Virus record (IMG/VR): IMGVR_UViG_3300042367_000228
Span: 186,001 to 250,000 of that record
Direction: 5' to 3' (one strand)
DNA length: 64,000 nt
Shown: piece by piece, positions 1 through 64,000 of the stretch
How positions within the stretch are numbered: position 1 is the first letter of the stretch
Layout: every line of letters begins with the position of its first letter
The notes under the pieces: model-generated
The model's input: the letters and a program-made list of their open reading frames with translations, nothing else
Told to the model about the DNA's origin: nothing
The model's database searches: none
Translations under genes and position numbers: made by a program

Positions 1-120
1 AGGAATGCTTTTTTGTTCAAGCCAACTGCGTATTTGTTGTTGTTGTTTTTCATCTTTAAAAACATACCCGTCAATAGTTGACGGACGATAAGATTCGACC
101 CATAATGATTTTGTTGCCAT
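1..120 (-). CDS. Sliding-clamp loader large subunit (RFC/T4 gp44-like), N-terminal part, runs off the window
   Basis: ATG at 120 after RBS AAGG; translation MATKSLWVESYRPSTIDGYVF contains the RFC-family LWVEKYRP motif. Confidence 0.8.
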   Translation of the reverse strand, partial: MATKSLWVESYRPSTIDGYVFKDEKQQQQIRSWLEQKSIP

Positions 121-150
121 ATTAATGCCTTTTGTTTAAGTTAAAAGTGT

Positions 151-179
151 ATTATAGAGTAAAAGACACAACATGTCAA
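151..179 (-). promoter_or_regulatory. sigma70-type early promoter
   Basis: TTGACA-17 nt-TATAAT on the - strand upstream of the clamp loader. Confidence 0.8.
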
Positions 180-198
180 ATGCTGTGTCTTCAAATGA

Positions 199-579
199 TT
201 AGTACATCGGTTGACTAAAGTCAAACTCTTGTACAGTTGATGCGTTTGATGCGCCTAAATTAATGTCTGTAGGTCGATGATCTGATACTGCTAAAATTGA
301 CTTAGTTTCAACTCGTCTAACGGTGAATACAGTATTATTATCTTCTACTTGAACACCACGTGTCCACCGTCCGTGTTCAACTAAGATCCAATCACCAATT
401 TTTACATCGTGTTGATCAGGACCGATTTTATAAACTTTACCCCAACGAGGTTTAATTCCTTCAGTTTTTCCATTATCGCTACTAACAATAATACCGCTAG
501 CGGTTACTTGTTCTTCAAAATTCATATCCGAAACAAGTACATTATCATGAATAGTTTCTAATTGTTCTGTTATAATCAT
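199..579 (-). CDS. Divergent GroES/Cpn10-like co-chaperonin
   Basis: HDNVLV..EQVTASGIIV..GKVYKIGP..VKIGDWIL pattern of Cpn10. Confidence 0.75.
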   Translation of the reverse strand: MIITEQLETIHDNVLVSDMNFEEQVTASGIIVSSDNGKTEGIKPRWGKVYKIGPDQHDVKIGDWILVEHGRWTRGVQVEDNNTVFTVRRVETKSILAVSDHRPTDINLGASNASTVQEFDFSQPMY

Positions 580-902
580 TGTTTACCTTTATAGTTGCTA
601 GGCTTTTCTGATTCTTTTACAATCGGGTCGATTAGTGTATCGACTATCGGTGCTGGCTTTATTAATGCCGGTTGCACTCTTTGTTCAACAACTGGTTCAG
701 TTACTATATGACGTTCAACTGGAATTCCAGTTGATGGAACATGTGGAATGTCTGATTGTTTACGAATAATCTGTCCACCTGGACCTAATATATCGCCCCG
801 TGCATTAATTTGCACATTACTAACTGCGACTGCAAGTTCATTTTGACTTACTAGTCTGCCCATATCAATTGTTTTACCTTTAGCTGATTTATATATTGCC
901 AT
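576..902 (-). CDS. Hypothetical protein
   Basis: 108-aa ORF, GGAG RBS, overlaps downstream gene. Confidence 0.7.
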   Translation of the reverse strand: MAIYKSAKGKTIDMGRLVSQNELAVAVSNVQINARGDILGPGGQIIRKQSDIPHVPSTGIPVERHIVTEPVVEQRVQPALIKPAPIVDTLIDPIVKESEKPSNYKGKQ

Positions 903-922
903 GTTGTTCTCCTTTATTCTAC

Positions 923-1432
923 TTATCTTAAAAAGTCACGCCAATCTAAATTATATTTAATACTGTTAATCTTATGAACGTCTAACAAATATAAAACAAA
1001 ACTAGAAACACTGGATCCTCGACCTACACCCCATATTATATTTTCTTGTAAACACGTATCTACAAAAAATTTAAGCCATTGTAGCACTCGAATCATTTTT
1101 CTTTTTTCAAATTCTAACAATTCGTCTTTTACTCTAGATTCTTCAAAAGGTGAATTACATTTTGAAATACAATAAGCGTATACATCAAAGGAATAGTATT
1201 CCGTTGGCATAAACCATAAATCTTGTGCGTTGCTATCAAACTCGTCAATTGATAAATCATATAAAGATGGATCAATTTTAGCAAAATTTAATTCTGCAAT
1301 GTTAGCAAGCTGTGAAAGTTCGTAGGTATCTTCAACTACGATATCTGATAAAGCTGTTTGATGTCCTGAGTACAAGACATCAAATATGTCAGCTTCGTTA
1401 AAAATTGGGTTTGCAAATTTATCTAATTTCAT
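923..1432 (-). CDS. Small stand-alone DNA polymerase III alpha (DnaE)-like fragment
   Basis: WGVGRGSSVSSFVLYLLDV matches the DnaE GxGRGSxxGSLVxYxLxI motif; only 169 aa. Confidence 0.7.
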   Translation of the reverse strand: MKLDKFANPIFNEADIFDVLYSGHQTALSDIVVEDTYELSQLANIAELNFAKIDPSLYDLSIDEFDSNAQDLWFMPTEYYSFDVYAYCISKCNSPFEESRVKDELLEFEKRKMIRVLQWLKFFVDTCLQENIIWGVGRGSSVSSFVLYLLDVHKINSIKYNLDWRDFLR

Positions 1433-1441
1433 GCATGTATT

Positions 1442-1672
1442 TTAACTTACATTTATTAGTTTGTCAAGTCCTTTATTCCTCGATTCCATAACTTTATTCC
1501 ATTCTTCACGTTGTCTGTTACTTAATTCTTCTTTGTAAGCATCTAACATGTTAGTAATTTGAGATTGCACTTCAAAATTTGAAGTCATAAAGTATTTTTT
1601 AGTTAAATCGTTTATTTTTGCTTCAATTTCAGCAGTTTTTAACTCTGATAAATTATATATTAGTGGATGCAT
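1442..1672 (-). CDS. Hypothetical coiled-coil protein
   Basis: 76-aa ORF in operon context. Confidence 0.65.
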   Translation of the reverse strand: MHPLIYNLSELKTAEIEAKINDLTKKYFMTSNFEVQSQITNMLDAYKEELSNRQREEWNKVMESRNKGLDKLINVS

Positions 1673-1675
1673 AAA

Positions 1676-2284
1676 TTACGGAATAGCATAACGACCTAAA
1701 TACTTCACAAATACAGTAGCACCACCGTCATAAGTATAAGCTTCAATAGCATGATATGCTGAATTGTCAATTTCAATTGCCGGAAATGACGCTTCACGGA
1801 TAACAACACCAGCATTAGCTGACGATATTGCAGTTAATTCATGTGAAGACACACCTAAACCAATTAAATGAACTCTTATAGAAGCGTAAACTCCTCTTGC
1901 GTTAACTGGCCAGTTACTAAAACGAAGAGTCGAAGCACGAGCAACTGAAAATAATTGAAAAACGCCGTTATATAATGATGCTTCGAGTATATTATCTCCA
2001 GTATCAGTTAAACTTTGTGAATAAGTAGAACGCACACCGTAAAACTTATTATATCCGCCATTTAAAATTACTCCTTCGCCTAAATCACTTGTAACTGCAG
2101 TAGCAGTGTCACCAATTGACGATTTTAATACTGCTTTATTTTGCAATTCTTCAATTTCAACCTTAGCTACTTGTAATGCAGTTTTGATTGCACCGAAGTT
2201 ATTTCGAAAACCGGCACTATCATTGTCTTGCCCTGCAACCGGATAAAGGGCGTTGATTGTTGTTGTTGTTATATCACTACTCAT
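1676..2284 (-). CDS. Putative virion structural protein
   Basis: N-terminal YPVAGQDNDSAGFRNNF plus coiled coil, typical of baseplate/tail-associated proteins; follows baseplate-like gene. Confidence 0.55.
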   Translation of the reverse strand: MSSDITTTTINALYPVAGQDNDSAGFRNNFGAIKTALQVAKVEIEELQNKAVLKSSIGDTATAVTSDLGEGVILNGGYNKFYGVRSTYSQSLTDTGDNILEASLYNGVFQLFSVARASTLRFSNWPVNARGVYASIRVHLIGLGVSSHELTAISSANAGVVIREASFPAIEIDNSAYHAIEAYTYDGGATVFVKYLGRYAIP

Positions 2285-4914
2285 TGGAGGTTCCTATTAT
2301 TAAATACAATATATTTATCGGAATCTTCACCGATAATTTTGTTTATTATAAATCTGTCAACTGTATAATCTACCAGTTTAAAATCAAAATTGCTATTTTT
2401 AATGTTTAGCATAACAGTATCTGCACTTCCTACTTTACAAAAACATAAAGGAACTGCTAATATAAATCCTAGTTCCATTCTAGAATCAGATTGGACAGAT
2501 CTCATCCATAATGGAAGATAATCCCATTTTATTTCTCCTAGATTTGAAATTTGAGATCGCCACGAGTTAACGTTATTTTTATTAGATGATGTTTGATACA
2601 TTAACGGGTCAATCATTTTAATGTATATTACTTCGTACACTGGAGTTTTAGTTCCTGGAAGATATGCGGTTGCTTTGTATACATCTTCAAATTGAAACCG
2701 TTTAATAGAATTATTAGTTAATGAACTATAATCTGATAATAATTTTGTTTCAATACCGGCATAAATTAACATTGATAACGAATCCTGAACTCCAAATGAA
2801 GTATCGTATGGTCGATATATCGATGATGATGTAAAAATATCCAAGTTGTTAATAAATTTAGACCAGATATCTCTATGAGTTAGTGTCATAAAAGGTTTAA
2901 CGTATATATTACTGTAATTAAGCTTATTTGGAGTATCAACTGTTATTAAAAACTCACGATTTGAAATTCCTAGTTGATATTGATCAGATGCGGCAACTGT
3001 AAATTTATACACTCGGTCGATTGTAGTAGTGTTGTTATCAAATGTAGTATATTGAGGTAACCGTAAGTCAAATGTTAACAGTCCGACTTTTTTAATTGTA
3101 TCATTAAATGTTGTAAAATATGCCGGTGTAAATGTTGTTAGATTATTATCAAAAATTCGTAACTCTGTTACATTGATTTCAGTTGTATCGTAAAATCTAG
3201 TTAGTAACGTATCTGCTTTTAAAATAGATGTTCCGAATGTTGTAAGGCTTGAATCAAATACGCAGTTATTATTATCAAATGACACATAGTGTATTAATGG
3301 ATTAGAGTCAAATACTGTAGTGTAATTATCAAAGCTAAGATGATTAGAATATTGAGATATCGTTCCGGTAATTTCACCGTCGTATTCTAATTTTAATCCA
3401 GGTGGTAATTTCCCATCAACTATCGTATAAACAACAATTGCATTAGAAAGAGTGGTAGTTGCGTTAATACTTAACACCGAGCTGTATCCTGCATTAATAC
3501 GTCCTAAGTCAGTTGCGGTGCTCCATTGGATGACACTGTCGATTTCACCAATTATATCAACAGTAAACACACGAGAAACACTATTAGTTTCGTCTGTATC
3601 GTTATCTCCAATTCGAATTGCTGTTACTGTAAAGTTGTAAGTATTTGTAATAGCTGATTGTGCAGGAACTCTTCCAAATACATCACCGGTGATACTATCA
3701 AAACTCATCCCTAACGGAAGTTCGCTTTTTGTTCCAATAAAGAATCTAGTACCATTAGCAATATTAACATCTAATGGAGACGACATGGTCAATGTGTATT
3801 CAGTTGAATTGCTTATTGATACTTGAGTGACCTGATTGTATATATTAGACCCGTTAAATTTTATATAATGGCCGACTTGTGGCGCCTTAGTAGTCGATGT
3901 AGTTGATACTGTGTAACTACCAATTCGATTGTCTTGTAACGTTTTTCGATTAGCAATTGCAATTGAATTTGCGTTGACTAATTCTAATTTGTAATATATT
4001 AGCTTAGTATCAAATACATCTAATACAAATGTAAGGTAATTGTTAGCGCGATGTGTTCCTAGATTAGACGGAGTAATCCAAACTGGCTGTTGATTATAGG
4101 TTACGTCTGCTGTAAAGATATTCGAGTTTGAAATTAACGATTCTGAATCAGCTCTAAAATACATTGGATTAATAACATATAATTGAAACTTGCGGTAAGG
4201 CGGAGATAATGTATCACCGTCTGTAACTGCAACTACAAAATCGTAAATTCTATTAAGAGCTCTAGGCTGAGATATAGTAAAATAATCATATCCAAGACCT
4301 GCATAATCATACTTTAAAACATCGTACCCATTTTGTGCTTGTGGGCTTGCAAAATCGTATGGTCCGACACCATAAAAACCGTGATCATATGATCCGTTTC
4401 CTTCTTCAAGCCGTAATGTTGTTACTGAATTAACTTCACCATAAATCACTCCGTCAGGTGTAAGCGATAACCCAGGCGGCAATACTCCTTCTGTTATAAA
4501 ATAAGTTAATGATTGTCCAGCAAGCGTATCAGTATCTATTGCGGTTAGTTGATAGTTAACAACTGAGTTATCAACTACAAATAATTGTTGGTAAGGTCCA
4601 ACGTCTAATAACCCTGTAGGTGTTAAAATTACTGGCGCGTCTGCACCGCTAACAGTAATAGTAAATGTTCTGTCAGCAATTTGATTATTCTTAGTTGCTC
4701 TGATACAGAAAGAAAAATCAGTATCTCGAGCAACTTCAAATGGCGACCCGAGTATATAATCGTTATATAACCATAATCCGCCAGGGAGCTTTCCAGAAAT
4801 AACTGAATATTTGACCTCGTTATCGGGATTAACAGGTAGTTGTAAATTAAAATTAGAGCCTTCTTGGAATATACCAAGAGACCCGGATGGTTGTGTCCAA
4901 ACAGTTAGTGCCAT
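2281..4914 (-). CDS. Baseplate wedge-like protein with repeated Ig-like (LPPGLxL) domains
   Basis: 877 aa; repeated GxLPxGLxL motifs and FDNNxTTFD repeats; late-promoter-like TATAAATA upstream. Confidence 0.6.
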   Translation of the reverse strand: MALTVWTQPSGSLGIFQEGSNFNLQLPVNPDNEVKYSVISGKLPGGLWLYNDYILGSPFEVARDTDFSFCIRATKNNQIADRTFTITVSGADAPVILTPTGLLDVGPYQQLFVVDNSVVNYQLTAIDTDTLAGQSLTYFITEGVLPPGLSLTPDGVIYGEVNSVTTLRLEEGNGSYDHGFYGVGPYDFASPQAQNGYDVLKYDYAGLGYDYFTISQPRALNRIYDFVVAVTDGDTLSPPYRKFQLYVINPMYFRADSESLISNSNIFTADVTYNQQPVWITPSNLGTHRANNYLTFVLDVFDTKLIYYKLELVNANSIAIANRKTLQDNRIGSYTVSTTSTTKAPQVGHYIKFNGSNIYNQVTQVSISNSTEYTLTMSSPLDVNIANGTRFFIGTKSELPLGMSFDSITGDVFGRVPAQSAITNTYNFTVTAIRIGDNDTDETNSVSRVFTVDIIGEIDSVIQWSTATDLGRINAGYSSVLSINATTTLSNAIVVYTIVDGKLPPGLKLEYDGEITGTISQYSNHLSFDNYTTVFDSNPLIHYVSFDNNNCVFDSSLTTFGTSILKADTLLTRFYDTTEINVTELRIFDNNLTTFTPAYFTTFNDTIKKVGLLTFDLRLPQYTTFDNNTTTIDRVYKFTVAASDQYQLGISNREFLITVDTPNKLNYSNIYVKPFMTLTHRDIWSKFINNLDIFTSSSIYRPYDTSFGVQDSLSMLIYAGIETKLLSDYSSLTNNSIKRFQFEDVYKATAYLPGTKTPVYEVIYIKMIDPLMYQTSSNKNNVNSWRSQISNLGEIKWDYLPLWMRSVQSDSRMELGFILAVPLCFCKVGSADTVMLNIKNSNFDFKLVDYTVDRFIINKIIGEDSDKYIVFNNRNLQ

Positions 4915-5000
4915 ATTTGTTCTCGTTTGCAGTATTTATAAGATTTCTGTGTGTCTGCTACTCGCCGTAATTATGATAAATATTAAAAAGAGACTTAATT

Positions 5001-6458
5001 ATGACACATTTATTTACTATTCAAGACAATACCGTTGTTATTGACAATTTAGTTGTTTCGCAGATTAATAGCGATATTACTATTAATGGAACTACCATAG
5101 CAAACGGTTCGGTTAAGATTACCGGTGATTTACAAACTGCTAATATTACAGCAGGAACTTTAAGAGTTAAGGAGTTAATTTCCGAAACTACTGAGTTTGG
5201 AAATTGGTCAGCAGCAACATTTAATGAACTTAATGGTAAAGGTATTACATGGACTTGCGACGAAGGCAACACTCAATTAATATATCGAACAGGTAATCGT
5301 ATTTGGACTTCAAGTAATGTTGATATTGCAGCCGAATCAACTTACATGATCGATAGCATTCCGGTGTTAAGTTCGACCACATTAGGACAAAGTATTACTA
5401 GAAGTAATCTTAGACAAGTCGGTGCGTTAACTGCATTATCAGTTATTGGCGCAGCATCGATAGGCGGATTTGCATACTTTGATAATAATACAAACCGATT
5501 TGGATTAGGTACATCAGAGCCAAACGCGTCAATTAGCATTGTTGATAACAATGTTGAAATTTCATTAGGAAGTCCTGCATATAATTTAGCAACTGTTGGA
5601 ACATATTCAAATCATGATTTTGCTATTATTACTGATAATACCGCTCGCATAACTGTAAAACAATCAGGTGAGGTTCATATTAGTGATGCAATTAGTAAGT
5701 CTGGAATTTTGCGAGTATATGGTTCAATATATGCAGATGAAATTGTTACAGATACAAGAGTTGCACGTACTTCGTCGTTAGAATTTAACGAAACTAGAGC
5801 AGATAGTATATACAATAAAGGTCTAGTATGGAAAACTGAAACTAGTACAAGACAACTATTGTTAATCAACAACCCGTCTAGAATATGGTCAAGTGAATCA
5901 TTTGATTTAGCTGCAGACAAATCATATTATATTAATGGTAGAGAAGTTATTACACAAACGGCATTAGGCGATACTATATTAAATTCTAGTTTAGAAACTG
6001 TTGGTATTTTAAAAGATTTAACAGTCGATGGCAATATAACAGTAAATGGTAACTTAAATTTAAATAATCCATTAGTTGTTAACTCTTTAGATTTAAATGA
6101 ATTAACATCAGCTAGCTCTATATCAATTAAAGCTGCAGAAACTGATGTATTTTATGCAAACGAATCTGAAATAATTGTTGGTTCAAAACAACAAAGTCGT
6201 CGTCCATTTAAAGTATTTGGGTCAGTATCTATCGGAATTACTAATCCGGATCCGTCAGTTAGTTTAGCTGTAAATGGAGATGTTAGTTTTAATAATAAAA
6301 GATTTATGAATGGTGTGGGAATACCGGTTACTGGTTCGTATGTAAAAGGAGATATCATATGGAGTGAAAATCCAGTAGAAGATGGTTATGTAGGTTGGGT
6401 TTGTATCCGCAGTGGCGCCCCAGGTGAATGGAGACCGTTTGGTGCTTTAGGAGCATGA
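5001..6458 (+). CDS. Structural/tail-fibre-like protein
   Basis: 485 aa, beta-rich internal repeat, GxGTSEP/IGITNP fibre motifs, C-terminal GWVCxxSGxPGEW; ATAAATA upstream. Confidence 0.55.
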   Translation: MTHLFTIQDNTVVIDNLVVSQINSDITINGTTIANGSVKITGDLQTANITAGTLRVKELISETTEFGNWSAATFNELNGKGITWTCDEGNTQLIYRTGNRIWTSSNVDIAAESTYMIDSIPVLSSTTLGQSITRSNLRQVGALTALSVIGAASIGGFAYFDNNTNRFGLGTSEPNASISIVDNNVEISLGSPAYNLATVGTYSNHDFAIITDNTARITVKQSGEVHISDAISKSGILRVYGSIYADEIVTDTRVARTSSLEFNETRADSIYNKGLVWKTETSTRQLLLINNPSRIWSSESFDLAADKSYYINGREVITQTALGDTILNSSLETVGILKDLTVDGNITVNGNLNLNNPLVVNSLDLNELTSASSISIKAAETDVFYANESEIIVGSKQQSRRPFKVFGSVSIGITNPDPSVSLAVNGDVSFNNKRFMNGVGIPVTGSYVKGDIIWSENPVEDGYVGWVCIRSGAPGEWRPFGALGA

Positions 6459-6850
6459 TAGAATATGATAACAGAATTAAAATAAAAGATCACACCAACA
6501 AGTTAGAGACGATTTATAAACAACGCAGGATGTGGTTATATTCTAGTTCACTAGTGTATACCGCTGTTATATTTTTAATTTTTGGGTGGAATTATTTAGA
6601 TGCTATGCATGATAGTAAAATTTGGTGGGTTGTTATTTCATTAAGTTTACTAATTAGTGTAAATTGGTGGTATTGGACAATGAAGTCATTATCAGAGTTA
6701 GCGAGTAGCATTGATAGTGAATACAAAATATTGTCTGATATAACAGATAGCATAGAACAGGTAAAGATAATATTAAAATGTAGAGAAGATAACAACACAA
6801 TTTGTAACAAATGTCCTGTTGTCGGTGGTTGTTCTAATAACAAGAAGTAG
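6455..6850 (+). CDS. Two-TM membrane protein with C-terminal Cys cluster
   Basis: Two hydrophobic segments; ATG at 6455 overlaps upstream stop (ATGA) with GGAG RBS. Confidence 0.6.
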   Translation: MIEYDNRIKIKDHTNKLETIYKQRRMWLYSSSLVYTAVIFLIFGWNYLDAMHDSKIWWVVISLSLLISVNWWYWTMKSLSELASSIDSEYKILSDITDSIEQVKIILKCREDNNTICNKCPVVGGCSNNKK

Positions 6851-6879
6851 TTGACTTCTTGAAGCAATGATTATATAAT
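6851..6879 (+). promoter_or_regulatory. sigma70-type promoter for queD
   Basis: TTGACT-17 nt-TATAAT. Confidence 0.7.
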
Positions 6880-6906
6880 ATAGCTTTTTAATAGACAGGC
6901 AATTAT

Positions 6907-7440
6907 ATGAAATGGGAAATAGATAAAGAGTTTCATTTTGAAATGGGACACAGAGTATGGGCACAAAAATTAAATCATGTTGAGTTAAGTATTTCAACTG
7001 ACTGTGCCTGCAAGCATTTACACGGACACAGCTATTCAATTAAAGTATTTTTAGGTTCTGATACGTTAGATCATTCAGAAATGGTTACAGACTTTAAGAA
7101 TTTAAACTTTATGAAACAATTTGTAGATGATGTGTTAGATCATAAGTTTATGATTGATATCAATGATCCAAACTTTAAGTTAATTACAGGTAACGAATGG
7201 AGCAAAGCCAAACACCCATTTGCAAACTTTACTAACTTAGGAAGTTACAACTGGGTTGGATTAACTGAAGGTGAACAATTACATTATAACAGTTTTGTAC
7301 TAGTAGATTTTGTACCAACTAGTGAAAACATTTGTAAGTATTTGTTTGAATATGCTCAATCACGTATAGGTGATGTAGCAAAGGTTACTGCAGTTGAGCT
7401 GTGGGAAACTCGCAAAAGCCATTGTAGATATACAGGATAA
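6907..7440 (+). CDS. queD: 6-carboxytetrahydropterin synthase (QueD/PTPS family)
   Basis: FEMGHRV, CKHLHGHSY, DFKNL, LDHKF, PTSENI, LWET motifs. Confidence 0.88.
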   Translation: MKWEIDKEFHFEMGHRVWAQKLNHVELSISTDCACKHLHGHSYSIKVFLGSDTLDHSEMVTDFKNLNFMKQFVDDVLDHKFMIDINDPNFKLITGNEWSKAKHPFANFTNLGSYNWVGLTEGEQLHYNSFVLVDFVPTSENICKYLFEYAQSRIGDVAKVTAVELWETRKSHCRYTG

Positions 7441-7441
7441 G

Positions 7442-7469
7442 AAAAAAGGCAGCGTAAGCTGCCTTTTTT
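7442..7469. terminator. Bidirectional intrinsic terminator
   Basis: AAAAAAGGCAGC-GTAA-GCTGCCTTTTTT between convergent queD and uvsE. Confidence 0.85.
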
Positions 7470-7474
7470 ATTGA

Positions 7475-8470
7475 TTACATAAATTCTTCTTTAAACTGGT
7501 CAAACAGTTCAAATGATGCTAGGTTCTTAGCTTTAGATTCCGCCATCATGTTACCCCATTCAAGATGTGTTAGTGCCCATCTGTTAATATCTTTATTTGT
7601 ATAAAAATCACTATGAGCTCGTAATTTACTTTTAGAAGTAGATTCAAGTAATGTTTCCATAGTTGTCATACCAGTACGAGGTATTAATTCTGATTTTGAT
7701 TGACTGTAATGGAATGTTGGTCTAACACCTTGCCAACTTTCAAGTACACCTTGTATTCTAGGATCAGATGCTTTTATATATTCGCCTGTTTTAATAAAAT
7801 GATGATGTATATCAAGCACGATACCAACCTTGTCTTTCAAAGCTAACAACTCATCTAACCCTTGTTGGTACTCGTCGTTCTCTAATGTTAAGCAGTTACG
7901 CAGTTCTGGACTCATTCGTTGCCATGCAGCATCAAAACCTGCTATACCACGTCTACCACTAACATGTACATTAATCTTAAAATCTAATTTAGACTGACCG
8001 AATCCCATAAATCTTGCCATGTCAGCGTGATATTCAAGTTCTTCCAAAGATCTAGTAATGACATCATCTCTGTCGCTAGCAATGCACACAAACTGACCAG
8101 GATGAAAACTGAGACGAATATTAGAATCTTTAGCATATTGTCCAATCTTAGATAAGTTTTGTTCGATAATTTTGATTCTTGATGGTTCTTGCCAAAAGCT
8201 GCGATATAAATCATGAGTATACATTGGAATAACATCAGACCCGATACGAACCATACGTAAATGTTCATCTAAAGTACCTACCTTTCTAATAAGATTAGAA
8301 GTTGCTGTGAGATTTTGCATAGCAATTTCCCACAGCTTTTTTTCTGCTACTTGTTTAGATTGACGACCTAGCCATGCAACTGTAGTTGCTCCCATGTTTA
8401 ATTCTTTAACATTTTCAAACCCGGTTTTAGTGCTGTCAACATACTTGCAAGCAAAGCCGATTTTTTTCAC
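7475..8470 (-). CDS. uvsE: UV-damage endonuclease (UvsE/UvdE)
   Basis: IGFACK, RIGSD, RLSFHPGQF, LENDE, LDIHHH, HYSQ, AHSDF, ESKAK motifs. Confidence 0.9.
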   Translation of the reverse strand: MKKIGFACKYVDSTKTGFENVKELNMGATTVAWLGRQSKQVAEKKLWEIAMQNLTATSNLIRKVGTLDEHLRMVRIGSDVIPMYTHDLYRSFWQEPSRIKIIEQNLSKIGQYAKDSNIRLSFHPGQFVCIASDRDDVITRSLEELEYHADMARFMGFGQSKLDFKINVHVSGRRGIAGFDAAWQRMSPELRNCLTLENDEYQQGLDELLALKDKVGIVLDIHHHFIKTGEYIKASDPRIQGVLESWQGVRPTFHYSQSKSELIPRTGMTTMETLLESTSKSKLRAHSDFYTNKDINRWALTHLEWGNMMAESKAKNLASFELFDQFKEEFM

Positions 8471-8531
8471 AGTAGCACCTCGTAGTTATTATAAAGTAGT
8501 ATAATAACATAATTGTGCAAATATTACAATA

Positions 8532-8861
8532 TTATACTTTGTCTTTCTTAGGACGACCTTTTTTCTTAACCGGTAACGGTTGAACAAGTTGAACAATCTT
8601 TGCAGGTTCGGCTTTTTCTGTAGGTTTTTTAGCAGCGGGTTTTTTAGTAGCAGGTTTAACACCTTTAGCTACAACTGGAGCTTCTACTGGTTTAACTTCT
8701 GTTAATTTAGTCACTTTTGGTTTAGCTTTTTTTGGTTTTACCTCTGCTAAAGCAACTTCTTTAATAACAATACTTTCATTGATGTCGGTATGCACTAGTA
8801 CTGGAGTAGATTGGTCTTCAGTAGTCTTTCTTTTAAATAACGATTTGATAAATTCAAACAT
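8532..8861 (-). CDS. Lys/Pro/Ala-rich basic protein (histone H1-like tail)
   Basis: KPATKKPAAKKP composition; C-terminal KKKGRPKK AT-hook-like motif. Confidence 0.6.
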   Translation of the reverse strand: MFEFIKSLFKRKTTEDQSTPVLVHTDINESIVIKEVALAEVKPKKAKPKVTKLTEVKPVEAPVVAKGVKPATKKPAAKKPTEKAEPAKIVQLVQPLPVKKKGRPKKDKV

Positions 8862-8880
8862 AAAATCTCCTTTCCCATAT

Positions 8881-9168
8881 TTATAATTGGTCTAATGTCT
8901 TTAAACTACTAACTGGCATTTCCCATATTTTTCTACGTTCAACACCTTTGGATTGTGCAAATTGTTTAGCATTACATTTACTACAAACATGATAAAATTG
9001 ATTAGTTAATCTTGCTGGATCCATTGATCCTTTATCACGATTAAATATCCGATTACAATTGTCGCACCTTAATACGATTACAGTTTTTTTTCGAAAGTAA
9101 GTGTGAGATTTTCCATATTTACTAATCCTTGTATACTCAGTAGTAACATATTCTGTAGAAATAATCAT
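8881..9168 (-). CDS. Small zinc-binding hypothetical protein
   Basis: CDNC...CSKC. Confidence 0.6.
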   Translation of the reverse strand: MIISTEYVTTEYTRISKYGKSHTYFRKKTVIVLRCDNCNRIFNRDKGSMDPARLTNQFYHVCSKCNAKQFAQSKGVERRKIWEMPVSSLKTLDQL

Positions 9169-9250
9169 ACAGTATTTACGTTAAGATTATAAAATTTATT
9201 TGATAAATACCGTATCAAACAACATTCTCACAAAAGGGGTGACACGTAAT

Positions 9251-12200
9251 ATGAAACAAGAAATTAAAATCGGTGTACAGGGTAACGACGGCACCGGTGA
9301 TAGTATACGCGATGCATTTCGTAAAGTTAACGAAAATTTTAATGAAGTTTATAGTATATTTGGAGAAGGCCGTATAACATTTTCCGAATTAGCTGATGGT
9401 TCTGATTATACAGGAAATCAGCTTATTATGGGCAATGCAGTCGGTGATAGCTTAACCGCAAGAACATTAACAGCAGGTGAAAATATTGCTATCGTAGTTA
9501 GCAGTTCTGCAGTAACTATTGCTTCTAAAGCATCGCAACTTTCAGAAGATACAACACCTCAGATTAAATATCCGTTTAACGTAAATTTAAAAGCAATTGG
9601 TCGTGTGCCGGAACCAAGCGAAGCATTAGTAGATGCGTTTAATGCGGCATGGATCGAACAAACTACACTTGATCAGTTACCAGTTAACGTTGGTTATGCA
9701 AATAAGACTTATCTAGCTGTATATAACGGTGTAATTGGGTATAAAGATAGTACCGGTAATGTAATTCAACCATCATTAACTACAGTTGAAGGACATCTTG
9801 ATACTACTAGTGAATTTTACGATCCAGCATTAACTGGTAATTATTTGTCAACATCAATAGTACCTCGTAAAGATTTAGTTTATCGAGGCGGTGATACGAT
9901 GTCAGGGCCGCTTTATTTGAATGATCATCCAAATGAGTTAGCTGGTATTGTTGGAACCGCAGATAGATCTGAATATCAAGCTGCTACTTCGTTTTATGTT
10001 GATAACAAAACATTTTCTAGTAACGTAAACCTATATGTTACTACAAGTGGTGATGATTTACAATTAACATCACCGCCAGGTAAAGAAGGAAGATTCTGGA
10101 ATTATTCATTTAATACTATCAGTGCAGCATTATTACATGCTGAATCGTTGATTAATGTAGCAAGTCAAGAACCCGGACCGTACACACAACGGGTTTCATA
10201 TTCACTTGGTCCTAATCGTTATTTTTCAAAAATACAAAAAGTTACATTAACTGGGGGCAACGCTGCTAATCCGGGATATGTTGCTGCATTTAACTTACTA
10301 CAAGCAAATAAAGAGTTTATTCAATCAGAAACAATTGCATATATTAATAAAAAATATGTTAATTCATTTTCATATGATCATGAAACATTAACTATTAAAA
10401 TTAACTCGTTATTATCTAATATCGGTGAAGATTTAGTATTAGGTGCAACTAGCCCAGATTCAGATACATCGAGTACTAACTATAATTCATATTGGGAAGG
10501 TGTAAGTTATATTCATGATAATCTTACTAGTGAAGGGTTAATTCAGTGGGTTGAAACTGTTAATTTTGTAAGAGATCAGATCATCGACTTTTCGTATAAT
10601 ACAACAGCATTACAAACATATACTGAGCAGATTATTAATGCACTACTATATGATATGTTGTTTAAAACAAATTACCTAAGTATCCAAACAGGTATAGCAT
10701 TTAAAGATGCAAATACTAAAGTAAGTGCTGAACAGTTAGCATCGATGTTAACAATTAATCCGATTACTATTACTGCAGCAGAGTGCAAAGACGGTAATGT
10801 GATATTGTCATTTAATACACAATCGTCTATTTTATTCCCAATAGGAAGTGAAATTTTACTCAATGCATCGTTTATTAGTAAAACAGTTAGTTCTACACCA
10901 GTAACTATTTCGTCATACAACAACGGAGCAGTTGTTTCGTTTAGTGTTATTGATTCATCTACTTCATCTGTAACATTATCAAACACTAGTCTTAGCTTAG
11001 TTGCTGATAAGTTTACAGTGTCAGGAACAATTGATCGTAAAAATTTAATTAATCAATTATTGTTAATTCCTGCAGTAAAATCTCTTCCGACTGAAACAAA
11101 AACTCTATGGATTATTTCAAACGTTAACATTATTAAAAATTATATTTTAAATGATACTTTGCCAACTGTAACTTTTCCAACTCCATCGAATCCGCTAGTT
11201 GGTTATAATGTAGTAGGTTATAATTCAGCAAAACAATTATTATTAGAAAATATTTCATTTATACAAGCAGAAACGTTATCATTTTTAAATTCAGAGTATC
11301 CGACTGTAATTTATGATAGAGATTTAATTATTCGAGATGTAAATTATATAATTTGGAGTTTAGTATATGATTTAACGTACGGTGGAAACAGTCAAAGTGT
11401 ATACATCGGTAAACACAATTGGGCCACATTATCTAATTTTGTTAATGCAGCTGAATTAGAAGCATGGGTTCAATCAATAAGACACATTAATATCTTAGCG
11501 CAGTCAATTATTACTAATGTGAAATCAGGAGTTACATATCAACAGTCGGTAAGACAATATAGAAATGATACATTAACTAATGGTAGTGTTGCTTCTACAT
11601 CAGTATCTACAAATATTACATTAATTGCAGACATTACATCTGATATTAATAATGTGCCTTCGTCAATTACGTATCCAACAATTACAATCGGTGTTACTGA
11701 ATGGCAATCTGTTTATACTAATACATCAAGAACTATATTTACTACCGGATCGACTACATCAACTTCTTGGTTTATGAACAAGTATTATCCAGTTATTGAT
11801 ACAGAAATTAAACAAACTAAAATTATAAAATTGTTTAAAGTTATAACTGATATTATCGAATCCGGGCAATTTCCGACAACATTGCCAACTTATCCGTTAC
11901 TGGCTCCGGCTATACGAGTTCATAGTGTATCAACAATTACACCAGCAATGACTGCCCAAGCAAGAGATTTATTACCATTATCAGTTATAACTAATATTGC
12001 AACAAATACTAATGCGTATGTTCTAACAACCTATTCTTCTATTACGTATGATCAAACATTGTTTATTAAAGAATTAAAAAGTTTGTTAATTGCGTTATGC
12101 TATGATATAACGTTTGGTGGAACTACTGCATTGTACCGTGCATCTAGTAAATTTACTAAAATTAGTGTTAATTCTACGGTAATTCAAAACATATTTGAAC

Positions 12201-15200
12201 ATGCAAAAACTGTTACAGTTTCTTACATTACTGGTCATATTACAGGTGATACTGTGTCAAATACTGTAGCAGCATTAATTAACTCAAAATTTGATAAAAT
12301 CGTTTATTTTTTAACAACATCGTCAGCAACTAATACATTAGTTCCTATTAGTGTCTTTACAAACAACGATACTAACGATATGTATAGTAATGCAATAAAA
12401 TTAAAAAATCTTATTATAGATAACTCTTCGTTAATTATAAGTAACACTATTTCGTTTGTTGATACTACATTATCAGGTGGGTTTGTATACGACGAGTCGT
12501 TATGTTATAGAGATATTGGATTACTTGTTGATGCAATGTCGATAGACTTGATAACAGGCGGGACATGGCAGGCAATTACATCGGGTAAAAGTTTTTACAA
12601 AAATTCTAGTGCAAGAACAGTTACAGTTGGCGGATCTCATTATATACAATCTTTAGATGGAATCGAGTTTGCTAGAAAAGTTGGTTTACAAGTATTAAAT
12701 AAACAAACTGCGGTTAGATTCCAATCATTACAACAAACAGTAAGTTTTTCATCATTAAATAGCTTGCCATCTACGGGAATTAATATAACAGGTAGCACAT
12801 CAGCAGTTGTTACAGTATCGCAAACAGTAACATTTACTGATTCGGGTAACACTGTTACATTGGCAAATCATGGATTTGCCAATGGTACTACGATAGTATT
12901 TTCTTCTATCACATCAACTACTGGAATTACAACTAATACACCGTATTATATAATTAATTCAGCAACAGATACGTTTAAGTTATCAACTTCGTTAGGCGGT
13001 AGTGCAATTACACTAACAACTAACGGTTCTGGTATTATATATGATCCAATTACGAAATTTACTGAAAGTTTCCAATCAGTCATTGACATCTTAAATTATG
13101 GTATTAGTGTAGCAGCTACACCGTCGTATGGTACAGGATTATGGCATATTGCAATTGATAATGGTGGCAATGGGTACGTTGAACAAGGTGCATCAAACAA
13201 CAATGACTTATTCCCGTCTAAGATTGTAGTCGGGGTCGGATCAACTAATGTTACTGCATCTAATGCACATGGTAGTATTGTAAAATACATTTCGGCTACA
13301 GATACTTCAGGTACGTCGACAGTATTATCAAATGTTGATACTTTACAATTACAATTAACAACTCCGGGGTTTTTCAAAATCTATGAAGAAATTGAATTTG
13401 GTGAGCCAGTTAATGGATTAAACTTTACGATTTTTGTTGAAAGTGGTATTTATTACGAAGATTACCCAATGAGAATCCCGCCAAACGTTACACTTAAAGG
13501 CGATGATGCAAGAAGAACAATTGTTCGACCAAAAGACAGAGCAAGTCAAAGTTCGTGGAAACGTATATTCTTCTATCGAGATTCAATTATCGATTCGATG
13601 GAAATAGGTAATGTTAATTATACTGCTACTTATAGCAGTAGCAATAACCATGCTCCAGCAATCGTAGACAATATTTCAGCTACACTAGACAATACTACTG
13701 GATCTGTAGTAGTTACATTGAGTGGAAACTATCAAGCACCACTTTCATGGATTGGTTTAATATTTGCTGATAATATTACTAGCGGTTTTGGGACAAATTT
13801 AACAGAACGAGGTCGAGCTGTTGTTGATTCAGTTAGTGGTAATACACTAAACTGTACAGTAATTTATCCATTCTCAGCAAGCGGAGTAAAAGCAGCTGGA
13901 TCTTGGTACTTATTTGATTCTCAAAATTACGGATACCATTACTTAACTAATCCTGCCGATATTACAAGTACAGCTAAGAACAATAAAGAACTTGATGTAT
14001 TCTTGTGTAATGAAGGTGTAAGAATTGTTGGATTTACATTCCAAGGACACGGTGGATTTATAATGGTATTAGATCCGACTGGGAATGTTAAAGCAAAATC
14101 ACCATATATTCAGGAATGTACAAGTTTTGCACAGAGCATTAATTCTAAAAGATTTGCCGGAGCTCAATTTATCGACGGTTTTGCAGGAAGATTATACGGA
14201 ACTCTTACTGCAGTAGCAGATGGAGGTATTACTGTTACAGTAACCGGTGGATCAACTAGTGGTTTACATTTACGACCACCTCAACCACCATGTTCGTTTT
14301 ATGTATCAGGTGTTCGCTATCAAATAGACCAAGTATTATCTCATACTATTAATACAACAACTGCAGTATCTGGAATTGCAGCACCAAACGGAACAGTTGT
14401 ATTAAGGTTAGATACAACAACACCATATGCAGGTGCTACAGGTATTGGTATTAACATTGAAACAGGCGGTAACCGTTCAATGTTAGCAAACAATTTATCA
14501 ATGTTTAACGATTTAGGGTACGGTGTTATTGTAACCAATGGTGGTTTCTCTGAACAAGTATGTTCGTTTACATATTATGCTTACACAGGGTATTGGGCAA
14601 ATAACGGTGGTAACATAAGAGCAGTAGGGTGTTCAAATACATTTGGAAAATATGGTTTAAGAGCATCTGGATATGACGTAACTGAGTTACCTGATTCGGT
14701 ATCACTTGTAAATAACCTAGTACAGACTGCAAGGGTTTATAAAACAGGTGCAACTGCATCTGAGATGGCAGCAAATGCAATCAATATTTGGATTAGCGAT
14801 TATGATTATATTCCAACTAATGTATCTGAATTAGAAATTAATCATATTACATCTGGCGGGACAATTACACAGTATTCTGTTTCGTCGGTAACTACAACGT
14901 CGATTACCGTTAACAGTAAACTTGTATTAATGTTAACGTTAAACACATCGGGTAGAACTAATTCTGTTGGTTCTACAGGATTAACTTACCCGTTGTATCA
15001 TGACCAGTTACTTATAATTCGAATTTCTCAAAACTTTAAATTTTCAGGAATTGACAATGTTAAACCAACTAGACCGTCAACTGCTTTACAATTTGTTGAT
15101 AAGTTAAATGAAGTTTATCGTATCGGTTCGTATAATTTAGTCGATTCGTTAGGTACGCAATTACCTGCAAACACATCTATTTTACAAAGTGATGTAAATT

Positions 15201-18200
15201 TCTCATATTATAAATTTTACACTGATACTACTAATATTACAACAACTGATACCGGTAGTAAAACATGTGGTTCAAAAATTGGTGATACTAAGATTGCTAT
15301 TCTTGCACTAAGTTTAACTGAAGATGTTGCTACAATTAACCAACTTGCAAAAGGTACATATATTGTAGCATGGAATGGTAGAATCCATAAAGTATTATCA
15401 TACGGTACAACACCAGTACCACATTTATTAATCGATAGCACTCCGGTATTGGATAATGCGTCAAATTCAATTTCATCGTTAACGTTAACATTTGTATCTA
15501 CTTCGTCAGGTACAGTAATTGGATCACAATATGCAGTATTTTCGTTCGCATCAGGAACTGCTCCGTTAGTTGATACGTTTATGGTGTTAACTGGCAATGC
15601 ACGATATAGTGGAACATACCAAGTTACTGGAAGTACTACGACCAGTGTAACATTATATTATCCAGCTGGTGTTGGTAGTTCAGGTACAGGTACGATTACT
15701 GCATCAAGCAATAATAATACTGGTATTAGTTTAGCATTTGATCCAACTACTGCAACAATATTAAAAGTTGGTTATGCAGCAAATGCACCAGCTATTGTTA
15801 CTACTCGAATTAGTACTTGCCGTGCAACCGGTCATGATTTTTGTGATATCGGTACAGGAAGTTATAGTACAACGAATATTCCATATTCGATTTATGGTGA
15901 CCCAACTAACCCACGTGATTCAACACTTGAAGTATTAGAGCAAGGTGTGGGTCGGTGTTTTTATGTATCTACTAACCAAGACGGTATATTTAGAGTCGGT
16001 AGATTCTTTTCAGTTGACCAAGGAACAGGAACAGTTTCGTTTAGCTCAAAAATTGCATTAACAAACGTTCAAGGTTTAGGGTTTGATCGAGGCGTAATTG
16101 TAAGTGAGTTTAGTGCGGATTCGTCGTTTAACAACAATGCATCTGATGTTGTTCCTGTTATAAGTGCAATTAGAGGATATATTGATAAAAGATTAGGTAT
16201 TACTCATTCTGGTTCAGTCTTATTGCAACCATCAAGAGTAGGTCCGGGGTTTGTTGCATTAAACGGAAGCACACCGATCGAAGGTTCGCTAGCAATGCAA
16301 GGAAATCTAATTACTGGATTAGGCAATCCAGTAAGCGATCAAGATGCTGCAACTAAATGGTTTGTAGTAAATCAAGTTTCATCAAGAGATGCTGTTTCAA
16401 AATTAGGTGATGTTAAAATTGGAACTTCACAATCTGCAGAAGTATTAACTTATTCACTTGGTCCAACAGATAGTGGTTCATCAACTGAGTATAAATGGCG
16501 TAATAAAACATTAAATGGAGATGTAACACTTTCTGTAGTGTACGATGCACCGTCATTATCTTATAATTTAACATCGACTATCGGTTCTGGTAAAATTCTT
16601 AATAGCATGGTAAGTAGCTCGGCAGCGATTGCACAAAGTAAATTATCTTTATCATATGCTACTACAAGAGCATCGGCTGATGGTGTCCTGCAGGAAAATT
16701 TAGGAGTTGCTAGTTTTAACGATAAAATATTTACATCAACAAGCGGTTGGGTAGATTTAGTTGATTCATCGTCAACTAGTACAGGTGTATTATTAACTAA
16801 ACTTCAGTATATTGCAAAATCTACAATTTTAGGTAATATAGATGCCGGAACAGGATCCGGTATAGTAAAAGCATTAACTCCATTATCGGTTGTCCAAGCC
16901 GGTGACGGTATTACAAATTCGTTATTTACGTCATCTGGTGTGTTAACTGTTGCATATAGTTCGTCAACTACTAATAACGTTTATAGTGTTACCGCTGTAA
17001 CTACATCTGCATCGTCTACTGACGGTGGTAAATTAGTAAAAACTAAATCAAGTGGCGAAATCGATGTAGCGCAACTACAAATTGATACCTATAAAATTAT
17101 CGATACAGTTGCAGGAACAGGAACAGCATCAACTGCAAAAGTAGTGTTTACTACACCAGGACAGTCAGAATTCTTAACTGCTACTGGTGGTTCTGATAAT
17201 GCAATTGTTGTTAAAGTATCTGGAACTTTAGATGTAACAGGTACTAATAATAGTTTAAAAACTACATCGATTACAACAGGCAGTTCAACAACAACAGGTG
17301 AACTTATTGGTTCATGGACAGTTCCTGCAGGCAGTGAGTTAAAAGTACCAGGTGGTATTAATGCGTCAGGTGAAGGATTAACAGCAAGTTCACTAAGACC
17401 ATTAATAAAACCATTAGTATTATTTGATTTTGCTAATGCAAAAACATTGGATCCTAGAATTACATTTGCTCGCAATTCGATAGGCACATATTATAATTCT
17501 GCAGGAATATTAACAACTGCGATTGCTAACCAACCTAGATTTAATTTTAATCCAACTACAAAAATATCAGAAGGATTACTAGTTGAAGAATCGCGTAGAA
17601 ATTGGATAGTTTCGTCGGCTGCATTTGCAACATCCGGTGGATCACAAAACTGGACTTATACAAACGTAACTAGATCAACATCAACTACTATTGCACCTGA
17701 CGGTACCACTGCATATCAATTTACATCAACAAGTGCAATGGCAACAATGATGTTTGCTGGAGGGACGTCAACTGGGCCTACCTTAAGAACATTTTCAGTA
17801 TGGATGAAACGTATTAATGGTTCAGGTAATATTAAGTTTACTATGGATTCTAATACTCCGGTAGTAGCTGGTATTTCATCACCAACATGGTATACAATTC
17901 CAGTAACAACTACATTAACACGACATGTATTTACAAATGCAACATCAGATCATGTAGGTATACGAATTGAAACATCCGGTGATGTTGTAGTAATATGGGG
18001 TGCGCAATTAGAAGATGGCGGTATGGAAACAAGTTATATTCCAACTACAACTACTGATGTATTAAGAGCTGCTGACACAGTTTATGTAGATAGTACTAAT
18101 TTCTCAAGATGGTATAATCAAAATGAAGGAACTATTTTAATTTCGCATGCAGTAACTGCAGTTGACACAACGACTGATCCAAGAGACTATGGTGGATTTG

Positions 18201-18580
18201 TTGTTATAAATTCTACACCAACTTCATCAATGGGGGTAAGATGTTATTCAAACGGTGCAAGTGGAATAACATTCGATGCGTACTCTTCGATATCGGGATC
18301 CACTCAGTTTGATTTTACTGGATTAACATTTCCATTTCCGCCTACTCTTCAAAATCCGCGAGTAAATACATTTGTTACTCATGCATTAGCGTATTCAACT
18401 AATTCATGTTCACATAGTTATAACAATATAACAGCAGAAGTAGATTCAGTTGCAACAATATCAACTGATATGATTAGATTAAACATAGGTAATGAAATTG
18501 GTACGCAAACGATTGCTAAAATTGCATATTACCCAATAAGATTAAGCAATACAGAAATACAAACGATTACAACTCAATAA
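9251..18580 (+). CDS. Very large baseplate/tail-fibre protein (~3110 aa)
   Basis: N-terminal IKIGVQGNDGTGDSIRDAFRKVNENF resembles the T4 gp9/gp10 baseplate N-terminal motif; C-terminal GLLVEESRRN..WGAQLEDG..TSYIPT lectin-like fibre domain; ATAAATA late promoter at ~9203. Confidence 0.75.
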   Translation: MKQEIKIGVQGNDGTGDSIRDAFRKVNENFNEVYSIFGEGRITFSELADGSDYTGNQLIMGNAVGDSLTARTLTAGENIAIVVSSSAVTIASKASQLSEDTTPQIKYPFNVNLKAIGRVPEPSEALVDAFNAAWIEQTTLDQLPVNVGYANKTYLAVYNGVIGYKDSTGNVIQPSLTTVEGHLDTTSEFYDPALTGNYLSTSIVPRKDLVYRGGDTMSGPLYLNDHPNELAGIVGTADRSEYQAATSFYVDNKTFSSNVNLYVTTSGDDLQLTSPPGKEGRFWNYSFNTISAALLHAESLINVASQEPGPYTQRVSYSLGPNRYFSKIQKVTLTGGNAANPGYVAAFNLLQANKEFIQSETIAYINKKYVNSFSYDHETLTIKINSLLSNIGEDLVLGATSPDSDTSSTNYNSYWEGVSYIHDNLTSEGLIQWVETVNFVRDQIIDFSYNTTALQTYTEQIINALLYDMLFKTNYLSIQTGIAFKDANTKVSAEQLASMLTINPITITAAECKDGNVILSFNTQSSILFPIGSEILLNASFISKTVSSTPVTISSYNNGAVVSFSVIDSSTSSVTLSNTSLSLVADKFTVSGTIDRKNLINQLLLIPAVKSLPTETKTLWIISNVNIIKNYILNDTLPTVTFPTPSNPLVGYNVVGYNSAKQLLLENISFIQAETLSFLNSEYPTVIYDRDLIIRDVNYIIWSLVYDLTYGGNSQSVYIGKHNWATLSNFVNAAELEAWVQSIRHINILAQSIITNVKSGVTYQQSVRQYRNDTLTNGSVASTSVSTNITLIADITSDINNVPSSITYPTITIGVTEWQSVYTNTSRTIFTTGSTTSTSWFMNKYYPVIDTEIKQTKIIKLFKVITDIIESGQFPTTLPTYPLLAPAIRVHSVSTITPAMTAQARDLLPLSVITNIATNTNAYVLTTYSSITYDQTLFIKELKSLLIALCYDITFGGTTALYRASSKFTKISVNSTVIQNIFEHAKTVTVSYITGHITGDTVSNTVAALINSKFDKIVYFLTTSSATNTLVPISVFTNNDTNDMYSNAIKLKNLIIDNSSLIISNTISFVDTTLSGGFVYDESLCYRDIGLLVDAMSIDLITGGTWQAITSGKSFYKNSSARTVTVGGSHYIQSLDGIEFARKVGLQVLNKQTAVRFQSLQQTVSFSSLNSLPSTGINITGSTSAVVTVSQTVTFTDSGNTVTLANHGFANGTTIVFSSITSTTGITTNTPYYIINSATDTFKLSTSLGGSAITLTTNGSGIIYDPITKFTESFQSVIDILNYGISVAATPSYGTGLWHIAIDNGGNGYVEQGASNNNDLFPSKIVVGVGSTNVTASNAHGSIVKYISATDTSGTSTVLSNVDTLQLQLTTPGFFKIYEEIEFGEPVNGLNFTIFVESGIYYEDYPMRIPPNVTLKGDDARRTIVRPKDRASQSSWKRIFFYRDSIIDSMEIGNVNYTATYSSSNNHAPAIVDNISATLDNTTGSVVVTLSGNYQAPLSWIGLIFADNITSGFGTNLTERGRAVVDSVSGNTLNCTVIYPFSASGVKAAGSWYLFDSQNYGYHYLTNPADITSTAKNNKELDVFLCNEGVRIVGFTFQGHGGFIMVLDPTGNVKAKSPYIQECTSFAQSINSKRFAGAQFIDGFAGRLYGTLTAVADGGITVTVTGGSTSGLHLRPPQPPCSFYVSGVRYQIDQVLSHTINTTTAVSGIAAPNGTVVLRLDTTTPYAGATGIGINIETGGNRSMLANNLSMFNDLGYGVIVTNGGFSEQVCSFTYYAYTGYWANNGGNIRAVGCSNTFGKYGLRASGYDVTELPDSVSLVNNLVQTARVYKTGATASEMAANAINIWISDYDYIPTNVSELEINHITSGGTITQYSVSSVTTTSITVNSKLVLMLTLNTSGRTNSVGSTGLTYPLYHDQLLIIRISQNFKFSGIDNVKPTRPSTALQFVDKLNEVYRIGSYNLVDSLGTQLPANTSILQSDVNFSYYKFYTDTTNITTTDTGSKTCGSKIGDTKIAILALSLTEDVATINQLAKGTYIVAWNGRIHKVLSYGTTPVPHLLIDSTPVLDNASNSISSLTLTFVSTSSGTVIGSQYAVFSFASGTAPLVDTFMVLTGNARYSGTYQVTGSTTTSVTLYYPAGVGSSGTGTITASSNNNTGISLAFDPTTATILKVGYAANAPAIVTTRISTCRATGHDFCDIGTGSYSTTNIPYSIYGDPTNPRDSTLEVLEQGVGRCFYVSTNQDGIFRVGRFFSVDQGTGTVSFSSKIALTNVQGLGFDRGVIVSEFSADSSFNNNASDVVPVISAIRGYIDKRLGITHSGSVLLQPSRVGPGFVALNGSTPIEGSLAMQGNLITGLGNPVSDQDAATKWFVVNQVSSRDAVSKLGDVKIGTSQSAEVLTYSLGPTDSGSSTEYKWRNKTLNGDVTLSVVYDAPSLSYNLTSTIGSGKILNSMVSSSAAIAQSKLSLSYATTRASADGVLQENLGVASFNDKIFTSTSGWVDLVDSSSTSTGVLLTKLQYIAKSTILGNIDAGTGSGIVKALTPLSVVQAGDGITNSLFTSSGVLTVAYSSSTTNNVYSVTAVTTSASSTDGGKLVKTKSSGEIDVAQLQIDTYKIIDTVAGTGTASTAKVVFTTPGQSEFLTATGGSDNAIVVKVSGTLDVTGTNNSLKTTSITTGSSTTTGELIGSWTVPAGSELKVPGGINASGEGLTASSLRPLIKPLVLFDFANAKTLDPRITFARNSIGTYYNSAGILTTAIANQPRFNFNPTTKISEGLLVEESRRNWIVSSAAFATSGGSQNWTYTNVTRSTSTTIAPDGTTAYQFTSTSAMATMMFAGGTSTGPTLRTFSVWMKRINGSGNIKFTMDSNTPVVAGISSPTWYTIPVTTTLTRHVFTNATSDHVGIRIETSGDVVVIWGAQLEDGGMETSYIPTTTTDVLRAADTVYVDSTNFSRWYNQNEGTILISHAVTAVDTTTDPRDYGGFVVINSTPTSSMGVRCYSNGASGITFDAYSSISGSTQFDFTGLTFPFPPTLQNPRVNTFVTHALAYSTNSCSHSYNNITAEVDSVATISTDMIRLNIGNEIGTQTIAKIAYYPIRLSNTEIQTITTQ

Positions 18581-18648
18581 GGAATTAATATGAGACAAAA
18601 TTATAATTTTTTAAAAAATACAAACACATTTTCTAAGGAGTTGCAATA

Positions 18649-21600
18649 ATGAGTAGTTTTATTGGAACAGGTCCAAATCAAGTACCATCTAATAGTGATC
18701 TTGGCCGATTAGCGTATTTAGATTATACAGGATTGCAAGATGTAGGTACATATATACCTACAATTGCATCAGCAACTAGTATTTCACCGTTAACTGAAAT
18801 TGTATTTGTTTCTGGTACTACTACTATTACCACAATTGTTCCCCCTCCATTATTTGTAAATGGTGGCCGTATTACATTAATACCAACTGCAAAATTTAGT
18901 ATTGCAGCGACCGATAACGTTGCTATTGCAATATCTGCAGAGGTATCAAAACCTATTATACTAACGTATGTTGCATCACAAAGCAAATGGTATCCAAGTT
19001 ATGGAAACACTGTTAATCGTGTTACAGTTACAGCTCCTGCTACTGGATCAACATTAACTATTGCAGATAATAAAACACTAACAGTTAATAATACATTAAC
19101 ATTTTCAGGAACTGATAGTAAAACATTAACTGTAAATAAAAATGTTACACTAGACGGTGTAGATGGTAAAACATTAACTTTAAATGCTGGTATAACGGTT
19201 AACACTACTTCTAGTAATGCAGTAATAGTTGACTTTGTTACAGGTGGAACAGTAGTGTTTGCAACGGCAGGGATAAATCAGTTTGCTGCTTCGTCAACAA
19301 CGTCAGCCCAGTTAGCAGGTGTTATGTCAGATAAAACTGGAACTGGCTCATTAGTATTTGGAACTAGTCCAGCATTTACTACGTCAATAACTACTGCATC
19401 TACTAGTTTTGATTTGTTTAATACTGGTGCTACTACGTTAAACATAGGCGGTGCTGCTACTACTTTAAAATTGGGAGCAAGTTCTGGCAGTACTTATATC
19501 GGTAATTCAATGTTAGTCGGTGCTTCAACTGGCACAATAACTGGTAAATTACACTTAGTAACTCCTGCTCTTACTGGTGCTGTTGGTGATCGACAAACTA
19601 TAGCAAGATTCCAAACTACTCAAAGCGGGAACACTTCATTGTTAGATATCTCAAGTTTTAGAGATTCTACTAGTGTAATTGGAACAAACGGTACTGTAGC
19701 TGTAGGTGATTGGGTTACTGCTGGCACTCGAATTCAACAACAAATTGATAGTACCTGGATGGCGTGGCAGCAATTTAATGGAACACTTAATCCACAAGGA
19801 ATTGCGTGGGGCACTGGAAATAGCACAGTATCACCTCAAGCTGTTACAGAGAAAATGCGATTAGATAATAACGGTACTTTAGGACTTGGTACTGGTAGTT
19901 CAACACTTGCAACTAGTGTAACACATTTGCAATTGCCAACCGGTGCAGTTATTACTGCGTCAACTGGGAACCAGTTGACGATAGGTTCAAACGCAGTATG
20001 GAATTCCGCATGGAAATATGCAACTACATCAGCTGCTGCATATTATCAAGTGTATAACGGCGGCCATTCTTGGACTACTGCAGCATCTGGAACTGCAGGT
20101 TCAAATATAACGTTCAACGAAATAATGAAACTTGATTCTAGCGGAAATTGTTACCATATTGGGTCAGCTTTAGAACTTCGCCAAATTAATAATAGTCTAA
20201 GAATACGGGCAGTAAATTCAAGTTCAGAAACAACTAGATATCCAGGTCTAGAAGCATTTAACTATTCAGGTAATTTAGCAGCAACTGCCGATAATGGCGG
20301 GTTTCCAGTATTAGAATTGTACAGAAGTAGAGGTACTGAGGCAGCAAAACTTCCAGTAGCAATTAACGATACATTAGGAAGTATGACCGGATGGGGTTGG
20401 GATACATCAGTGTTTAACGATGTATGTCGAATAAATTTCTTAGCAGACAATACATTCAGTGCAGCTGATGCACGTGGTAGAATTGAATTCCAAACACAGA
20501 CCGGTACTACACTATCTACTAAAATGATTATCGATTCTAGTGGTAATGTTGGTATCGGAACCACCGGGTCTTTATCTCCTAAATTTCAAGTTGTAGGTTC
20601 GTCAACTTTCTCTAGTCAACCAAATGTTGCAGCAGTTTTCGGATCAGCAGTTACATCTGATTTGCTTTTAGGTTCAATTAATGGTAATGCTCCGTTTATT
20701 GCATCACAAGGTGCATATCCGTTATTGATGTATACTAATGCAACAGAACGAGTACGTATTGATTCTACCGGTAATGTTGGTATTGGAACAACTACACCAG
20801 GTTATAAACTTGATGTTGTTACAACTGGGGTTAGATTTCAAAGCGGTACTGCTGAAACTAATATTATATTAGGACCTCAAACTAATCAAGGATATGTGTA
20901 TGGTAATAGCACACAAATTGGATTTTATAGCGCAACTACTAGCGCCAATTTTTCAGTAAGCAAAGATTCTGCTAACCCTGGAATTGGCATAAATTCCGGA
21001 ACAAATGGCGATATAACATTTTCTTCTTCTAATACTACTAGAGCTAGAATAGTTGGAACAAATGGTAATTTTTTAATTGGCACAAATACTGATGGCGGTT
21101 ACAAACTTCAAGTAAACGGTACATTTAATGTTAATAACACAGTAACATTTACCGCAACTACTACTGCAACAAGCACTTCAACTGGCGCACTTCGAGTATC
21201 AGGTGGTGTTGGTATTGCTGAAAATGTATATGCTGGTGGTTCTATATCTGCAGTTGGTACTATTTATTCAGGAAGTAGTGCTACGATTAGTACGGATTTA
21301 AGTGTTGGAGGCAGATCATTATTGGCAGTAACGCCAAAATATATTAATTCATTTACAATTGGAGCAAACGACACCACTTGGTGGCGAATTGCGTCAATGG
21401 ATGGAAATAACCAACCTAGGTATTCGAGGTTTATATTATCTACTACTAACCATTTAAATATGGAATTTATTTTCTCTAACGGTGCAGGTGGTGATAATGG
21501 CCATGTTGAAGTTAGAGTCCGAGGGCATTATTCATATTGGTCATCATATCCATGGTATGTTAGATACAATCCAACAGGAACTAATTTACCATCGTATGTA

Positions 21601-22674
21601 GAGATAAAAATGCCATCTAGCAATGTTGAAAATACATTTAGCATGTATGAATTAGAATCATATGCAGACAGTGATATTTATGTAACATATCCAATAGCAA
21701 CAACTAACAGTTCAGCTGCTGCATTAAATGGAACTAATTTACAATTCTTTAATAGTACTTCAATTTTACGTAGAGATGGATATCTAGGAGCTAGTGTTAC
21801 TAGAGAAATTTCTGTACCAGCTGCAGGAACTAGTGGTAATTTATTAACTAGTAATGGGTCAACATGGGTTAGTTCAGTAGCTCCAAAATCCGGTTTAGGA
21901 TCTACACCAATTAAAACATCAGTATCACCTGCTTATACTGCATCAGCATACGATTTAGTTAGATGCGACACTACAACTGCTGCATTTTCAATTACATTTC
22001 CAGCTTCCCCTACTGATGGTGATTTAATTGGGGTTGTTGATGTTGGTGGAACATTTGCTACAAAGAATTTAACAATTAATCGAGGAGGAACAACTACGAT
22101 TGAGGGCGATACTTCGGTTATATTAGATATTAGCAATGCGTATGTTGAATTTGTATATAACTCAACAGGCACTAATTGGAAATTATTAGAAACACCAGTT
22201 AACGTAGCAGGAGCAGTATCCACATCAGTTACGTTATCGAGTTTAACTAAAGGCACTGGATCAGTATTAACTAATGCAATAGCTGGAACAGATTATGTTG
22301 CACCTAATGTTGCAACGTTATTTACAAAACCACAACGTGCATCTTTATCAACTGAAACTGCACCTAGTTCCGGTACAGTTACATGGGATTTAACATCAGA
22401 TCAAGTTTTTAGGATTAACTTAAATTCTAATATTACTACATTTTCTGTAACTGGTACATTAAGTTCATTGATAGGGTATCAGTATCAAGTTATTGTTAGA
22501 TACAATGGAGGAACATCGATAGCGTGGAACAATAATATGAAATGGCCAAGTGGAGCTTCACCGATGCTAACTGGAATTTCTAATAAAGTTGATGTGTTAA
22601 CATTTATCGTAACTTCGATAGACGGTACTAACTATTATCTAGTTAATACCGGTATTAATCAGAATGTGGGGTAA
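18649..22674 (+). CDS. Long tail fibre protein
   Basis: 1341 aa, Thr/Gly/Ser rich, repeated RIDSxGNVGIGTT motifs; AAGGAG RBS. Confidence 0.8.
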   Translation: MSSFIGTGPNQVPSNSDLGRLAYLDYTGLQDVGTYIPTIASATSISPLTEIVFVSGTTTITTIVPPPLFVNGGRITLIPTAKFSIAATDNVAIAISAEVSKPIILTYVASQSKWYPSYGNTVNRVTVTAPATGSTLTIADNKTLTVNNTLTFSGTDSKTLTVNKNVTLDGVDGKTLTLNAGITVNTTSSNAVIVDFVTGGTVVFATAGINQFAASSTTSAQLAGVMSDKTGTGSLVFGTSPAFTTSITTASTSFDLFNTGATTLNIGGAATTLKLGASSGSTYIGNSMLVGASTGTITGKLHLVTPALTGAVGDRQTIARFQTTQSGNTSLLDISSFRDSTSVIGTNGTVAVGDWVTAGTRIQQQIDSTWMAWQQFNGTLNPQGIAWGTGNSTVSPQAVTEKMRLDNNGTLGLGTGSSTLATSVTHLQLPTGAVITASTGNQLTIGSNAVWNSAWKYATTSAAAYYQVYNGGHSWTTAASGTAGSNITFNEIMKLDSSGNCYHIGSALELRQINNSLRIRAVNSSSETTRYPGLEAFNYSGNLAATADNGGFPVLELYRSRGTEAAKLPVAINDTLGSMTGWGWDTSVFNDVCRINFLADNTFSAADARGRIEFQTQTGTTLSTKMIIDSSGNVGIGTTGSLSPKFQVVGSSTFSSQPNVAAVFGSAVTSDLLLGSINGNAPFIASQGAYPLLMYTNATERVRIDSTGNVGIGTTTPGYKLDVVTTGVRFQSGTAETNIILGPQTNQGYVYGNSTQIGFYSATTSANFSVSKDSANPGIGINSGTNGDITFSSSNTTRARIVGTNGNFLIGTNTDGGYKLQVNGTFNVNNTVTFTATTTATSTSTGALRVSGGVGIAENVYAGGSISAVGTIYSGSSATISTDLSVGGRSLLAVTPKYINSFTIGANDTTWWRIASMDGNNQPRYSRFILSTTNHLNMEFIFSNGAGGDNGHVEVRVRGHYSYWSSYPWYVRYNPTGTNLPSYVEIKMPSSNVENTFSMYELESYADSDIYVTYPIATTNSSAAALNGTNLQFFNSTSILRRDGYLGASVTREISVPAAGTSGNLLTSNGSTWVSSVAPKSGLGSTPIKTSVSPAYTASAYDLVRCDTTTAAFSITFPASPTDGDLIGVVDVGGTFATKNLTINRGGTTTIEGDTSVILDISNAYVEFVYNSTGTNWKLLETPVNVAGAVSTSVTLSSLTKGTGSVLTNAIAGTDYVAPNVATLFTKPQRASLSTETAPSSGTVTWDLTSDQVFRINLNSNITTFSVTGTLSSLIGYQYQVIVRYNGGTSIAWNNNMKWPSGASPMLTGISNKVDVLTFIVTSIDGTNYYLVNTGINQNVG

Positions 22675-22680
22675 TTGGAT

Positions 22681-25635
22681 ATGTTTACATTAATAGCAAA
22701 CGGTAAATTAAATGCTCCTTACGTAGACGATGTATTTTCAACTTATTTATATACTGGTACTGGTGCTGCAAACACTATTAATAACGGAATTAATTTATTA
22801 ACATACTCGGAATCTATTCAATTTAATACACCAACGACAATGAACAATTCTACTTCGGCTGTAACACTAAATTCAGTAGCATATAGTGCGAGCCTAAATA
22901 TATTTGTTGCTGTTGGATATAATGGTGCAAATTATCCAGTGTTTGCAACATCAACCGATGGGTCTACTTGGACTACTCCGGCATTAATGAATGGTTCTAC
23001 TACAATTGCATATTTAAGAGCTGTATCATTTACTTATGGTATATTTATTGCTGTTGGTTTTAACAACAGCACTATGCCAGTATATGCAACGTCAGCTAAC
23101 GGAACTTCGTGGACAACTCCGGCTTCTTGGGGAACCATAGCTGACAACGGAGCTGCTAGAGCAATTGCAGTAAATAGCTCTGGTAAGATGGTTGTAGTTG
23201 GGTCTAATTCTATGGGAGAACCTGTATTTTCAACATCTGTTAACGGAACTTCGTGGACAACAATGGCACGAATGAACGGTTCTACTACGGCAGCAACTAT
23301 GAGGTCAGTAGCTGTTAATAGTGCTGGTAAATTTGTTGCTGTTGGGTATGATAATTCAAGTTATCCAGTTTTTGCAACATCAACCGATGGGTCTACTTGG
23401 ACTACACCAGCAACAATAAATGGTACAACTACAGTTACATACATGTTTTCAGTAACATACAGTTCAGTGTTAAATAAATTTGTCGCAGTTGGAAGAAATT
23501 CAACAATGCAACCAATGTTTGCAACATCAACTGATGGGTCTACTTGGACTACGCCGGCAGTGATGAATAATTATAGTTTATCTGCATCTATGATGTCGGT
23601 AATAGTTAATAGTGCTGGTAAATTTGTTGCTGTTGGGTTTAATAATTCAACTTATCCAGTTTTTGCAACATCAACCGATGGTTCTACGTGGACAACGCCA
23701 ACTGTGTTTTCTTCTTCTACATTAGCTGTAAGTTCTGCTGTATTAAAAACTGGATATAATGATATTGTTGTTGTAGGAGTTACTACTCAATCATATCCTG
23801 CAGTAACAATCGGAACTTACCCTTCACTTGGTACGTATTCTGGAGGATTAGTTTGGATTAAAGATAGATCACGTGCAACAGCTGGTCATGTATTATATGA
23901 TACTATAAAAGGTGGTGGTTATTTTTTAACACCATCTGGAAGTCCTAATGGGTCAATCGCAAGTACTGCGGCATATAGTTATGGTGCAGGTAGTACAGAT
24001 ATTAGCTTTACGTCATCCGGTTTTAAACTTGGTACTGATACAGCATGGGCAGTTAATAACTATTACACTAGTGATCAATATGTCTCATGGACATTTCGCA
24101 AAGCCGCAAAGTTTTTTGATATAGTAACTTATACAGGGGATGGAACAATAAGCAAATTACTCAACCATTCACTTACAGTTGCTCCAGGAATGGTTATTAT
24201 AAAAAATATAAGTACAACTTCAAATTGGGGCGTATGGCATGCTCAAGGTCGAGGTGCAGGGTTGGATGGAGCGTTAGCATTAAATTTAATAGATGCTGCA
24301 ATCATACCATCGTTTAGCGTATCTGAAACTACATTTAGAGTGTACCAAGGTACATCTAATTTTAAAATGGACGCTAACATTTCTGGGAATACTTACGTCG
24401 CCTACTTATTCGCTCACGACACGTCAGCTAATGGGGTCATTCAGTGTGGGTCGTTTACTACGGGGGTGGCAGGAACTACAACTTCAGTGAATTTAGGATG
24501 GGAACCACAATACGTTCTAATAAAAGGCGTCGGCGCGTCAAATTGGTTAATTATTGACGCGATGCGAGGATGGTCAAACTCTTTAAATGCAGACCAAATG
24601 ATTCAAGCCAATAGTAGCGGTGCAGAAAATGTAGGGAATGAATACGGTAATCCGACTGCTGTTGGTTTTGATTTGCCAGTTTCATCTTTTGGTGCTGCTA
24701 CGACATGGATCTACATGGCAATCCGTCGCCCAAACAAGCCGCCTACAACGGGGACGCAGGTGTTTAACGCAGTGTCATGTTCATCATCCGCTCAAGTTGT
24801 ATTAAGCGGGTTTCCGATTGACACGGCTTTTTGGAAGGCAACTAATATTAGCGAACTATTTGCTTTTATGGATAGGTTAAGAGGGAGTAATGTGACACTT
24901 GCGTCAAATTCAAGTCAAAGTGAAGCAGATTTAGCTTATTTCACACCGGCAGGATATTATGGGTTTGACCAAAGCAATGGGTTTAGACGAGGACTTGGTT
25001 CTGGGAGTTACATCAATTATTTCTTCAAACGCGCCCCCGGATTCTTTGATGTGGTTTGTTATACAGCGACTGCAACTACTGTAAAATCTCATTCACTTGG
25101 AGTTCCTCCTGAATTCGTACTAGTTAAAAATAGATCACAAATCTCAAATTGGTCTGTTGCTCATTTTGGTTCTGATAAAGCATTATATTTAGAAAGTAAT
25201 ATAGCATCTTACGGTTTAGCATCAGCTACTGGAATATCTACACCAACTGCATCATCTATAACCTTAGCATATAGTGCAGTCAATAATGTTGGGGATAATT
25301 ACGTCGCCTACCTATTCGCCACACTCGCTGGTATCAGCAAAGTGGGTTCTTATACGGGTAATGGAACAAGTCAGAATATTAATTGTGGATTTGCAGCAGG
25401 CTCAAGATTTGTCCTAATAAAACGTACAGATTCTACTGGTGACTGGTATGTTTGGGACACAGCTCGTGGCATTGTAACAGCAAACGATCCACATCTTTCA
25501 TTAAATACTACCACAGCCGAAGTAACTACAGACGATTCAATTGATCCATATTCTGCAGGATTCACAGTAAACCAAGTAGCAGCAACCAATATTAACGTCA
25601 CATCAGCAACATATATCTATCTAGCAATATCATAA
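22681..25635 (+). CDS. Tail fibre/receptor-binding protein with BNR-like repeats and duplicated C-terminal domain
   Basis: About six ATSTDGSTWTTP repeats; two FFDxVxYTG..HSLxVxP..YVAYLFA units. Confidence 0.75.
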   Translation: MFTLIANGKLNAPYVDDVFSTYLYTGTGAANTINNGINLLTYSESIQFNTPTTMNNSTSAVTLNSVAYSASLNIFVAVGYNGANYPVFATSTDGSTWTTPALMNGSTTIAYLRAVSFTYGIFIAVGFNNSTMPVYATSANGTSWTTPASWGTIADNGAARAIAVNSSGKMVVVGSNSMGEPVFSTSVNGTSWTTMARMNGSTTAATMRSVAVNSAGKFVAVGYDNSSYPVFATSTDGSTWTTPATINGTTTVTYMFSVTYSSVLNKFVAVGRNSTMQPMFATSTDGSTWTTPAVMNNYSLSASMMSVIVNSAGKFVAVGFNNSTYPVFATSTDGSTWTTPTVFSSSTLAVSSAVLKTGYNDIVVVGVTTQSYPAVTIGTYPSLGTYSGGLVWIKDRSRATAGHVLYDTIKGGGYFLTPSGSPNGSIASTAAYSYGAGSTDISFTSSGFKLGTDTAWAVNNYYTSDQYVSWTFRKAAKFFDIVTYTGDGTISKLLNHSLTVAPGMVIIKNISTTSNWGVWHAQGRGAGLDGALALNLIDAAIIPSFSVSETTFRVYQGTSNFKMDANISGNTYVAYLFAHDTSANGVIQCGSFTTGVAGTTTSVNLGWEPQYVLIKGVGASNWLIIDAMRGWSNSLNADQMIQANSSGAENVGNEYGNPTAVGFDLPVSSFGAATTWIYMAIRRPNKPPTTGTQVFNAVSCSSSAQVVLSGFPIDTAFWKATNISELFAFMDRLRGSNVTLASNSSQSEADLAYFTPAGYYGFDQSNGFRRGLGSGSYINYFFKRAPGFFDVVCYTATATTVKSHSLGVPPEFVLVKNRSQISNWSVAHFGSDKALYLESNIASYGLASATGISTPTASSITLAYSAVNNVGDNYVAYLFATLAGISKVGSYTGNGTSQNINCGFAAGSRFVLIKRTDSTGDWYVWDTARGIVTANDPHLSLNTTTAEVTTDDSIDPYSAGFTVNQVAATNINVTSATYIYLAIS

Positions 25636-25645
25636 AGGAAATAAA

Positions 25646-26128
25646 ATGGAAATTATATTCACAAAAACACAACAAGTAGTTTCTGAACAAGAATTTAGAA
25701 ACATGTATCCAAATACAAGTTTTCCATCGGTGTTAACAGCTGATGTATTAGCTGATTACGAAGCAGAGTCAGTTTTTGAAGGAAAACAAGTTAATCCATT
25801 ACCGCCATATGAATATTCATTTCGTAACGGAGTTGAAAAAATTAATGGTAAGTATTTTACTAAGTACAGTATAGGACCAATTTTTATAGATACTGATGAT
25901 AAAACTGCAGACGATCAACAAGCAGAATACAAAGCAACAATAGATGCGCAATTAGCATCTGGCATTAGAAATACTAGAAATCAATTATTAAAAGATAGTG
26001 ATTGGACTCAGATTTCGGATGCAACGGTTGATAAAGATGCATGGTTAGCATATAGATGTCAGTTAAGAGATATCACATTACAAAAAGGGTTCCCATTAAC
26101 TGTAAAGTGGCCAGCTGAACCAGTTTAA
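25646..26128 (+). CDS. Tail fibre assembly chaperone
   Basis: C-terminal RNQLLKDSDWTQ..W..YR..LRDI..WP motif. Confidence 0.8.
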   Translation: MEIIFTKTQQVVSEQEFRNMYPNTSFPSVLTADVLADYEAESVFEGKQVNPLPPYEYSFRNGVEKINGKYFTKYSIGPIFIDTDDKTADDQQAEYKATIDAQLASGIRNTRNQLLKDSDWTQISDATVDKDAWLAYRCQLRDITLQKGFPLTVKWPAEPV

Positions 26129-26156
26129 GTATAACAAAAATTTATAAGGAATAATA

Positions 26157-26753
26157 ATGGCAAAATCACTTTCAACACTTTTAGGTGCAACACCGGCTTC
26201 GTCGATATTAGTATCGTCACTTGCTGCTACTGGGACAAGAGATGCTACAACATACTTAGCAGGCGACGGTACATGGAAATCTTTATCGTTTGCTAATATT
26301 GCTGTAACAGGTACAAGAGATGCTACAACATACTTAGCAGGTGATGGTACTTTAAAATCGACTAAAGAAACATCTTATACAGTTAATGGAACCGGATCCG
26401 GAGCAATTTCTTTTAACGTAGATTTATCAGCAATAAATAATAGTACTACAATTATTATTAATTTAGCATCCGGCGTTACTGGAGCTACTATTACATTTAC
26501 TAATTTAACAACCCAAGCAACAAGTGGAACAGTGTTTTCATTTTCGGTAATTTTATCTCATGTAACTGCATTAACAACTACTGCATCGGTTGTATTTAAA
26601 CATGGTGCAGCAGTACTACCAAAATGGACTGGAAATATTGTTCCGCCTAGTACAGTTACTGCAAATGCAATCGACATATGGACATTTTTTACTTATGATG
26701 CAGGGACGTCATTAGTAGGTAGTTTATCAATGGCTGATGTTAGAAATGCATAA
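26157..26753 (+). CDS. Tail fibre-associated protein
   Basis: Tandem TGTRDATTYLAGDGT repeats; C-terminal WTGN.PP..T.NAIDIWTFFTYD domain. Confidence 0.6.
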   Translation: MAKSLSTLLGATPASSILVSSLAATGTRDATTYLAGDGTWKSLSFANIAVTGTRDATTYLAGDGTLKSTKETSYTVNGTGSGAISFNVDLSAINNSTTIIINLASGVTGATITFTNLTTQATSGTVFSFSVILSHVTALTTTASVVFKHGAAVLPKWTGNIVPPSTVTANAIDIWTFFTYDAGTSLVGSLSMADVRNA

Positions 26754-26762
26754 GGACATATA

Positions 26763-27563
26763 ATGTTTAAGAATTTTATTAAAAATTTATTTAAAGAACC
26801 GACAAATGTTGCTGATATTAGTCCGGTTACATTTAATTCTCCCGGAACATATAATCCTAGGTATGGAAAAGCAAAAGTAAAGTTTGTTGGTAGAGGCGGT
26901 TCTGGAAGTTACTCTCCAGGCTACCTAACTGGTTATTATAATACTTCTACTCAAAATGTAAATCAAACTACAAATTATATATCAGATGTTACATTCGTTG
27001 GCCACGCTAGTATAATTGCATATACTGCAAATGGTGTAGTTGCATATACAGACAGTGTTAATTCAAATCCAGGATCGATTGGAGCTCAAGCTGCTACTGG
27101 CGCCACAACAAATTCCGGTAACTGGGGACTGTATTATAGTTGGCCAAATGCTACTCCTGCAGCAGCTATAAATACAAGTAGTGTATGGACAATAACGTAT
27201 ACTAATAATGGTAATTCATCAATTGTATTCACACCCGGTTATTCAAATTCAAACTTTCCTAATGGTGGAAGGCTTGATCAAACTATTTCTGTTAATGTTG
27301 CATCTGCAGTACCACCTATTTCGATAGTACTAGGTGGAAATCCGGGAAATTGGAACCCATCTACTTTTGTACCAACTGGGTATCAACCAGAATCGGCATA
27401 TACCGGGGCGGCTTACACGTTTGACGGTATATCTGTTCCCGGTGGGTACGGTGGACAAGCTACTGATATTTCTATGGTTTCATTACCATATCGCGATTTA
27501 TGGTTGTCAACAACCGTAACTATCCCTAGTGGCGGTTATGCCACTATAAATTTTTCATTATAA
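26763..27563 (+). CDS. Gly/Thr-rich structural protein (fibre tip-like)
   Basis: 266-aa ORF in tail operon. Confidence 0.55.
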   Translation: MFKNFIKNLFKEPTNVADISPVTFNSPGTYNPRYGKAKVKFVGRGGSGSYSPGYLTGYYNTSTQNVNQTTNYISDVTFVGHASIIAYTANGVVAYTDSVNSNPGSIGAQAATGATTNSGNWGLYYSWPNATPAAAINTSSVWTITYTNNGNSSIVFTPGYSNSNFPNGGRLDQTISVNVASAVPPISIVLGGNPGNWNPSTFVPTGYQPESAYTGAAYTFDGISVPGGYGGQATDISMVSLPYRDLWLSTTVTIPSGGYATINFSL

Positions 27564-27572
27564 GGAGCTTTT

Positions 27573-27776
27573 ATGATAAAATATATTTTGTTTAATGAAG
27601 ATAATACAGAAGTTATTAATACAATTTTGTGTGACTACGAGTTAGATAACGCTACATTTGATGTAACTAGATTAGTTAAACTTCAATCAACCGAGCACTG
27701 GGATCAAACTACATCTACTATAGAAACGTCTATAAGACTAACAACGGCTGTTGCTACATCTGATACTCCTAGATAA
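27573..27776 (+). CDS. Hypothetical protein
   Basis: 67-aa ORF with AAGGAG RBS. Confidence 0.6.
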   Translation: MIKYILFNEDNTEVINTILCDYELDNATFDVTRLVKLQSTEHWDQTTSTIETSIRLTTAVATSDTPR

Positions 27777-27878
27777 TATCCTATGTAAAATAATATTAAT
27801 AAATATAGTACATGTCTATTAGACATGTACTATGCATGTTTAGGTAAGCATGCATTACCTACATTTTAAGTAAAAATT

Positions 27879-28478
27879 ATGTTTACAATACCAGATATAC
27901 ACTCAGCACTTGAGCCACTAGTTTGTTGGTCAGGTGCATTTACAGATGAAGAAATTGAAGAAATTATTAATATTGGTGATAATTTAGAATTCCAGCAAGC
28001 TAAAGTTGGAAATAACGGATTAGGAGAGGAAGACTTAAAAGTTAGAAATAGTTCAATTTCATGGATTGCTCCTTCTGAACATACACGTTGGCTTTTTAAT
28101 AAGATGGCAGAAATCGTTGCTAGAGTTAATACAGATAAATTTCAATTTGATCTATCCTATATTGATTCGTTTCAATACACCACATATGAAGTAGGTGGCT
28201 ATTACAAATGGCATATTGACGGTGATGCAAAAGATACGTATGGACCACAACATCGAAAATTAGGAATATCAGTAGTTCTATCTGAACCAGAAACCGAGTT
28301 TACAGGCGGCGAGTTCCAGATCATACCATCGGGTAATCCTGAACAAATAAATAGTACAAAAGTTAAAAAAGGAGATATACTAATGTTTCCTGCATTTGTA
28401 CCGCATCAAGTAACTGAAATTTTATCAGGTAAACGTAAAAGTTTAGTATGTTGGGTACTCGGTCCAAAATTTAAATAA
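27879..28478 (+). CDS. 2OG-Fe(II) oxygenase (PKHD/prolyl-hydroxylase-like)
   Basis: YKWHID..RKLG..FTGGEF..HQVT..GKRKSLV (HxD...H...R). Confidence 0.85.
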   Translation: MFTIPDIHSALEPLVCWSGAFTDEEIEEIINIGDNLEFQQAKVGNNGLGEEDLKVRNSSISWIAPSEHTRWLFNKMAEIVARVNTDKFQFDLSYIDSFQYTTYEVGGYYKWHIDGDAKDTYGPQHRKLGISVVLSEPETEFTGGEFQIIPSGNPEQINSTKVKKGDILMFPAFVPHQVTEILSGKRKSLVCWVLGPKFK

Positions 28479-28493
28479 CACTCAGAAGGGTAT

Positions 28494-29213
28494 ATGCCAT
28501 TAATTTCTATTTTTAAATCACCAATAATTGAATTCTTAACAACAGCAGAATTTGCAGACGTATTAATACCTCCTGCACCTGCTAATAAGTTTATTCCAGA
28601 TTGGTACAAATCTATCCCGTCACATTCTAAATCTAAGAGAGATGTAACCGGTGCACTAGCAATGACTGCTAAAAAATGTTTACCAATGTTAGACGCTATG
28701 ACACACGGTTATATTATCCCGTTAGCAGGAGATGTTCATATTAGAACAAACGACGATGCGTCATTAATTGATATTACCGAAAATCAGTTTATTAAACAAA
28801 CAGAAGAACATTCACAAGAGCAAGTAAGTCCTAATTTTCCATTTCCTAAAAAGCATTTAGTTAAGTTTATTAATCATTTTGTGATTAAAACTCCTCCCGG
28901 ATATTCATGTTTGTTTGTTTCTCCTATTAATCATTTAGAAACAAGATTTACAACATTAGGTGCAGTAGTTGATACTGATAAGTATGATAGAGAAATAAAT
29001 TTTCCTACAGTATGGATGGCTAATAATTATGATGACACTGTGCTAGCCGGAACTCCTATAATTCAATGTATTCCATTTAAACGTAGTACAACAATTGAAA
29101 AATATGAAGTACGACCATATACACCTGCAGAATGGCATAATCGAGAAGTTACACGATTAAAACAATCAAATCAATTGAGTTATTATGTTAAAAATCTTAG
29201 AGTAAAAAAATAA
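28494..29213 (+). CDS. Conserved phage hypothetical protein (beta-barrel, AGTP motif)
   Basis: KKCLPMLDAMTHGYIIP..KTPPGYS..AGTPIIQCIPFKR; paralogue of next gene. Confidence 0.7.
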   Translation: MPLISIFKSPIIEFLTTAEFADVLIPPAPANKFIPDWYKSIPSHSKSKRDVTGALAMTAKKCLPMLDAMTHGYIIPLAGDVHIRTNDDASLIDITENQFIKQTEEHSQEQVSPNFPFPKKHLVKFINHFVIKTPPGYSCLFVSPINHLETRFTTLGAVVDTDKYDREINFPTVWMANNYDDTVLAGTPIIQCIPFKRSTTIEKYEVRPYTPAEWHNREVTRLKQSNQLSYYVKNLRVKK

Positions 29214-29965
29214 TGCCAATATTATCTAGTATTAAATCAATGATTGTTGATATAGTAAATCCTCAACCTATGATTAAATTTAAATGCGATGTACCGGGAT
29301 ACGAAATTGGACAACCGGTTTGCCGTGCGATGGACGTAAAACCTGAATGGCTAGTTAATCAGATTAAAACTGCTGAAAAAAACAAGACTGTTAAATTTTC
29401 AGCATGTCCCGGAATGCATGATTATTATCGAGCTGGGTATATTATTCCAGCATGGGAAGATTTTGAAATTATAGTTACTAATAAAAAAGCAAATATTATT
29501 ATCGGAACCGGACACAATGCAGTATCTAAATCATTCGAACAAATGGACTACCGAGTAGTTGCAGGAGCTGCAAATATCGATGATGATATTGCGCATCATG
29601 CATTAAAGCTACCGTGCCCGTGGAAGGTATTTACTAAACCCGGGTATTCGGCATTTGTAATGCCTGCATTGTATCATTCTCCTTTTTTAAGAGATTTATT
29701 TTTATATCCCGGAATTAACGATTATGACGCGTATCACACTATTAACGTAATGTTTTCTCCATTAAGAGAAATGCATGTTAAGATATACGCAGGTACTCCA
29801 ATGTTGCAAGTAATCCCTTATAAACGAGAAACCATTACTGCCGAAGTTGGGTTAATCACTCAACAAGAAAATGGAATTGCAAATTTTACATACAGAACTA
29901 AAGCACCTGGGTTTTATAGAAAATGGCTTTATAAAAAGAAAACTACGGAAATTAATTACATTTAA
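29213..29965 (+). CDS. Conserved phage hypothetical protein, paralogue of 28494-29213
   Basis: CPGMHDYYRAGYIIP..TKPGYS..AGTPMLQVIPYKR. Confidence 0.7.
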   Translation: MPILSSIKSMIVDIVNPQPMIKFKCDVPGYEIGQPVCRAMDVKPEWLVNQIKTAEKNKTVKFSACPGMHDYYRAGYIIPAWEDFEIIVTNKKANIIIGTGHNAVSKSFEQMDYRVVAGAANIDDDIAHHALKLPCPWKVFTKPGYSAFVMPALYHSPFLRDLFLYPGINDYDAYHTINVMFSPLREMHVKIYAGTPMLQVIPYKRETITAEVGLITQQENGIANFTYRTKAPGFYRKWLYKKKTTEINYI

Positions 29966-31167
29966 CCAATCTTTAACAAAATAGTATCTTCATTAATGCG
30001 ACCGGTCAATTTAGTATCAGTTGCATTAATATCTTCTATAAACTTCCTTAACATTATTTTATTAGCAGCTTTAAACTCTTTAAGTTTTTCTTCTGGCTTA
30101 CGTATAGTCTTTTGAATACTCTTATGCTCATCATAACCTAAAATTGCAGCACCTTTTACAGTTAAAGGTCCTGTCATTTCATCTGCTATAAACTTACCTA
30201 ATTTTCTATTCTTAGTGTTGTATACCCATAATTCTTTAGCACCTATAATTTCTGTAGGATTAATAGAAACAAGTTTTAATGGTTCGAACGTTTTTAAGTA
30301 TTTTAATTTTTCAACTAGTTTATCTTTTGGTACAGATTTTTTAGCACGCGGTGCTTTGTTAACTTTACTTTCTTCAATTAACATAGTACACGCAGATTCG
30401 ACTTCTTTGTAAAATGCAATTAAACTTTTAATTTCTCGTTTACTTTTATGATTATATGCTTCTTGTAACTGTTCATACGCATCGTGCTTTTCTTCATCAG
30501 CAGGTTTACCAGCAGCAAGTTCTTCTAATTCCAACAAATTACGCGAGTACATGTCTTTAATAATACGTGCATGCGCTGCTTTTGCTTCCTTAGCTTTAAG
30601 CGCATTTATTACTTTAATAGCTTTAGGATCAAACGTAGCTGTGTTAGTTATCCATTGGTCTACAGCATCTTCAATGACTTCTGTCATACCAATTGCGGCT
30701 TCTTTTACACGAGCTTGTATATTAATAACTGCAGCTGGCTTTTTAACTTCACTTTCTTCATCTGGTTCAATGTCTACTTCACCTGCTTCAATTGTAGCAG
30801 CAATAGCATCTCTTAGCCAAGCAGCCGCATCTCTTCCGTTATTAAAAGTGTCATGAACAGCTGGCATACCTCTGAGGAGACAAGAAGCAATAGAACCCAT
30901 AGTAGTACTTGTGCGCCAATCTTTAGTAGCTTTATAAGTGTTAATATATTCTGTGTTACAGCCATTTAGTGTCATCCATTTAACAACTGCAGGTTTTAAA
31001 TCTTTTACGCTAAACTGCAGGTTATAGTATTGCATAGCGTTATGCCATTTTTTTCTATATTCAGTAGGCGTCCAATCTTCCCAGTTGTCCCAAACAGGAC
31101 TGCTATCCTTTTTAGCATTTTCACGTATTGTAACAGAGGTTACTTTTGTTTTTTTCTTAAGTGCCAT
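29962..31167 (-). CDS. Hypothetical protein (401 aa)
   Basis: Long ORF with RBS; no recognisable motif. Confidence 0.75.
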   Translation of the reverse strand: MALKKKTKVTSVTIRENAKKDSSPVWDNWEDWTPTEYRKKWHNAMQYYNLQFSVKDLKPAVVKWMTLNGCNTEYINTYKATKDWRTSTTMGSIASCLLRGMPAVHDTFNNGRDAAAWLRDAIAATIEAGEVDIEPDEESEVKKPAAVINIQARVKEAAIGMTEVIEDAVDQWITNTATFDPKAIKVINALKAKEAKAAHARIIKDMYSRNLLELEELAAGKPADEEKHDAYEQLQEAYNHKSKREIKSLIAFYKEVESACTMLIEESKVNKAPRAKKSVPKDKLVEKLKYLKTFEPLKLVSINPTEIIGAKELWVYNTKNRKLGKFIADEMTGPLTVKGAAILGYDEHKSIQKTIRKPEEKLKEFKAANKIMLRKFIEDINATDTKLTGRINEDTILLKIG

Positions 31168-31174
31168 ATTATTC

Positions 31175-31975
31175 CTATGTCCACATGTGATGTCTAACTT
31201 TAATGAGTCTAATCATCATATCTTCGTCTTCTTGTTCTTGTGCTAATTCAATATCATTACTAAGCATTAATAATTTTAATGATTTTTCTTCTTCCTCTTT
31301 AGTACGGTTATTGTTAAACATTGTACCATACTTTTCTTCTTCGTAATTGTAAAAATCACCAAGACCTGATTCGTCTATTGGATCTTTACGTTTAGGATAT
31401 TCTTCAGTCCACCATAAGTACAATTTTTTTATTTCAATTGCAGCAAGTGCTTGTGGAGATAGATCATAATGTGTTTTATCTTTATTTTCGTAAACTAACT
31501 CTGATGCCCAATCTAAGTAATCTAAACCAGCTTGTTTACTACGCCATGATCTCCAATGAAAGTTTGGAACATTGTACTTTTCGTATTGTGCTTTATCATC
31601 CCAACGAATAAAATTCCAAGCAAGTTCAACTTCAACAAAGTCAACTAGTTCATTAAACATACAAGGTAAAAATCTATAACCAACATCACACCAGTCACCT
31701 GGTTTAATGTCTTTAGGATGTGCAGTTAACCCGTGTGTACGACTAACCCATCTGTTTTCAACATAATATTTAATATTGTAAAAAGTATCTGATGGAAACA
31801 TAACAATATCTTGAAGTTTATCAAGTAGTTCTTCTGCAATCCAAAAGCGAAGTGGGTGGGTGGCCTTTGCAAGTTTTTGAATAGAGACCCACCCTTCACT
31901 AGACTCATATTCTGGATATTTTGTACCGCGGATCCAATCCGCAAAATCACCGCATGACCAATAGTTACTTCTCAT
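31175..31975 (-). CDS. Hypothetical Trp-rich protein
   Basis: 266-aa ORF in operon. Confidence 0.7.
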   Translation of the reverse strand: MRSNYWSCGDFADWIRGTKYPEYESSEGWVSIQKLAKATHPLRFWIAEELLDKLQDIVMFPSDTFYNIKYYVENRWVSRTHGLTAHPKDIKPGDWCDVGYRFLPCMFNELVDFVEVELAWNFIRWDDKAQYEKYNVPNFHWRSWRSKQAGLDYLDWASELVYENKDKTHYDLSPQALAAIEIKKLYLWWTEEYPKRKDPIDESGLGDFYNYEEEKYGTMFNNNRTKEEEEKSLKLLMLSNDIELAQEQEDEDMMIRLIKVRHHMWT

Positions 31976-31979
31976 TTGT

Positions 31980-32348
31980 TTATCCTCTTGTTAAAAATGG
32001 TGTTAGTTCAGGAGCGGAATATGTAGCTGGTTTTAGAACCTTGCCATCTTCCCTTTTAATAACTTTACCAGTCGCTGGATCTACTTTAGACATATTTGAT
32101 CTAATTACTTCATTCCATGCACCTTCGGCATCTGCACCTAATGAATGTAACGCGCCTACAACTACAACTAAAATATCAATCAATGCATCAAGTTGTTCAA
32201 CTTTATCATCTTGATCAACTGCGTCCTGTAGTTCTTGTACTTCTTCTTTGATTAAGTCTAAGTACATATTATATTGTGATTTGTTATAATTGTCAACTGT
32301 TTGATCACCGGCAATCATAAATTTTTCTTGGTCTTTGAAAATAGACAT
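31980..32348 (-). CDS. MazG-like nucleoside triphosphate pyrophosphohydrolase (PRA-PH family)
   Basis: LIKEEVQEL..DALIDILVV..EVIRSNMSK..REDGKVLKP; GAGG RBS before ATG 32348 (an in-frame upstream start near 32495 is also possible). Confidence 0.8.
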   Translation of the reverse strand: MSIFKDQEKFMIAGDQTVDNYNKSQYNMYLDLIKEEVQELQDAVDQDDKVEQLDALIDILVVVVGALHSLGADAEGAWNEVIRSNMSKVDPATGKVIKREDGKVLKPATYSAPELTPFLTRG

Positions 32349-32491
32349 AGTGTTCCTCTTGGTTTGTTTTTGTATCTGCTTTATTTTTTCTTGTGTTGCT
32401 CGTAAATCTTCTATAATTAATTTATCTAGTTCGTAAGTTATCTCTTTTTTTAGATCTTTTAATATACGTTCTTCAATAGTTGGTTTACGTT

Positions 32492-32686
32492 TCATCTTCT
32501 TACGTTGTCTGTGAATGCCCAGCCTAAGCAAATAATCCATATTACTACAGACCAGCCGGCTAAGAAGTTAAAAATAAAAATTGGCATAAAATTATTATGT
32601 CCACGTTCGCTTGCTATAAGTGTCGGAGCAAAGTATATAAAAAATGTCAATATTGCCGCAAACAGGATTATAATATCAATCATCAT
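32492..32686 (-). CDS. imm: Superinfection immunity (Imm-family) membrane protein
   Basis: YFAPTLIA..RGH.N...IF.FN.LAGWSVV.W...L.WA pattern. Confidence 0.8.
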   Translation of the reverse strand: MMIDIIILFAAILTFFIYFAPTLIASERGHNNFMPIFIFNFLAGWSVVIWIICLGWAFTDNVRR

Positions 32687-32766
32687 CTTCCGGTTCCATT
32701 GCTGAGTATATTAACGCGCATTCTTCTAACATTTTAAATTCTCTTTGCATACTTGTCAATTCTTCT

Positions 32767-32961
32767 TCATTCATTTTTAATGTCTTTAGTTAGGGTTGGT
32801 GTAACACATCCAACTGGTTTAGGTCGGACGTATGGTTCTTTTATAAACTCTACGTGGCAATCCACGCATATAAACATATCCCTAGATACTATTATTAGCA
32901 TCCCAGCGCCGCAACGCGGACACTGGTTCCCTGTTACTTCATCATATGACTGTGTGGTCAT
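32767..32961 (-). CDS. Small zinc-ribbon protein
   Basis: CPRC...CVDC. Confidence 0.55.
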   Translation of the reverse strand: MTTQSYDEVTGNQCPRCGAGMLIIVSRDMFICVDCHVEFIKEPYVRPKPVGCVTPTLTKDIKNE

Positions 32962-34316
32962 TTAGTCTTTCCCATTGCACTATCAAACTGATCCTGAACT
33001 CTTTCTAATGAATCAGCTTCTGTTTTGTCTTTACGGAATTCTACAAATCTTGGTAAAAACAAACTGTAATACACATTGCTTGATGTTGGCGGCATAATGT
33101 TGTTGGATCTAACTGTTACAATTGTTCCATATAATTCATCTTTGCGATTAAAGATGTCTTTACGTAAATCATCTGTAAATCCTGATACGTTAACTACTAA
33201 CTTGCTATCTGATGATTGACATGTAATAGATCCAAACAATGCAGCATTCTTACCATTACCTTCTGTAAATGCTACAATTTCTAAATCAACATCTACTTCA
33301 AGTTTAAGTTTAACTTGATCTTTGCTTGTACCGTCACGCCATTTAGCATCTGGACGTTTAATAATAGTACCTTCAAGTCCTTGTTCTACTAACTCAAGAT
33401 AATGGTTAAATGCTTCTTCCCATGAAAACACTAATTTTGTTTCAATCATTTGTACATGTTGTGGATCAGTTACTGCTTGCGATGCAACTTGATTTTTTAA
33501 TGGATAGTATCTATCAGCATATTCTACAGTGCCTTTACCTTTTGGTACAGCTTCAGATAACGGAATTTGATCCCATATTAAAAATAAAGGTTCTTCATTT
33601 TCAGCAAACGAACCACCATCTGCTATACTGTTTAAGATACCATTGCCTATTTCACGTGGCAAAATAACACCATCACGCTTTACAACAAGTTCACCATGTG
33701 TTTGTGTATTACAATGCATTTTACGTTGCATGTAATCAATGATGTTTTTAAACGGTTCTAATGGCATTGGATTACCACTTCTGCTTAATAACTCAATAGA
33801 CAAGTCTTCATAGAAGTTAGCATTGATATACATGCCATCTGCTTTTAACTGTGAATACACGCCTTTAGACCATGGCCAAGTATCAAGTTTAACATGTTTA
33901 GGTAATGAGCAACGTTGATATGGAAACTCTGGAATTAATCCTTTCCATACTTTATTTACTGTAGCTGCTTGTACACCGCAACGTAAGTCTTTATTTATAA
34001 CTTTGATAACGACTTGTGCATCACTTTCTGTTACAGATTCTAAAATATTTTTAAGATGATCAATGCCTGCGTAACCTGTATAAGTACGGTCAGCTAATGC
34101 ATGTAAGTGAACAATAGCTTCGTCAAGAAGCATTGTAGGTGTTCCTGTATTAGGAATGTAATCAGGAATTTTTTTGATGTTAAAAGGAAGTAATTTATTA
34201 GTGGCACAAAAGCACACATCTTTCAATAATTCATTAGTGCTATTGTTTTTAAGAATGTCAATTTTGCTGTTAGTTTTTGGTTCATTAGCTAACTGTTCTA
34301 AAATTGCAGTGATCAT
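32958..34316 (-). CDS. ATP-dependent DNA ligase (T4 gp30-like)
   Basis: KADG motif I, HGEL, WDQI, EGTIIK, VKLK, SLFLPRFVEFRKDK. Confidence 0.92.
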   Translation of the reverse strand: MITAILEQLANEPKTNSKIDILKNNSTNELLKDVCFCATNKLLPFNIKKIPDYIPNTGTPTMLLDEAIVHLHALADRTYTGYAGIDHLKNILESVTESDAQVVIKVINKDLRCGVQAATVNKVWKGLIPEFPYQRCSLPKHVKLDTWPWSKGVYSQLKADGMYINANFYEDLSIELLSRSGNPMPLEPFKNIIDYMQRKMHCNTQTHGELVVKRDGVILPREIGNGILNSIADGGSFAENEEPLFLIWDQIPLSEAVPKGKGTVEYADRYYPLKNQVASQAVTDPQHVQMIETKLVFSWEEAFNHYLELVEQGLEGTIIKRPDAKWRDGTSKDQVKLKLEVDVDLEIVAFTEGNGKNAALFGSITCQSSDSKLVVNVSGFTDDLRKDIFNRKDELYGTIVTVRSNNIMPPTSSNVYYSLFLPRFVEFRKDKTEADSLERVQDQFDSAMGKTK

Positions 34317-34380
34317 GTGTACTCCTAGTAATTAATTAAAATGCTATTATACAACAGTACACATAACTTGTCAACTGATT

Positions 34381-35049
34381 TTACATATAATGTGCTCTAT
34401 GCACTGCATCTGTATAACCAACATCAATTACAACTGGTTTACCGTTAAATATACCCCAATTAGCTGTTCTTACGAAGTCAAATAACCCGATATTAAAATT
34501 AACTGCAAGCTCAGTTAATGCCTGTGCATATTCTTCGCATAACTCAACATCTTCGTCTGTGTAATTAAAGCGTTCTGATTGTAATTCACGGATAACTTCA
34601 TTGTGACTTAATATCAGACCTTTTGCATCGGTACTAGCTGCTGCCATTGAAACTAATAACTGTAATGTACCGCACTTCATTATGTTACACAATTGTTTTT
34701 CAGTAGCTTTCTGTGCTTTTTCCATATGAATCCAAACAGGAGCATCATGCGCTTCGTCATAATCAATAATTGGAATAGTAATACCTAATTGTTGCACATA
34801 ACCATCATCTAATATATTTGCTTCTGCTTTGTTTTGTGCCATGCCTTTTATATTATGGGCAACTTTAAGAACAGTAGTCCTACCTAGGTATTCTATTTCA
34901 AATGCAGTCCTTGATGAGCCCCTGCCTAACTTTTGAGCTCGTGCTGCAGTATAATCCATTCTTTTTTTGTAAGTGTTATCCGGAGTAAATACATTGCTAT
35001 CCCAATCCGGAGGTAAGGGAGCTTCGTTGAGTAATTCTGATATTTTCAT
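34381..35049 (-). CDS. Kinase-like hypothetical protein with MKISELLNE leader
   Basis: LGRGSSRTAF..VLKVA..E..D..NWG..PVVIDVG resembles a minimal kinase fold; TAAATA upstream. Confidence 0.55.
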   Translation of the reverse strand: MKISELLNEAPLPPDWDSNVFTPDNTYKKRMDYTAARAQKLGRGSSRTAFEIEYLGRTTVLKVAHNIKGMAQNKAEANILDDGYVQQLGITIPIIDYDEAHDAPVWIHMEKAQKATEKQLCNIMKCGTLQLLVSMAAASTDAKGLILSHNEVIRELQSERFNYTDEDVELCEEYAQALTELAVNFNIGLFDFVRTANWGIFNGKPVVIDVGYTDAVHRAHYM

Positions 35050-35167
35050 ACTATTATTTAGTCATCACAATCTAATAAAACCATTAATGTTATAATTGTA
35101 AAAATTATCGCAATCATTACTGCTCCAAATTCGTCTGCTATGTTAACCATACTTTTCCCCCTTAGAC

Positions 35168-35195
35168 AAGAAAGGGGACCTAAGTCCCCTTTCTT
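35168..35195. terminator. Intrinsic terminator hairpin
   Basis: AAGAAAGGGGAC-CTAA-GTCCCCTTTCTT. Confidence 0.75.
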
Positions 35196-35254
35196 AAAGT
35201 ACTTAACTATTAATATTTATTAAGCAGATAAGTCTTGTTTTAGAAATTTTGAAT

Positions 35255-35428
35255 TTATCTTTCTTTGTGATGTTCTAAAGGAAGATGATGTCCTGGATGT
35301 TTGTAGTGTCGCTTGTAGTAGTGATCAAAGTTACCATCACGTAAATACTCACGATGTACAGGCTGTTCAGTACAGCCTGTAGTTAAATATGCCGCTAAAA
35401 ATATACTAGCGACGAGTAATAATTTCAT
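35255..35428 (-). CDS. Small His-rich putative lipoprotein
   Basis: Signal peptide ending LTTGC. Confidence 0.5.
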
Positions 35429-35987
35429 CAACAAGTCCATAATCCACACTCTCTTGAGCACTCATAAAATAGTCACGACTCATATCTTGTTTGAGTTTAT
35501 CAAACGATTGACCAGTATTTTTTACATACACTTCTGTTAAGTAGGTATTTAACTTCAATGTTTCTTCAAGTGCAATTTGCATGTCAATAGCAGTACCGCG
35601 TGTACCTGAACTAACTTGATGGATCATGTGTCTTGCGCTTGGAAGAATTTTACGTTTACCTTTAGCACCTGAGCTAGCAAGTAAGCTACCCATGCTGCAT
35701 GCTTGACCCATTACAATAGTTGAAACATCAGGTTTGATAAAGTTCATTGTATCAAGAATAGCAAGTCCTGCCGTAACTGAACCGCCTGGACTGTTAATAA
35801 AGAAACTAATATCTTCGTTGCCTTGACTTTCTAAAAAAAGCAACTGAGCAACAATAATACTTGCAGAATGCTCGTTAACATCTGAATCAAGCATAAGAAT
35901 TCTATCTTTAAGCAATCGCGAATAAATGTCATAGGATCGTTCGCCTTTTGCTTCTGACTCTACAACCATTGGGATTAAAGCTGGCAT
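35406..35987 (-). CDS. clpP: ATP-dependent Clp protease proteolytic subunit
   Basis: [41 protein letters not shown]. Confidence 0.95.
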
Positions 35988-36051
35988 ATATGTATCTCCT
36001 TGTTAAGTAATAAAAATATAATTATACAGTAAATGTTACAGTTTGTCAACA

Positions 36052-36285
36052 CTAACGTTTAGCGTTGACAACCGTAATATCAGGTCCATTACTAACAAAA
36101 CTTAGTTGTCCCATATATCCTTCAAACTGATGACCATTCCACTCAAGATGTAATTTAACATTTTTATCAATTACTACGTTAAGGTGTTTCTTTTCCTTAA
36201 ACGATGCAACCTCTGCAACCATCTTTTTACCGTTATCTTCACAGATAATTTCGCATGTGTCATCTACATATTCTCGTCTTTGCAT
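36052..36285 (-). CDS. Hypothetical protein
   Basis: 77-aa ORF downstream of operon genes. Confidence 0.6.
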   Translation of the reverse strand: MQRREYVDDTCEIICEDNGKKMVAEVASFKEKKHLNVVIDKNVKLHLEWNGHQFEGYMGQLSFVSNGPDITVVNAKR

Positions 36286-36449
36286 TATTCCCCCGATACA
36301 GCGTTATGAAGTTCGACTAGTTGTGCTTCTAATGTTGCAATGTAGTTTTCAAGTTTATCAATGTGATCTGCAACTTGAGTTAAAAAAGTGTTAGTATTAG
36401 TTGATGTTGTTCTAATCATCTCACTAATTGAAATTTTTTCTTCTGTCAT
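36285..36449 (-). CDS. Small coiled-coil hypothetical protein (not in ORF track)
   Basis: AAGGA RBS; MTEEKISISEMIR...VSGE, stop overlaps next ATG. Confidence 0.55.
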   Translation of the reverse strand: MTEEKISISEMIRTTSTNTNTFLTQVADHIDKLENYIATLEAQLVELHNAVSGE

Positions 36450-36457
36450 AATATCCT

Positions 36458-36790
36458 TTATAGTTGAATGTTAAGTTCAGTTACTTTTTTAGTTATAGTA
36501 TTACGACCATACCCTAAAACTATAGCTGTTTCTTGACGTCTATTTTCATTAAACTCAAGTGCAGTTTTGATTAACACATGTTCTGCATCAGCTCCGATAT
36601 TTTTAATCGCAGGATCTTTATTAACTAACAATTGAATAACTTCGGCACGCAATAAATCTTTCCAAGATTTATTAGGACCGGTTACAAGTTGTTGATAGTC
36701 TTTTACTTGACTTTCGAGAGATTTAATTTTGTCTTCTAGCCCGTTAATATAATCGTCAATTTGTGCTAGAGTTAAATTTTTTGTATCCAT
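36458..36790 (-). CDS. Coiled-coil + Fis/NtrC-type HTH protein
   Basis: C-terminal EHVLIKTAL..RQETAIVLGYGRNTITKKVTEL closely follows the NtrC DNA-binding domain pattern. Confidence 0.75.
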   Translation of the reverse strand: MDTKNLTLAQIDDYINGLEDKIKSLESQVKDYQQLVTGPNKSWKDLLRAEVIQLLVNKDPAIKNIGADAEHVLIKTALEFNENRRQETAIVLGYGRNTITKKVTELNIQL

Positions 36791-36799
36791 AATAACTCC

Positions 36800-37579
36800 T
36801 TAAATAGTAATGTATTGTAACTTAAACTTATCATGCATGTGTTCTCCAGGATATCCTCTAGAATTGTTTAGCATAACACATTCGTTAACAATTGGTGTTT
36901 TTGGATCGTGTTGATGTCCAAAGAAAGCATAATCAAAATTAGTTAATAAATGATCTAAATTAGATCCAAACAACCCATTCATAATAGGATCATTTTTATA
37001 ATGATCAGCAGTTGTTTGCATCGATGGTGAATGATGAGTAATTAAAATATTGTTGTCATAACCAGCCTTGTCAACATGTTCCACCCATTTAACAAAGTGT
37101 TTATGACGTGCAAGTATGTCGGGTACACTAACACGAGCTTCGCCATTAAAAATAACTCGATAGTCATTTATTAATGTAGGTGCGCGTATTAATGTAAATG
37201 GATCTTCATTATTATAATCAGTCCATAATGTACCGCCTACAAACAAGTTATTATCGATGACTATATAGTCACCGTTGAGAATATGAAAGTTTTCGTATGG
37301 AAGTAATTCTTTCAATGTATCTATTGCTTCGTCAATCGACGAACCATAATATTCATGATTTCCCATAACCATAAGCACATGCTTAAACTTATCAGTAACA
37401 GTATCAAAGAAATTTGTAATATCGTCACCATCACTTGTTCTAGTTGATTCTGTAATTCTTTTAAATCTTGATACATTAAGTATATCTCCAGCTAAAATTA
37501 GCACATCTGCAGGTTCAATATCGTCTAAGATTAATGGTTCAAATTCAAAATGTAAATCTGATGCATAAGCAATTTTCAT
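36800..37579 (-). CDS. Calcineurin-like metallophosphoesterase
   Basis: SDLH, AGD, GNHE, THH, GHQH motifs. Confidence 0.88.
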   Translation of the reverse strand: MKIAYASDLHFEFEPLILDDIEPADVLILAGDILNVSRFKRITESTRTSDGDDITNFFDTVTDKFKHVLMVMGNHEYYGSSIDEAIDTLKELLPYENFHILNGDYIVIDNNLFVGGTLWTDYNNEDPFTLIRAPTLINDYRVIFNGEARVSVPDILARHKHFVKWVEHVDKAGYDNNILITHHSPSMQTTADHYKNDPIMNGLFGSNLDHLLTNFDYAFFGHQHDPKTPIVNECVMLNNSRGYPGEHMHDKFKLQYITI

Positions 37580-37587
37580 ATTCTCTC

Positions 37588-37806
37588 CTACAATCTATAA
37601 ACAACTCTACCCTTGTTAAGATCGTATGCGCTAACTTCGATCTTAACTTTGTCACCAGCAATAACTCTAATCTTGTGCCGTTTAAGCTTCCCGCTTGTAT
37701 AGCACACTAATTCATGTTCAGATTGATCTATTTTAACTCTAAACATGTTACCCGGTAACACTTCATTTACTTTTCCTGTAAATTCAATTATATCTTCTTT
37801 GCTCAT
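37588..37806 (-). CDS. infA: Translation initiation factor IF-1
   Basis: MSKEDIIEFTGKV.EVLP..FRV..SGK....IRV..GDKV.IE.S.YDL.KGR..YR. Confidence 0.92.
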   Translation of the reverse strand: MSKEDIIEFTGKVNEVLPGNMFRVKIDQSEHELVCYTSGKLKRHKIRVIAGDKVKIEVSAYDLNKGRVVYRL

Positions 37807-37818
37807 ATATCTCCAATG

Positions 37819-38148
37819 TTAGTATTTGTGAAAGCTGCCTTGAAAGCAATGACGAAGTTCATGTCCAAATGTCCAGTAGTCTGGAGTTCTTGATGTCATA
37901 ATAAGACATGAATCGCCAAATATTGTAGTAGTCCAAAATGAACACGCTTCGATCGGTTTAGGATAACCACTAAACCCTCGACGTTTACTTTCTTTGTCGC
38001 ACCCTGCTCTAATATCATCTACTTGAACCCATTTGACAGTTGTTTTATCTGTAAGATTAGTTTTTGCAGAAAACTTATCATATGGTGATTCAGCGGCAGT
38101 TGCAGTAATTGCAGTTAAGAACAATGTAGCAAAAAAAGCATGTTTCAT
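37819..38148 (-). CDS. Exported hypothetical protein with HExxH motif
   Basis: Signal peptide MKHAFFATLFLTAITATAA; GHELRHC. Confidence 0.6.
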   Translation of the reverse strand: MKHAFFATLFLTAITATAAESPYDKFSAKTNLTDKTTVKWVQVDDIRAGCDKESKRRGFSGYPKPIEACSFWTTTIFGDSCLIMTSRTPDYWTFGHELRHCFQGSFHKY

Positions 38149-38206
38149 AGTAGTTACCCCGTGTGCTGTAAATAAAGTAATATTATAGTACATTTTGTGT
38201 GCTACG

Positions 38207-38737
38207 TCAAACTTTATTTAGCTCTTTTACTTGTGCAATCATATCATTTAATAACACTGGTCTATAGTCATGATGCTCAACACAAACATTAACATATCTA
38301 GGATCAGGAACATCACCGTCCATTACTAGGTTACTATGCAAATGACCATGTAGCTGTCCGCTCCATCTATTCAGTTCACTTGGGTGAATTGGAATATGAC
38401 TCATTAACACATTTTGTTGAACATGGTATGCTCTAATATCTCTAAAGTAAGGAGTATACTCATTAAGTCTAAAGATATCGTGGTTGCCTTTGATAAGAAC
38501 CATATCTTTACAATGTAATCTTGCTAACGTTGACAACGCTCTGCGATTAATTGCAACATCACCAAGAATGTACAATTTGTCAGTTGGTTTAACAGTTTCG
38601 TTGAACCGTTTAATAAGTTCTTCATCCATCTCTTCGTAGTTATCCCACGGACGAACTGGTTTACCAGTTGATGATATAAATTTACAAATTCCAACGTGTC
38701 CAAAGTGAGGATCAGACGTTACCCATACATCTTGCAT
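38207..38737 (-). CDS. Metallophosphoesterase
   Basis: SDPHFGH, LGD, GNHD, SHIP, HGHLH. Confidence 0.85.
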   Translation of the reverse strand: MQDVWVTSDPHFGHVGICKFISSTGKPVRPWDNYEEMDEELIKRFNETVKPTDKLYILGDVAINRRALSTLARLHCKDMVLIKGNHDIFRLNEYTPYFRDIRAYHVQQNVLMSHIPIHPSELNRWSGQLHGHLHSNLVMDGDVPDPRYVNVCVEHHDYRPVLLNDMIAQVKELNKV

Positions 38738-38745
38738 TAGTTCTC

Positions 38746-39207
38746 CTATACATGCCAAATTTCAGCAAAGCCTTCTTCTTCAGATGGCATTTGAAAAATA
38801 CTAGTCATCGATGCAATAACTGCATCGGATATGTTTTTGCCTGGACGACTTGCTAATCGTCTTGTAAGTTCATCAGGGTCTGGTGTAGAAAATACTACAG
38901 CAATCTTTTTATAACATAGAAACAGTTTTAACTTGTTAGCTCGCGACTTAACTGTTAAATTAGTTTGATCCCATATTGCATCGGTTTCTGCCACATTTGT
39001 AGTGATTGCTCGTTTGTTTAATAGTTGAGTTGCAGTTTTAACATAATCATCAAAAACTTCATTGTATGTTTTTCCAACTGACACTGCATACTCCTCTATA
39101 AACTTGTCTGAGCTAAGATACACACAATTCTTAGCCCAACTTTGATTGTTAACCCATGTAGACTTACCTGAACCAGGTACACCTACTAACATATAAAGTG
39201 TATTCAT
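38746..39207 (-). CDS. Polynucleotide kinase-like P-loop protein (AAA_33)
   Basis: GVPGSGKST, SSD, DQTNL, RxxxR lid. Confidence 0.8.
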   Translation of the reverse strand: MNTLYMLVGVPGSGKSTWVNNQSWAKNCVYLSSDKFIEEYAVSVGKTYNEVFDDYVKTATQLLNKRAITTNVAETDAIWDQTNLTVKSRANKLKLFLCYKKIAVVFSTPDPDELTRRLASRPGKNISDAVIASMTSIFQMPSEEEGFAEIWHV

Positions 39208-39216
39208 GTTTATTCC

Positions 39217-39645
39217 TTATTGTTTTTTTAATTCCCAAGTTTCCATTGCTAGCTTTGTTGTAACAGGAGACTTACCGTGAATAAAATTAAGTTGGTTACC
39301 GCTATCACTTACAACAAAGTATAATGGATCAGCATTACCGCCCATTTGGCCAACACACGATGTATTATCAAACACATATAATGTTGAACCTGTTACATCA
39401 GGTTGTGCTGGACGTCCGTTACCAGTTGCAGCAAAATACGATCTTACTACAACCATATTAGTATTAGTTACAGTTACCGACATAATTTGACTTTCCATAT
39501 AACCAATAACCGGGATCTTGTTAATAAATTGTTGTTCAGTATATTGGCCGTAGCCTACATATTTACCAATTATTGTTTTAGGACAAGTTGCATGTGCAGT
39601 TAATGTAGTTAATCCAAGTGTTGCTGCTAAAAGTAAACGTTTCAT
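39217..39645 (-). CDS. Exported hypothetical protein
   Basis: N-terminal signal peptide; GGAG RBS; sigma70-like promoter upstream. Confidence 0.6.
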   Translation of the reverse strand: MKRLLLAATLGLTTLTAHATCPKTIIGKYVGYGQYTEQQFINKIPVIGYMESQIMSVTVTNTNMVVVRSYFAATGNGRPAQPDVTGSTLYVFDNTSCVGQMGGNADPLYFVVSDSGNQLNFIHGKSPVTTKLAMETWELKKQ

Positions 39646-39718
39646 GTGCGCTCCTGTGTAGTTATTAAGTATGCATATATTATATTATTGTACATTGCAA
39701 TTGTCAATAAATATTTAC

Positions 39719-40027
39719 ATGAAACCACGAGATTTAAACATCATACTTAATAGATTAAGACAGTCTGCTAAAAAACGCGGAATTGAATTTAATTTAAAAA
39801 CTACTGATTTAGACGAAATTGGAATTCCAATCTCATGTCCTATTTTAGGAATACCGTTACATTGGCATAATGGAAAAGCTGAAGACGATTCTTATTCTAT
39901 TGATAGAATAGATTCAAATAAAGGATATGTGAAAGATAATATACAGTTTATGTCTGTAAAGGCAAATCGCGCCAAAAACAACTTAACAAGCGCAGAACTA
40001 AAGTTACTTAGTACATACTATAAATAA
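39719..40027 (+). CDS. Small HNH-like nuclease domain protein
   Basis: AKKRGIEF.L, CPILG, SIDRIDSNKGY..DN....S..AN..KN; ATAAATA immediately upstream. Confidence 0.7.
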   Translation: MKPRDLNIILNRLRQSAKKRGIEFNLKTTDLDEIGIPISCPILGIPLHWHNGKAEDDSYSIDRIDSNKGYVKDNIQFMSVKANRAKNNLTSAELKLLSTYYK

Positions 40028-40098
40028 AAAAATGCGCTTGTTACAGCGCATTTAAATGTTGTTAAATTATAATTATTTTATATGTGTTTACGTTACGC

Positions 40099-40992
40099 TT
40101 ACGGCGCAACATAAAATGCAACATCAGTTGTTTCTAATACAGCGACACCAGTTAACTGGATTGCAAAGTCTGCGACTGTATTGGATGTTGTACTTCCGTA
40201 TAAAATACTTGTATCAGTATCAAACCAGACTTTATGAGCAGCAGGAGAGTTATCAGAACTGAAACCTAACAAGGTAGTAATACCACTTAGATCAATCTTA
40301 TCTTTTTGTGAGTGATTAAAATCAGTGATTACATCACGAGTAGCATTAGTATTAGTTGATGTAATTGAATTAGCAAATACAAATGTATCAGAACCTAATC
40401 CGCCAGTTAACTTATCTAATATCATAGTACTTGTTAAAATATCGTTAGCTGCTGATGTTTGTTTGCTATATGTAATAAATCCAGTTGATTTTGTTTCAGA
40501 TTCTGCATATCCTAATTTATCAGTATAAGACACTGTTAAATTGATATAATTATACGAATTTGCATAATCAGCCGGTTTTACTTTATAGGTCATTTTATCG
40601 CCTAACGTCTCTCCAGCACTGTTTGTCCATTTATAAGACAACGTTCCTAATCCGTCTGCATCTTTAAGACTAGTTGCTGCAGTTAAGGTGTTACCAACGG
40701 TTGTTGCACCATTAATTGATACGGTGCCGGTATGAACGTGATTAAAAATATGAGATGTAGTTGATGTAGTCGGAGTTCCATCTGAATGAACATATAATGC
40801 AGTTACTGAAATATCAGTTTTAAGATCGGCTGCAGTTAAAATATAAGACGAATTAGTTGATAACACAGTATTACCACTTTTCCATTCATATGTAAGATTG
40901 TATATGCCATTGCTATCTGCAAGTGTTCCCGGAGCAACAGTTAATGTACTACCTGCAGTTTTTTTCCCAGTGATTTTTAATGTTCCTGTCAT
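40099..40992 (-). CDS. Ig-like repeat protein with RTX/serralysin-type C-terminal (T1SS) domain
   Basis: Two GxTLT..L.DxxG...LxYxW repeats; DKLTGGLGSDTFVF..DVITDF....DKIDLS..ADFAIQLTG. Confidence 0.7.
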   Translation of the reverse strand: MTGTLKITGKKTAGSTLTVAPGTLADSNGIYNLTYEWKSGNTVLSTNSSYILTAADLKTDISVTALYVHSDGTPTTSTTSHIFNHVHTGTVSINGATTVGNTLTAATSLKDADGLGTLSYKWTNSAGETLGDKMTYKVKPADYANSYNYINLTVSYTDKLGYAESETKSTGFITYSKQTSAANDILTSTMILDKLTGGLGSDTFVFANSITSTNTNATRDVITDFNHSQKDKIDLSGITTLLGFSSDNSPAAHKVWFDTDTSILYGSTTSNTVADFAIQLTGVAVLETTDVAFYVAP

Positions 40993-41026
40993 AGTTTTCC
41001 TTATTGGTGTATTTGTTAATAAAAGT

Positions 41027-41135
41027 GTAGTTGTTCTTTTGTGTCAGGTACAACTACTAAACCCCGTGAGAGCAGCCCATTCCAGTCATTTCGCTTCAGC
41101 CGACGCAGAGTACTTAAAGTAAGTGCTGGATCTGC
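41027..41135 (-). ncRNA. Structured intergenic element (hairpin + H-type pseudoknot) downstream of TROVE gene
   Basis: GC-rich; pairings GGGT/ACCT and GTAGTTGT/ACAACTAC interleaved. Confidence 0.4.
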
Positions 41136-41142
41136 AGAATTG

Positions 41143-42555
41143 TTAGACCGCGTAGCGATCGTTCATAATTGTTTGTAACATAATTGCTTGTGGAGTAAAG
41201 TCATCCATATCAGCTGCAAGTACACTTGTCATAATACTTGGACTAAATCCACTTACTAATGCTGCACCTTTTGCATTATACTTAACTGGCACATTGTCAT
41301 GTGAGTTTAAGTTCCAAAATACAACTTGTGGTACTGTATACCCTGCATCTTCATACTTACGACGAATCATTTTTATTGCAGAATCATCATGTGTTACACA
41401 AGCATCAAATTGCATATCAGATAATATTAAAAGTATCTGTGGCATTTCTTCAACAGGTACATTACCATTAACTGCAACTTCTAAAATCTTAGAAAAAGCT
41501 GCATGTAAGTTAGTGCCCATTTGCCAATCACTTTTTGACATCTGCGCATACTTCTCAACTATATTACCTTTTAGTGTAACTAACTCTGGTTTAGAGCTAA
41601 ATGTTAAGAATGTGTCTTTAAACTTACCAGCATTTTTATCTGCTAAGTATATTCCTAAAGATAATGAAACATCCATACATGTAACAGTTTTGCTTTTACC
41701 TGCAGGACAGCCCATAGAACCTGATACATCAACTAATGGTAAAATACTTGCATCACCGACATAGTTAGGTAACGCGTCCCATTGTGCAATAATGTGTTGT
41801 TTTTCAAGTAGTGATGGTTGAGACCACCAACCACCTAACCCCTTAACAATTTCATATGGATAGATCGCACCTGCGTTAACTTTAACAGTTGGATCATCAC
41901 CTTTAACTAATTTAGCAATGTATTCAGCATACTTATCAGTGTGACGAGCAAATGCTTTTTTGTAGCGTGAAGAAGCTACAGATGGAACATGGCTAAAGTT
42001 AATAGCGTCCCATTGGTTAGCACACATTTGTGTTTCAACTACTTTAGTAAGTGAAACAAGTGTTTTGCGATAACGTTTTGGAGACCAACCTAAGTAGTTA
42101 CGTAATTGTACAGCAGTATCTCCTTTACGTGGAATCCATTTAGCAGCAAGTCCATTTTGCGCTTCTAATGCATCTTTAATTAATCCAAATGCATAGTCCT
42201 TTAAGTTTTGTGTTTTGAACACAAGTAAGTCATCGTAGCGACCGAGTTCAGGAACTTTAGCTGCAAGTTTTTTAGCAGCATCTGGATCTGAGTTTTCAAG
42301 ATGTAATAAAATATCTCTAAACAACTGACGTTCACCTGCACCGCCACGTACATCACGTACCCAAGCTGCAATACGTAATGCAAGATCTCTATCTTCTACA
42401 TAAGCAGCAACAAACTCTGGGGTGATGTTTTTCCCACGTGATGCACCTGCCTTAAAGAAGAGATCAACTAATGCACTTGAGGTTGATTTACGTGCTTTCA
42501 TACCGTTTTCAGTACGTGCTTCTTGATTTGCTATTGCTTCAATAAATGTTGACAT
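41143..42555 (-). CDS. TROVE/vWA-domain protein (Ro60/Rsr-like, DUF2828-type)
   Basis: N-terminal TENG..VDLFF..RDVRGGAGER..GRYDDL..AAKWIPR helical region; C-terminal vWA with MIDAS DVSGS, T (MGTN) and SDMQFD. Confidence 0.8.
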   Translation of the reverse strand: MSTFIEAIANQEARTENGMKARKSTSSALVDLFFKAGASRGKNITPEFVAAYVEDRDLALRIAAWVRDVRGGAGERQLFRDILLHLENSDPDAAKKLAAKVPELGRYDDLLVFKTQNLKDYAFGLIKDALEAQNGLAAKWIPRKGDTAVQLRNYLGWSPKRYRKTLVSLTKVVETQMCANQWDAINFSHVPSVASSRYKKAFARHTDKYAEYIAKLVKGDDPTVKVNAGAIYPYEIVKGLGGWWSQPSLLEKQHIIAQWDALPNYVGDASILPLVDVSGSMGCPAGKSKTVTCMDVSLSLGIYLADKNAGKFKDTFLTFSSKPELVTLKGNIVEKYAQMSKSDWQMGTNLHAAFSKILEVAVNGNVPVEEMPQILLILSDMQFDACVTHDDSAIKMIRRKYEDAGYTVPQVVFWNLNSHDNVPVKYNAKGAALVSGFSPSIMTSVLAADMDDFTPQAIMLQTIMNDRYAV

Positions 42556-42566
42556 ATTATTCTCCT

Positions 42567-42601
42567 CAGTTTATGTTGTGTTTTGTGCTGTTAATAAACT
42601 T
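42567..42601 (-). promoter_or_regulatory. Payload-less Y-like stem element in the 5' UTR of the TROVE gene
   Basis: AGTTTAT-TA-ACAGCAC..ATAAACTG directly followed by AGGAG RBS and ATG. Confidence 0.6.
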
Positions 42602-42617
42602 ATTGTTTATGCTGTGT

Positions 42618-42645
42618 ATTATACACTAAAAAAAGTATTTGTCAA
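42618..42645 (-). promoter_or_regulatory. sigma70-type promoter of TROVE gene
   Basis: TTGACA-16 nt-TATAAT. Confidence 0.8.
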
Positions 42646-42683
42646 CTATTTTTTAGAGAATAAAAAACCGCGTATTAAGCGGT

Positions 42684-42854
42684 TTATTCTTCTTCAAATT
42701 CAAATTCCCAACCTTCTGGCATGTTACTTCCTATCCAGTTAGCTTTTTCTAATGTAATCTCACCGGATGCTAATTTTTGTTGAGTTGTTGCAAAAATTTC
42801 TGCAAGATTATCTGGGTCAAGTGTAAAAAATACATCGTCGTCTTTATCGGACAT
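42684..42854 (-). CDS. Small acidic hypothetical protein (not in ORF track)
   Basis: GAGG RBS; MSDKDDDVFF...EFEEE; followed by terminator-like hairpin 42665-42685. Confidence 0.55.
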   Translation of the reverse strand: MSDKDDDVFFTLDPDNLAEIFATTQQKLASGEITLEKANWIGSNMPEGWEFEFEEE

Positions 42855-42889
42855 AATATACCTCTATAAATTGTTAGTGGAAGGAATAG

Positions 42890-43029
42890 CAGGATAGTTT
42901 GGGCGTTTAGTTGTTTATTTTACAGTCGAGCATTGCCCCTCGACTGATGCTTGCACAATGACTGCTAGTGCAAGCTAATTAGAAAGCTAGTTCTTAGACC
43001 AGCAAATTCTGTTTGCTGAACCTATCCTA
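42890..43029 (-). ncRNA. Y-like RNA with multi-hairpin payload
   Basis: TAGGATAG-GT-TCAGCAA..CTATCCTG; internal hairpins GCTTGCAC/GTGCAAGC and CAGTCGAG/CTCGACTG. Confidence 0.65.
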
Positions 43030-43036
43030 TTTTTAA

Positions 43037-43135
43037 CGGTATAGTAGTTCTTACTTTTTTTATACTAGGTAAAGAGTCCTAGGGTTGTCTGTGACACCAC
43101 AGACCAGCCATAGTTGTGTTGCAGTATCTATACCA
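43037..43135 (-). ncRNA. Y-like RNA with two-hairpin payload
   Basis: TGGTATAG-AT-ACTGCAA..CTATACCG; hairpins GTCTGTG/CACAGAC and CTAGG/CCTAG. Confidence 0.65.
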
Positions 43136-43140
43136 AACTG

Positions 43141-43749
43141 TTAACCAACTTTCATTACAAAGTTGATTATAAATCTATTTTTATTAAATCTTGGATTTGA
43201 TGAAGCATGAAATCTATCTGATTCAAAAATTACTGCTCTGTTTCGTTTAGGTGTGACACGTTGATTAAGTGTTAATTGGGTTGGTGGTTGTCCACTAACT
43301 GGATCCCAGAATTCATTAAACAAGAATGTATCGCCGTCTGAATCGTTTACATAGTAAATCATACTGTAATGAGATCCAGTTTTATCATCAGTATGTGGAA
43401 AATTATAATGATCAGCTGATGCATTTGATTGTTTTAATAATAAGTTAACTTTAACTCGATCAACAGAACAAATATCTTTTTCAACGTGTTCACCTGCAGT
43501 AAATACTACTGCTTTAAGTCTTTCAAAATAATCTTTAAACTTAGATTCTTCAGTATATGACGAATTTAATAATGTACAAACAAACTGTCCATAGTCTTCA
43601 CAATTGTCATCTATAACAAATGATACATCACCGTATTGATCAGCTGATGATGTTTTTTCTTTGTATTTGTACATTAATTCAGTTTCAAGTTCATACTGAA
43701 TTTGATTAGCATACATTATTGGTAAAAAATTATCAATTACTTTAATCAT
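43141..43749 (-). CDS. 2OG-Fe(II) oxygenase-like protein
   Basis: PHTD..YYVNDSDGDT..PKRNR...F....FHAS....RFIIN. Confidence 0.75.
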   Translation of the reverse strand: MIKVIDNFLPIMYANQIQYELETELMYKYKEKTSSADQYGDVSFVIDDNCEDYGQFVCTLLNSSYTEESKFKDYFERLKAVVFTAGEHVEKDICSVDRVKVNLLLKQSNASADHYNFPHTDDKTGSHYSMIYYVNDSDGDTFLFNEFWDPVSGQPPTQLTLNQRVTPKRNRAVIFESDRFHASSNPRFNKNRFIINFVMKVG

Positions 43750-44024
43750 TAACCGGTACGTTGAATTAAATGCCAACCAAACTGAGTTTGTACTGGTTTA
43801 CTAAAGTTACCAATGCCTAACGAAAATGCTGCTTCTTCAAATGGTTGAACCATTTGTCCTCGACCAAATGCGCCTAAGTTTCCACCACTTTGACCACTTG
43901 GACATTTACTATTGGTTAATGCTAACGCACCGAAATCTGCACCTTCGTTAACAATTTTATTGTATAAGTCATTTGCTTGTTCTTCAGTTTCTACTAAAAT
44001 GTGTTTTGCTTGAATTGATGTCAT
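43749..44024 (-). CDS. ppiC: Parvulin-type peptidyl-prolyl isomerase
   Basis: AKHILV, SKCPSG..GG.LG.F.RGQMV.PFE.AAF, PVQTQFGWHLI. Confidence 0.92.
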   Translation of the reverse strand: MTSIQAKHILVETEEQANDLYNKIVNEGADFGALALTNSKCPSGQSGGNLGAFGRGQMVQPFEEAAFSLGIGNFSKPVQTQFGWHLIQRTG

Positions 44025-44035
44025 ATTATTTCTCT

Positions 44036-44605
44036 TTAAAATTCGTAATATAAGTTAAAAGTATTAATACCGGTTTCTAATTGATTATTTTGAAAGTCAG
44101 TTTTCTCATTATATATAGGAGTTGATGCCATTTCTTGTAATGAGCTAACTTCATATGTCCACCACTTGCTAGTTTGACGATATGGAGTTCCGTAGGAGTC
44201 AAATGGAATCTCAATAGTTGATCCGCTGTTTTCGTATGCAAATCTTGGAATTACAAAATAATAAAACTTATCAAAAATTCTATCATAAACTTGTACACGT
44301 AATCCGCCAGTTTTATTTTTAAAAGAACTTATAGGAGCACTATAAGTAGTATTAAAGTTTCGACGTCTAACTGTAACCATTTTGCAATCAGAACCATCGG
44401 ATAAATCTGCAAAATCTTTTGATATTACAGTTTGTCCTCCAAGATTTGCTACTGCATATTCTAATGCAGTTGATACTTGAATTAACCCGTAACTTTGCAA
44501 AATACCAAAAGTTTTTTTGCACATTTCTTCCCACTGTGGAAGAAACTCTTTAATATTATCAAGATGTGCATTTTCTAACTCAAGATTTTCTAACTTATTT
44601 GCCAT
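44036..44605 (-). CDS. Hypothetical protein, possible PD-(D/E)XK nuclease
   Basis: E..V...DLSDGSDCK pattern. Confidence 0.55.
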   Translation of the reverse strand: MANKLENLELENAHLDNIKEFLPQWEEMCKKTFGILQSYGLIQVSTALEYAVANLGGQTVISKDFADLSDGSDCKMVTVRRRNFNTTYSAPISSFKNKTGGLRVQVYDRIFDKFYYFVIPRFAYENSGSTIEIPFDSYGTPYRQTSKWWTYEVSSLQEMASTPIYNEKTDFQNNQLETGINTFNLYYEF

Positions 44606-44630
44606 ATGTTGCCTATATGTAATAGTTAAT

Positions 44631-44662
44631 TGGAGCGGGAGACTAGTGTTATCTAGTATCCC
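44631..44662 (-). pseudogene. Remnant 3' end of a tRNA-Gly-like gene
   Basis: ...CTAGTCTCCCGCTCCA (Gly-type acceptor 3' strand, U73, CCA) with no 5' half. Confidence 0.5.
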
Positions 44663-44684
44663 TAAGTTATGTATAAATAATAGC

Positions 44685-45437
44685 ATGAATCTATTATTTT
44701 GTCAATGCTGTAATGCATCTTTTATTCCAAAAGCAGGATCTCTTGGAAAGTTTTGTTCTTTATCATGCTCGTCTCGGCATAATAACAAACTTAGTACTGA
44801 AAAGAAAATTTCTAAATACATGTTAAATCCTCTAGCATGCAACTGTTGTAATAAATCGTTAGCATATGAAAAACGTAAAAATAAATTTTGTTCTAATCGA
44901 TGCGCTGCTATAGTTTCTAATAAGGTTGAACGAAAACGTGGACCAACACCTAAAGAAAAACTACTATATTCAAAAGTAAAATTTTATTTATGTACACATA
45001 CTAACAAGTGGTATGTAAATCGAAATCCTAACGGTACTGTGCGTCGTTCATCGCCATATATTAAATCCGAAAAAGAAAAATATTACGCTGCATCAAGATT
45101 TAAATTTAACGTGTATCACTTTCCTAACGAGTTTAATTTGTCTTTAATCGAAACTCACGGGTGGTATACGTGCCCAGGTAAAAAACGATCAACCTTCCCT
45201 AAAAACTTATTAGGTGTAAGCAGAGATCACATTATATCAGTTAGCTACGGATTTGCAAATAATATCGATCCTGCTATTATATCGCATCCTGCTAATTGTA
45301 GAATTGTTCTACAATCAGATAATAAGAAAAAACATTCTACTTGTGATATAACTTTATCTGAACTATTACAAAAAATTATTATATGGGATCAAAAATACAG
45401 TGAGCGACGTACCGGGCTCGAACCGGTCTTGTTCTAA
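44685..45437 (+). CDS. Free-standing HNH-family endonuclease with N-terminal Zn fingers
   Basis: KFCSxxC repeats; SRDHIISV..HPANCRI...DN.KK; TATAAATA directly upstream; 3' end overlaps tRNA-Gly antisense. Confidence 0.7.
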   Translation: MNLLFCQCCNASFIPKAGSLGKFCSLSCSSRHNNKLSTEKKISKYMLNPLACNCCNKSLAYEKRKNKFCSNRCAAIVSNKVERKRGPTPKEKLLYSKVKFYLCTHTNKWYVNRNPNGTVRRSSPYIKSEKEKYYAASRFKFNVYHFPNEFNLSLIETHGWYTCPGKKRSTFPKNLLGVSRDHIISVSYGFANNIDPAIISHPANCRIVLQSDNKKKHSTCDITLSELLQKIIIWDQKYSERRTGLEPVLF

Positions 45438-45476
45438 CTTGGAAGGATAGTGCCATACCTACTAGGCGAACGTCGC
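45403..45476 (-). tRNA. tRNA-Gly(UCC), CCA not encoded
   Basis: Acceptor GCGACGT/ACGTCGC, loop CT-TCC-AA, T arm ACCGG-TTCGAGC-CCGGT; one mismatch in anticodon stem. Confidence 0.8.
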
Positions 45477-45501
45477 TCACTGTACTCTTTTTCTAAAATA
45501 A

Positions 45502-45557
45502 CTGGATGCATTTTAAATTTCATGGAAAGAAAGTTTAAAGTTGCAGTTAGCATCCAA
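45502..45557 (-). ncRNA. Y-like RNA carrying a Gly(UCC)-like anticodon stem-loop
   Basis: TTGGATGC-TA-ACTGCAA..GCATCCAG; TTTC-TTTCCAT-GAAA. Confidence 0.65.
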
Positions 45558-45581
45558 AACTGTTGTATGCAAATACTATAA

Positions 45582-45632
45582 CTGAATGCATTAAATTCAC
45601 CATTGAAAGTAATAATTGCTGTTAGCATTCAA
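45582..45632 (-). ncRNA. Y-like RNA carrying a Glu(UUC)-like anticodon stem-loop
   Basis: TTGAATGC-TA-ACAGCAA..GCATTCAG; TTATTA-CTTTCAA-TGGTGA (weak, GU-rich stem). Confidence 0.62.
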
Positions 45633-45657
45633 AAACTATAGTATTCGCGTACTATGT

Positions 45658-45734
45658 TGGTCGGGATAACACGATTCGAACATGCGACCTGACCGCCCCA
45701 AACGGCCCGCTCTACCAAACTGAGCTACATCCCG
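45658..45734 (-). tRNA. tRNA-Pro(UGG)
   Basis: Full cloverleaf CGGGATG..TT-TGG-GG..TATCCCG-A-CCA. Confidence 0.92.
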
Positions 45735-45770
45735 GTAATTTGTTTAAACTGTTGTTTAACTAATGCGTGT

Positions 45771-45798
45771 ATTATACATTGTTTTATGTATTTGTCAA
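45771..45798 (-). promoter_or_regulatory. sigma70-type promoter for tRNA-Pro / Y-like RNAs / tRNA-Gly
   Basis: TTGACA-16 nt-TATAAT. Confidence 0.75.
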
Positions 45799-45822
45799 CT
45801 ATTAATTAAACCTTTTTGTATT

Positions 45823-45907
45823 TGGAGCCAGGTAGGAGACTCGAACTCCTGATGGGTTTCCCCGACGGATTACAAATCCGTTGCAATGGCCACTATGCGA
45901 ACCTGGC
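45823..45907 (-). tRNA. tRNA-Thr(UGU) with long variable arm
   Basis: GCCAGGT/ACCTGGC-T-CCA; ACGGA-TTTGTAA-TCCGT; variable arm GGG-GAAA-CCC. Confidence 0.8.
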
Positions 45908-46011
45908 AAATATAACTATTACTAAAACACTTGATATTTAGTGCTTTAGTAATAGCTATCATTTAAAAATGACAACTACTACACTTTCGTTAATGGAGAA
46001 AGTTTTCTGTT

Positions 46012-46315
46012 GTTTAATGGTGTGCTTTTACGCTAAAGACCTGTCTGCGACATCCTAATTAACTCTCGGACATGTTAAGTTTAACTATTAGGAAAAACAT
46101 CCTTAACATTAGGGGGTACCTCCCTCATCCGTTTAATATAGCAATCACTTTAGACTCGTAACAGCCATTAAGGCATATTGCCGGACTCTATATTAACGCA
46201 GTTACATACACTTACAGGTTGCTTTCGCACTGCCGTAAGTTTAAGTATCACTTTAGCAAAGTTTGCGGGTCACTCTTTAAATGATGGCTGCTTATAAGCC
46301 TACATCCCAATAAAC
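46012..46315 (-). ncRNA. 23S rRNA L11-binding domain (H43/H44) mimic with ~238-nt insertion
   Basis: GGATGTAGGCTTATAAGCAGCCATCATTTAAAGAGT ... GCGTAAAAGCACAC closed by GTTTATTGG/CCATTAAAC. Confidence 0.75.
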
Positions 46316-46639
46316 TTATGTTAATGCAATCAATCTATCAATGTTTTGTTCCATTAATAGCTTGATTCTATCTTTATCAAAATTGTTATTTTGTAAACAG
46401 TTTTGATGTTGTAATCTAAACAAAGTTTCTTTTGCTTCGTCATATATTGATAATGCCCATATCTGCGTACCACAAAACCCACTTGCAGCTAACTTGATCA
46501 TTTGCCATCCGTCACCTTTGATAAACGAATGTTTTCGTTCAAGTTCAGGACCAACATATTTTCTTAGAAACTCATGTGTATCTGATATTCTATTTTCATA
46601 GTCTTCATTATACATTACATTTCCATATATTACTAACAT
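46316..46639 (-). CDS. Hypothetical protein
   Basis: 107-aa ORF with AAGG RBS. Confidence 0.6.
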   Translation of the reverse strand: MLVIYGNVMYNEDYENRISDTHEFLRKYVGPELERKHSFIKGDGWQMIKLAASGFCGTQIWALSIYDEAKETLFRLQHQNCLQNNNFDKDRIKLLMEQNIDRLIALT

Positions 46640-46693
46640 TAGAAACCTTTGTTTAAATTGTTAAATGGGGTAACTGCCTTTACGGTAGCATCC

Positions 46694-47344
46694 TTATTTG
46701 TTATATGTTATTTTTCTACCTTTATACCATCCTTCTGGAATATTAGTAGTTTTAGGAATGGATTTATTTTCAATTCCGTTTGTAATCCACATTTTACCAT
46801 ATTGAGAATTTTTATTTCCTTTTTGATGAATAGAACTTTTTTCACCAATAAGTTTCTTAGTATGTTCAGAATGTGTTTTACCATTAAATGTACCAGACCT
46901 ACCTTTTAATGAATCTGATATTTTTTTAGATATTAACGCAGCAAAAACTGGATCTTCTTTTTTGCGATTTTCAAGAGTAATTTTCCCTCGTGCAAAGTTA
47001 TCTTTTACATTAGAAGTATATCCATTATTTCCATACAAATTCTTTTTATTGTTGTTTATATAATCAAAGCCGCCACGACCGCCTATTTTAATATTATAAG
47101 TTCTAGTACTAGCAACAAATGATTCGTTTACTATTTCAGCTTCTTTATCATACATTTCTTTTGAATTATTAAAAACATGCAATATTTGTTTACTAAACTT
47201 TTCAATACCGTATTTTATTTTAGCTCGATTTAAAATCTTACCTGATCCCATATAATCATCATTTATGTCTAATGTTTTATGACAACCTATATAGATTTTA
47301 TTATTAATGATATTTGTAATTTTGTATATTATGTAATAAGTCAT
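46694..47344 (-). CDS. GIY-YIG homing endonuclease (Seg-like) with NUMOD3
   Basis: YIIYKITN.INNKIYIG.H..Y.GSG; TYN.K.GG.GG; GKTHSEHTK. Confidence 0.85.
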   Translation of the reverse strand: MTYYIIYKITNIINNKIYIGCHKTLDINDDYMGSGKILNRAKIKYGIEKFSKQILHVFNNSKEMYDKEAEIVNESFVASTRTYNIKIGGRGGFDYINNNKKNLYGNNGYTSNVKDNFARGKITLENRKKEDPVFAALISKKISDSLKGRSGTFNGKTHSEHTKKLIGEKSSIHQKGNKNSQYGKMWITNGIENKSIPKTTNIPEGWYKGRKITYNK

Positions 47345-47457
47345 GCATTTAGTGTTAGTAAGGTGTTAACACCTTACTAATCCAATTATTCTTTTAGGAT
47401 AATGATTTAACGTGCGGAACTTTTATAAAGCATCCTAAACCACACAAACATACTAAT

Positions 47458-47532
47458 TGGCGTCGCTACGGGGAATTGAACCCCGGTTGCAAGGATGAAA
47501 ACCTTGTGTCCTAACCACTAGACGATAGCGAC
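47458..47532 (-). tRNA. tRNA-Glu(UUC)
   Basis: GTCGCTA/TAGCGAC-G-CCA; CAAGG-TTTTCAT-CCTTG. Confidence 0.92.
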
Positions 47533-47538
47533 ATATAT

Positions 47539-47622
47539 TGGTGGAGATCCCTGGATTCGAACCAGGTGCCCAGAGGGCATGGATTTACAGTCCACTGCAG
47601 TCGCCAATGCCGCTCGACCTCC
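47539..47622 (-). tRNA. tRNA-Tyr(GUA)
   Basis: GGAGGTC/GATCTCC-A-CCA; GTGGA-CTGTAAA-TCCAT; long variable arm. Confidence 0.9.
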
Positions 47623-47634
47623 GACGTTCTTTAT

Positions 47635-47868
47635 TTATACAAGTTCTGCATGATTAGTTGTAGTTGTGACTAAATCTAACACACCTATTTTTTTAGCACG
47701 ATTTTCTAAAAGTACAATTCTGTTACGAATTTTATTTTTATCACGTCCACGACCTGCTTTTTCAAGTGCTGTCTTAGCTTGAGCTAAGTTTAGCAATTTA
47801 AGTCTAGGTCTGCCATTACGTGTTACTTTTGGATCTGCAGTTCTATTTGCTTTACTGATGTTCGCCAT
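47635..47868 (-). CDS. Small basic hypothetical protein
   Basis: AAGGA RBS; Arg/Lys rich. Confidence 0.6.
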   Translation of the reverse strand: MANISKANRTADPKVTRNGRPRLKLLNLAQAKTALEKAGRGRDKNKIRNRIVLLENRAKKIGVLDLVTTTTNHAELV

Positions 47869-48034
47869 CTTGTGTTCCTTTATCTAAATTTTCGTTATTA
47901 GCATGACTGCCGTGTGAGTTTGAAATGATTTCTGTTTTGGGTTCTTCTTTCTTACCAAAAATCTTATCCCAGTTATCATCAAACTGAGATTTGCTAACGC
48001 TTAATGGTCTTGCTCTACTGCCTTTACCTGCCAT
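47852..48034 (-). CDS. Small conserved phage hypothetical protein
   Basis: MAGKGSRARP..FDDNWDKIF; AGGAG RBS. Confidence 0.65.
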   Translation of the reverse strand: MAGKGSRARPLSVSKSQFDDNWDKIFGKKEEPKTEIISNSHGSHANNENLDKGTQDGEHQ

Positions 48035-48050
48035 AATAATCTCCTTTTGT

Positions 48051-48154
48051 TATATTAGAACACACTACAATAACGGAGTCGAACCGTATACTAAATTGCG
48101 ATTTAGTAGTGAACCGCACTACGTTGATCAGACGCTGTAGTATGCTTTAATATA
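48051..48154 (-). ncRNA. tRNA-like RNA on a long closing stem
   Basis: Three hairpins including T-arm ACGG-TTCGACT-CCGT inside a ~20-bp terminal helix; no CCA. Confidence 0.5.
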
Positions 48155-48164
48155 ACAACTTTAA

Positions 48165-48250
48165 CAGAATAGCTTGCTCACCATTGAGCATTATCGCTAA
48201 GATAGCAATAATGGAATCGAACCATTAAATAATTTGCTGTGACTATTCTA
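48165..48250 (-). ncRNA. YrlA-like RNA (permuted tRNA domain)
   Basis: TAGAATAG-TC-ACAGCAA; T arm ATGG-TTCGATT-CCAT; closed acceptor TATTGCTA/TAGCGATA; D arm GCTC-AATGGT-GAGC; CTATTCTG. Confidence 0.8.
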
Positions 48251-48257
48251 AAATTAA

Positions 48258-48317
48258 CAGGATAGAATTTACTTTTAGATTAAGAGTCCAATGTAAATTG
48301 TTGCTGTTACTATCCTA
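48258..48317 (-). ncRNA. Y-like RNA carrying a Lys(CUU) anticodon stem-loop
   Basis: TAGGATAG-TA-ACAGCAA; AATTTAC/GTAAATT; TTGGA-CTCTTAA-TCTAA; CTATCCTG. Confidence 0.72.
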
Positions 48318-48323
48318 AAACTG

Positions 48324-48536
48324 TTAAGTCCAAACCAATCTTGCTATTGTAGCTTGCTTTGGATCTTTAAATTGAAATATTATTATGTGAGTAGTGTCTG
48401 TTCGTCCACAATGATATTTATAATCAACTTCGTGTACTAAATTGCGTTCCTTGCACCATTTTGATATTTCAAATGCTCTTTTTACATCCCCTGTAAATGT
48501 AGCAAATCCTTCTGCATGTGCGTAATCTGTATTCAT
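48324..48536 (-). CDS. Small hypothetical protein (C-terminal F..L.W family)
   Basis: AAGG RBS; ends FKDPKQATIARLVWT. Confidence 0.6.
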   Translation of the reverse strand: MNTDYAHAEGFATFTGDVKRAFEISKWCKERNLVHEVDYKYHCGRTDTTHIIIFQFKDPKQATIARLVWT

Positions 48537-48555
48537 AGTTACCTTATGTGTTTAT

Positions 48556-48679
48556 CAGAATGCATTTTATTTACCAGTGCGTCTACTCTTTCGCCAAATG
48601 CAATATTGCATTGCAGGACTTGCACCTGCACATCGTTAGATACCGGTTTCCATTAAATTATGATGCAGTTAGCATTCTA
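48556..48679 (-). ncRNA. YrlA-like RNA (permuted class II/Leu-like tRNA domain)
   Basis: TAGAATGC-TA-ACTGCAT; ACCGG/CTGGT stem; short variable hairpin; GCAGG-TGCAAGT-CCTGC; AATGCAA/TTGCATT; GGCGAAAGAGTAGACGC D arm; GCATTCTG. Confidence 0.8.
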
Positions 48680-48686
48680 AATATAG

Positions 48687-48805
48687 CAGGATCCGTTTAA
48701 TATACGCGCTCTAACCGTTAAGCTAACTGTTATTACTAACAGTGTAGGATTCGAACCTACATCACGTGCTTCAAATGCAAATTATTTTATGCTGTTTAGA
48801 TCCTA
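48687..48805 (-). ncRNA. YrlA-like RNA (permuted tRNA domain)
   Basis: TAGGATCT-AA-ACAGCAT; GTAGG-TTCGAAT-CCTAC; ACTGTTA-GTAA-TAACAGT; TA-GCTT-AACGGTTA-GAGC; GGATCCTG. Confidence 0.82.
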
Positions 48806-48818
48806 AAACTTTTAAAAC

Positions 48819-49061
48819 TTATTAAAAAGAACCTTGTAAAGTTTTGGTTTCATCGAGCTGATGCGGTCAACGTTTTACAGACGCCCTTTACTAGTTCCGC
48901 CAACATGACTACCATAGTAACTAGAATCAAAGCACTGTAATTGCCTGAAACTCTCACTCATTACAACTTGCAGTCTATAACTACCCACTGTGCCCCTTCC
49001 GGAGAACACGTTGTGCTTGCTTGCGCAAAAGTTTTTTCAGTAGTTGGGTTCTTTTTAATAA
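48819..49061 (-). ncRNA. Unknown ~240-nt structured RNA
   Basis: Perfect 15-bp terminal stem TTATTAAAAAGAACC/GGTTCTTTTTAATAA around a GC-richer ORF-free core. Confidence 0.55.
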
Positions 49062-49070
49062 ACTTTTTAA

Positions 49071-49147
49071 CAGGTTCCACATAGTGTTACAAATATGTAC
49101 GGAACATCTTTTCCGCACTTCTGCAATGTATTGCTGTAGGAAACCTA
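49071..49147 (-). ncRNA. Y-like RNA with single-hairpin payload
   Basis: TAGGTTTC-CT-ACAGCAA..GTGCGGAA/TTCCGTAC..GGAACCTG. Confidence 0.68.
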
Positions 49148-49160
49148 AAAAACTATTTAA

Positions 49161-49215
49161 CAGAATGTATTTTAGTCATATTCAAAAATGATGTTAAGTT
49201 GCTGTTAACATTCTA
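49161..49215 (-). ncRNA. Short Y-like RNA (possible Gln(UUG)-like loop)
   Basis: TAGAATGT-TA-ACAGCAA..TCAT-TTTTGAAT-ATGA..ACATTCTG. Confidence 0.65.
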
Positions 49216-49220
49216 AAACT

Positions 49221-49249
49221 ATTGTACTACGTAACTAACTGCTTGTCAA
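49221..49249 (-). promoter_or_regulatory. sigma70-type promoter starting at the first base of a Y-like RNA
   Basis: TTGACA-17 nt-TACAAT; predicted +1 falls at ~49214. Confidence 0.75.
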
Positions 49250-49282
49250 CACTTTTTTTTTAATTTTTTTAAGGAGTTTTAA

Positions 49283-49396
49283 CAGGTTTCACAATTTTGA
49301 TCAATTACTCTACCAACTGAGCTAATGTTACAAGTAACATGCAGGAATCGAACCTGCGACACACTGAGATATTAAATTGTTGCTGTAGGAAACCTA
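49283..49396 (-). ncRNA. YrlA-like RNA (permuted tRNA domain, Lys/Asn-like arms)
   Basis: TAGGTTTC-CT-ACAGCAA; TCAGT/ATTGA; GCAGG-TTCGATT-CCTGC; ATGTTAC/GTAACAT; TA-GCTC-AGTTGGTA-GAGT; GAAACCTG. Confidence 0.85.
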
Positions 49397-49407
49397 TTTT
49401 CTTTTTG

Positions 49408-49713
49408 CTAATCTCTTAGGATAGCTAATACTTCATCTTCACGCATAATGATAACTTCATCATCATGTAATTTAATAGGCTCTCCAGCGTGCTTTCCGTA
49501 TAACACTTTATCGCCAATTGCAACTTTTATTTCTCGGAACTGACCATTATCCATATGTTTCCCTGTTCCTATTGCTAGTACTGTTCCAATTACAGATTTC
49601 TCTTTTGAAACAGGTGCAATTAAAATACCACCTTCCGTTATACTTTCTGCAGGATCTTGTCTTACAACAATACGATCGTGCAAAGGAATTACGTTTTCTT
49701 GTGTTACTGCCAT
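49408..49713 (-). CDS. groES: Co-chaperonin GroES
   Basis: PLHDRIVV, TEGGILI, GTVLAIGTG, VAIGDKVLYGK, IMREDEVLAI. Confidence 0.92.
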   Translation of the reverse strand: MAVTQENVIPLHDRIVVRQDPAESITEGGILIAPVSKEKSVIGTVLAIGTGKHMDNGQFREIKVAIGDKVLYGKHAGEPIKLHDDEVIIMREDEVLAILRD

Positions 49714-50038
49714 GTTGTGTACCTTTGTTGTTTAGTATGTGCATATTATACACTAATAAAATTGTTTGTCAAGTGTTTTTTATTCTTTTGGATATAACAT
49801 TTCACCAATAAGTAAACAACCAAACGATAATATTAAGTAATCAATAGGTGACAACAGGTATCCACTATCATGTATATACATTAATAAAGTTACATAAAAC
49901 AATATACCTGCTGCTAACCCTTTATTGATCATTTCTTTAACTCATCCAGTCTTTGTATCTCCTTGAAAGCTGCAACTGTTTTAGTAATTGCAATTCCAAA
50001 TAAAGTTCCTACTGCTAACGCTATCGGTACTAGTGGCA

Positions 50039-50272
50039 TTATTTTTCTCCTTTTAGTAAATTATATAGTATTTCAAATGGATAATATATTCCAAATGCTA
50101 TAATTAAAAAGAGTGATAGTGGCCAACAAAAGAATCCTATCACAATAAAGTAGTTGCGAAACGGACTATGCTTAACAACTGGTGCATTTGATAAAATTGT
50201 AGCACACCCGGCCCCTAATATTAAGTATGAAATACTTAGCATTCCTATCACAATTACATCTGTTGATACCAT
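50039..50272 (-). CDS. Small membrane protein
   Basis: Two hydrophobic segments. Confidence 0.55.
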   Translation of the reverse strand: MVSTDVIVIGMLSISYLILGAGCATILSNAPVVKHSPFRNYFIVIGFFCWPLSLFLIIAFGIYYPFEILYNLLKGEK

Positions 50273-50424
50273 TACTTAACATCTCCACATTACTACTGGC
50301 CAAAAGACCATGCGGTGTGTCCATGACACTAAACTTCCAGCATCATCACTGTTATCAAATGACAACGTTGCAAAAAGTGCACCTGCTATGTAGTACGCTA
50401 TTGCTATCATTATTAAAAATTCCA

Positions 50425-51528
50425 TTACATTTCCTCTTGGGCTAAAAACCATGTACGTGCTACATATTTAACTCTTGTTATTACATCTTTGATTTCTAGA
50501 TGGCTAGCAACAAGTGTATCAGTTTCTTCTTTAACAACATCGTCTGCAATCCATTTTAAGAATACAGGAGTGCTTTTAGGTTCAATACTGATGTTGTTTA
50601 CTTTTAAGTATTCTAAACCTTGAGTAAGTCTAGATTCAGTAACTACTGTATCAGCAAACTCGTTAATGGAGTTAACTTTTTCTACATCAACACTTGCTAG
50701 TGTTTTAACTTTAGATGAACTGTGTTTTTCACCTTTAACTTTAAACATAAATCGTGATTGTTCATAACCAGGAGTAACACATTTCCAAACAATACCTTCA
50801 CCTACACCTTCAACACCAAAGTGTTGAGCAATTGGACATTGTTGTTCTACTGCAACAGTAAGATCCGCAAGCTTGTTTTGCGCAAGCTCAGGTTCGTTAA
50901 AGTTGATATCCATTGTGTATGTTTGGAAGTCATAAATTGTAAATAAATTTTCAGGCCATGCTTCGGTATTAAAACCTGCAATTTCTTTAGCATACGCAAT
51001 AGTATGCTTAAACTCAGTTGGAGTAAAATAAACGCGTTGAACATCTTCGTCTTCATTTTTACCAGCTGACCATGCAACAATGCCAAAGATAATAAACATT
51101 TTAGGAACATTACTAATTCCTACACCTTTTTGAACACCTTGCCCGCACCATTCGCCAAAGATAGAATAATGTGTTAAGTTGTAATCAACTTTGTGATGTG
51201 CAGCTGAAGTTAATAAGTTAATAAACGTTTCTTTATGTTGTTGTGCATATTTTGCCCAACCATAATTGTCATCATCTATTGTTAAAATACGTTCACGTGA
51301 TTGCGCCCAAAATTCATTATATTTAGGAAACTCGCAAGCAACGCTAGCATTAGTGCCATGTGCCTTAACAGAACCTTCAAACGTTAAAGTTGGCATAGGT
51401 GCAAATGGATCAAAGGTTGGTGCACCATTGTCATCTAACCCTTTAAAGGTAGCACGACTTTTAACTTCTCTAACTACTTGTCTAAATTGATTAATGCTGG
51501 GCCATGATTTGTGTACTTGTTTTGACAT
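50425..51528 (-). CDS. RNA ligase, Rnl2 family
   Basis: KAHGTN (motif I), QSR, FGEWCG (III), FG (IIIa), EGIVW (IV), FKVK (V) plus C-terminal Rnl2 domain. Confidence 0.85.
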   Translation of the reverse strand: MSKQVHKSWPSINQFRQVVREVKSRATFKGLDDNGAPTFDPFAPMPTLTFEGSVKAHGTNASVACEFPKYNEFWAQSRERILTIDDDNYGWAKYAQQHKETFINLLTSAAHHKVDYNLTHYSIFGEWCGQGVQKGVGISNVPKMFIIFGIVAWSAGKNEDEDVQRVYFTPTEFKHTIAYAKEIAGFNTEAWPENLFTIYDFQTYTMDINFNEPELAQNKLADLTVAVEQQCPIAQHFGVEGVGEGIVWKCVTPGYEQSRFMFKVKGEKHSSSKVKTLASVDVEKVNSINEFADTVVTESRLTQGLEYLKVNNISIEPKSTPVFLKWIADDVVKEETDTLVASHLEIKDVITRVKYVARTWFLAQEEM

Positions 51529-51585
51529 TGCGTACTCCTGTGTTAGTTAAATAAAAATATATTATATAATAAGTGTTAGCACTTG

Positions 51586-51807
51586 TCAAACTTTATTAAC
51601 AAGTAATTGTGCCGCATCACTTTTCCTTAGTGTTAATGAAAACCCACGTAGCTTAATTTCAATCGGATCTCCTAATGGCGCAACTCTAACTACTTGTACT
51701 TCTGTATTACGAGTAAGTCCCATGGCTAGTAGTTGCTTACGAGATGTTTTGCCTACATATCCAGTAACAACACCAACTTCATTAACCTTTAAGAGATCTA
51801 GTGTCAT
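51586..51807 (-). CDS. feoA: FeoA ferrous iron transport protein A
   Basis: LLAMGL..V.VVRVAPLGDPIEI..RG..L.LRK.DA. Confidence 0.9.
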   Translation of the reverse strand: MTLDLLKVNEVGVVTGYVGKTSRKQLLAMGLTRNTEVQVVRVAPLGDPIEIKLRGFSLTLRKSDAAQLLVNKV

Positions 51808-52451
51808 TAGTGTAATTGTGAAATACGTGTTTCGTTAATGTTAATATGTTCTAGATTGTCAAAGTATCCAGTCCATGGCAGATAGCTAAAGTTAATAGAT
51901 TGGCCATCTGAAGTATGTAAATACATTTTAATTTTCCCATGGGAGGTACCTTCATCTGGAATAAACTCATAAGTAACATTGTGCGGCTGATTAACTTCGC
52001 TAATAAGTTTTTCAGCTTGGTACTTAGTTATGCGCCATGCAGATACAATTTTATCATAATATCCCGAAGCTTCTAAAAACGATTCTAATTCAGCTGCTGA
52101 TTTATAATCTTTAAATACAGCAATTGGTTCAGATGAACCGCAATGTGCTGATCCAAATGAATTTCCAGTGGACCACTCAACCCATACTACAATCACGTCA
52201 TCGCCTGCTCTAACATCTAATGTTGTAACGATGTCCGGCATATGATCAGTAAGTTTTACAGTAGATAACATGTTTATATAAGATTCACTCCACTCACCAA
52301 ATTCTTCTTCAGACTGATAATGGTTAGTACAAGTTCTGTTAATCTCAATACTTAAACCAATATTAACTGGTTTGTCTTCAATTTTATGAATATCATAATC
52401 ATCTAATGATGGATCAATATATTCTTCGTGTTCGCCTGTGTACGCTGTCAT
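51807..52451 (-). CDS. Hypothetical protein
   Basis: GAGG RBS before ATG 52451; WSTGNSFG..PWTGYFD. Confidence 0.65.
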   Translation of the reverse strand: MTAYTGEHEEYIDPSLDDYDIHKIEDKPVNIGLSIEINRTCTNHYQSEEEFGEWSESYINMLSTVKLTDHMPDIVTTLDVRAGDDVIVVWVEWSTGNSFGSAHCGSSEPIAVFKDYKSAAELESFLEASGYYDKIVSAWRITKYQAEKLISEVNQPHNVTYEFIPDEGTSHGKIKMYLHTSDGQSINFSYLPWTGYFDNLEHININETRISQLH

Positions 52452-52669
52452 ACTTGCCTCTCTATAAAATTGTGTTGTGGTATTGAAAACCAATCTTTGC
52501 TGCAATAGCATTTTGGATTTATAGTTTGTCCTTGTGTTGGTATCGGCTGATTTGGCATATAATCAAATGCATCTCCGTACTGGTCTGAAAAACCTAACTC
52601 TCTATTAGTAATTGCAACTAAATGTCCTGAAGGACAAAATATAAAAGTACTACGAGGAACATATTTCAT
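52448..52669 (-). CDS. Small zinc-binding hypothetical protein
   Basis: CPSGH...CYC; overlaps both neighbours by ATGA. Confidence 0.55.
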   Translation of the reverse strand: MKYVPRSTFIFCPSGHLVAITNRELGFSDQYGDAFDYMPNQPIPTQGQTINPKCYCSKDWFSIPQHNFIERQV

Positions 52670-53112
52670 TCAAGTCTCACAATAACTACATCTCTATCAA
52701 TTGACCATTCAGAAAGAATTCGCATTATCTTAATTGGATCGCCACCTGCTAATCCGCAACCTATCATTGGAAATCCAAACTTAGTTTCTTTAGGAAAGTG
52801 TTTTCCTATATTATGTAATACATCTTCAAATGCTTGGTAATCAAATGGGGGACCAAATTTTTGTCCGTAATGATACTGTGTATAAGCATTAACTACTTTA
52901 CAACAAGGAGTTTCTGCAACAGTGAATGTTCCGAGCTTGGCTTTGTCAGCCATGTTAGTAGCACGATCAACTTCTGCAACTTGTGGCCATCGTATTGCAA
53001 GTTGTTTAGCAATACCTGCGCCCATTGTATTAAAACAATTACAACCATGCACAATAACATCAAATCGTTCTTGCAATGCTAGTTGTATTAAATCGCCATT
53101 TATTACTCTCAT
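52666..53112 (-). CDS. Macro domain protein (ADP-ribose binding/hydrolase)
   Basis: GDL, VHGCNC..MGAGIA, FPMIGCGLAGG. Confidence 0.88.
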   Translation of the reverse strand: MRVINGDLIQLALQERFDVIVHGCNCFNTMGAGIAKQLAIRWPQVAEVDRATNMADKAKLGTFTVAETPCCKVVNAYTQYHYGQKFGPPFDYQAFEDVLHNIGKHFPKETKFGFPMIGCGLAGGDPIKIMRILSEWSIDRDVVIVRLE

Positions 53113-53345
53113 AATTCCTCACATACATAAAAAGATTCAGGGGAATCAACTTCCCCTTCATTGTCCTCTAAGTAAAAATCATATAAGTCATATTCTAATT
53201 CCGGAATATGTTCTTTCTTAGGTTGATGTACTCCTCCTTTACCTAATATAGGCGCAGGATTATGTCCTCTTATGTAATGCGCTTTCATGATAACTCCTTA
53301 TGTAAATAATATTTTTGCGTATTATATAATGTACTTATAATAAAG

Positions 53346-54023
53346 TCAAGGTTTAAGTTTGCAATTATTTCCGTGATATCGTTTCATGCCATTAGATTTT
53401 CCTAATTTATTGCAATAAGGGCATATAATTATCTCCATCGGCGATGTTTGAAAAACTTTACCTTTTCTTACAGCACTCATTTTATTGCGAGTCTCTATAG
53501 ATGGAGATTTGCCTTTATTAGGAGGTATCCTTCCTTTATTTGAATTGCTGATTTTAGATTTGTGTTCTTCTGATAAAGGTTTTCCTTTTTTAGCTACAGA
53601 TAATTTAGATTTATACTCTATAGACATGTTTTCTTTAGCTTTACTAATTTTACTTCGAGTTTCGGATGTATGAGTTTTTCCTGTATTTGCTATAGCAATT
53701 TTAGATTTGTGTTCTTCTGATAAAGGTTTTCCTTTATGCATTACACTAACTGCTTTAGCAAATTCTTTTCTAATCCAACCATAACTTTTATTAGTAGCGC
53801 GACCAACTGACATCATATGTGCTGCTTTAATTAATTTATGATTATTTGGATATATCTTTATAAGTACTTGATGTGCTACATAATGAGCTTCAGGTGTTAA
53901 CTTTACTATATTAGTTGCATGATTAGTACCTCCCATACATTTGGGAATGATATGATGCTTTTCTGTATAATCTGCAATCATATCTTTTGCAGTTAATTGT
54001 TCGTATATTTTTTGATAATTCAT
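53346..54023 (-). CDS. HNH homing endonuclease with NUMOD3 repeats
   Basis: EKHHIIPKCMGG.N...N...LT..AH..AH; repeated KGKPLSEEHKSKI. Confidence 0.88.
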   Translation of the reverse strand: MNYQKIYEQLTAKDMIADYTEKHHIIPKCMGGTNHATNIVKLTPEAHYVAHQVLIKIYPNNHKLIKAAHMMSVGRATNKSYGWIRKEFAKAVSVMHKGKPLSEEHKSKIAIANTGKTHTSETRSKISKAKENMSIEYKSKLSVAKKGKPLSEEHKSKISNSNKGRIPPNKGKSPSIETRNKMSAVRKGKVFQTSPMEIIICPYCNKLGKSNGMKRYHGNNCKLKP

Positions 54024-54154
54024 TTAAATTCCATTTAAGTATAAAAGGCTAAAGCCTAAAACATTCAAAGCTCATATTCACTAACGTTCATATTCACTTA
54101 TCATGTTTTTATTTTATTTCTTTTTTAATAATGAATAATTATGAATGCTTTTTA

Positions 54155-54555
54155 TATTCATGTAGATTCTTTGTGTCAATATGATACCTAAAACCGGTAT
54201 CATAAGAAAGGTTTTCATGTGAGTTCCTCTTAGCCTTTTTTTAGATAACGGGTATTTTGTTGTGAATTCTGTTGTTTGGCTCTGTCCTTACCATTCCCGC
54301 GACTATTTTTAAGAGCACCTCGTATCATTGTGCTCATACAACATTTAATGAATTCTGTGAATATAACATTCACAACTAATATCACTATTAGTTAACCTAT
54401 TCCAACTACACTAACGTTATCAGTCAAAGGACTGTCGTTTTAAGGCATCTCTAAGAGGTAGAGTGTAGAGGCCTGACTATAGCAATCAGAACTAGCTACC
54501 ATCACACATCAGAATGGATTCACTAACGGTATTACGATTGGCCCGTCAACCTTAA
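54155..54555 (-). ncRNA. Candidate large structured ncRNA (~400 nt)
   Basis: ORF-free, many hairpins, promoter-like ATGACT-17-TATACT at ~54571-54599. Confidence 0.45.
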
Positions 54556-54631
54556 GCTATAATTTCAACTAGTATACACTCACTGTTTTCAAAAGTCATC
54601 TTTCATTTTACCAAACGATAAATATATTACT

Positions 54632-55021
54632 ATGAAAATACATGAATTATTAGAAAACCACCATGGCTCGTTAGCACGGGATAACGGTGATGTAATCACA
54701 ATCGGTGATGCAAGAATTGATATCGATACTAAAGCACAGTTTTCACCAAGACCACAATCTGTTATTGAATTCTTAGTTCCTAAAGAATTACGCGGACAAG
54801 GAATCGGAACACAGTTACTAACAAAAGCTGTAGCAAAGTATCCAATGTTAGGCGGACAAGTAAGCTCTATAGCATCGTTAAAAGTATTTTGGAATTTAGG
54901 GTTTAGAAATCCAAGAATGCCAGAAGCATCGTTTCAAGATCATGCTGATAGAATGAATGAATACAGTTCAGTGTTTATGGCACGTACTAACGAACACGGA
55001 GTTCCATATGAAAATACATGA
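54632..55021 (+). CDS. GNAT acetyltransferase with MKIHELLE leader
   Basis: VPKELRGQGIGTQLL acetyl-CoA motif, FWNLGF; ATAAATA upstream. Confidence 0.75.
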   Translation: MKIHELLENHHGSLARDNGDVITIGDARIDIDTKAQFSPRPQSVIEFLVPKELRGQGIGTQLLTKAVAKYPMLGGQVSSIASLKVFWNLGFRNPRMPEASFQDHADRMNEYSSVFMARTNEHGVPYENT

Positions 55022-55412
55022 AATAATCTCTGAAGAAATTAAAACAAGACTTGATGCCAAATGCTGGAAAGGCAAACATAAAGAAGGTACTAAAGTAAAA
55101 GGTGGTACTAGAGTTAACAACTGTGTGCCAAATGAATCAGTAGATGAAGCAGCAGCATGGCAAAAGAAATCAGGAAAGAACAAAAACGGTGGATTGAATG
55201 CTAAAGGTGTTGCTAGTTATCGTAAAGAACATCCTGGAAGTAAATTACAAACTGCAGTAACTACTAAACCGAGTAAACTTAAACCTGGAAGTAAAGATGC
55301 AAAACGCCGTAAAAGTTTTTGTGCAAGAATGGGCGGTATGGAAGGACCTATGAAAGACGAAAAAGGCAAACCAACTAGAAAAGCATTAGCATTGAGAAAA
55401 TGGAATTGCTAA
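55008..55412 (+). CDS. Basic conserved phage protein with MKIHEIISEE leader
   Basis: CWKG..NNCV module and GGLNAKG..RRKSFCARM..ALRKWNC module. Confidence 0.7.
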   Translation: MKIHEIISEEIKTRLDAKCWKGKHKEGTKVKGGTRVNNCVPNESVDEAAAWQKKSGKNKNGGLNAKGVASYRKEHPGSKLQTAVTTKPSKLKPGSKDAKRRKSFCARMGGMEGPMKDEKGKPTRKALALRKWNC

Positions 55413-55421
55413 ATTAAAATT

Positions 55422-56615
55422 ATGAAAATACAAGAAATTATAAGCGAAGCAATATCAGGTGCTCACTGGATACACGGATTGCACAATGGGTTAAATGATA
55501 TTTTAGAACAACCGTTAGGACTTACATTTAACTTAGAAACTATAAATGGATTTAATGCCATTGCAGTATACCTTAAAGATATGTCCGACGGCAGGATATG
55601 TAGTTTTTATGAGAAAATGCAACCTAGTGATATTATTTACATGTTAGAAGAGATAGTAAAGATAGCACATTATGTTATACAGCAGAAATATGCTAAAGTG
55701 TGCGCGGATGTAAGTGGAACAAACTTTTCTCATATTCAAATTCTACCTCAGTCTAATAATCCAGGAGCCCTCGCCTCGGCTGGTTATGACTATGTAACAT
55801 TCTATGAAACTGATAAGAATGCTTTCCAACATCGAGATATAGATATGCTAAAAGACTTGTTATATAGTACAGAAGCAATGACTGATGTTAACAGAGGATG
55901 GAGTAATGCTGAACAAAAGAATCTATATGTGCCTGTGATAACTGATATGTTTCAAATCGAACCTGCATTTAGAAATTTGAAACTAGGTGATTTTAGTTTA
56001 GCTGAATTCTTCTTAGACACTAAAAACATAGATACTATGGTTCACGAATTAGTACATATTAGACAACACGCACCTCAATCTAGATATAAAACTAAACGAG
56101 TATTTGATAAAGATACTAAACAGCACAAATTGGTTACTAAACAAGGCACTGAATTTAGAAGTAAAGTAGAGCCAAATCAAGAAAAGTTTTATAATGCAAT
56201 TAGAGATTTAGATAAGTCGCCTGAAAACTATAAAATATATAGTTCGTCGTTACAAGAAATACCAGCACATGCGCATGATGCAGCAGTTAGCGTTATACGT
56301 CATTTAGATTTTGCATGGGGCGGTTCGGTTGATGAATATGGCAGAGACGTGTCACATTTAAAATCTCAAGTAAAAGCACTTAAATTGATTATTGCTAATT
56401 TGTCTAATGGACCAACCGCGTTAAAAGATGTTTATGGTCACCCGATTAAAATTAGAAGATTTGAATATTTCAGTAAGACATTTAATCATCCTAACGATAA
56501 AAAGTTATATCCGGTATATAAAAAATTTGTAAAAATAATGAGTCAAGAATTAATCAATTATTACAATTATTGGAATGAAAAACTTATTAACCTTAGTAAA
56601 TCAAATGGTCAATAA
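55422..56615 (+). CDS. Hypothetical protein with HExxH motif and MKIQEIISE leader
   Basis: VHELVHIRQ followed by Y....QEIPAH (zincin-like). Confidence 0.65.
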   Translation: MKIQEIISEAISGAHWIHGLHNGLNDILEQPLGLTFNLETINGFNAIAVYLKDMSDGRICSFYEKMQPSDIIYMLEEIVKIAHYVIQQKYAKVCADVSGTNFSHIQILPQSNNPGALASAGYDYVTFYETDKNAFQHRDIDMLKDLLYSTEAMTDVNRGWSNAEQKNLYVPVITDMFQIEPAFRNLKLGDFSLAEFFLDTKNIDTMVHELVHIRQHAPQSRYKTKRVFDKDTKQHKLVTKQGTEFRSKVEPNQEKFYNAIRDLDKSPENYKIYSSSLQEIPAHAHDAAVSVIRHLDFAWGGSVDEYGRDVSHLKSQVKALKLIIANLSNGPTALKDVYGHPIKIRRFEYFSKTFNHPNDKKLYPVYKKFVKIMSQELINYYNYWNEKLINLSKSNGQ

Positions 56616-56638
56616 AAAAGCTGCCCTAAGGCAGCTTT
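56615..56638. terminator. Intrinsic terminator between tmRNA and convergent CDS
   Basis: AAAAAAGCTGCC-CTAA-GGCAGCTTT. Confidence 0.8.
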
Positions 56639-56641
56639 AGT

Positions 56642-56983
56642 TGTATTTTGGTTAATAAGGCATACATGCCCCAGAGGGGTAGGTTATTAAGCTACCATGT
56701 CAGCTGCTTCCAAAGAGAAGTCAACTGTCATATACTCGAATTTAGATGCTTTTGCGTCTATAAGTTTTGCGCTGTTTAGGACAGTCACCTCACCTGTTGC
56801 CGTCTCCATTATCTCACCAAGTCGAATCCAATTCATCCCCATTATAAAACACACTATCACTTCCCATTTGAGGGGCAGGAAGTCTACGGCTGTTGCCCCA
56901 CTCCGATACCTCTAATGTGTTTTATGGTGGAGATGTGGGGTTTCGAACCCCAGTGTTTGATGCCGTCACTTTGAAGGAATTAC
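56642..56983 (-). ncRNA. ssrA: Permuted two-piece tmRNA
   Basis: Acceptor piece ends GGGGTTCGAAACCCCACATCTCCACCA (56925); coding piece starts GGGGATGAATTGGATTCGAC (56840); G3.U70 pair; tag frame 56755-56687 AKASKFEYMTVDFSLEAADMVA followed by two TAA stops. Confidence 0.88.
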
Positions 56984-57039
56984 AACAATAATAAACACAC
57001 TAAAATATTTAATGTGCTTATTATTGTTAACTTGTGCAT

Positions 57040-57067
57040 ATTATAACATAAAAATAATATTTGTCAA
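57040..57067 (-). promoter_or_regulatory. sigma70-type promoter of tmRNA
   Basis: TTGACA-16 nt-TATAAT. Confidence 0.78.
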
Positions 57068-57149
57068 GTGTTAATGATAAATAAAAATGTAGTTCACGAT
57101 GCGCTAACATCTAACTACTCTAAACATTTTTAACTTTTAAGGAACAACA

Positions 57150-57947
57150 ATGTCCAGCAACATTATTTATACCAAACCAATCTGCGCCTGTATTATTTGT
57201 AAAAAAGAATTTTCTATTTACGGAATTCATACACATTTTGAACGTGCGCACGGAACACCTGAACAAAAACAAAAATATCCATCTGGTAATCATGGAAGAT
57301 ATAATGATGAATCATATCTTCAAAAAATAAAAACCCCTCGGCATGTAATTACTGATACATGTAAACAGTGTGGTAACACATTTACTTATGAAAAATTAGT
57401 GTCTAATACATATAAGAAAGGTTGTAGTAAATCCTGCATAACAAGTTTAAATAATAAAGCAAGAATTAACAATGGGTTTGTGCAACCTAAACATTCTTCC
57501 GAAGCAAGAAAACAAGCCTCAGAACGATCAAAAGCATTATGGCAAAATTCTGAATACGCTAAAAAAGTAATGTCGCAATCAAAACGATTTACATCAAAAA
57601 ATGAAGTCTTAATAAGAGATCATTTTATAAACACTCATCCAGAAGATGAATGGACATTTGGCGGCGGCTTAAAACATAATGGAGAAACAATTGTACGTGA
57701 TTTATTTTCTAAAAAATTAAAGATATGTTTTGAATATGACGGCATATGGCATTTTAAAGAAGTGCATGGCCAACTTGCTCGTAAGCAGTTAAAGGATAAG
57801 TTATTAGAGGAATGGTGTATTGAAAATAAATATTCTCTAATAAGACTTGATGAAAATAAGTTCAACAGTAGTTCAATTGCTGAACTAACTAAAATATTTT
57901 ATTCATTAGATAAACCTACAATTTTAAAAATTGGTGATAGGTACTAA
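57150..57947 (+). CDS. Free-standing endonuclease (Zn fingers + Vsr/DUF559-like PD-(D/E)XK domain)
   Basis: CIIC..H...H, CKQC..CSKSC; SKNE..RDLF....KICFEYDGIWHF..D..L. Confidence 0.7.
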   Translation: MSSNIIYTKPICACIICKKEFSIYGIHTHFERAHGTPEQKQKYPSGNHGRYNDESYLQKIKTPRHVITDTCKQCGNTFTYEKLVSNTYKKGCSKSCITSLNNKARINNGFVQPKHSSEARKQASERSKALWQNSEYAKKVMSQSKRFTSKNEVLIRDHFINTHPEDEWTFGGGLKHNGETIVRDLFSKKLKICFEYDGIWHFKEVHGQLARKQLKDKLLEEWCIENKYSLIRLDENKFNSSSIAELTKIFYSLDKPTILKIGDRY

Positions 57948-58154
57948 TTACTCCCATCTTAAAACAAACCATGCATGATTAGATTTAACTTGGAATACAT
58001 GTACGCCAGTGCTACAATATTGTAATAAGAATTCTTTACATTTATTCCTTAACATCCAAGTTAACACTTCATTGTAATCGTCAGATGTATTACACCTGTA
58101 TACAGGATAGTTATTCCAACCTGGATAAGTTGTTCTTGTTACTTGTTTCTTCAT
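57948..58154 (-). CDS. Small hypothetical protein (F.L.W family)
   Basis: Ends AWFVLRWE; GAGG RBS. Confidence 0.6.
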   Translation of the reverse strand: MKKQVTRTTYPGWNNYPVYRCNTSDDYNEVLTWMLRNKCKEFLLQYCSTGVHVFQVKSNHAWFVLRWE

Positions 58155-58164
58155 GTTACCTCAG

Positions 58165-58389
58165 TTAAATGCTTAATAAGAACCAGGCTAAATCTTTTTC
58201 AGATTCAAATGTTATGTGACCAAAACCTACATCCATGTTAAGATCACCTTTAAACTTATCTTTAACAAAATTTTTTGTTCTAGGTACTGATGTAACATTT
58301 TCAGGTAAGTAAACCTTATCGTGTGTTGCAATATATTGCCATTGTTTAAATGTTAGTTTATGTACTATCAAAATATCTCCCCCGCCCAT
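58165..58389 (-). CDS. Small hypothetical protein (F.L.W family)
   Basis: Ends FESEKDLAWFLLSI. Confidence 0.55.
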   Translation of the reverse strand: MGGGDILIVHKLTFKQWQYIATHDKVYLPENVTSVPRTKNFVKDKFKGDLNMDVGFGHITFESEKDLAWFLLSI

Positions 58390-58592
58390 AGCAAAGTAAA
58401 TACAAAGAAATCATCTTTATCCATATACCAATAACCAGATTGGTCACGACTTGTTTCATTGGTTATAACAAACTTTGCTGATGTGTAGCCTTGCTGTCTC
58501 ATAAATTCGTCACACAGCAATTTAGCATCAGGATCTCTGCTCCATAATTCATAAAACTCAGGATAATTATCGTATAAATCTTTTATCTTCAT
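58368..58592 (-). CDS. Small hypothetical protein (F.L.W family)
   Basis: Ends DFFVFTLLWAGEIF. Confidence 0.55.
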   Translation of the reverse strand: MKIKDLYDNYPEFYELWSRDPDAKLLCDEFMRQQGYTSAKFVITNETSRDQSGYWYMDKDDFFVFTLLWAGEIF

Positions 58593-58781
58593 TTAACCCC
58601 ACTTCAACACAAACCAGTTACGATCTTTCTCTTCTTTAAATTGAATAGTGTAATATAGCATAAACCATCTGCTGTTACTTGTTAATCCAGCAGATGGTCC
58701 AAACGTTTCAGTACACCATTCGTTAACTTCTACCTTACTTACACTGTGAGGCAGCCGTGCAGCATACCGTAACCCGCTCAT
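58593..58781 (-). CDS. Small hypothetical protein (F.L.W family)
   Basis: EWC.ETFG..FKEEKDRNWFVLKWG. Confidence 0.6.
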   Translation of the reverse strand: MSGLRYAARLPHSVSKVEVNEWCTETFGPSAGLTSNSRWFMLYYTIQFKEEKDRNWFVLKWG

Positions 58782-59053
58782 TACGAAACAGTAAGATACT
58801 TAATCTGGAACATCATAAAGCGTTTTTTGTCACTAACATCATAGTTCATAGTGTAGTAACCATCGTCATTTTTTAACATGATAACGCCGTACACTTTATC
58901 AATCCAATCTTGGAATGGCATTTGGGTAACTGCTTCAGATGCTAAAAACTCTTCTCTTGAATTACGTAACGCATTGCGATAACGATCACGGTGTTCAGTA
59001 GTTAGTTCTTCTTTTTTAGTTACAACTGGTTCTTGTTCAAGTAATAAAGACAT
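58781..59053 (-). CDS. Small hypothetical protein (F.L.W-like family)
   Basis: AGGAG RBS; ends DKKRFMMFQIKY. Confidence 0.6.
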   Translation of the reverse strand: MSLLLEQEPVVTKKEELTTEHRDRYRNALRNSREEFLASEAVTQMPFQDWIDKVYGVIMLKNDDGYYTMNYDVSDKKRFMMFQIKYLTVS

Positions 59054-59273
59054 ATAGTTCTCCTATAAAATTAAAAAAAAGTAAAATAGCAACACACTAA
59101 TGAATAATATATTAAGCTACAGATATGTAGCGGTTTGGTGTTCAATCTTGAGCAAATGTTATACAATGCTTTAAGTGTGTTGCGTATGTTGTATATTATA
59201 GCAGTATTTTAAATAATGTCAAACTTTATTAAACCTGTATTTAAATAAATACAATATACAGAGGAGTGCAAGG

Positions 59274-59555
59274 ATGCATGAAGTATTTAAACTTATAGGT
59301 GAGTTAGGCTTTCCTATCGCAGTAGCATTTGCTGGTGGGTATTTCGTATACCTAACCATTAAGCTATTGTTAGGTGGAGTGTTAGGAAGTATCAAAGGAA
59401 TGGCTGGAATCATTGTAGCATTAGATAACCGCGTTAAGACAATGAATCATGACGTCATCCGCATCGACACGATTGTATCAAATGCATTAGGGTTAAAACC
59501 AGATGTAGAACGTATATCGCGTGCTGATGGGAAAAATGATGCTCGTCGGGACTAA
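59274..59555 (+). CDS. Single-TM + coiled-coil membrane protein
   Basis: GFPIAVA TM segment; LDNRVKTMNHDVIRI. Confidence 0.65.
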   Translation: MHEVFKLIGELGFPIAVAFAGGYFVYLTIKLLLGGVLGSIKGMAGIIVALDNRVKTMNHDVIRIDTIVSNALGLKPDVERISRADGKNDARRD

Positions 59556-59566
59556 AAGGAATTAGT

Positions 59567-59764
59567 ATGCATTATTTAGATTATGTGTGGCAGTTATTTG
59601 AATTTGGAATGATCTTAGATGAAGAAATTGATCTTGATAGTTTAGGATGGGAAGATGGTTCTTATTTTAGATTAGACCGTACAACTGATGGTAGTCGTCC
59701 AGTTTTAAGAAAAGTTAAAGTAATTAAAAAATATACCCCGGGGGAAGAGAATGGATCCGAGTGA
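59567..59764 (+). CDS. Hypothetical protein (AbrB-like pattern)
   Basis: LDSLGWEDG motif. Confidence 0.55.
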   Translation: MHYLDYVWQLFEFGMILDEEIDLDSLGWEDGSYFRLDRTTDGSRPVLRKVKVIKKYTPGEENGSE

Positions 59765-60140
59765 ATTAGCTGGAGTTGTAAATAAGTACGGTTTTCCTAT
59801 TGTTATGGCAGTCGGAATGGGACTAATTATAAAATACGTGTGGGAATGGGCAACTAAAGAAGTTAAGCCGGTTATTAGTGAAGCTAATACTGTATTAATT
59901 GCTCTTATTGATCGTATTCGTATGTTAGATAATGATTTAATTAGATTAACTCAAAAGGTAAATACCGTATTACATTTACGTGGTAAGATTATTGAAAGTG
60001 ATCGTGTACTTGAACAAGTTAAAGTAGAGCGTGAAGCATCTAAACAATTTGACAAAGCTGTTCGTATGGACGATCCTAAACCGCCAAAGAAAAAAGCAAA
60101 ATCTGAAGATGATAATACTGCAGCAGCTGGAGAAAGTTAA
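59751..60140 (+). CDS. Single-TM + coiled-coil membrane protein, paralogue of 59274-59555
   Basis: YGFPIVMA TM; LIDRIRMLDNDLIRL. Confidence 0.65.
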   Translation: MDPSELAGVVNKYGFPIVMAVGMGLIIKYVWEWATKEVKPVISEANTVLIALIDRIRMLDNDLIRLTQKVNTVLHLRGKIIESDRVLEQVKVEREASKQFDKAVRMDDPKPPKKKAKSEDDNTAAAGES

Positions 60141-60142
60141 TA

Positions 60143-60385
60143 ATGAGAGTAAGTGAGATATTAGAAGGTATTGAGTTAGATGAAGCAAGAATACCTACTA
60201 GTAAAGAATTAAAAAGTGCGTTAATAAAGAAAGGATACACACCGAGTGAAGGTGGAGAACATATGAAGTTTCATGCACCTGATAAATCTCATCATATATC
60301 AATGCCTCGCGGGCCAAAACCATTAAGTATTGGCCTTGCAAGGTCTGTTATGAAAAAAGCTGGAATTACTGACGCTGATTTATAG
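60143..60385 (+). CDS. HicA-like protein with MRVSEILE leader
   Basis: KEL...L...GY....GGEH.KF......ISMP....L..GL...VMKKAG HicA pattern; no adjacent HicB. Confidence 0.65.
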   Translation: MRVSEILEGIELDEARIPTSKELKSALIKKGYTPSEGGEHMKFHAPDKSHHISMPRGPKPLSIGLARSVMKKAGITDADL

Positions 60386-60386
60386 C

Positions 60387-62435
60387 TTACTTTTCGTAAG
60401 CTATAAATTCTCCTTGCCACGAATCACCTAAGTCTTGTTGTTTCATAAACTCACAACGTTCAATCCACATTTTATAGTACTTGTCCATCTGTCCGCCAAA
60501 ACTACCTTTCATTGTTTTACAAATAGCAGCAGCATCATCAAATCTTTTTAGTTTGTATAAAATATGCATCATATCATGTTGATCTTTATCTGCACTGTAG
60601 TCGGCACCTTTAGTACGTAATGCAGTATAGATTAAATCTGCAACAGTTTTACCTTTTGGTTGTAAGTTGTCTAACATTAAGTAGAAGAAATCATCTTTAG
60701 TTCTATTATATGTTTCTGCACCTATAATACACAGTACACCATATGCTTTACAACGTGCTTCTAAACGAGCAGCAGTTGAAACCATATCGCCTAAGATATC
60801 ATAACTGTGTCTATCAGTAGAACCCATCTCTCCAATAAAGCCAATACCACTGTTACAACCCCAACCCATTGCTGCTGGAGGTAAACCTTGAGCTTCCATG
60901 ATCTTAGTATATTCGTCTACTGCGTCTAACATTTGTAAACCAACTTTAACAATAGTACGAGCATGATAGTCGTCATCAATAGGAGCACCGTGTATATGCA
61001 TAGATGCATCGCCTACGTATTTAATAACCATACCGTTGTTATCCATAATTGGTCTACTAATGCTATCCATGTATCCGTTCATGTATTTGCCAAGTCCTGC
61101 AACATCATCACCGTAGTGTTCACCAATTGGCGTAAAGCCGCGTAAATCAGAAAATAGCACCGATACATCTTTACGCACACCACGTTTAATTAGTTCTGGA
61201 TCTTTTTGTAGCATTTCGACTACTTCTTTAGAGCAGTAACCTGCAAATTGTTTTTTGATAGCTAGTTTTTGTGTTAGTTCAGAAACAAACTTAACAGTAT
61301 AAGCATGAGCATACACAAGGCCAAATCCAGACACAACAAACGTTGCATCCAGTAAAATGCTATAATTGGTGAAAACATAGCTAGCAGCATAAGGAATGCC
61401 GCCGATAAACATAATAATAGGAATAAAGCCATAACGCCACCTCGTTAAAAATATAGAACCTATTGCTAATACAATAAATGCTAATAGTTCTGCACCGTCT
61501 GCATAGTCTGGTCTAACAATGTTAGTACCAGATACTAGTGTATCTAATACAGCACTTTGAAGTTCATGAGGAAACCGTTCCCCTGTAGCTGTTGCCACTG
61601 GGTTGTTGAGTCCTCTTGCGGTAAGACCAACAATAACGATTCGTCCCTCAAAGGAGTCTGGAAGACTAGTGATTGAATAGCTTGTGGGCTTATGTGACCA
61701 GTCAATCCAAATTCTACTGTACGGGTCGGTTGCAATTTTTCCAAACTTAGGAATTCTGACAGCTTCAACTCCAAGCTCTGAGATTTTAACTTGGAAACTT
61801 GGATCTCCACTCGCGACTCGTAAAGTGTCAAGTCCAAGTGACGGGTATAACTTTCCTTTTGATGATACAACCATTGGCATTCTTCGTACAACGCCATCGA
61901 GTTCTGGGAAAGTGTTAACAATACCAGCACCTGCAGTAACATCGTTAAGTTGTTTAGTATTTGCTTGTATGTTTTCATAATTTACAGTAAATGGTTGATC
62001 TTCATTTCCTATTACACTAACACCTGGGCGAAATGCAATAGTATCTAATTTTACAGGTTCGTTAGTTGCGGTCTGCGGTAGTACAACAGGAGAAATTGAA
62101 ATAACGTTAGCTAAGTCTGCATCTCTTTTAAATCTATCTGCATCTGGCATAAAGATATTAAACACTACTAATCCTGCACCTCTAGCATATAAGTCTTCAA
62201 TTATCTGTGCGTATATGTCGCGAGAGAACGGAAATTGCCCATACTTCTCTAATGCAGCATCGTCAATGTTTACTGTAGTAACTGATGAGTCTTGTATTGG
62301 TTTACTTGTAATTAATGTATCAAAGTATCTTAGTCGCATACTTTCTACAAATGACGGATCTGCTATACGTACACCCGCTACTAACATAACTGTTAGTAGC
62401 GCAGTCCAGGGGTTTAATAATATTTTTTTAATCAT
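60387..62435 (-). CDS. CHASE2-domain class III adenylate/guanylate cyclase
   Basis: VNIDD..GQFPFSR, DGVVRR (CHASE2), 3 TM, FSDLRGFT, KYVGD, GDMVSTAARLE. Confidence 0.9.
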   Translation of the reverse strand: MIKKILLNPWTALLTVMLVAGVRIADPSFVESMRLRYFDTLITSKPIQDSSVTTVNIDDAALEKYGQFPFSRDIYAQIIEDLYARGAGLVVFNIFMPDADRFKRDADLANVISISPVVLPQTATNEPVKLDTIAFRPGVSVIGNEDQPFTVNYENIQANTKQLNDVTAGAGIVNTFPELDGVVRRMPMVVSSKGKLYPSLGLDTLRVASGDPSFQVKISELGVEAVRIPKFGKIATDPYSRIWIDWSHKPTSYSITSLPDSFEGRIVIVGLTARGLNNPVATATGERFPHELQSAVLDTLVSGTNIVRPDYADGAELLAFIVLAIGSIFLTRWRYGFIPIIMFIGGIPYAASYVFTNYSILLDATFVVSGFGLVYAHAYTVKFVSELTQKLAIKKQFAGYCSKEVVEMLQKDPELIKRGVRKDVSVLFSDLRGFTPIGEHYGDDVAGLGKYMNGYMDSISRPIMDNNGMVIKYVGDASMHIHGAPIDDDYHARTIVKVGLQMLDAVDEYTKIMEAQGLPPAAMGWGCNSGIGFIGEMGSTDRHSYDILGDMVSTAARLEARCKAYGVLCIIGAETYNRTKDDFFYLMLDNLQPKGKTVADLIYTALRTKGADYSADKDQHDMMHILYKLKRFDDAAAICKTMKGSFGGQMDKYYKMWIERCEFMKQQDLGDSWQGEFIAYEK

Positions 62436-63436
62436 TTTATTTTTGGCACCAAGTTGTCTTTAAATATTTCCCAACAATTTTCCCAAGTCCATCTAAATGA
62501 ACTTATATATACACGGTGTCTATCAAGTTTTAAACATTCTTCAATTGCTGTTTCTAAGTTAGTATCCATAATACCATTACGACCTTGTTCTATAATATCA
62601 ATAGGACCTGGCACTGGATATGCAGCAACTGGACAACCTAACGACATTGCTTCAATTATTACAATACCAAACGTATCAGCTGCACTTGGAAAAACAAATA
62701 CATCAGCATTAACATAATAATCAGCTAACTCTGATCCTGACTTGTATCCTACAAATTCTACTAATGGATATTTCTTTTCTAATCGTTTACGATAAGGACC
62801 ATCTCCTACAATTTGCACATGATACTTTTCGTTTTTAGATAATACACATAGATCATCTAATGATTTTTCTTTAGACACTCTGCCTACATATAGCAAAACA
62901 GTTTTGTCTGAATCTGCTTTGTGTGCAGTTGGTTGTAGTAATTCTCTATCAACACCGCGTGTCCATGGTATAACATTTGGTCTAAACTTATGTTCTTTAA
63001 GTTCTTCAACCATTGTTTGTGTAGTAGTTAATACTACAGTTGAATCTTTATGAAACCAACGCACGTATGCGTATGTAATCCATTTTGGTATTCCGTATAT
63101 TTTTTTAATAAACTCGGGAAACTTTGTATGATAGGACGTATTATAGTTAAACTTACGGTTGCGACAATATCCACGAGCTGCTAGCCCAATTGGCCCTTCT
63201 GTGCAAATATGAATATAATCTGGATTGATCCTGTCAATCATTTTTCTAATACCAGAGGTACGGCTAAGTTTTACTTCTGGATATTTTGGAGCATCTATAT
63301 AACGGAAATGACTAGGGTTTATAATTTCTATTTCATATCCGTTTAATTCTGCTTGTTTTTTTATATTAGTGAACGTAGTCACTACGCCGTTAACTTGATC
63401 AAACAAGTTGTCGGAAACTATTAAAATTTTTTTCAT
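62432..63436 (-). CDS. GT4 family glycosyltransferase
   Basis: NGVV, YVGRVSKEK, ADVFVFPS..DTFGIV..EAMSLG.PV. Confidence 0.9.
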   Translation of the reverse strand: MKKILIVSDNLFDQVNGVVTTFTNIKKQAELNGYEIEIINPSHFRYIDAPKYPEVKLSRTSGIRKMIDRINPDYIHICTEGPIGLAARGYCRNRKFNYNTSYHTKFPEFIKKIYGIPKWITYAYVRWFHKDSTVVLTTTQTMVEELKEHKFRPNVIPWTRGVDRELLQPTAHKADSDKTVLLYVGRVSKEKSLDDLCVLSKNEKYHVQIVGDGPYRKRLEKKYPLVEFVGYKSGSELADYYVNADVFVFPSAADTFGIVIIEAMSLGCPVAAYPVPGPIDIIEQGRNGIMDTNLETAIEECLKLDRHRVYISSFRWTWENCWEIFKDNLVPKIK

Positions 63437-64000
63437 TTGATTACCTTACAATTTTCAAAGTGCCAACGTTTCATAGAACTGTTTACTCCTGTTGTGTTGC
63501 AATGCGGGCAAGAGATATGTTGTCTATTTTGTTGAGAAGCAGACATTTTAGCTCTAGTTTCTATTGAGTGCGGTTTACCTGTATTATGTGCAGGTTTACC
63601 TGTTTTAATGCCTTTATTCCAAGCAGGCTTAGTTGCTTTGATTCCTTTATTTGGACCAGGTTTACCTTTCTTTGAATCACGTATTTTAGATTTAGTTTCT
63701 TCTGTACACGGTTTTCCTTGAACTGCTCCACTAATACCGTTTTCAGGTATTAAGTTAGCCCACTCTTTAGATTCTACTATATTATTTTCTTTTGAAAAGG
63801 TTAATGCAAATTCAGTTAACATAGTTTTATTTGTATATGGATCTGAAACCCAAATAGTTTCTACAAATTCCCTTCCGTGTGCAGTAATATGATTTTTCCA
63901 ATGTTTTCCTGATCCTAAATATCTTTTAGGATCTTGAGAAGTAGTTTTGCCGAAATATTTTAAACCTGTTACTGAATGTTGTTTGATATACAGATAAGTT
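63433..64000 (-). CDS. GIY-YIG-like homing endonuclease with NUMOD3 (5' end outside window)
   Basis: Frame stays open to window edge: YLYIKQH..TGLKYFGKT...Y.GSG; WANL.PENG; PAWNKG repeats. Confidence 0.75.
   Translation of the reverse strand, partial: TYLYIKQHSVTGLKYFGKTTSQDPKRYLGSGKHWKNHITAHGREFVETIWVSDPYTNKTMLTEFALTFSKENNIVESKEWANLIPENGISGAVQGKPCTEETKSKIRDSKKGKPGPNKGIKATKPAWNKGIKTGKPAHNTGKPHSIETRAKMSASQQNRQHISCPHCNTTGVNSSMKRWHFENCKVIK

Follow-up and report, generated by a model that had tools for sequence, protein, structure and literature searches.

A new structured RNA in the tRNA arrays of phages

Non-coding RNAs encoded among phage tRNA genes have been known since T4, whose tRNA region gives rise to RNAC and RNAD, small stable RNAs that are presumably matured together with the tRNAs and whose roles are still unknown (PMC3014915; PMC9697503). 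Other orphan RNAs with elaborate folds, ROOL and GOLLD, are often found in phages or prophages and next to tRNA genes and have functionally important loop-loop contacts, while bacterial Y RNAs of the YrlA type combine a 5'/3' closing stem with a tRNA-like module. Here we describe an RNA of about 250 nt that was first flagged in a 64,000-nucleotide stretch of DNA (positions 186,001 to 250,000 of the IMG/VR record IMGVR_UViG_3300042367_000228; hereafter the window, in whose coordinates all positions are given), and which belongs to a previously undescribed family. An earlier note, made from the sequence alone, had proposed an unrecognised structured RNA of about 240 nt on the minus-strand transcript, closed by a long stem and lacking the handle of the surrounding Y-like array. 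Our analysis supports this proposal, although two of the four internal helices suggested in the note are wrong, the fold includes a kissing loop and a four-way junction that the note did not contain, and the natural home of the family is a tRNA array, the Y-like array being special to the clade of this phage.

The window is part of a complete 372,016-bp phage genome with direct terminal repeats, in which the element is present as a single copy. Two 20-nt arms at 48814-48833 and 49047-49066 face each other across 213 nt; the inner 15 bp (48819-48833/49047-49061) are perfect, and whereas the arms are 90% complementary as DNA, all 20 positions pair when the minus strand is read as RNA, through two G-U pairs. 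In line with this strand assignment, the minus strand folds better (-67.3 kcal/mol, z -2.2) than the plus strand (-54.2 kcal/mol, z -1.4). The G+C content of the element is 0.40, against 0.29-0.33 in its flanks, and its interior has no conserved open reading frame: the only frames are 44-47 aa long, have GTG or TTG starts, and are broken in relatives by 1-nt and 4-nt indels. All neighbouring genes run on the minus strand, and the following features surround the element:
49221-49249, minus strand: sigma-70-type promoter TTGACA-17-TACAAT upstream of the array segment that holds the RNA
49065-49147, minus strand: Y-RNA-like module immediately 5' of the RNA (handle at 49132-49147)
48814-49066, minus strand: the RNA, about 253 nt between its outer closing pairs (covariance-model match at 48819-49061)
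48676-48812, minus strand: Y-RNA-like, permuted tRNA-like module immediately 3' of the RNA (handle at 48790-48805)

The array is real: the handle UAG-N7-ACWGCA occurs seven times on the minus strand between 48235 and 49396, against 1.3 expected in the whole window, and heads modules whose interiors are permuted tRNA-like. Two of these modules score 32-39 bits against YrlA, below the gathering score of 69 (32.3 bits for the module immediately 3' of the RNA). The promoter matches 11 of 12 consensus positions and both hexamers are conserved in four diverged relatives while the spacer varies, although its use is inferred. Five tRNAs, a permuted tmRNA (56596-57017), GroES, an RNA ligase and a DUF2828/DUF7788 protein (41143-42555; phrog_850, 'RNA-binding protein', E 1e-141) are encoded nearby.

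To determine whether the element belongs to a described family, we searched the 4227 models of Rfam 15, both at gathering thresholds and at E<=10. No match was found either for positions 48790-49090 or for a distant family member (positions 940-1184 of locus L040), and this includes the models for group I introns, RNase P RNA, SRP RNA, 6S RNA and tmRNA; in addition, the element lies between complete RNA genes and not inside one, as a group I intron would. ARAGORN does not call it. Blastn (word size 11) of two family members found nothing real in 50,697 sequenced phage records, including no T4-type hit, or in E. coli genomes; the only hits were six spurious 27-nt matches in Staphylococcus phages. 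We also found no paper describing the element.

We next looked for relatives. Loci around homologues of the neighbouring RNA ligase yielded three further variants (74-82% identical at the ligase level), whereas those of two distant ligase relatives (L010 and L012) hold neither the RNA nor tRNAs. Exact 17- and 18-mers from the 3' half found only the clade of the window, together with six chance matches to the 17-mer that were ruled out by inspection. Around homologues of the DUF2828 gene, an nhmmer search with the close-relative profile missed most distant members, giving one true marginal hit at the syntenic place (L040) and one false one inside a coding region (L091), but iteration added two more loci, L094 and L045. 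Interestingly, the closing stems of these members have quite different sequences but the same length. A degenerate pattern of the shared core then found 23 stretches in IMG/VR, which brought the distinct variants to 17, and a looser version found 64 stretches in JGI metagenomes, some with contig names that point to lake water, and none in one genome each of 185,579 prokaryote species. A covariance model confirmed all 64 at E<1e-23 and found no further copy in 1.1 Mb of related phage loci. In all, there are 81 copies, 58 of them distinct, with lengths of 240-255 nt; the copy in the window gives covariance-model matches of 221.6 bits with R1 and 173.1 bits with R2.

The fold was derived by hand from the first 17 variants, built into two covariance models, and evaluated by counting pairs on the 58-row alignment. 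On the minus strand it comprises the following elements:
49047-49066 and 48814-48833, minus strand: 5' and 3' strands of the closing stem P1
49039-49044 (ACUACU) and 48908-48913 (GGUAGU), minus strand: P2, which encloses P3 and P4
49029-49033 (AACUU) and 48965-48969 (AAGUU), minus strand: P3, which encloses three hairpins
49018-49027, minus strand: hairpin P3a with a GNRA tetraloop (UGC-GCAA-GCA)
48986-49015, minus strand: hairpin P3b with GGAA at its tip
48970-48984, minus strand: hairpin P3c with an AUA loop (GUAGUU-AUA-GACUGC)
48917-48964, minus strand: P4 arm, with the tentative base P4a (GUAAU 48960-48964/GUUAC 48917-48921) and a distal hairpin at 48927-48948
48935-48940, minus strand: P4 terminal loop UUACAG, the 5' half of the kissing loop
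48902-48907, minus strand: junction strand CAUGUU
48863-48900, minus strand: P5-P6 arm, with P5 (GCGG 48897-48900/CCGC 48863-48866), an 11-nt purine-rich internal loop (48886-48896; family consensus GAC-N-AGUAGAG opposite GG) and the P6 hairpin (48869-48885)
48875-48880, minus strand: P6 loop CUGUAA, the 3' half of the kissing loop
48852-48862, minus strand: P7, a small variable hairpin
48838-48848, minus strand: conserved tail ACCAAAAC-U-U between P7 and the P1 3' strand

Overall, 88.4% of cells pair, against 38-41% when the 3' partner is slid by 1-3 columns, the covariation score is 0.542, against 0.08-0.12 (about 0.11) for slid partners, and 67 of 79 pairs change on both sides; none of 500 shuffles reaches any observed measure. 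The alignment used for these counts was fitted to the model, which favours the structure, and the win-type and L045-type rows stay partly misregistered in P1, P2, P3 and P7. The first 17 variants alone gave the same picture, and independent single-sequence MFE folds of divergent members recover the 5' domain formed by P2, P3 and P4. Many pairs are G-U (for example, 43 at one P2 pair), which, together with an orientation that always matches the flanking tRNAs, fixes the strand.

Close inspection of the individual helices shows that P1 is 15-22 bp long in the family and differs in sequence between clades, yet 96% of its cells pair and all 15 modelled pairs change on both sides. In P2, 80% of cells pair and 4 of 6 pairs change on both sides, and a run of >=5 bp is found in 49/55 family members, against 37% when the partner comes from a divergent member. 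All 5 pairs of P3 change on both sides, with compensatory changes already apparent in the closest relatives (AU to CG, CG to GC), and a 5-bp run is found in 46/55 members, against 29% for the control. The P3a loop is GCAA, GAAA or GUAA in 15 of the first 17 variants, and its helix pairs in 95% of cells with 3 of 3 pairs covarying. P3b retains GGAA in its loop throughout, 76% of its cells pair and 12 of 12 pairs change on both sides; in relative L009 it is replaced by a hairpin of different sequence but the same form. P3c pairs in 97% of cells, 5 of 6 pairs covary, and its AUA loop is conserved in >=95% of rows. The distal helices of P4 pair in 82-99% of cells and covary, but P4a pairs in only 74.5%, and a crude partner-swap test did not separate it from chance. 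P5, which is 4-6 bp long, pairs in 100% of cells (2 of 4 pairs covary) and P6 in 92% (5 of 5 pairs covary), while a hairpin of different sequence is present at the place of P7 in all clades (74% of cells pair in the model alignment, 3 of 3 pairs covary). P1, P2, P5 and P7 meet in a four-way junction lined by two conserved unpaired strands, CAUGUU (>=95% of rows) and ACCAAAAC (eight consecutive positions conserved in >=95% of 55 full-length distinct rows), for neither of which could we find a conserved partner within the RNA. Of the helices put forward in the note, GTGTTCTCC/GGGGCAC (P3b) and CATC/GATG (P7) are supported by the family, whereas TGTAAT/ATTACA and CTAGTT/AACTAG are not: ATTACA is the kissing-loop sequence, GUAAU appears to pair with GUUAC in P4a, and AACTAG lies in a conserved internal loop. 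A D-arm-like hairpin within the P5 5' strand and internal loop, pairing of the conserved tail with the P3 strands, and a P6-stem alternative UGUAAA/UUUACA suggested by RNAalifold on close relatives are likewise not kept across clades.

Interestingly, the P4 and P6 loops are complementary over 6-8 nt. Whereas the five central pairs never vary (UACAG of the P4 loop is conserved in >=95% of rows), the two outer pairs covary, reading CG 29, UA 14 and UG 3 for one and UA 38, AU 13 and UG 4 for the other. Examples are GCAUACAG with CUGUAUGC, AUUUACAG with CUGUAAAU, CUUACAG with CUGUAAG, and GUUACAG with CUGUAAC. Covariation supports this kissing interaction but cannot tell an intramolecular contact from an intermolecular one.

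In the contigs with enough flank, the RNA has the same orientation as every tRNA called around it. In most relatives outside the clade of the window it sits inside arrays of 20-37 real tRNAs, and tRNA-Gly starts 6-7 nt after the end of the model in most lineages; in one lineage, tRNA-Met ends 2-3 nt before the RNA and tRNA-Cys starts 4-7 nt after it. The P1 3' strand ends 0-8 nt before the next tRNA in relatives, and in several lineages P1 continues outward almost to its first base. The element occupies one slot in a tRNA array, with the orientation and spacing of a tRNA gene, and it shares with tRNA a four-way topology of a closing stem plus three arms, but it has no T-loop or D-loop consensus, its closing stem is 15-22 bp, and its anticodon-like loop pairs with another loop of the same RNA. 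With respect to the other described systems, it shares the tRNA-region setting with T4 RNAC and RNAD, while blastn found no sequence similarity, ROOL and GOLLD are about 2-3 times longer and their Rfam models do not match, and YrlA is half its length and shares its genomic neighbourhood in the window, where the element itself gives no YrlA score.

Taken together, these data indicate, with a probability of roughly 0.8, that the element is a member of a previously undescribed family of structured non-coding RNAs encoded by very large uncultivated freshwater phages, which is transcribed on the same strand as the phage tRNA genes as part of a polycistronic RNA-gene array and most likely acts in trans as a stable, compact RNA. 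In the absence of any expression evidence, transcription, processing and stability are inferred, as are the ends of the mature molecule, which are deduced from the neighbouring genes. That this is a functional structured RNA seems very likely, and its release through the processing of its neighbours likely: RNase P cutting at the 5' end of the next tRNA would create the 3' end, and 3'-end processing of the preceding tRNA, or RNase III or RNase E cutting at the long A/U-rich P1 stem, would create the 5' end. In the clade of the window no tRNA abuts the RNA, so the RNase P route cannot apply there, and cutting in or beside the 20-bp stem (RNase III) or in the A/U-rich linkers (RNase E) is the likely route. 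The paired ends would protect the RNA from exonucleases, and since the conserved unpaired letters gather at the four-way junction and at the internal loop next to the kissing hairpin, we take them to be a binding or active surface, probably for a protein or RNA partner from the tRNA, translation or RNA-repair sphere during infection, although no partner has been identified and any one specific function remains improbable. We consider this a new RNA class, while noting that orphan RNAs in phage tRNA regions have precedents as a category.

Other readings appear considerably less likely. The location among Y-like modules, the long stem that pairs the ends, the nearby RNA ligase and the DUF2828 gene, which lies 6.3 kb away here and 6-7 kb away in three distant relatives, raise the possibility of a second kind of Y RNA, whose stem would be bound by this Ro-like protein and whose body would tether or gate another factor, as Y RNAs do for Ro60. 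This is doubtful: the handle shared by all seven modules is absent between 48806 and 49131, no YrlA or Y_RNA hit appears at E<=10, the P1 sequence is not conserved between clades, and in several relatives the RNA is not within 10 kb of the gene. Moreover, the protein family occurs in 705 sequenced phage records, a collection in which blastn found no relative of the RNA, and the protein has no relative by sequence in the PDB, so its Ro-like fold is not shown here. It is also possible, if unlikely, that the loop-loop pairing occurs between molecules to build dimers or larger RNA-only assemblies, as reported for ornate RNAs in a phage and tRNA setting (10.1101/2024.12.08.627333); the two loops differ from each other, precluding self-pairing of one loop, the RNA is far smaller than ROOL and GOLLD, and an intramolecular contact between two arms of one junction is the simpler reading.

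The multi-junction fold with GNRA loops and a loop-loop clamp, the concentration of conserved unpaired nucleotides at one junction and one internal loop, and the position in a transcript that has to be cut into pieces would also suit a ribozyme, in which the kissing loop docks the conserved internal loop onto a catalytic junction, much as the Varkud satellite ribozyme appears to do. However, no known ribozyme family matches, nothing in the sequence marks a cleavage site, tRNA-processing enzymes already explain the release, and such folds are equally typical of protein-binding and ligand-binding RNAs (cobalamin and lysine riboswitches also seem to be organised by a loop-loop contact, but no model matches and this RNA lies between RNA genes, not in the 5' leader of a gene). 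Similarly remote is a mimic or trap of the tRNA-Tyr anticodon arm, acting as a decoy for anticodon nucleases or the queuosine-inserting enzyme or capturing tRNA-Tyr through the P4 loop. Although P6 in the window has a 5-bp stem and a 7-nt loop, CUGUAAA, identical to the anticodon loop of the phage's own tRNA-Tyr and complementary to the P4 loop, the P6 loop is 6 nt in the L045-type clade and 9 nt in the L100-type clade, and the positions corresponding to anticodon-loop residues 37 and 38 vary and covary with the P4 loop, so that selection is on the internal contact and not on likeness to tRNA-Tyr. An active role of either kind, as a new ribozyme class or as a counter-defence RNA that neutralises host enzymes attacking tRNAs, is speculative, but the latter would explain why phages that carry their own full tRNA sets keep the RNA inside them. 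Finally, the perfect inverted repeat around a 213-bp core and the small overlapping frames could suggest a miniature transposon, an origin or packaging site, or a small protein gene, but this is very unlikely: there is one copy in 372 kb, the stem sequences differ between clades but stay complementary through G-U pairs, which would be mismatches in DNA or on the other strand, twelve further interior helices covary, and the frames are broken by indels in relatives.

Inspection of the sequence revealed additional features, located as follows (window coordinates unless otherwise indicated):

46265-46308 (-), within the ORF-free stretch 45925-46312 (-), and 16621-16669 of the relative L009: a hairpin resembling 23S rRNA helix 43
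48165-49397 (-): an array of seven modules
48060-48160 (-): a further tRNA-like element
47539-47622 (-) and 48869-48885 (-): the phage's own tRNA-Tyr(GUA) and the P6 hairpin of the RNA
885-925 of L040, a contig carrying a distant member of the family, and 18 other contexts of the family: a conserved element just 5' of the closing stem
56596-57017 (-): a permuted tmRNA
41143-42555 (-), 50425-51528 (-), 52666-53112 (-): an RNA-related gene set
46694-47344 (-), 39671-40027 (+), 53346-54023 (-): a homing-endonuclease-type ORF and two that look HNH-like by eye

The hairpin at 46265-46308 (-) is a near copy of 23S rRNA helix 43 (the L11 / GTPase-associated centre; core GGCUUAUAAGCAGCC), and in L009 it hits the Rfam bacterial LSU model at positions 1093-1148 with 29.8 bits. 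The hairpin opens a stretch of about 380 nt with no ORF of 40 aa or more, at least the first 180 nt of which are nearly identical in L009, and which folds with z -2.2. This is a second candidate structured RNA, or an rRNA mimic.

Each of the seven modules of the array is headed by UAG-N7-ACWGCA and closed by a short stem followed by GUUAAA. Several of them have a permuted tRNA-like interior (T-arm, acceptor-like hairpin, D-arm), and two give sub-threshold YrlA hits, while a 70-aa ORF with no family match (48324-48536) sits inside the array. The further tRNA-like element at 48060-48160 (-) has a GGUUCGACUCC T-loop, but is not called by ARAGORN or Rfam and lacks the handle of the array. Close inspection additionally reveals that the 7-nt loop of the P6 hairpin (CUGUAAA) is identical to the anticodon loop of the phage's own tRNA-Tyr(GUA).

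In 19 of 54 contexts of the family, a conserved element of about 40 nt lies just 5' of the closing stem of the RNA. This element is an 8-bp hairpin (CAGGUUGU / ACAACCUG) whose loop holds GCGG, which can pair with an upstream CCGC, and is followed by a U-rich run; it may be a pseudoknot, a processing signal or a terminator.

The permuted (two-piece type) tmRNA matches the betaproteobacterial and the permuted tmRNA models and has an unusual and long predicted tag (AKASKFEYMTVDFSLEAADMVA); it hints at a betaproteobacterial host. The RNA genes are surrounded by an RNA-related gene set comprising a DUF2828/DUF7788 'RNA-binding protein' (phrog_850), an RNA ligase (PF09414), and an ORF that, judged by eye only, looks like a macro domain. 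Finally, a homing-endonuclease-type ORF (GIY-YIG with NUMOD3) lies in the tRNA region, and two others nearby look HNH-like by eye.

What the first reader, a model, noticed from the sequence alone, without database searches (positions are those of the whole stretch)
56642..56983. Phage-encoded permuted (two-piece) tmRNA with a long atypical tag
Seen: the acceptor piece precedes the coding piece. The tag (A)AKASKFEYMTVDFSLEAADMVA is 22 codons and ends MVA rather than LAA. Known: permuted tmRNAs occur in alphaproteobacteria and some betaproteobacteria and cyanobacteria; ClpX reads a C-terminal LAA-type motif. The phage also encodes ClpP. Inference: rescue of ribosomes stalled by tRNA/mRNA cleavage, with altered proteolytic fate of tagged products.
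Basis: partly seen in the sequence, partly recalled or inferred. Interest (0 to 1): 0.6.

Follow-up and report, generated by a model that had tools for sequence, protein, structure and literature searches.

The report
Jumbo-phage two-piece tmRNA, long tag
A 372 kb freshwater phage carries its own two-piece ribosome-rescue RNA (tmRNA), abundant in lake RNA, that adds an unusually long 23-residue tail to unfinished proteins; it belongs to a group of giant-phage tmRNAs whose tails vary widely and whose phages also encode their own Clp protease.

Summary
A circularly permuted tmRNA gene lies on the minus strand. ARAGORN places it at 56596-57017. It scores 101.9 bits against Rfam tmRNA_permuted and 90.4 bits against beta_tmRNA. 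The tag is AKASKFEYMTVDFSLEAADMVA.

The gene has a perfect sigma-70 promoter, a G3:U70 acceptor stem, an encoded CCA, PK1 and an intrinsic terminator. The coding piece is very abundant in a lake metatranscriptome. The host genome is a 372 kb phage with terminal repeats, found in at least 22 lake or freshwater studies. It encodes ClpP, a ClpA-like unfoldase and ClpS, but no SmpB.

Phage two-piece tmRNAs are already published, so the kind is known. What appears undescribed is the group this gene belongs to:
- 39 viral contigs share its 3' tail, and the 16 I checked are sized as pieces of roughly 350-385 kb phages.
- Tags range from a canonical ANA[AS]NDEVFALAA to 22-32-residue versions ending LAA, VAA, QAA, AFA, VMA or MVA.
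- Synonymous variation shows selection on the peptide.
- The tRNA-like and tag cassettes recombine independently.

The "altered proteolytic fate" idea is not supported. A terminal LVA is a strong ClpXP degron in E. coli, and every tag in the group ends in a non-polar tripeptide with a final Ala. The most likely function is ribosome rescue plus degron tagging using host SmpB.

The parts
57040..57067 (-). Promoter: TTGACA (57067-57062), 16 nt spacer, TGnTATAAT (-10 at 57045-57040). The predicted transcription start is near 57033.
   Evidence: 12 of 12 consensus matches with TG before the -10. Both hexamers are kept in the diverged relative L146 while the spacer differs. It is one of 29 perfect promoters in the genome against 0.65 expected.
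56984..57029 (-). 5' leader hairpin of about 22 bp, whose 3' arm runs into the start of the acceptor piece. It may be a processing site.
   Evidence: Minimum-free-energy fold. Base changes in L146 keep the pairing (GCACA/UGUGU becomes GAACA/UGUUC). It is absent from more distant relatives.
56925..56990 (-). Acceptor piece. It holds the P2 strands (56987-56983, 56977-56976, 56962-56956), the T-arm (56952-56936), the 3' acceptor strand CAUCUCC (56935-56929) and an encoded ACCA (56928-56925). The 5' end is approximate.
   Evidence: ARAGORN 3' tRNA domain and the Rfam alignment. Over 24 related sequences the T-arm is 97% paired with 4 of 5 pairs showing compensatory change, and the acceptor stem is 97% paired.
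56841..56924 (-). 84 nt spacer that is removed on maturation. A closing helix (AAAACACA with UGUGUUUU) abuts the CCA and G1. The interior could form an H-type pseudoknot (GGGGC/GCCCC, ACUUCC/GGGAAGU).
   Evidence: The closing helix covaries across the group (AAAGCACA/UGUGCUUU, AAAACAUA/UAUGUUUU, AAAAUGUU/AACAUUUU), while spacer length ranges from 25 to 132 nt. The interior is conserved only with L146, so the pseudoknot is unverified.
56612..56840 (-). Coding piece. It holds the 5' acceptor strand GGGGAUG (56840-56834, G3 pairing with U70), the D-loop analogue, the P2 strand (56821-56795), PK1 (56795-56772), the tag frame, the 3' tail and the terminator.
   Evidence: ARAGORN 5' tRNA domain. G3:U70 is present in 24 of 24 sequences. 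P2 inner is 95% paired with 7 of 7 pairs compensatory, and PK1 stem 1 is 94% paired. Lake metatranscriptome contigs cover 56637-56710 (depth 249) and 56717-56795 (depth 688), with flanks at 0-30.
56690..56755 (-). Tag reading frame. The resume codon GCA (56755-56753) follows UAUAGAC. It encodes 22 codons, AKASKFEYMTVDFSLEAADMVA, with stops UAA UAA at 56689-56684.
   Evidence: The resume context UA[AG]A[CU]-GC[AU] sits at the same alignment column in all 24 group members. In relatives with the 13-residue tag, 10 of 13 codons vary synonymously and there is only one amino-acid change.
56644..56672 (-). Group-specific 3' tail GGGGCAUGUAUGCCUUAUUAACCAAAAUA, containing a GGCA/UGCC hairpin.
   Evidence: The motif retrieves 39 viral contigs. 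Its conservation is by construction, because it was the search pattern.
56611..56638 (-). Intrinsic terminator: a 9 bp stem (56638-56617) followed by a U run. It also serves the convergent gene at 55422-56615.
   Evidence: Relatives carry compensatory or wholly different hairpins at the same place.
35406..35987 (-). Phage ClpP (193 aa) with its own perfect sigma-70 promoter at 36049-36021. Its likely partners, a ClpA-like protein (G000:C1:175002-177284) and ClpS (G000:C1:260726-260959), lie outside the window.
   Evidence: the Ser, His and Asp contexts align to solved ClpP structures. (ClpA-like, with an IGF docking loop). (ClpS). (promoters).

Best explanation
This is a genuine, expressed ssrA gene of the two-piece (circularly permuted) type, closest to the betaproteobacterial form. 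It is carried by a roughly 372 kb freshwater jumbo phage. Inferred: host RNA polymerase transcribes a precursor of about 420 nt from a consensus sigma-70 promoter, probably early in infection. Inferred from the known maturation of permuted tmRNAs: tRNA-processing enzymes remove the 84 nt spacer, leaving an acceptor piece of about 65 nt that ends in CCA and a coding piece of about 230 nt, held together by the acceptor stem and P2. Inferred: host AlaRS charges it through G3:U70, and host SmpB and EF-Tu deliver it to stalled ribosomes, because the phage has no SmpB. Translation then resumes at GCA (56755) and adds (A)AKASKFEYMTVDFSLEAADMVA. The non-polar C-terminus ending in Ala most likely still acts as a Clp-type degron. 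The host ClpXP or the phage's own ClpA-ClpP could handle it; the phage genes carry the same class of consensus promoter. The net effect would be to keep ribosomes free and clear truncated proteins during a long infection. The long middle part of the tag is a lineage-specific elaboration of unknown role.
For: Identity and integrity:
- Rfam and ARAGORN both call it.
- Covariation over 24 related sequences supports the T-arm, acceptor stem, P2 and PK1, and G3:U70 is invariant.

Expression:
- The promoter matches the consensus 12 of 12, and there is an intrinsic terminator.
- In a lake metatranscriptome the coding piece reaches depth 249-688, while flanking genes sit at 0-30 and some flanking bins at 0. 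This argues against DNA carry-over.

Selection:
- There are no differences across 56687-57100 in seven contigs whose flanking block is 95.3-98.8% identical.
- P2+PK1 and the tag frame are 100% identical to a phage whose flanks are only 76-84% identical, and the 3' tail is 95% identical.
- The tag is read as protein in this group: 10 of 13 codons of the canonical tag vary synonymously.

Degron character:
- All tags in the group end in a non-polar tripeptide with a final Ala.
- A terminal LVA is a ClpX degron, and FKLVA was the top degron in an E. coli screen (PMC10862746).

Phage protease:
- ClpP, a ClpA-like protein with an IGF docking loop, and ClpS are all present.
- ClpP and ClpA recur across the group.
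- The tmRNA, clpP and clpA each sit behind a perfect sigma-70 promoter.
- SmpB is absent.
Against: - No experiment shows charging, tagging or degradation.
- The RNA evidence comes from assembled contigs, so the ends of the two pieces and their ratio are not shown. The bin holding the acceptor piece and spacer has only about 17x depth.
- The host is unknown, so compatibility with host SmpB is assumed.
- MVA itself has not been tested as a degron.
- In E. coli, ClpS inhibits ClpA action on ssrA-tagged proteins (own knowledge), which complicates a simple link between the tmRNA and the phage ClpAP.
- The perfect nucleotide identity of the coding piece between diverged phages could reflect recent transfer rather than selection.
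Confidence: 0.7

Rival explanations
1. Orthogonal tagging, a sharpened form of the reader's idea. The expanded tag has lost the host adaptor and ClpX determinants and is read mainly by the phage's own ClpA-ClpP, or by an unknown phage adaptor. The phage would then control the fate of tagged proteins independently of the host. Tag diversity would reflect co-evolution with phage or host recognition factors.
For: - The N-D-E motif of the canonical relatives (ANA[AS]NDEVFALAA) is replaced in this tag.
- Long internal motifs are kept through synonymous change (VKVSMGRGFRF in L133 and L134), so the middle of the tag is under peptide-level selection.
- All three complete genomes of the group encode ClpA and ClpP.
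- The tmRNA, clpA and clpP share one promoter class.
Against: - ClpA and ClpP are equally present in relatives with canonical LAA tags, such as the record holding L127, so they are not tied to the long tags.
- The C-terminus stays degron-like.
- No recognition data exist.
- Part of the extra tag sequence also forms an RNA hairpin, so some of the constraint may act on the RNA.
Confidence: 0.18
2. Interference. The phage tmRNA is made in excess to outcompete the host tmRNA for SmpB and stalled ribosomes. This would replace the host tag and blunt tmRNA-dependent host responses. Its benefit would be competitive rather than rescue as such.
For: - The promoter is very strong, and the RNA is very abundant in the lake metatranscriptome.
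- The phage has no SmpB, so it must draw on the host pool.
- Published precedent: the mycobacteriophage DS6A sequence is little more than the tRNA-like domain, and a similar molecule strongly inhibits tmRNA, perhaps by titrating SmpB (PMC4131195).
Against: A pure competitor would not need an intact tag frame under peptide-level selection. Nor would it need a conserved PK1 and resume context.
Confidence: 0.08
3. Passenger or remnant. The gene is host ssrA sequence picked up by the phage, for example at an integration site, and has no function of its own.
For: Phages often integrate into ssrA, and fragments of ssrA occur in prophages (PMC9004378, PMC4131195).
Against: - The gene is complete, with its own promoter and terminator.
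- It is far more conserved than its flanks.
- It is abundant as RNA.
- It is shared by a group of jumbo-phage contigs at different genomic positions.
Confidence: 0.03

Closest known systems
Betaproteobacterial two-piece tmRNA (Rfam RF01850; the 'third lineage' cited as Sharkady and Williams 2004 in PMC9004378)
   Same: The gene order is permuted, and it is the best-scoring member of the tmRNA clan (90.4 bits against a gathering score of 84). It shares the tRNA-like domain, P2, PK1, an upstream promoter and a terminator hairpin.
   Different: The score is only just above threshold. The spacer is 84 nt where the model expects a short one. The tag is 22 codons against a usual length of about 10. 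The gene sits in a phage, and its 3' tail motif is specific to the phage group.
Two-piece tmRNAs of marine myophages (Methylophilales phage Melnitz, pelagimyophages; PMC9004378)
   Same: These are phage-encoded permuted ssrA genes in aquatic phages. That paper counted 53 two-piece forms among 133 unique phage tmRNA structures. This phage also shares a CHASE2-cyclase gene with Melnitz at 44% amino-acid identity.
   Different: Those are alphaproteobacterial-type genes in phages of about 140 kb, some with a glutamine riboswitch. Here the type is beta, no riboswitch was detected, the genome is 372 kb, and the phage carries ClpA, ClpP and ClpS. There is no nucleotide match to any phage record in INPHARED.
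Bacillus phage G tmRNA with phage ClpX and ClpP (bioRxiv 10.1101/2024.12.16.628780)
   Same: A huge phage encoding a tmRNA whose tag begins AK and ends in VA (AKLNITNNELQVA), together with its own Clp protease.
   Different: As far as that paper describes it, phage G has a single 308 bp tmRNA gene. Its tag is 13 residues, its unfoldase is ClpX rather than ClpA, and its host is Gram-positive.
Mycobacteriophage tmRNAs (Bxz1 group) and the DS6A sequence, which is little more than the tRNA-like domain (PMC4131195)
   Same: Long-known examples of phage-borne ssrA.
   Different: They are listed there among the known phage ssrA genes, with no permuted form noted, and they are unrelated in sequence. 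DS6A lacks a tag frame.
E. coli ssrA tag with ClpXP, ClpAP and SspB
   Same: A C-terminal non-polar tail with a final Ala and a free carboxylate. A terminal LVA works with ClpX (PMC10862746).
   Different: The tag is twice as long and lacks the N-D-E-N-Y adaptor segment. The antepenultimate residue is Met. Recognition is untested.

Membership tests
tmRNA (ssrA), permuted form | tRNA-like domain: a 7 bp acceptor stem with G3:U70, a T-arm with a GUUCGAA-type loop, and a 3' CCA | tested here: met
   GGGGAUG pairs with CAUCUCC including G3:U70, and ACCA is encoded. Across 24 relatives G3:U70 is present in 24 of 24, the acceptor stem is 97% paired and the T-arm is 97% paired, with compensatory changes.
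tmRNA (ssrA), permuted form | The 3' (acceptor) half is encoded upstream of the 5' half and the tag frame | tested here: met
   ARAGORN labels it 'Permuted', with the 3' domain at positions 55-93 of the gene and the 5' domain at 178-204. RF04321 scores 101.9 bits.
tmRNA (ssrA), permuted form | A resume codon in a conserved context, and a short frame ending in non-polar residues followed by a stop | tested here: met
   UAUAGAC|GCA, with the frame ending ...DMVA UAA UAA. The context is conserved in all group members. Selection on the peptide is shown in relatives.
tmRNA (ssrA), permuted form | Pseudoknot PK1 upstream of the resume codon | tested here: met
   Stem 1 (AGG/CCU) is 94% paired with 2 of 3 pairs compensatory. 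Stem 2 (CUGU/ACAG) is 68% paired with 4 of 4 pairs showing double changes. The alignment in this region is imperfect.
tmRNA (ssrA), permuted form | Maturation into two base-paired RNAs | tested here: inconclusive
   RNA contigs cover the coding piece at 249-688x, while the bin holding the spacer and acceptor piece is at about 17x. Contigs cannot show RNA ends.
tmRNA (ssrA), permuted form | Works with SmpB, is alanylated, and tags proteins | not testable with these tools
   There is no SmpB in this phage. One relative (the record holding L129) does encode SmpB, at 150.7 bits.
Betaproteobacterial subtype (RF01850) | Score above the family's gathering threshold and best within clan CL00001 | tested here: met
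   90.4 bits against 84, which is a narrow margin.
ClpA-ClpP protease (phage-encoded) | ClpA: a Clp_N domain, two AAA+ modules, no ClpB-type middle domain, and an IG[FL] loop that docks on ClpP | tested here: met
   Pfam finds Clp_N, AAA, AAA_lid_9, AAA_2 and ClpB_D2-small. TIGR02639 scores 849 bits, below its equivalog cut-off of 993. The protein aligns end to end with E. coli ClpA and has IGF where E. coli has IGL.
ClpA-ClpP protease (phage-encoded) | ClpP: a full-length S14 peptidase with the Ser-His-Asp triad, not a prohead protease | tested here: met
   NF001368 scores 273 bits against a cut-off of 249, whereas the head-maturation model scores only 90 against 120. The Ser, His and Asp contexts align with solved ClpP structures.

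The most novel reading that the evidence does not exclude
A group of roughly 350-385 kb phages runs its own tagging-and-degradation circuit. It consists of a phage tmRNA with an expanded tag and a phage ClpA, ClpS and ClpP, expressed from a shared class of early promoters. Because the gene is permuted, the tRNA-like cassette (acceptor piece, spacer, 5' strand) and the tag cassette (PK1, tag, 3' tail) are each contiguous. Recombination could therefore shuffle tags and tRNA-like domains among phages. Tag diversity (13 to 32 residues, six kinds of C-terminus) would then reflect selection on who recognises the tag.
Probability: 0.2. Interest if true: 0.8.

Novelty: new variant of a known kind. Interest (0 to 1): 0.55.

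Why it matters
Why phages carry tmRNA genes is an open question, and no phage tmRNA tag has a demonstrated fate. This locus offers a tractable case:
- The RNA is abundant and strongly conserved.
- The tag differs sharply from its nearest relatives.
- The same genome encodes a complete ClpA, ClpS and ClpP set.

The family-level pattern points to the tag, not only ribosome release, as the part that matters to the phage. That pattern is peptide-level selection, very variable length, and shuffling of tag and tRNA-like cassettes. It can be tested with simple reporter-stability and in vitro degradation assays. If the tags turn out to be orthogonal degrons, they would also be useful tools for synthetic biology.

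Tried and rejected
- **Nucleotide search in phage records.** A blastn search of the locus against INPHARED phages found nothing.
- **Host via relatives.** No relatives are drawn for a virus record, and an E. coli record gives only a W handle, which has no relatives. The host stays unknown. The hints are beta-type tmRNA, 35.6% GC, lake water, and a cyclase shared with a Methylophilales phage.
- **Riboswitch or other RNA family in the locus.** Nothing credible appeared at E up to 10.
- **Plus-strand ORF 56697-56915 (72 aa) overlapping the gene.** It has no Pfam match and is taken as spurious.
- **Other rescue factors.** There is no RF-1-domain protein (ArfB or release factor) and no peptidyl-tRNA hydrolase.
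- **Repeated motif.** The GUGUGUUU motif before both pieces is not enriched in the window. It is explained as arms of the leader and spacer helices.
- **ARAGORN's tag for L097 (AHQPRKNGMA).** I rejected it in favour of ANASNDEVFALAA, by homology of the resume context.
- **P2 outer helix.** My automatic count gives only 54% paired because the alignment slips by one base. Read by eye, three variants stay complementary: UGUUG/CAACA, UGCUG/CAGCA and UGUAG/CUACA.
- **Complex prediction.** I did not run it, because the tag is shorter than the 30-residue minimum.
- **Large protein searches.** They were not needed.

Full report
**1. Observation**

ARAGORN finds one tmRNA in the window, on the minus strand at 56596-57017. 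It flags the gene as permuted and gives the tag AKASKFEYMTVDFSLEAADMVA followed by two stop codons. Rfam agrees:
- tmRNA_permuted RF04321: 101.9 bits against a gathering score of 47, E 1e-18.
- beta_tmRNA RF01850: 90.4 bits against 84, E 5.5e-26. This is the best member of the tRNA/tmRNA clan.

The description holds when the locus is read on the minus strand.

The window is positions 186001-250000 of a 372,016 bp virus record. The record has direct terminal repeats, is rated 100% complete, has 35.6% GC, and carries seven tRNA genes.

**2. Anatomy (minus strand)**

- **Promoter.** TTGACA, 16 nt, TGnTATAAT at 57067-57040. This is 12 of 12 consensus matches.
- **Leader hairpin.** About 22 bp, at 57029-56984.
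- **Acceptor piece.** About 56990-56925. It contains the T-arm at 56952-56936, the 3' acceptor strand CAUCUCC, and an encoded ACCA.
- **Spacer.** 84 nt, at 56924-56841.
- **Coding piece.** It starts at G1 (56840). It contains GGGGAUG, which pairs with the acceptor strand including G3:U70; a D-loop analogue; the P2 strand (56821-56795); PK1 (56795-56772); and the resume context UAUAGAC|GCA (the resume codon is at 56755).
- **Tag and tail.** There are 22 codons, then UAA UAA, then a conserved 3' tail (56672-56644).
- **Terminator.** A 9 bp stem plus a U run at 56638-56611.

The plus-strand ORF over the gene has no family match. No riboswitch or other RNA family is detectable in the locus.

**3. 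Is it alive?**

*Conservation.* Seven IMG/VR contigs carry the gene with no differences across 56687-57100. Their surrounding block is 95.3-98.8% identical, and the neighbouring 397-aa ORF is replaced outright in some of them.

A more distant sibling is a 372,173 bp record (locus L146) whose flanks are 76-84% identical. Against this sibling:
- P2+PK1 (58 of 58 nt) and the tag frame (69 of 69 nt) are identical.
- The acceptor piece is 85% identical, the spacer 88%, and the 5' tRNA-like strand 74%. Their changes keep base pairing; for example A5-U68 becomes C5-G68.

*Expression.* The DNA occurs in lake or freshwater metagenomes from at least 22 studies. In a lake metatranscriptome, contigs matching 56637-56710 and 56717-56795 have depths of 249 and 688. 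The flanking genes sit at 0-30, and several flanking bins are at 0. DNA carry-over therefore cannot explain the signal. The highly covered bins (56608-56875) coincide with the coding piece. Because these are assembled contigs, RNA ends and the ratio of the two pieces are not shown.

**4. Relatives**

Phage two-piece tmRNAs are already documented. One survey found 53 two-piece forms among 133 unique phage tmRNA structures, mostly from marine or aquatic samples, including Melnitz (PMC9004378). Huge phages are known to carry tmRNA and SmpB (PMC7162821). A tmRNA database lists 79 phage sequences and gives 10 residues as the commonest tag length (PMC11915505).

*The nearest distinct relative.* This is L097, from a 74 kb contig that CheckV rates 21% complete, which implies a phage of about 350 kb. 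Its neighbouring genes are 47-60% identical at protein level to genes of this phage. By homology of the resume context its tag is ANASNDEVFALAA, which is canonical.

*The wider group.* The shared 3' tail motif retrieves 39 viral contigs of up to 385 kb. From these I extracted 24 distinct sequences. Spacers run from 25 to 132 nt. The tags are:
- ANA[AS]NDEVFALAA
- AKASKFEYMTVDFSLEAADMVA (this phage)
- AEDADTFEFGALSFTGNTVGGEVAVAA
- ANADTFDFTALNFTGNTVAND[SD]RFALAA
- ANNVSTEFASFDLSAFADAEVAFA
- ATASTKGSFKFSGKGVKLASA[RA]REAVMA
- AKASTLGTVKVSMGRGFRFARGTEAVAA
- AKANTSNVVKVSMGRGFRFGTRNTEALAA
- ANTKTGTVKVTMSKAAFLGRVAANDSAVLLAA
- ANAFTSQELFVVKSVKFAANDEMLQAA

*Covariation across the group.*

| Element | Cells paired | Pairs with compensatory change |
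|---|---|---|
| T-arm | 97% | 4 of 5 |
| Acceptor stem | 97% | 4 of 7 (G3:U70 present in 24 of 24) |
| P2 inner | 95% | 7 of 7 |
| PK1 stem 1 | 94% | 2 of 3 |

*Other phage tmRNAs.* Unrelated tmRNAs in viral contigs also show long tags, and several end in VA: AKLSTLGLIRTEEVTVA, GNVINKLSTIGLIRTEEVSVA and GKTLAKLATLGLVREESAVTVA. Bacillus phage G has AKLNITNNELQVA (bioRxiv 10.1101/2024.12.16.628780). A long tag ending in VA is therefore not unique to this phage.

**5. The tag is read as protein, and the cassettes recombine**

Among nine distinct genes that encode the 13-residue tag, 10 of 13 codons vary synonymously and only one amino acid changes, A to S. The internal motif VKVSMGRGFRF of two long tags is also kept through synonymous changes.

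Pairs that share a tag at 95-100% nucleotide identity have different tRNA-like parts. Their acceptor pieces are 48-85% identical and their spacers 13-88% identical (L001/L146, L131/L143, L128/L145).

In a permuted gene the whole tRNA-like domain is contiguous (acceptor piece, spacer, 5' strand). So is the messenger part (PK1, tag, 3' tail). A single crossover between them swaps the modules. This reading is my inference from the identity pattern; no formal recombination test was run.

**6. Proteolysis context**

- **ClpP** (35406-35987) is a true ClpP. NF001368 scores 273 bits, while the prohead-protease model falls below its cut-off. The Ser, His and Asp contexts align with solved structures.
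- **A ClpA-like protein** lies outside the window. It has 760 residues, aligns end to end with E. coli ClpA, has no ClpB-type middle domain, and carries IGF at the ClpP-docking loop.
- **ClpS** also lies outside the window.
- **Absent:** SmpB, RF-1-domain proteins and peptidyl-tRNA hydrolase.

I checked 16 contigs of the group, which CheckV rates between 14% and 100% complete. ClpP is found in 11. ClpA is found in 7, including every contig of 149 kb or more and both complete genomes. SmpB is found in one.

The genome holds 29 perfect TTGACA-N16-18-TATAAT promoters against 0.65 expected. One sits directly upstream of each of the tmRNA, clpP, clpA, groES, the RNA ligase gene and a tRNA gene. These genes therefore share a promoter class that is probably read by host polymerase early in infection. 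The timing is an inference.

**7. Interpretation**

The best reading is a working ssrA that uses host SmpB to free stalled ribosomes and adds a degron.

- A terminal LVA is recognised by ClpX, and FKLVA was the strongest C-terminal degron in an E. coli screen (PMC10862746).
- Every tag in the group ends in a non-polar tripeptide with a final Ala.
- Phage ClpA and ClpP also accompany canonical LAA tags.

What is distinctive is the expanded middle of the tag, which is under selection, and the loss of the N-D-E segment that its nearest relatives have. A phage-specific recognition step therefore remains possible; I put it at about 0.2.

The link to RNA damage is only positional. An RNA ligase (50425-51528), a macro-domain protein (52666-53112) and tRNA genes (45402-47622) lie nearby.

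**8. Novelty**

The kind is known: phage two-piece tmRNA. The specific features below were not found in the literature I could search, and that search covers open-access papers and bioRxiv preprints only:
- a beta-type gene shared by a group of roughly 350-385 kb phages;
- expanded, variable tags;
- cassette shuffling;
- a shared promoter class with phage clpA and clpP.

The host remains unidentified.

Noticed in passing
window 53346-54023 (-), 57150-57947 (+), 46694-47344 (-): Three homing-endonuclease-like ORFs: HNH/NUMOD3, HNH-like (phrog_559), and GIY-YIG/SegE-like lying between tRNA genes. The first is absent from relatives L011, L005, L014 and L007, where 53349 joins directly to 54042. 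It is therefore an insertion polymorphism.
   Followed up: partly
window 55422-56615 (+): A 397-aa ORF with no family match, convergent with the tmRNA and sharing its terminator. In several close relatives it is replaced by a shorter, unrelated stretch of about 580 nt, so this is a variable locus next to an invariant RNA gene.
   Followed up: partly
window 60387-62435 (-): A CHASE2 sensor fused to an adenylate/guanylate cyclase. It is 44% identical to a gene of Methylophilales phage Melnitz and 34% identical to one of Pelagibacter phage HTVC008M. This is the only clear link to cultured phages and a weak hint about the host.
   Followed up: partly
window 49408-49713, 50425-51528, 52666-53112 (all -): GroES (Cpn10), an RNA ligase (phrog_548, weak Rnl2 match) and a macro-domain protein (PHROG name 'phosphatase', weak DarG-like match) lie upstream of the tmRNA. 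GroES and the RNA ligase each have a perfect sigma-70 promoter.
   Followed up: partly
G000:C1 whole genome: There are 29 perfect TTGACA-N16-18-TATAAT promoters against 0.65 expected. Of these, 27 are on the minus strand, and most lie between 158 and 319 kb. This looks like a large block of genes read by host polymerase.
   Followed up: partly
G000:C1:175002-177284 (-) and 260726-260959 (-), outside the window: A ClpA-like unfoldase with an IGF docking loop, and a ClpS adaptor. Together with ClpP they make a complete phage-encoded ClpAPS set.
   Followed up: yes
the 385,394 bp complete record holding L129, at 163694-164098: This is the only member of the group found to encode SmpB (150.7 bits). 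Its tmRNA tag is ANNVSTEFASFDLSAFADAEVAFA. The records holding L127 and L139 each carry a second, divergent ClpP copy.
   Followed up: no
window 56830 to 56981 (run X23): One metatranscriptome contig (depth 75) joins 56830 to 56981, skipping 150 nt, and also has small deletions at 57004 and 57008. It is probably a diverged relative whose tRNA-like cassette is too different to align. This was not resolved.
   Followed up: no
window 56841-56924 (-): The interior of the spacer can form an H-type pseudoknot (GGGGC/GCCCC interleaved with ACUUCC/GGGAAGU). In L146 the stems are kept while the loops differ, but the interior is not shared by the rest of the group. Its function, if any, is unknown.
   Followed up: partly
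window 45823-45907 (-) and 47539-47622 (-): tRNA-Thr(UGU) is 85 nt, unusually long for a Thr tRNA. tRNA-Tyr(GUA) is 84 nt and was not matched by the Rfam tRNA model at its gathering score.
   Followed up: no
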